Below are positions 1 through 16,554 of a stretch of 16,554 nucleotides of DNA, piece by piece (within the stretch, counting starts at the first letter, position 1; each line of letters starts with the position of its first letter). The translations under genes and the position numbers were made by a program. The stretch is from Nitrospirota bacterium (GTDB taxonomy: Bacteria > Nitrospirota > UBA9217): NCBI GenBank assembly GCA_963749655.1, contig CAVVOB010000010.1:1-16554 (forward strand). The letters run 5' to 3'. Under the pieces are notes generated by a model, which was not told the origin of the DNA, made no database searches, and worked only from the letters and a program-made list of their open reading frames with translations.

Positions 1-24
1 GTGGCCTCGACTCAGCGTATTGCT
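1..24 (+). other. Probable Oxford Nanopore ligation-adapter remnant (technical sequence)
   Basis: 12-24 TCAG-CGTATTGCT matches the recalled ONT adapter end ...TTCAGTTACGTATTGCT, with 9 nt exact. It stops where PNPase homology starts (acg ggc cgc gtg = TGRV). The translated VASTQRIA does not resemble the expected PNPase ...PP(F/Y)xxGE. Confidence 0.7.
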
Positions 25-996
25 ACGGGCCGCGTGGGCACCCCCAAGCGCCGCGAGATCGGCCACGGGCGCCTCGCCAAGCGCGCGCTCCTCGCCGTGC
101 TGCCGTCGAAGGAGGAGTTCGGCTACACGCTGCGCGTCGTCTCCGAGATCACGGAATCGAACGGCTCGTCGTCGATGGCTTCGGTTTGCGGCGGCTGCCT
201 CTCGCTCATGGATGCCGGGGTTCCCCTCAAGGGCCACGTGGCCGGGATCGCGATGGGCCTCATCAAGGAGGGCACGCGCTTCGCGGTGCTCACCGACATC
301 CTCGGCGACGAGGACCACCTGGGCGACATGGACTTCAAGGTGGCCGGCACCGATCGCGGCGTCACGGCGCTGCAGATGGACATCAAGATCAACGGCATCA
401 CCAAGGAGATCATGAAGGTCGCGCTCGACCAGGCGAAGGAAGGGCGCATGCACATCCTCGGCATCATGAAGCAGGCGGTGCCCGGCCCGCGCGAGGATCT
501 GTCGAGCTACGCGCCGCGCGTCATGAAGATGAAGATCAACCCGGACAAGATCCGCGAGGTGATCGGCAAGGGCGGCAGCGTCATCCAGGCGCTCACGCGC
601 GAGACCGGCACCACGATCGACATCGAGGACGACGGCACCATCTCCGTCGCCTGCCTCTCGCAGGAAGCGGGACAGGCGGCGATGGACCGCATCCGCCAGA
701 TCACGGCGGAGGTGGAGGTGGGCAAGGTGTACGAGGGGCCGGTGCTGCGGCTCCTCGACTTCGGCGCGATCGTGCAGCTGCTGCCGGGCAAGGACGGCCT
801 GCTCCACATCTCGCAGATCGCCCACGAGCGTGTGAACGCCGTCTCCGACTACCTCAAGGAAGGCCAGGTGGTGAAGGTCAAGGTGCTCGAGGCCGACGAC
901 AAGGGCCGCGTGAGACTCTCGCGCAAGGCGCTGCTCGAGCCGCCGAAGAAGGAGGAATCGCCCCCGTCGGCTCCCGCCGAGTCGGCGCAGCACTGA
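25..996 (+). CDS. pnp: Polyribonucleotide nucleotidyltransferase (PNPase), 5'-truncated
   Basis: [28 protein letters not shown] and [20 protein letters not shown] (second RNase PH domain), KH domain (IREVIGKGG) and S1 domain ([21 protein letters not shown]). TGA at 994-996. Third codon positions are almost all G/C. Confidence 0.98.
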
Positions 997-1034
997 GGGC
1001 GGCGATATAATCCCCGTTCGCGTTGATGCGCGAC

Positions 1035-3764
1035 AAAGGGAGTGACGGTATAGCTCAGCGCGCCCTGCGCATTGAACACCTTGACCACGCCAGCCGATTT
1101 CCCTTTGGTTCTTTCCTTACCCGATTCGCCTCCGACACCGGCGATGATATCAGCGATGCCGTCTCCGTCGAGATCCGCTGCAGCCAGACTGGAGCCGTAT
1201 TTCGCGTTGCTGAAGGCCGTAATGGAACTCAGGAGCTGCCCGTCTTCCGCCCTTATGATGCTGATGGAAGCGCCCTGACGATCGTATCCAGCACTGGCTA
1301 TGATCTCGTCTTTTCCGTCGTCGTTAACATCTCCCGCTGCCACCGAGGCGCCGCCCTTACCCGACAGCGTGATGTCCCTTATCGCAGCTGCAGTCCAGCT
1401 GCCCAGGCCCTTCGAGGTGTCGATCTTCCAGATGGTTACGACAGCCGGGTTGTCTTCGTCGAATCCCGTGGCAGTGAGCAGCTCGGGTTTCTGGTCTCCC
1501 TCGGTGTCGCCGGCAGCCACATTCGCGCCGAACATCGAGGCGGATGCCGTGATATCAACTCCCGTGGGAACCATCTTGTTTGAAGTCTGGTCATAAGCAT
1601 AAATCCTGACCATTGCGGGATTCTGCGCTCCGCCGGCCGGAGCGACGATCACTTCCGCCTTTCCGTCCCCATCGAAGTCCGCAACCGCCACGTTTACTCC
1701 ATATTGTGTATTGAAAGGAGTAAATTCCAGCAGCTTGCTCTTGTCCGCGCGGTAGATGCGCACCAGGGCGCTGTTGTCCTCGCCCGCGCCGGCTCCGACG
1801 ATCAGTTCAGCGACCCCGTCGCCGTCGACATCGCCGACTGCGGAGTTTGCTCCGTACCGGCTCTTTAAAGCCGTGAATTCGAAGGCCGTTGCATTGCCGT
1901 CGTTCTTGTAGGCCTTTACCCGGGCCGTATTATTCGAAGCAGGGCCCTTGGCGACCACGATGTTTCTCCTGGCGGCGATGTCTTTATAGGAAACATAAAC
2001 GCCGTCGAAGGTTATCTCACCGCCTTCGGAAAGTTTCTTCGTCTGAGGCAGCGGCCGCTGATATCCTGCCACGCGATTGAAGGTGATGGTGTAGTCCCCG
2101 GTGCCTGCGCTGTCCGTGCTCCAGGTCGAACCGCTGCCCGAATAGGCCGTCGTGCCGCCGGAAGAGATCGAGTAGCTTGCATTGGCTATGTTGGCTTTGA
2201 CATTGATCTTGTTGGTGCTGCTGACGGTCAGATCGACCCTGATCTTGGAAGTCCCGTCCCCGCCCAAAGCCCCTGTGGCTACAAAAGCAAGGTATCCGGT
2301 GTACGTTCCCGGAGCAAGACTATCGGCATTCACGGAGATAAGTGAAGAGGTTGTCGCGTTGCCCGAAGAAGGCGCCATGCTGAGCCAGCTCGATGAGGCT
2401 GCGTCGGTTGCAGCTGTCCAGGGAAGCGATGTCGCATTCGAGACACTGACGGTTACGGACTGGGGGGAAACGACCGTCCCCTTCTTTGCCGAGAAGGTCA
2501 GCCACTGGTTGCTCAGACCGAGGGTCGGAGGATCCTGCACCGTAAGCGTGACCGGAACTGAATCGGTCTGCCCGGAATCCGCTGTAACCGTGATAGTGCC
2601 GGTAAATGTACCTGCCGACAGGGGAGCGATGTTCACACTGACAGGAAGGTTTGCTGAAGCAGCCGGGCCGGTGGAACCAGTGGTCTGGCCCGGAATGAGC
2701 CATGCCTGGTTGGACGCTGCGGACCAGCCCAGAGTGCCGCTGCCGCTGTTTGCAACCGTAATCGACTGCGCTGCCGGGTTGGCGCCGTACTTGGTGCCGG
2801 AAAAGCTCAACAGCGACGGTGCGGAATCCATGGTAACAAAACCGTCCAGTGCGTACAGATCGATGCTTTTGCCCACATAGGAGGCCACATAAACGATGTT
2901 GTTTTTTCCGATCGCCACACCCTGGGGCTGCAACAGGGCATGGCTGCTGTCATACAGCGCCGCGGACGCGTCCGTGGACAGGCCGCTTGAAGGATCGAAC
3001 AGCTGAACAACTCCCATGTTGGAATCGGCAATATAGAGCATTCCGCTCTTGTCGAGAGAGAATCCGGAGGGGGCGATCATTTTACCTGCATCGCCGCCGT
3101 ACTCGCCGAAGGAGCGGAGGTACTTACCGGTCTTGTCGAAAACCTGGACCCTCGGGACGTAGGTTTGTGCGCCCGTTGAAGTTGCCGTGATCGGCCGGTC
3201 AGAAACATAAATTTCACCGGCGCTGTCTTTTACCGCGATTGCGACCGGTTTGTTGAGAAGTCCGCTGTCGCTGCCGGTCCCGCCAAAGGACAGAGCGGAC
3301 TGACCAGCGGAATCGAAGACCTTGACCGTATTATCGATCCCGTCAACGATATAAACCCTGTCGGCGCCGTCTATAGCAATAGAAAGGGGCTTGGAAAACT
3401 CGCCCAGGCCTTTGCCCAGACTGCGCACGAACGCCAGGTCTTTGCTGTAGACCGAGACAATGCCCTTGCTCTGGCCGCTGGAGGACCCGACGTACACGCG
3501 GTTCCCGGAATCAACGGCCACGCTGAGCGCGCCCGGCACTGAAAGAGACTTCAGGAGCTGGTCCTTACTGTTGAATACGAGGACCATACCGCGGGAGTAA
3601 TCCGCAACATAGAGGTTCCCCTGGGAGTCAAGAGAGACGCCCACCGGCCCCTGGATATTGTCCGTTACGGACCTAAGCCGCGCAGGAGCTGCATTCGCAA
3701 CGCCCGCCGCCATACCCACCAGGACCAGAATCGCAATGATTGCTGTACACAGTCGCTGCCTCAT
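1035..3764 (-). CDS. Large secreted protein: signal peptide, six NHL repeats, two BACON-like Ig domains, small beta domain, FG-GAP/VCBS-like repeats. 3' end truncated at the junction
   Basis: ATG at 3764 follows SD GGAGGTG and opens a signal peptide (MRQR...ANA|A). Six NHL-type blades, e.g. KPLSIAIDGADRVYIVD. BACON-like segments (NSGSGTLGWSAASNQAWL...GTFTGTITV). Five DxD/NxDG-type loops: GDVDGDG, ADFDGDG, GDTEGDQ, GDVNDDG, ADLDGDG. After YTVTPF the frame runs into antisense pnp. Confidence 0.85.
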
Positions 3765-3852
3765 ACTCACCTCCGAACCCCACGGATTCGCGCTCGTCGT
3801 TATTGGCTTCATAAATTGATTAGCTCCCCTTTGCTCTTTCTCAGCAGCCTTT

Positions 3853-4611
3853 CTATTTATCATGGCAAGTCATGCACATTGCGCTGTTGGCATTCGACAT
3901 TCTGAGGAACGGCGGATTAGTCGTATCATGCGGATCATGGCAGGTAGCGCACTCCATCCTGTCATTGACGCCGTCAAGCTTGAACAGCTTTACGGTGTTT
4001 GGGGGCCAGGTATTCGGCTCCTTGATGCCCCGCAGACCGGGCACCCAGGTAAATGAAACAGGATGGTCATTGCTGAGGTCCACTATACCGCTTGCCGGAG
4101 CACCCCAGTTGTAGCCGATGTTCGCGCCCTCGCCGCCAAGAAATGAAGGGAAGACATCGCCGATCTGATCTCTATTACTGAGCCCCGCGTAAGCGGTCCC
4201 GCCTCCCGGAGCGTTGATGATGTTTTGAATGGTCGTGACGCCGTCGTGGCAGCTCATGCACATAAGCGTGATCCCCTTGGGCGTCGGATCTATAGAGATC
4301 GCCGTCGACAGGGTCGGGCTGGAATATACTTTGTAATTGTAGGTAGAATTTGTTCTGTTCCAAAGGAAAGTATTTGTCAGGCGGCCTGAATCGCTCGAGG
4401 CGCGATGAGGAGTGTGGCAGAAAACGCAAACGTCGGTGATTTCCATGCCCGAATTCGTCGAATAGAAGTTGTCATTAAATTGTGTTATCGGGTTCGCCTG
4501 GAACCATGAAAAATCATGCTTACTTTCCCTGACTCCGGCGCTTGCATAACTCGCGATGAGCATTAGCATGCTAACTGCCATGCAGAGTATTGGCATAATT
4601 TTTCTTGTCAT
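3853..4611 (-). CDS. Secreted tetraheme c-type cytochrome, OmcE-like
   Basis: Sec signal ending ASA|G. Four CxxCH motifs (CVFCH, CMSCH, CATCH, CMTCH) and four extra His (SKHDF, CHTPH, NDHPV, CHDPH). Motif order KHD..CVFCHTPH..LWNR..CMSCHDG..ANxG..DLSNDHPVxF..ECxxCHxxH..PFLR..CxxCH matches G. sulfurreducens OmcE as recalled. SD GGAG upstream. Confidence 0.9.
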   Translation of the reverse strand: MTRKIMPILCMAVSMLMLIASYASAGVRESKHDFSWFQANPITQFNDNFYSTNSGMEITDVCVFCHTPHRASSDSGRLTNTFLWNRTNSTYNYKVYSSPTLSTAISIDPTPKGITLMCMSCHDGVTTIQNIINAPGGGTAYAGLSNRDQIGDVFPSFLGGEGANIGYNWGAPASGIVDLSNDHPVSFTWVPGLRGIKEPNTWPPNTVKLFKLDGVNDRMECATCHDPHDTTNPPFLRMSNANSAMCMTCHDK

Positions 4612-5182
4612 TTGGCTCTCCAGTGTAAATTTAGTAAAATCATACAGTTACAAGTAATACCTCTGTATCGAAACAATGGTCGTAGAAAATTCGACATATA
4701 TAATGCAATGAACATACCAATATTATTTATATTATTTTTTCAATGTGTTATTATTTTTAATACGGTCGAATTAATCAATAAAACACGCTCCATAGCGCGT
4801 TATCGCTCATGCAACTGTTGGGTTACAATCAAAGCACAAAACAAAAACTTACTTACGATTAGTAAAATAATTAGTTATTATTTAACAAACACATAACCTA
4901 TTTTTGAAAGCACCAAATCATTATTTTACGGTTAAGCCTGTTCGAATCTTTGATTACACTGACAGCGCAGGTTAGTCGTGAACATTCATCGCAGAAATCA
5001 TGGCAATGACGTCGAAGAAGACTCATAATATGCATGTCCGAATAAGAACGCTTCTGAAATGTTCCAATGTCGCCGCTTCATGCATCTTGCTGTGCCATTA
5101 GTACTTGTCTGATCACGACTAAGCCGTCTAACCCTTGCTTTATTCGCTGATTTCAATAGGCGAATTTACAGAGGATCATTCA
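4612..5182. promoter_or_regulatory. Long, largely AT-rich intergenic region upstream of the cytochrome unit
   Basis: Strongly AT-rich over 4612-4930, with no credible CDS. A 10-bp inverted repeat lies at 4972-4981 (TTAGTCGTGA) and 5113-5122 (TCACGACTAA). Confidence 0.55.
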
Positions 5183-5482
5183 TTACAATTTCAGGACAAC
5201 TTTGAAAAACCGGTTCATGATGAGCCCCGCAGCAGCGCCGAGCATGGCGCCGAACCCGGCCAGAAAAGACATGACAAAGACAAGAACGAGCATCACGGCA
5301 AAGGAGTTCTGTCCACAGCCGGGTCCGAACATCCTGGTGACGTCCTTTGCCGCTGCATCGCGCCAGGTGCCCTGGAACGTGTCGGAGAAGAACAGGTCCA
5401 TGGACAATGCGATCCCCAATGTTATGACAGCGCCTGCAACCGCGCCGATGATGACCGCTTTTTTGAGTCCCTTGTCGCTCAT
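5183..5482 (-). CDS. Small hypothetical membrane protein (two predicted TM helices)
   Basis: 99 aa with hydrophobic segments AVIIGAVAGAVITLGIAL and FAVMLVLVFVMSFLAGFGAMLGAAAGLI. Purine-rich GGAAAGAG lies before the ATG. Codon usage fits neighbouring genes. Confidence 0.8.
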   Translation of the reverse strand: MSDKGLKKAVIIGAVAGAVITLGIALSMDLFFSDTFQGTWRDAAAKDVTRMFGPGCGQNSFAVMLVLVFVMSFLAGFGAMLGAAAGLIMNRFFKVVLKL

Positions 5483-5622
5483 GCTCTTTCCACGATCAAT
5501 GCCCGAACCAGAAAAATCAGGATAGTATTAGATTTTTTTAGAATGATGATCCCGCAAGGAACCTCGGATCATACAAAACAGCACCCGATGTTTTACGATT
5601 AATCTGTGTACGTACAGGGAAA

Positions 5623-5716
5623 CGAAGCGAGATATCTGATGGTTCCCCTCAGTTGAAAGGCCCTGCGGGAACTTGCCCGGCAAGACCCTCAGTCGCTTCG
5701 CTCCTACGAAATGGTC
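5623..5716. repeat. Degenerate palindromic intergenic element with nested hairpin
   Basis: CGAAGCGA (5623-5630) pairs with TCGCTTCG (5693-5700). Inner stem GTTCCC (5642-5647) / GGGAAC (5667-5672). Confidence 0.55.
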
Positions 5717-5785
5717 TGAGAGGAAATTCGTGATGGCACATCATAAAACAGGAGGAGCGACAAGGCAGAAAGGATTATATATTAC

Positions 5786-5836
5786 TGCGGAGTTTGCGTC
5801 AATGCGAAAATATTCTCCATTCCGCAATCCGCAATC
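5786..5836. repeat. Imperfect palindrome with heptamer units at the 3' end of the glycosylase gene, possibly a terminator
   Basis: Left arm TGCGGAGTTTGCG...AATGCG. Right arm ATTCCGC-AATCCGC-AATC. It abuts the reconstructed stop codon at 5835-5837. Confidence 0.5.
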
Positions 5837-6493
5837 ACTTCAAGATTCTCCCCTGTCTTGCGCGACCAGAGCAGGAGATCGAGCTGGTCCATGTCGATCC
5901 CGATCTCGCCGGAGAATTGCCGGAGCTTCCGCTCGATCGCGAGGTAACGAGCGCGCGTCGTCGGGGGGCGCATCCGCTTACTAATCACACCCATCTCGCG
6001 CAGGCTGTTCAGGATGTGCTTGTCCAGGATGGCATAGCCGGGGAAACCGATGTTTCTGAGGAAATGGCTCGATTCCTTGTATCCCAGGCCCTTGATCCGC
6101 TTGTTTGCCGCGAAAAAATCGCGCCGGTCAATCGGGTTTTCGAATGATTCAAGGAGCGCTCGAAGCTTCATCCCGCACACGTCGTTGAGATACTCCCTGG
6201 TTGCGAAGATATAAGACGGACGCAGGCGCCAGAACCGCACGCGGTAAGTGCGGGCCCGCAGCCTGCAGTTCTTTCTCTGTACCGCTCTGCAGGATGTCAC
6301 GCAAAGCCGCAATGGTCCTCATGCCCATCTTTGCGCTGCTGCCGGCCGTAAGGATGCAGAAGCAGAGCTCCTCGAATATCGCCCGGTCGCCCTTTTCGTA
6401 GACTTCCCTGAATTCGGCGAGGCGCCTGGAGATCAGCGGATTTTTCAGGCGATAGTCAGCCTTCAGCTCACTGATGGAGTCTTTTCCAGGCAC
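5835..6493 (-). CDS. ogg: N-glycosylase/DNA lyase (Thermotoga/archaeal-type 8-oxoguanine DNA glycosylase) with two single-base frameshifts
   Basis: The N-terminal half (FEELCFCILTAGSSA) is in ORF 6149-6493. The C-terminal half (IKGLGYKESSHFLRNIG, AILDKHIL, YLAIE, LDLLLW) is in ORF 5782-6312. Removing one base near 6262 and one near 5846 gives a single ORF ending KTGEILK-TGA. Confidence 0.88.
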
Positions 6494-6839
6494 TGTAGCC
6501 GCCCTTCAGGTTGTAGAGGTTCTTGTAGCCCATGCCCAACAGCCGCTTGATGGCCCAGATGCTGCGGTTGCCGTTCTGGCAGAAGACCACGATCTCCCGG
6601 TCCTTCTTGAGTTTCTTGATCTTGTCGCCGAGGTCGGTCAGCGGGATATGAACGGCTCCGGGGATGTGCCCCTGCTCATACTCCTTGTTCGTGCGCACGT
6701 CGAGCAGCACCATCCCCTTCTTTTCATCCACCTCCTTGGGAGAGAGCTGCTTGATGCCGAGCCTGCTCAGGTATCCCAGGAATTTAAAAATCAGGTAAAG
6801 CGCCGCCAAGCTGATCAGAATTGTTGATGCTGTATCCAA
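6468..6839 (-). CDS. Membrane-anchored rhodanese-domain protein
   Basis: N-terminal TM helix, LLDVRT..EY..GHIPGA, catalytic loop FCQNGNRS and NLKGG..AW. SD AAGGAGG sits 9 nt before TTG 6839. The ORF-track start at 6848 directly abuts the SD. Confidence 0.92.
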   Translation of the reverse strand: MDTASTILISLAALYLIFKFLGYLSRLGIKQLSPKEVDEKKGMVLLDVRTNKEYEQGHIPGAVHIPLTDLGDKIKKLKKDREIVVFCQNGNRSIWAIKRLLGMGYKNLYNLKGGYSAWKRLHQ

Positions 6840-7001
6840 GTCGAACAACCTCCTTAAATTGTTAACAGCCGGAATTACTGCCTGCTGTGGTGAGCCGGGA
6901 GCTTATCATAAATTCAATCATCGTGCAAAATAAATTCCTGCGACGGGAGGATGCATACGCCGATCGCCTTGCCTCCCCGGCCCCGACAAGCTGAAATCGT
7001 A

Positions 7002-7077
7002 TTGACAGGATAACAGGATTTACAGGATCAAAAGAGTGTGTTGATTTTATCACGACGTTATCCGCTTATCCTGTCAA
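7002..7077. repeat. Palindrome with 9-nt tandem units
   Basis: TTGACAGGATAA (7002-7013) pairs perfectly with TTATCCTGTCAA (7066-7077). Left arm is ACAGGATAA/CAGGATTT/ACAGGAT. Confidence 0.75.
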
Positions 7078-7103
7078 ATAACCAGCACAGGAACCTAAAA
7101 TTT

Positions 7104-7134
7104 CCTTCGCGCTCCTCGCGTCTTCGCGGCAAAT
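7104..7134. repeat. Short tandem-unit tract, an apparently unpaired arm of the same element style
   Basis: CTTCGCG-CT-CCTCGCG-T-CTTCGCG-GC. No clear partner arm nearby. Confidence 0.45.
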
Positions 7135-7194
7135 TTGCTTATCTTTTTAAAAAAATTTCATCTGAAACAGACCGTGCTCTCCCCCATTACGAAA

Positions 7195-8157
7195 TTACGA
7201 ATCCTCAGCCACCTGGCCCCATTTCAGATGGGCCTTCATGAAATAGGGCAGACCGACTCCCAGGTTGAACAGGAATATGACCCCGACATAGGCAAAAGAA
7301 AGAGCGAGGGCATGCTCCTTGGAAAGCCCAAAGGGAGAAAGGGCGAGCCAGAACGCCACCTGGATAACGCCCAACGCACCCGGCGTCGAAGGGATCAAGA
7401 AACCCAGATTGGTAAAAAGAAAGAGAATGAGCGCTGCCTGGTATTTCAGGGTTGCTCCTGAATCGTGAATAAGCGCAAAGATGGAGCAATAATTACAGAT
7501 CCATACGAGCATTGTCGTGCCGAGAATCGACAGAAGATTCCGGGGCTCGCGCAGTTGCTGCAAGGGAGCAAGGAAGTGCACTATCATTTCCAGCAGCCGT
7601 TCAGGAACGATGGTAAGACGATGTTTGTTCCGCTCCAACCGTTCCAGGTTCAGGACCAGAAGGGTCGTCAGGACGATACAGATCACCCAGGCGACCAGGA
7701 CGAGCTCCGCTGTGCCGAAGGTCAGGCCGCGGATCCCGAAATAAATGCACAGAATCAGCAGAAGCCCCAGGGAAAAAACATCGAAGACCCGTTCGATAAA
7801 TATCGTCGACAAGGCAGAAGATCTTCGGACCCCGGTCATGGATGAAAGATACTGGGCGCGGAACAGTTCTCCTGCGCGGAACGGCAGGAGCGTGTTGACC
7901 ATGTACCCGACAACCACTCCGCCGAACAGCGTGGATACGGGAATGCGCCTGAGCTTCTTCGTGGTGATACGCCACGTCAGGGACCTGGCAAGATCGCTGA
8001 GGCACATGAAGAGCATGCAGAACAGAAGCGAGGCGGCGCTGATGTTTTTAAATGACTGCAGGACCGCGCTGAAGTCGACCTTGTAAAACGAAATGGTCAG
8101 CAAGGCGAGGCTGAGACCCATCCCGGTGGTTATGCCGAGTATTTTTTTCATTTTCAT
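7195..8157 (-). CDS. Lysylphosphatidylglycerol synthase TM-region / flippase-like membrane protein (UPF0104-like)
   Basis: Multi-TM protein with GYMVNTLLPFRAGELFR, STIFIERVFD and IPSTPGALGV. The start is placed at MKMKK (8157), which follows GAGG. Confidence 0.9.
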   Translation of the reverse strand: MKMKKILGITTGMGLSLALLTISFYKVDFSAVLQSFKNISAASLLFCMLFMCLSDLARSLTWRITTKKLRRIPVSTLFGGVVVGYMVNTLLPFRAGELFRAQYLSSMTGVRRSSALSTIFIERVFDVFSLGLLLILCIYFGIRGLTFGTAELVLVAWVICIVLTTLLVLNLERLERNKHRLTIVPERLLEMIVHFLAPLQQLREPRNLLSILGTTMLVWICNYCSIFALIHDSGATLKYQAALILFLFTNLGFLIPSTPGALGVIQVAFWLALSPFGLSKEHALALSFAYVGVIFLFNLGVGLPYFMKAHLKWGQVAEDS

Positions 8158-8319
8158 TGCCACATCCTCATGCCGCGATATACGCAGGAATCCTCTGTAC
8201 ATGCGGCCTGATAATGAAGAAGCCGCAGAGGTGCAGGATTTGGAAGATACTGTCATGCTATACTCGATTGCTTGCTGCTTTTCCCCGGCCACCGGCCCCA
8301 GGCCCCCCGGGCCCCTTCT

Positions 8320-9000
8320 TTATCCAGCTCCGGCTCTGTCCGTGTCCCTGAAGAGCACATAAGATACCAGCAGCGCAGTCAGGTAGACGACTCCGGCGGA
8401 CCACAGCACATCGCTCGGGAAGTGCCCCCCCTGGATCATTCGCGCCAGCCCCATGAGCGCACCGTAGGCAAGACCGAGCGCGAGGCAGACCAGCGCCCGC
8501 CGCGCGGAAGAGCGGCGCAGGACAAAATAAGGAGCAACGAGATAAAACGCGATAGCGGCATGTCCCGAAGGGAAGGACTTTCCCTTGCCCGGAATGCCTG
8601 TCTGCCATACCTGCAGATACTTTTGGTCCCCTCCCAGGGACTCCACCTGCCGCGGACGGGGACGGCCCCAACTGTCCTTGAGCGCGCTGGTCACCAGACC
8701 CGGCCCCAACGCGAGGAGAAGGATGAAGAAAAGGGCGCCTTTCCGATAGAGTGCGGCACGCTTCCAGACAAAACCGGCAAGAAGCACGGCTGAAGCCAGG
8801 GCTCCCAGCGCCAAACCCGGCACCATGCCGTACTTGTAGAGCGCCTGCCAGGGGCCGTCGTTCCCATGGACCCATCCCAGGCCGGGCTGGTAGAACAAAC
8901 GCTCGATCCTCATGTCGGTATCGGTAACTGCGAAAAGAACAGTAGCCGACACCAGCAGGAGCACGGGGATGAGGAAGTCAAACAGTATGCGTTTATTCAT
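8320..9000 (-). CDS. PAP2-family membrane phosphatase
   Basis: The three PAP2 motifs are present: KDSWGRPRP, SFPSGH and ARMIQGGHFPSD. The start could be 9000 or 9027. Confidence 0.92.
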   Translation of the reverse strand: MNKRILFDFLIPVLLLVSATVLFAVTDTDMRIERLFYQPGLGWVHGNDGPWQALYKYGMVPGLALGALASAVLLAGFVWKRAALYRKGALFFILLLALGPGLVTSALKDSWGRPRPRQVESLGGDQKYLQVWQTGIPGKGKSFPSGHAAIAFYLVAPYFVLRRSSARRALVCLALGLAYGALMGLARMIQGGHFPSDVLWSAGVVYLTALLVSYVLFRDTDRAGAG

Positions 9001-9062
9001 AGGAGTAACTCTCGGGGTACGGCGCATCCACGGCTGATGGAATCGTGATGCATCAAAAAATA

Positions 9063-9134
9063 TGCCGCCGAGGCGCAGAGACGCTGGGATAAAGATCGTC
9101 TGCTTTTCTCTGCACCCTCTGCGGCTCTGCGGCA
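9063..9134. repeat. Palindrome with 8-9-nt CGCAGAG/CTCTGCG units downstream of the kinase gene
   Basis: Left arm TGCCGCCGAGGCGCAGAGACGCTGGGA. Reverse complement of the right arm is TGCCGCAGAGCCGCAGAGGGTGCAGAGA. Confidence 0.7.
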
Positions 9135-9223
9135 GAAACCGACTTTTTCGAATACGCCGCGGCCGGCGCTTTCGTGAAAAACCGTCTCACTCCACCGACC
9201 GGAGTCGCGCGAAGAACGTTCTG

Positions 9224-11407
9224 CTACTGGCTCCGGGCCTCGGTCCTCGTCACAGCAACGGGAAGCTCTATGATGAAACGTGCGCCCCGGGGCGTATTCT
9301 GTTCGACACTGATTGTTCCGCTATGGTCCTTGATGATCCTCAGCACGATCGCGAGCCCGAGGCCGCTCTTCGTTTTCTTGCGCGAAAAATCTGGTTGAAA
9401 CAGCTTCGGGAGGTCCTCCGCGGCGATTCCCGATCCCTCGTCGGAGATCGTAATTTGCGCCATGCCCGACGGGGACATCCGTGCCGACATCCAGATCCGG
9501 CCCTTTCCTCCCATCGCTTCGACTGCATTCTCGAATAGGTTGATGAAGACGCGTTTCATCTGCTCGCCGTCCATCAGCACATCGGGCAGGGAGGCAACGT
9601 CCTTCACTACGGAAATGTCCTTGTGCGCCCCGCTGTAAAGCTGGGCCACGCTCTCCAGGACCGGAGCGAGGGGCTGCGCCAAGGGGCTCGACCCCGGCAT
9701 CCGCGCGAAATTCGCAAACTCGTCCACGAGTTTTCGCAGCCCGTCTGCCTCCTGGATGATCGTTCTGCTGCATTCGTCGAAGACGGCGTCGAAATCCGGT
9801 GCTGCCTCGGCATGCTTCTTTCTCAACCGTTCCGCGGACAGCTTGATCGGCGTCAAAGGGTTCTTGAACTCGTGCGCGATTCTGCGGGCAACATCCTGCC
9901 ACGTCTCCGCCTTCTTCGCCCGCAGGAGCTCCGTCAGATCGTCGAAGGTAATGACCGAACCGATTATGGATCCGCTCCCGTCGCGCAGCGTGGTGATGCG
10001 CACCCGGAGGGTCAGGTTGCGGCCCCGGACCTGGAGCGACAGTTCCTCTTCCGTTCTGCCGGTGCCGTGCTCGAGCTTTCGGAACAGGCTGCGGATCGGA
10101 TTCAGTTCGAGGAACCCGAAAGCTTCGTCGTACCGCTTGCCCAGCACGTCATGGTCCTCGATCCCCAGGATATCGGCGGCCGACTGGTTCACCGTCGTGA
10201 TCCTGCCGCTGCGGTCGATGGACACCACTCCGGTTTCGATGTTCGAGAGGATCGTCTTTTTATAGGTGATCTCCTGTTCGAGCTGATCTCTCGAACTCTT
10301 GAGCTCGCTCGTCATCCTGTTGAAGGAATCGACGAGAACGCCGACTTCGTCGCCGGTCTTTTCGTCGATGCGGTAGTCGAACCTCCCCGCCGCCACGGCC
10401 GCCGTGCCTTCCGCCAGTTTCCTGATCGGAACCGTAATGCCCGCCGCGACGCGCAGGGCGACCCAGATCGCGGCAAGGAGCAATGCGAGGGTCACGGCAA
10501 GGAAACCACGACGGTATGCGCGCTTGATCGGCTCCTTGGTCTTGAAGGCCGACCGGTACTGGGCATATCCTTCACGGATCTCGTCTGCCTTCGCCGCCAG
10601 GTTCGGCGGGACGTAGTAGCTCACGGCGATCGCACCGACCACGCGGTCACCCTCGCGGGGATCGTGGAGCGGCACCGCGATGCGGACGATGTCGCCTTTT
10701 CTTGCCGCTCCGCTGAGATCGGACGCTTCCTTCGCCTCGAATGCCCGGGCCGCCAGCTCAGCCGGCGTCTGGATGAACGTCTTCGGAGGATATTGATCGG
10801 TCACGACGACCACGGCGCGCTTGTTCGGCGCGGTAAACAATTCGATGGAGCCAAGCCCGTATTCGTTCGCCTTCCTGAGAAGGTAGTCCCGAAGCAGGTC
10901 GTTCTCGAACCGCGACAGAAGCTGGTCTTCGGCCATCTGCCTGCTGATCTGCCTTCCGAAGATCAGGGCGTCCTTCCGGAGCCGGTCGTAGTATTCCTGG
11001 GTGAGCGATACGGAGTCCTTCAGGGAATTTTCAATGCGCAGACTGAACAGCCGCTCGATGCTGCTGGTGAACATCCCGCTTCCGATGAAATACAGCAGGA
11101 TGGGCGGTATGAACGAGAGGCTCACAAAGGCGACAATCAGTTTCGTCCTGAACTTCGCCCCGAGAACGCCGTGCTTCCGCTCGACCCAAAGCTTCCAGAG
11201 ACTTTTGGCGATCATGAAGATCACGGCCGTGAGGAGGAGAAAATTGGCGTTGATGAGGATGAAGATGAGGATGTTGTCGGAGAGCGGCCCTTCGAAACCC
11301 CGGTACTTGAGTTGGAGGAGAATTGCAACCGATGTCAGGGCAAGAAAACCGAAGAGGTAGATCACGCCTTTCCACCCTGAATGCCCCTCTTTACCGTCTG
11401 TTGCCAT
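9224..11407 (-). CDS. NtrY-like membrane sensor histidine kinase (TM, periplasmic, HAMP, PAS, HisKA, HATPase)
   Basis: GAKFRTKL motif, HAMP (ITVPIRKLAEGT...DEVGVLVDSFNRM), PAS (ILSNIETGVVSID), H-box WQDVARRIAHEFKNPLTPIKLSAERL, N-box NLFENAVEA, G1 DEGSGI and G2 SGLGLAI. Start at MATDG (11407). Confidence 0.9.
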   Translation of the reverse strand: MATDGKEGHSGWKGVIYLFGFLALTSVAILLQLKYRGFEGPLSDNILIFILINANFLLLTAVIFMIAKSLWKLWVERKHGVLGAKFRTKLIVAFVSLSFIPPILLYFIGSGMFTSSIERLFSLRIENSLKDSVSLTQEYYDRLRKDALIFGRQISRQMAEDQLLSRFENDLLRDYLLRKANEYGLGSIELFTAPNKRAVVVVTDQYPPKTFIQTPAELAARAFEAKEASDLSGAARKGDIVRIAVPLHDPREGDRVVGAIAVSYYVPPNLAAKADEIREGYAQYRSAFKTKEPIKRAYRRGFLAVTLALLLAAIWVALRVAAGITVPIRKLAEGTAAVAAGRFDYRIDEKTGDEVGVLVDSFNRMTSELKSSRDQLEQEITYKKTILSNIETGVVSIDRSGRITTVNQSAADILGIEDHDVLGKRYDEAFGFLELNPIRSLFRKLEHGTGRTEEELSLQVRGRNLTLRVRITTLRDGSGSIIGSVITFDDLTELLRAKKAETWQDVARRIAHEFKNPLTPIKLSAERLRKKHAEAAPDFDAVFDECSRTIIQEADGLRKLVDEFANFARMPGSSPLAQPLAPVLESVAQLYSGAHKDISVVKDVASLPDVLMDGEQMKRVFINLFENAVEAMGGKGRIWMSARMSPSGMAQITISDEGSGIAAEDLPKLFQPDFSRKKTKSGLGLAIVLRIIKDHSGTISVEQNTPRGARFIIELPVAVTRTEARSQ

Positions 11408-11416
11408 GATGGCGGC

Positions 11417-11445
11417 AGAATACCAAAAATGCCCTGCAAAAGCAA
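11417..11445 (-). promoter_or_regulatory. Putative sigma70 promoter of the kinase
   Basis: TTGCTT-17nt-TATTCT with extended TG. The -10 box ends 9 nt before the ATG. Confidence 0.55.
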
Positions 11446-11476
11446 GGCTTGCTTTCGGCATATTCTATTTATTCTC

Positions 11477-11506
11477 TTGACAAACAAGAGGTTTCTCGTA
11501 TATCTT
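11477..11506 (+). promoter_or_regulatory. Putative sigma70 promoter of the lipoprotein-LysM operon
   Basis: Perfect TTGACA (11477-11482), 18-nt spacer, TATCTT (11501-11506). Confidence 0.55.
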
Positions 11507-11609
11507 AAGACAAAAAGCCCCACTGTTTGTCACGAGGATAAATGCATGTCGCCGCTTGGCAAGGGGGGGAAAAGACAATTCGCAGGCCGCGAAGGGGGAT
11601 CGCTGCAGA

Positions 11610-11987
11610 ATGCGTTCCGACATACGTTTTTTCGGTTTCCTTCCGATCCTGGTGGTCCTCACTATGTGTTCACCGGTTCACCCCCCCCAGCCCCGGCCCG
11701 ACCCCGTACACGAACAAATCACCATCCTGCAAAAACAGCTCCTCGAGCTTCAGATCCAACAGAAGGAAACGGAGACAAAGCTCGATGAATCAAAAAGCGC
11801 CCTGGAAGCGCTTTCAGCAAAGATCAGGAACGTCGAAGAGAAGCAGACGGTTCTGAGCCAGAAGCAAGCCGGAGCAGGAACAATCAAAGCGGAGACAACG
11901 AAAGTAACCCGGAAAAAAGCCGCGCCGCCGCAAAAGAAAAAAACCTCGGCAAAGAAAAAAAAGAAGCAGCCCAGGAGGCAGGAATGA
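11610..11987 (+). CDS. Putative lipoprotein with coiled coil and Lys-rich tail
   Basis: AGGGGGA upstream of ATG 11610. Hydrophobic signal ending VVLTM-C, a Pro linker, a heptad region (ITILQKQLLELQ...LSAKIRNVE) and a basic tail. Its stop overlaps the next start (ATGA). Confidence 0.7.
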   Translation: MRSDIRFFGFLPILVVLTMCSPVHPPQPRPDPVHEQITILQKQLLELQIQQKETETKLDESKSALEALSAKIRNVEEKQTVLSQKQAGAGTIKAETTKVTRKKAAPPQKKKTSAKKKKKQPRRQE

Positions 11988-13318
11988 CCAGTAAGCTGAA
12001 TACGCTCGTCCACGCAGCATGCATATGTTTGCTCCTCGTGCTCGTTCCCGGACCGGCCTCTCCGCAGGATCAAAAAGAGGCCCCGCCGCAGCAGCCCGAG
12101 AAAGCTGTTGCTGAACCGGCTCAGCAGTCCGGAAAAGCGGCCTCTGAACCGACACAGAGCGCCGGTTCGCTGATCAGCCCCGCGGAACAAGCTGCGCCCC
12201 AAGAGGCAGCGCCTGCCAAGGCAGAGGCCCCTGCCCCTGCTTCTCCGGAGACTGCGGCAGCACCCCCTGCTGGTGAAGGGGGCGGCGAATATACGATCAA
12301 GCAGGGCGACACGCTCTGGGACATTTCAAACACCTTTTTTAAAGACCCGTTCCTCTGGCCTTTCATCTGGAAGGCCAACCCCTCCATTACGAATCCGGAC
12401 CTCATTTACGCCGGGGGCACGCTGATGATCCCCAATCTTGCGCCGGTGGAGCGGGCAATGCAGGAGCCGGCCAAGGAAGAAAAAGCGCAGCCGGCGCCGG
12501 TGGAAAAAGCAGTTCAGGAAGCGGCCCCAGTCGAACCCAAGCCCTCGTCGGAGGGCATAGCAGCGGCCCATGTCACGAGGCCGAAGCAAGTCCAGCAGGC
12601 CCCTGCGGAAGAAACGGCCCCCGCAGGACGTCTCATCGCTCCCGAAGAACAGATCCTGCCGATCATCGACAAGTATTCCATGTTGAGCGCGGGCTTCGTG
12701 AACATGGAGCAGTTTAACGGCACTGTAGTCGGGTGCGCTGTAACCGATAAGTCTATATTTGCCTATGATGACACGGTTTATGTTAAGATCCAGCCGCGGG
12801 AAAACATAAAAGCCGGGGACAAGTACCTCATTTTTACGACCCTGGGCAAAGTGAAGCATCCCGTGACGGGCAAACGCTACGGTCGTCTGATCCGCGGGCT
12901 GGGTGTTCTCGAAATTACCGACAACGATCCCACCGTCGATGTGTTGACGGCGCGCATCACGCTCTCTTTTGACGCGATCGAGGTGGGAGCCCAGCTTGCC
13001 CCTTATCAGGAGCCGTCGCTCATCTATCCCTCATCTCAAAAAGCGGCCAAGGACATCTCGGGATACATCCTGGAGGTGGTCGACGCGCGCACGATCAATG
13101 CTGATCTCGACGTCGTCTATCTGGATAAGGGAAGCCAGGACGGCGTAGACCGCGGCGACAAATTCGTTGTGTTTGCTGAGCCGGATAAGCGGGGTTTCCC
13201 GCGAAGAAAGATCGGCGAGGTGCAGGTGTTCCTGGTAAGAGAGCATACATCCACGGCCGTTGTTTCAAAGAGCCTTCATACCCTCACCACGGGTGATGCG
13301 TTTGATTTCAAGAAGTAG
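11984..13318 (+). CDS. LysM peptidoglycan-binding domain protein
   Basis: Signal peptide, Ala/Pro/Glu linker, LysM (YTIKQGDTLWDIS..F..DPFLWPFIWKANPSITNPDLIYAG), then HPVTG and VYLDKG..DGV..GD motifs. SD AGGAGG. Confidence 0.93.
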   Translation: MTSKLNTLVHAACICLLLVLVPGPASPQDQKEAPPQQPEKAVAEPAQQSGKAASEPTQSAGSLISPAEQAAPQEAAPAKAEAPAPASPETAAAPPAGEGGGEYTIKQGDTLWDISNTFFKDPFLWPFIWKANPSITNPDLIYAGGTLMIPNLAPVERAMQEPAKEEKAQPAPVEKAVQEAAPVEPKPSSEGIAAAHVTRPKQVQQAPAEETAPAGRLIAPEEQILPIIDKYSMLSAGFVNMEQFNGTVVGCAVTDKSIFAYDDTVYVKIQPRENIKAGDKYLIFTTLGKVKHPVTGKRYGRLIRGLGVLEITDNDPTVDVLTARITLSFDAIEVGAQLAPYQEPSLIYPSSQKAAKDISGYILEVVDARTINADLDVVYLDKGSQDGVDRGDKFVVFAEPDKRGFPRRKIGEVQVFLVREHTSTAVVSKSLHTLTTGDAFDFKK

Positions 13319-13328
13319 ACTCCTCCCT

Positions 13329-14390
13329 TCACTTGCGGCGCAGGCGCGTGTCCATCGCGATGCGCTGCAGTGAAGTCTCGTCCAATCGCTTTAGACCCGA
13401 TATGGATAGGTTGATCGCCGCGCCGCCGGCATCTTCCGACAGCACGATGAGTGCAGCCTCATCATATTTCCTTTTTCCCCGGGTTATGTAGCCCCTGAGG
13501 CCGTTGTTCCGGACATCGAAGATCTGTACGTCGTCCATCCCTTCCAGGACGAAGTCCTTCAAAAGGAGCGGGATGACTCCGATGCGCGCGGTATAAGCCT
13601 GATCAAGTATGCCGGCGCGGCTTCCCATTCCCGTGGCCAGCAAGAATATACCCCTTCCCGTGCCTTCCTTCCGGGTTTCAACTTCCGCCCTGATCAGCGT
13701 CTGTCCGGCATTGTCCACGAATTCAGCCTGTGCGTCCCCGGTTCTCCCCGGCAGGAAACGATCCGGCAGGAGGATATCGAAATCCCCGACAGCGTACACT
13801 CTCGTCCCCGGCCGGGCCGCATCCTTCTTCGTTTCATCGTTCGCCTCAGGCAACTGCTGCGGATGCACCCTGATAAGGGGCTGACTCGCATACAGATAGA
13901 TATGGACGCCAGCGGCCGCGATGAAGATGAAGAGGGCGATCAGCAGCAGCGACTTCCAGTCTGCGTGCCTTTGTTCCCGAATGACCGCATGGGGCGCCCG
14001 CCTCGCGAACTCTTCCAGCAGGCGGGCCTTGTCCCGCACAGGCAGGGCCGAGGCAAGGGAAAGGCTTGCGAACCGGCCCGCCTTCACGGTGACTCGCAGG
14101 AGACCGGACGTCTCGCGCACGTTCAGCCGCTGCATGCGTAAGTAAGGGATGTCCTTACCCAGCGGCTTGATCACCGCTTGCCGCTCATCATCGAAGGCAA
14201 AGCCGTCGAAGCGATCCACCACGACGGCAACCGGAGGCAGCGCTATCAGAGAAAGCACGAGCAGGCTCAGATACAGGTGCGGCCATGCGGCTCCCATGAG
14301 GCTTGCCGACACGAGCGGTCCCGTGACCAGCACGTACAGAAAAACGTTTCTCAGAAAAAGAAGCCCGCTCCCTTTGAATTGACGCTCCAT
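13329..14390 (-). CDS. Hypothetical membrane protein (about three TM helices plus C-terminal extracytoplasmic domain)
   Basis: Long ORF with coherent TM segments. It converges on the LysM gene with a 10-nt gap. The start could be 14390 or 14423. Confidence 0.7.
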   Translation of the reverse strand: MERQFKGSGLLFLRNVFLYVLVTGPLVSASLMGAAWPHLYLSLLVLSLIALPPVAVVVDRFDGFAFDDERQAVIKPLGKDIPYLRMQRLNVRETSGLLRVTVKAGRFASLSLASALPVRDKARLLEEFARRAPHAVIREQRHADWKSLLLIALFIFIAAAGVHIYLYASQPLIRVHPQQLPEANDETKKDAARPGTRVYAVGDFDILLPDRFLPGRTGDAQAEFVDNAGQTLIRAEVETRKEGTGRGIFLLATGMGSRAGILDQAYTARIGVIPLLLKDFVLEGMDDVQIFDVRNNGLRGYITRGKRKYDEAALIVLSEDAGGAAINLSISGLKRLDETSLQRIAMDTRLRRK

Positions 14391-14480
14391 GTCATTTCCC
14401 GTTCCGCCAAGGACCCGCCGCATCAGCCGCTTGGTGCAGTTCGGCTCCCTGGAAGAACCGTGGGGCCGTTCCTTCCTTCG

Positions 14481-15017
14481 CTATTTCATGAAGAGGAAGA
14501 ACCCGTTGAAAAAATAGAGAAGACCCAGACATCCGCCCGCCATGCCGATGAACCAGAACAGCTTCCTCTTCATCAACGCTGCGATGGAGGAAAGCAGGAT
14601 AGCGATCTGCAGGAACATGGCCGCCAGGCCGAAAGCGGCCGAATGAATCTTCGCATCGTCACGCTCCTTCTCCAGCGCTTCCGCCTTTTTCCGGATGTCC
14701 TCTTTTTCCTTCTCGTACCGGTCGATCTTTTCCTTGTACGCGGCGATCTTCTGCTGATACTCCGCTGTCAGCGACCGGGACGACCCCTTTGCCGCCTTCA
14801 GGTCCATCTCGAACTTCTCCTTCTGAAGATCGTAGACATAGCCCTTGATGCTCTTGGACTGGAAATAGGCCCACTGGTCCGAGGCCTGCGCCTGGGACAT
14901 GACCGACCGGGTGGAGTACCCGCCTCCCTTGAGCGTCGAGAGCGTGGCGCACACCGCAAAGATCACCGTGGTGAGCGCAAGATAGTTGAGCCAGGGTTCC
15001 TTCTTTTCTTCTGCCAT
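14481..15017 (-). CDS. DUF4337-like membrane protein
   Basis: ALTTVIFAVCATLS, ASDQWAYFQSKSIK, a coiled coil and LQIAILLSSIAAL. SD GGGAGG before ATG 15017. The longer 561-aa call is antisense to ald. Confidence 0.85.
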   Translation of the reverse strand: MAEEKKEPWLNYLALTTVIFAVCATLSTLKGGGYSTRSVMSQAQASDQWAYFQSKSIKGYVYDLQKEKFEMDLKAAKGSSRSLTAEYQQKIAAYKEKIDRYEKEKEDIRKKAEALEKERDDAKIHSAAFGLAAMFLQIAILLSSIAALMKRKLFWFIGMAGGCLGLLYFFNGFFLFMK

Positions 15018-15053
15018 AGAATGCCTCCCGTAAAATAATAATGCAGACCGAAT

Positions 15054-15082
15054 ATAGTACCGAAAAGCCTGATGCGAGTCAA
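15054..15082 (-). promoter_or_regulatory. Putative sigma70 promoter of the DUF4337-like gene
   Basis: TTGACT-17nt-TACTAT on the minus strand. Confidence 0.65.
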
Positions 15083-15102
15083 CAGGTTCTGTGCCCTGCC
15101 CA

Positions 15103-15131
15103 TTGAACAATGGAGCGACCTCTGCTACGAT
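15103..15131 (+). promoter_or_regulatory. Putative sigma70 promoter of ald
   Basis: TTGAAC-17nt-TACGAT with extended TG. Confidence 0.65.
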
Positions 15132-15167
15132 GTAACCAGGGGCTCGGGTGTCGGAAAGGAGAGCGCG

Positions 15168-16256
15168 ATGATCATCGGCGTACCGAGGGAGATCAAGATC
15201 GAGGAGTTCCGCGTGGGCCTGACGCCGGTCGGTGTGCGGGAACTGGTGCGGGACGGCCATACCGTCGTGGTAGAAGCAAACGCCGGAGCGGGGAGCGGCT
15301 TCATCGATGAGGAGTACCGGAAAGCGGGCTCCGAGATCGCCGACCGCGATGCTGTTTTCAGGAGGGTGGACCTGCTCGTAAAGGTCAAGGAGCCCGTTGC
15401 CGAAGAGCATTCCCTGCTGCGGGAGAGCCTGGCGCTCTTCACCTATCTTCACCTGGCGCCGAACCCGGACCTGACGAAGGTGCTTCTCGCCAGGAAGATC
15501 ACCGGACTCGCTTATGAAACGCTGGAGCGGAACGGCAAGCTCCCCCTCCTTGCCCCCATGAGCGAGGTCGCCGGCAGGATGGCTCCGCTCATGGCTTCGT
15601 TCTATCTCCAGAAGTTCAAGGGAGGATCGGGCGTCCTCCCCACGGGTGTCTCCGGTGTCCGGCCGGGCAAGATCGTCGTCCTCGGCGCGGGAGTCGTGGG
15701 GACCAATGCGGCCCGCGTCGGCCTGGGGCTCGGCATGGAGACCGTCGTGATCAACAAGGACGTCGCCGGGCTGCAGCGGATCGACGAGCTGTTCAAGGGC
15801 CGCGTCCGGACCCTGCCCATGACGGTGCATGCGCTGGAAGAGGAGATTGTCGATGCCGACGTCATCATCGGCGCGGTGCTCGTGCCCGGCGGCAGGACGC
15901 CGGTCCTGATCACCCGGGACATGCTGGGAACCATGAAGAAGGGTTCCGTGATCGTCGATGTGGCGGTGGACCAGGGCGGATGCATCGAGACCACGCGGCC
16001 CACCACGCACGACGACCCCGTGTATATCGTTGACGGCATCGTCCATTACTGCGTTGCCAACATGCCCGGGGCCTATCCCCGCACCTCCACCATCGCACTG
16101 ACGAACGCGACACTGCCTTATATCAAGCTGCTGGCGAACAAAGGAATCGAGCAGGCGCTCGCGCACGATGCGGAGATCAGGAGCGCCCTCAATACCTACC
16201 AGGGCAGGATCACGAACAAAAAACTGGCCGAGTCGCTGGGGTTTACAGCGGCCTGA
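15168..16256 (+). CDS. ald: Alanine dehydrogenase
   Basis: [61 protein letters not shown] and [18 protein letters not shown]. Confidence 0.97.
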
Positions 16257-16357
16257 TGTCCAAACGCGGTCATGCGTTCAAAAGGCAGGGACCTAACTCG
16301 ACGCAATCAAAAGCGGACACCGATCTTTGAATCGGATTCCATCAAAAAAGGATTTCC

Positions 16358-16458
16358 TCGCACAAAGCCGCCAAGCTCGCAAAGAAAATCCAATAATTTA
16401 CGGAAATAAGCCACTTAATTCTTTCTTTGCGTCTTTGCGTCTTTGCGTCTTTGCGCGA
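16358..16458. repeat. Palindrome with 8-nt tandem units downstream of ald
   Basis: Right arm (CTTTGCGT)x3-CTTTGCGC at 16425-16456. Left arm TCGCACAAAGCCGCCAAGCTCGCAAAGAAA is its degenerate complement. The spacer is AT-rich. Confidence 0.8.
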
Positions 16459-16554
16459 TATTGATTTATAGGACTGCTCTTCCCCGGGTCATGGCTACGA
16501 TACCAGCCTTCAGGACCGGATGGTGCCGCATCCGGAATTTCCATTTCGCATCTG

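Follow-up and report, generated by a model that had tools for sequence, protein, structure and literature searches.

In the 16,554-nt window of DNA analysed here, we identified a gene module of an uncultured Nitrospirota bacterium in which a small tetrahaem c-type cytochrome (P0001) is followed, on the same strand, by a large secreted double-propeller protein. To judge from its sequence, its conserved haem-ligand positions and a fold search, the cytochrome very probably belongs to the OmcE family proper. As predicted from related genomes, the complete module runs from the OmcE-like cytochrome through the double-propeller protein to a giant multihaem cytochrome, an order that is conserved in an uncultured Nitrospirota lineage. 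A role of the small cytochrome in extracellular or envelope electron transfer appears probable and, by analogy with its solved relatives, we give the actual formation of filaments at best an even chance. The features of the module and its surroundings are listed below by window position, with the evidence for each.

1..996, (+) strand: foreign fragment, C-terminal half of a polynucleotide phosphorylase from Betaproteobacteria (RNase_PH, RNase_PH_C, KH_1, S1)
997..1010, no strand: chimeric assembly junction (homology limits, GC, duplicate PNPase)
1007..3764, (-) strand: secreted NHL / BACON / FG-GAP double-propeller protein (Pfam, relatives' alignment, model)
1035..1967, (-) strand: C-terminal FG-GAP-type beta-propeller, model residues 600-910 (Pfam, model, invariant D-x-D-G-D-G-type columns)
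1995..2828, (-) strand: middle beta-sandwich region, two BACON/Ig-like domains and further beta-sandwich, residues 313-590 (Pfam, strand pattern)
2850..3683, (-) strand: N-terminal NHL-type beta-propeller, model residues 28-305 (Pfam, model, fold matches)
3765..3852, (-) strand: spacer of 88 nt between the cytochrome and propeller genes (GGAGGTG just 5' of the second start codon)
3853..4611, (-) strand: OmcE-family tetrahaem c-type cytochrome P0001, 252 aa (translation, homology, fold match)
4537..4611, (-) strand: probable Sec signal peptide of P0001, residues 1-25 (translation, by inspection)
4612..5130, no strand: AT-rich intergenic region upstream of the cytochrome gene (GC 0.345)

The small cytochrome and its relatives

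The translation of the cytochrome gene bears out the initial annotation, which had described an exported 252-aa protein with four CxxCH motifs and exactly four further histidines. The motifs start at residues 62, 118, 221 and 246, and the eight histidines (32, 66, 69, 122, 183, 225, 228 and 250) are split between four inside the motifs and four others (32, 69, 183 and 228). Export is predicted from an N-terminus that, by inspection, combines a basic start, a hydrophobic core and the residues A-S-A before residue 26. The signal peptide is probably cleaved after A-S-A, and the structural model places a helix at residues 5-20, within this signal-peptide-like stretch. Searches recovered 921 relatives at E<=1e-5. 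An alignment was built from 104 of the 120 listed relatives, 16 of lower coverage or odd length having been dropped by eye; in it all CxxCH residues of the protein and H32, H183 and H228 were invariant, H69 was kept at 90% or more, and an S-K-H-D-F-S arm directly following the signal peptide was invariant or nearly so.

The best solved relatives retrieved from the PDB by phmmer were two OmcE filaments, 7TFS and 9YUQ. Chain 7tfs_A matched with an E-value of 4e-24 (query residues 13-252 on chain residues 12-232) and chain 9yuq_N with 1.6e-20 over its full length, and the next match stood at 0.028. The identity to OmcE is ~33%, and the four CxxCH motifs and the histidines of the KHD, TPH, NDHP and xxH stretches align with those of OmcE, covering all eight haem-ligand positions. 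A full-length OmcE match at E 4e-24, together with the 921 relatives, rules out a chance resemblance. The predicted monomer, a model of modest confidence (pLDDT 67.3, without haems), gave three Foldseek matches at E<=10, of which the sole significant one was again 7TFS (E 5.5e-9, TM 0.51/0.61). Alignment and structure prediction against OmcE, the checks first suggested for this protein, thus put 7TFS on top in both the sequence and the fold searches, in agreement with its initial designation as a candidate OmcE-type cytochrome from motif order.

The OmcE of Geobacter sulfurreducens (GSU0618, 7TFS) is tetrahaem and of similar size (232 vs 252 aa) to the protein described here, with the same order of CxxCH motifs and distal histidines and with an N-terminal signal peptide, which in the present protein is predicted; it differs in sequence (~33% identity) and in its host. 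The haem-ligand positions are also kept in the second-best solved relative, the OmcE of Desulfuromonas soudanensis WTL (DSOUD_2954; 9YUQ, a bundled filament; PMC13712944). In a tree of 29 tetra- or pentahaem sequences, from which 13 longer multihaem forms, two sequences with 0 CxxCH and weak partial matches had been left out, the cytochrome and 10 relatives formed one clade (support 98/95), within which it was sister to all 10 other members and not nested in another genus. As far as gene sequences tell, this clade is kept across several Nitrospirota families, always with the fused NHL/FG-GAP protein, and its pairing with the giant cytochrome is found in the host's family.

The propeller partner, the contig junction and gene order in relatives

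The propeller gene starts with an ATG at nt 3764, exactly 88 nt past the cytochrome stop codon and on the same strand, and no terminator-like site was found in the spacer between them (3765..3852). The initial annotation had described a secreted NHL-propeller protein at this distance and in this orientation, which stands; the protein is considerably larger than that description implied and also contains BACON_2 and FG-GAP domains. Its Pfam content comprises NHL, two BACON_2, four FG-GAP and five FG-GAP_3 matches, with a choice-of-anchor D domain below cut-off in the middle region. The model (pLDDT 83.3) is all-beta with one propeller at each end; the NHL propeller matches the NHL domains of TRIM2, TRIM3 and Brat (TM to target 0.77-0.87), and integrin-alpha and S-layer propellers are also among the structural matches of the protein. 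Here and in 10 relatives, it begins with a plain A-x-A signal peptide without a lipobox Cys. The mechanical open reading frame continues to nt 849 and homology to the 10 relatives ends at about nt 1007, beyond nt 1035, where the end of the two-gene module had initially been set. The protein has at least 918 aa here and ~930 aa when complete, ~10 C-terminal residues being missing because of the contig join.

The chimeric nature of nt 1-996 follows from GC content, protein identity and a duplicate PNPase: the fragment has 67% GC and up to 81% identity to Betaproteobacteria MAGs, and the genome's own PNPase, 61% identical to it, lies on another contig. Tetranucleotide composition did not flag the foreign fragment (r 0.747 vs a mean of 0.695 for 1-kb pieces), and the profile of the module is typical of the genome (r 0.862 vs a mean of 0.857 for 3.6-kb pieces). 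Two sequencing runs gave matches, with small shares of 0.10 and 0.05, and none was an RNA run; one of them yielded a few near-identical short contig pieces of both module genes, with none bridging nt 871-1218, which neither confirms nor refutes the junction. The suspicion that downstream genes had been lost at the junction proved right, as relatives carry the giant cytochrome at this place, and the chimeric join at ~nt 1007 cuts its gene off from the window. The only homologue of the giant cytochrome in the host assembly is a stand-alone paralogue on another contig. On the other side of the module, promoter-like hexamers lie upstream of the cytochrome gene (4778-4722, (-) strand), next to a terminator-like hairpin that would end the upstream transcript (4801-4782, (-) strand). 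A search of the whole window against Rfam at E<=1 gave no match, and thus no riboswitch upstream of the cytochrome gene.

As the initial annotation had anticipated, the host is no Geobacter; it is an uncultured Nitrospirota, and the 10 closest loci are likewise all from Nitrospirota. In each of them, the OmcE-like gene is followed after a gap of ~100-180 nt by a full-length double-propeller homologue, and a giant multihaem cytochrome stands third (10/10 for both). These giant cytochromes measure 1600 to >2800 aa and contain 27-48 CxxCH motifs, with 5-15 CxxxxCH in the longer copies, and a second giant cytochrome occurs in two of the four extended loci. In two of the relatives, the giant cytochrome gene begins at the propeller stop codon or overlaps it. 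The compact two-gene unit proposed at the outset therefore has to be abandoned, given this third gene in all 10 relatives.

The pairing of cytochrome and propeller genes extends to other genomes of the phylum. In a sample of 401 of them, the double-propeller protein was present in 37 (E<=1e-60). Apart from the host, 36 genomes thus hold the propeller protein, and by coordinate comparison 21 of these have an OmcE-like gene (E<=1e-25) immediately upstream in the same orientation (16/16 in the host's family, 5/20 outside). The flanking kinase, rhodanese, ogg and small ORF are syntenic with the closest loci, in related genera. Within the host's own genus, a search of 14 further genomes did not recover the module, and the four whose syntenic site was examined lack it there, hence it is dispensable in close relatives. 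No beta-barrel gene was recognised past the giant cytochrome in the four relatives examined, where divergent barrels could escape detection; the candidate barrel of the host genome has a homologue at one of the 52 loci searched, ~9 kb upstream there. Two genomes that carry the module have another OmcE-like cluster, this one with a barrel, 13-20 kb upstream.

Proposed function and competing explanations

We propose that the small cytochrome would be exported by Sec and fitted with its haems, and that its subunits would then join head to tail, forming a wire of bis-His haems of the OmcE type. Published structures describe OmcE as a polymer in which a His from the next subunit serves as ligand to one interfacial haem (PMC9473688, PMC12954529, PMC13712944), and here too one His, perhaps H32 of the N-terminal arm, may complete a haem of the subunit next to it. 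The double-propeller protein, which carries no haem, would serve as a scaffold for assembly, anchoring or adhesion, and the giant cytochrome would form a bridge between the wire and either the cell envelope or the substrate. Taken as a whole, this combination of wire, scaffold and giant cytochrome link has, in our estimation, an even chance of being correct. Eight histidines for four haems fit a monomer with all-internal ligands equally well. A complex prediction for two copies of residues 26-252 with four haems (score 0.01, against a mark of 0.42) counts neither way on binding. A barrel and a propeller lipoprotein, the nanowire criteria in the available text of PMC13712944, were not recognised in the module, which counts against filaments.

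An alternative that we consider tentative, though worth serious attention, is that the cytochrome is a non-polymerising tetrahaem carrier, periplasmic or loosely bound to the surface, that exchanges electrons with the giant cytochrome; the propeller protein would hold the complex, and the conduit would be the giant chain instead of a filament. The 27-48 CxxCH and 5-15 CxxxxCH of the giant cytochrome, gathered in one chain, could alone span the distance, fully internal ligation is compatible with the histidine count, and the barrel and propeller lipoprotein of the published omcE cluster were not recognised in the module. Moreover, our searches recovered 4293 clusters of this very large family (50% identity, E<=1e-3), and its members are not all regarded as nanowires in the available text of PMC13712944. 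Against such a carrier, both closest solved relatives are filaments, the (near-)invariance of the S-K-H-D-F-S arm is what would be expected for a structural role, and no monomeric OmcE-family structure was found in the PDB by either sequence or fold.

It seems improbable that the pair has no part in electron export, with the double-propeller protein working as an enzyme or binding protein outside the cell or in the periplasm and the cytochromes as its redox partners for a soluble substrate. SGL/gluconolactonase-like and arylesterase-like Pfam matches on the NHL region would agree with an enzyme, as would the JGI label of some homologues ('sugar lactone lactonase YvrE') and the BACON domains, which are often tied to glycan binding. 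However, the SGL match reaches 27.5 bits for a cut-off of 26.3, no single stretch passing, and the structural matches are protein-interaction propellers (TRIM NHL, integrin alpha, S-layer protein). Its conserved partners, one an OmcE homologue and the other a cytochrome that carries dozens of haems, are also hard to square with simple soluble-substrate catalysis. Still further from what we expect is a module foreign to the genome, brought in through a second chimeric point in 4612-5130 with both genes derived from another Nitrospirota in the sample, which we regard as very improbable. The chimeric join already proven on this contig, a genome bin contamination of 5.84% and the 0/14 occurrence among other genomes of the genus would speak for it, but the order of kinase, rhodanese, ogg, small ORF and OmcE-like gene recurs in related genera, the composition of the module agrees with the genome, and the position of the cytochrome in the tree, sister to all 10 others, is not that of a sequence nested in another genus.

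Under the preferred reading, an OmcE-type wire with its scaffold and giant cytochrome link, the module would suggest that uncultured Nitrospirota of soil, sediment and groundwater transfer electrons over long ranges. An extended version, which we think unlikely, is a composite conduit in which a single chain with 30-60 haems would nucleate, anchor or cap filaments of the OmcE type, with the haem-free double-propeller protein as the platform for assembly or attachment and with no dedicated barrel. If true, this would be an undescribed Nitrospirota-specific nanowire apparatus, with which the cells might take up electrons from minerals or exchange them with partner cells in soils, sediments and groundwater. 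The assignment to the OmcE family is not in itself new, OmcE homologues in Nitrospirota having already been published (PMC13712944). What the clade offers is a second, differently built gene context for these homologues, raising the questions of what the propeller partners do, whether a barrel is needed, and whether a small polymerising cytochrome and a giant single-chain one cooperate.

Comparison with published cytochrome clusters

The available text of PMC13712944 (2026) lists putative homologues of OmcE from five phyla, among them Nitrospirota, so that the emphasis initially laid on a non-Geobacter host is not a novelty. It describes OmcE-like tetrahaem genes as widespread, the likely nanowires being those near a large beta-barrel and a beta-propeller lipoprotein. 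The initial annotation had also placed omcE beside an NHL-repeat gene, which the published descriptions match only loosely: omcE clusters contain two beta-propeller lipoproteins (PMC13712944), and the NHL gene GSU2505 adjoins omcS (PMC9070056). In the description given by PMC13712944, Geobacter omcE regions contain a beta-barrel, two propeller lipoproteins and glycosylation genes, whereas none of these was recognised around the Nitrospirota module. The minimal cluster published in the same source consists of OmcE, a large beta-barrel and a pair each of multihaem cytochromes and beta-propeller lipoproteins; the Nitrospirota module has instead one fused NHL/BACON/FG-GAP protein and, in relatives, one giant cytochrome, with no barrel recognised. 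The further multihaem cytochromes of the published omcE cluster are matched in the Nitrospirota relatives only, being cut off in the window, and beside the cytochrome gene, where the published cluster has small propeller lipoproteins, lies a fused propeller protein of ~930 aa without a lipobox.

Outer-surface cytochromes have also been described together with NHL beta-propeller proteins in Geobacter, D. ferrophilus and Tenderia (PMC9070056, PMC5815863, 10.1101/2022.05.06.490989). In the omcS/GSU2505 and D. ferrophilus IS5 clusters (PMC9070056, PMC5815863), an NHL propeller gene adjoins the gene of an outer-surface cytochrome, as in the module, and a part in assembling the cytochrome or keeping it stable has been proposed for the propeller. 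These clusters differ from the module in their cytochrome families (OmcS has six haems and is not related by sequence) and in their single-domain propeller proteins.

The Uet cluster, which occurs in 'Ca. Tenderia electrophaga' and in some Gallionella, as presented in the available text of 10.1101/2022.05.06.490989 and PMC9900912, includes the tetrahaem UetA, the peptidyl-prolyl isomerase UetB, the beta-barrel UetC, the NHL proteins UetH/I and the undecahaem UetJ. It shares with the module an extracellular tetrahaem cytochrome, NHL propellers, a larger multihaem cytochrome and a proposed role in extracellular electron exchange (uptake for Uet). The module has no isomerase or trihaem genes and no recognised barrel, and the giant cytochrome of its relatives has several times more haems than the large cytochrome of Uet. 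Two other OmcE-like loci of the host genome, on separate contigs, closely resemble the Uet cluster. In the literature available to us, we found no published description of a module combining an OmcE-like cytochrome, an NHL-BACON-FG-GAP protein and a giant cytochrome, and the homologue lists of PMC13712944 may include members of the clade. Set beside these systems, the module represents a lineage-specific form of an electron-export gene cluster already known.

The cytochrome and its haem-free neighbour

The OmcE-like tetrahaem cytochrome gene and its surroundings in the window comprise the following features:

519-nt stretch upstream of the cytochrome gene: AT-rich spacer, GC 0.345
3853-4611, minus strand: cytochrome gene, translated into 252 aa
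3764, minus strand: ATG start of the double-propeller gene, with GGAGGTG ahead of it
Model residues 28-305 of the double-propeller protein: first propeller
Model residues 313-590: beta-sandwich domains
Model residues 600-910: second propeller
1-996, plus strand (frame +1): C-terminal half of PNPase, with RNase_PH, RNase_PH_C, KH and S1 domains

The cytochrome displays CxxCH motifs beginning at residues 62, 118, 221 and 246 and eight histidines (32, 66, 69, 122, 183, 225, 228 and 250), four of them outside the motifs, while its N-terminus resembles, by inspection, a Sec signal peptide with A-S-A at its end. This confirmed the four motifs and four further histidines of the initial annotation, and the signal-peptide-like N-terminus would fit the exported protein that it described. 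Among all PDB sequences, the best match was OmcE of Geobacter sulfurreducens (7tfs_A, E 4e-24, query 13-252 on chain 12-232), followed by 9yuq_N (E 1.6e-20), from the Desulfuromonas soudanensis OmcE bundle (accession from the data availability statement of PMC13712944); these are the two solved OmcE filaments, and the third match reached only E 0.028. In the sequence alignment, all four CxxCH motifs and all four other histidines, located in KHD, TPH, NDHP and three residues past the third motif, stand opposite the same OmcE residues, in line with the motif order initially given for OmcE. Pfam recognised only a C-terminal Paired_CXXCH_1 motif. A word-indexed search recovered 921 relatives at E<=1e-5 (top identity 53%), and an exhaustive search 4293, 2266 and 29 clusters (50% identity) at E<=1e-3, 1e-10 and 1e-30, respectively. 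Across an alignment of 104 of 120 listed sequences, H32, H183, H228 and all motif cysteines and histidines were invariant, and H69 and the S-K-H-D-F-S arm were kept at 90% or more. The AlphaFold2 model, built without haems, was of modest quality (pLDDT 67.3), with 7TFS as its sole significant PDB match (E 5.5e-9, TM 0.51/0.61, 33% identity). The alignment and structure prediction initially proposed both returned OmcE as best match and, from the sequence matches, conserved ligand positions and fold match, we regard membership of the OmcE family as settled with high confidence.

The double-propeller gene follows on the same strand after 88 nt, with no terminator-like site found between the two genes. 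In the AT-rich spacer lie promoter-like hexamers and a hairpin resembling a terminator, at which the preceding transcript would end; no Rfam family was matched anywhere in the window. The mechanical ORF (849-3863) misleads at both ends, the true start being M34 and the homology to relatives stopping at ~nt 1007, about ten residues short of their stop codons. The secreted NHL-propeller protein of the initial annotation was thus recovered at the expected distance and orientation, its architecture being richer than described: besides NHL repeats, it contains two BACON_2 stretches and a second propeller of 4-5 FG-GAP repeats, a choice-of-anchor-D-like match remaining below cut-off. It carries a signal peptide with A-x-A, lacks a lipobox and contains no haem motifs. 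The PDB matches of its all-beta model (11 sequences, pLDDT 83.3) are all interaction scaffolds, namely the TRIM2/3 and Brat NHL domains (TM to target 0.77-0.87), integrin alpha-V and a propeller-PKD protein of an archaeal S-layer. The protein collection contained about 35 full-length relatives (P0259-P0292, coverage >=90%), the named ones being 'FG-GAP-like repeat-containing protein' or 'BACON domain-containing protein' of Nitrospirota.

Host genome and contig junction

The window is the entire contig C10 of a 4.27 Mb bin (39 contigs, 86.6% complete, 5.84% contaminated) in which a crude count gave 35 ORFs with at least four haem motifs. The ten best cytochrome loci were all titled Nitrospirota, Nitrospirae, Nitrospiraceae or Nitrospiria, as were, under Nitrospirota-type titles, 46 of the 47 loci related to the flanking histidine kinase (61-81% identity; one labelled Betaproteobacteria), placing the contig in Nitrospirota and upholding the proposed non-Geobacter host. 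No cultured or named genus occurred among these cytochrome and kinase loci. The kinase matches of two congeners (L146, G011:C19; L148, G002:C2) contain two in-frame TGA codons, possibly reflecting read-through ahead of the true start. Between the kinase and rhodanese genes, LPG_synthase_TM and PAP2 phosphatase genes (7195-9027) look like a local insertion, because four genomes of the same genus gave no match to them in the corresponding syntenic region. A 99-aa ORF (5183-5482, minus strand) without Pfam or NCBIfam family is ~80-84% identical across four congeners, adjoins ogg in genomes with and without the cytochrome module, and is overlapped on the opposite strand by another ORF (5135-5602, plus strand).

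The PNPase fragment is foreign: its GC content is 67%, versus 54-59% in the kilobases that follow, it is most similar to Betaproteobacteria, Burkholderiales and Nitrosomonadales records (74-81% identity), and the bin's own PNPase on contig C32 is only 61% identical to it, in a match containing two stops. The contig is therefore chimeric at ~nt 997-1010, joining a betaproteobacterial fragment to Nitrospirota sequence, and what followed the propeller gene is consequently lost, as initially suspected.

Two further OmcE-like loci, resembling the published omcE type or the Uet type of 'Ca. Tenderia electrophaga', were found in the bin:

C24:130000-135700 (L057 5012-10751; L002): second OmcE-like locus, published/Uet type
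C32:92197-95400 (L058 8198-11407): third OmcE-like locus

On C24, the OmcE-like gene is interrupted by a frameshift after its first haem motif. It is accompanied by genes for an NHL lipoprotein of 399 aa, a peptidyl-prolyl isomerase resembling SurA and a 629-aa protein without Pfam match; the Atlas clusters closest to this 629-aa protein are outer-membrane beta-barrels, a lead only. On C32, a 344-aa NHL propeller precedes a 697-aa cytochrome with an OmcE-like N-terminal part and ten haem motifs (CxxCH, CxxxCH or CxxxxCH), and a T2SSE-type ATPase lies ~4 kb away; matches from other phyla commonly include 11-haem forms of ~570-650 aa. Elsewhere, C13:179011-184833 encodes a stand-alone 1940-aa cytochrome (~19 haem motifs), without OmcE-like or NHL gene alongside, whose N-terminus shares 40% identity, over ~400 aa, with the giant cytochromes of relatives' modules.

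The module in relatives and its descent

In all ten closest relative loci (L007-L016), the OmcE-like gene is directly followed by a full-length double-propeller homologue (38-46% identity; the match being in two pieces in L011 and ending before the protein's end in L010 and L012). When the ORFs of the window were clustered with those of these loci, this revealed a third conserved gene in 10/10 relatives, right after or overlapping the propeller gene's stop, so the compact two-gene unit initially proposed did not hold. Its product is a giant cytochrome with Cytochrome_C7, MtrC/MtrF domain II/IV and GSu_C4xC__C2xCH matches, and ten TIGR01904 domains in L013; those of at least 1600 aa carry 27-48 CxxCH and 5-15 CxxxxCH motifs, one frame (at least 2806 aa) having 48+15. 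Across four extended loci, a second large cytochrome follows in two, farther genes vary (PD40/TPR; sulfatases; ResB-like; DsbD_2 with P-type ATPase), and no beta-barrel gene was recognised beyond the giant cytochrome. At its edge, locus L008 carries a homologue of the C24 candidate barrel, and two relatives with large contigs have a second OmcE-like gene 13-20 kb upstream of the module (G041:C6 389820-390476; G042:C8 399386-400036).

In a 401-genome sample of the phylum (propeller E<=1e-60, OmcE-like E<=1e-25), the double-propeller protein occurred in 37 genomes, the host bin included, with 16/63 in the host's family and 0/14 in its genus; the OmcE-like gene occurred in 53, again with 0/14 in the genus. 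By coordinate comparison, the OmcE-like gene lies directly upstream on the same strand in 21 of the 36 other propeller-holding genomes (16/16 in the host's family; 5/20 in other families, f4, f15 and f24), and the two genes are divergent in one more. Four same-genus genomes keep the kinase, rhodanese, ogg and small ORF at 66-84% identity, followed by a different, convergent operon instead of the module. This operon (L151 4089-9002; likewise L152-L154) comprises genes for a 327-aa cytochrome with nine haems and for a membrane protein of 271 aa, plus three others.

The AT-rich spacer could be envisaged as the site of a second chimeric join. This is unlikely, however, given the ordinary composition (r 0.862) and the synteny of the flanking genes with relatives, the upstream kinase, rhodanese, ogg and 99-aa ORF matching the window in most of L007-L016. 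A tree of 29 tetra- or pentahaem rows groups the window cytochrome with its ten relatives in one clade (98/95), in which the window protein is sister to the rest. From distribution and tree, the module therefore looks old in the host's family; most of the genus would have lost it or never assembled it.

Proposed function and published omcE systems

The cytochrome belongs to the OmcE family and has a signal-peptide-like N-terminus, and its gene forms a conserved cluster with those for a haem-free double-propeller protein and a giant cytochrome. By analogy with OmcE, whose subunit interface involves a haem requiring a histidine of the next subunit (PMC13712944, PMC9473688, PMC12954529), it would polymerise, the double-propeller protein would aid assembly, anchoring or adhesion, and the giant cytochrome would connect the wire to the envelope or substrate. 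The main rival explanation is that the small cytochrome is a non-polymerising carrier serving the giant one. Overall, the initial observation stands and its interpretation does so in part: the feature is real and represents a lineage-specific variant of the OmcE-type system already known, cut short here by an assembly artefact.

OmcE-like tetrahaem genes are described as widespread in PMC13712944 (mBio 2026), which reports putative nanowire-type homologues, chosen for a nearby large beta-barrel and beta-propeller lipoprotein, in five phyla including Nitrospirota, and a minimal omcE cluster of two multihaem cytochromes, two propeller lipoproteins, OmcE and a barrel. No description of the three-gene arrangement was found in the literature searched, supplements and the primary OmcE paper lying outside that search. 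Compared with the published cluster, the window-type module has one fused, non-lipoprotein double-propeller protein instead of two propeller lipoproteins, one giant cytochrome (in relatives) instead of two multihaem cytochromes, and no recognised barrel; speculatively, it may borrow the C24 candidate barrel in trans. Common to both are a small OmcE-like cytochrome, a propeller and larger cytochromes.
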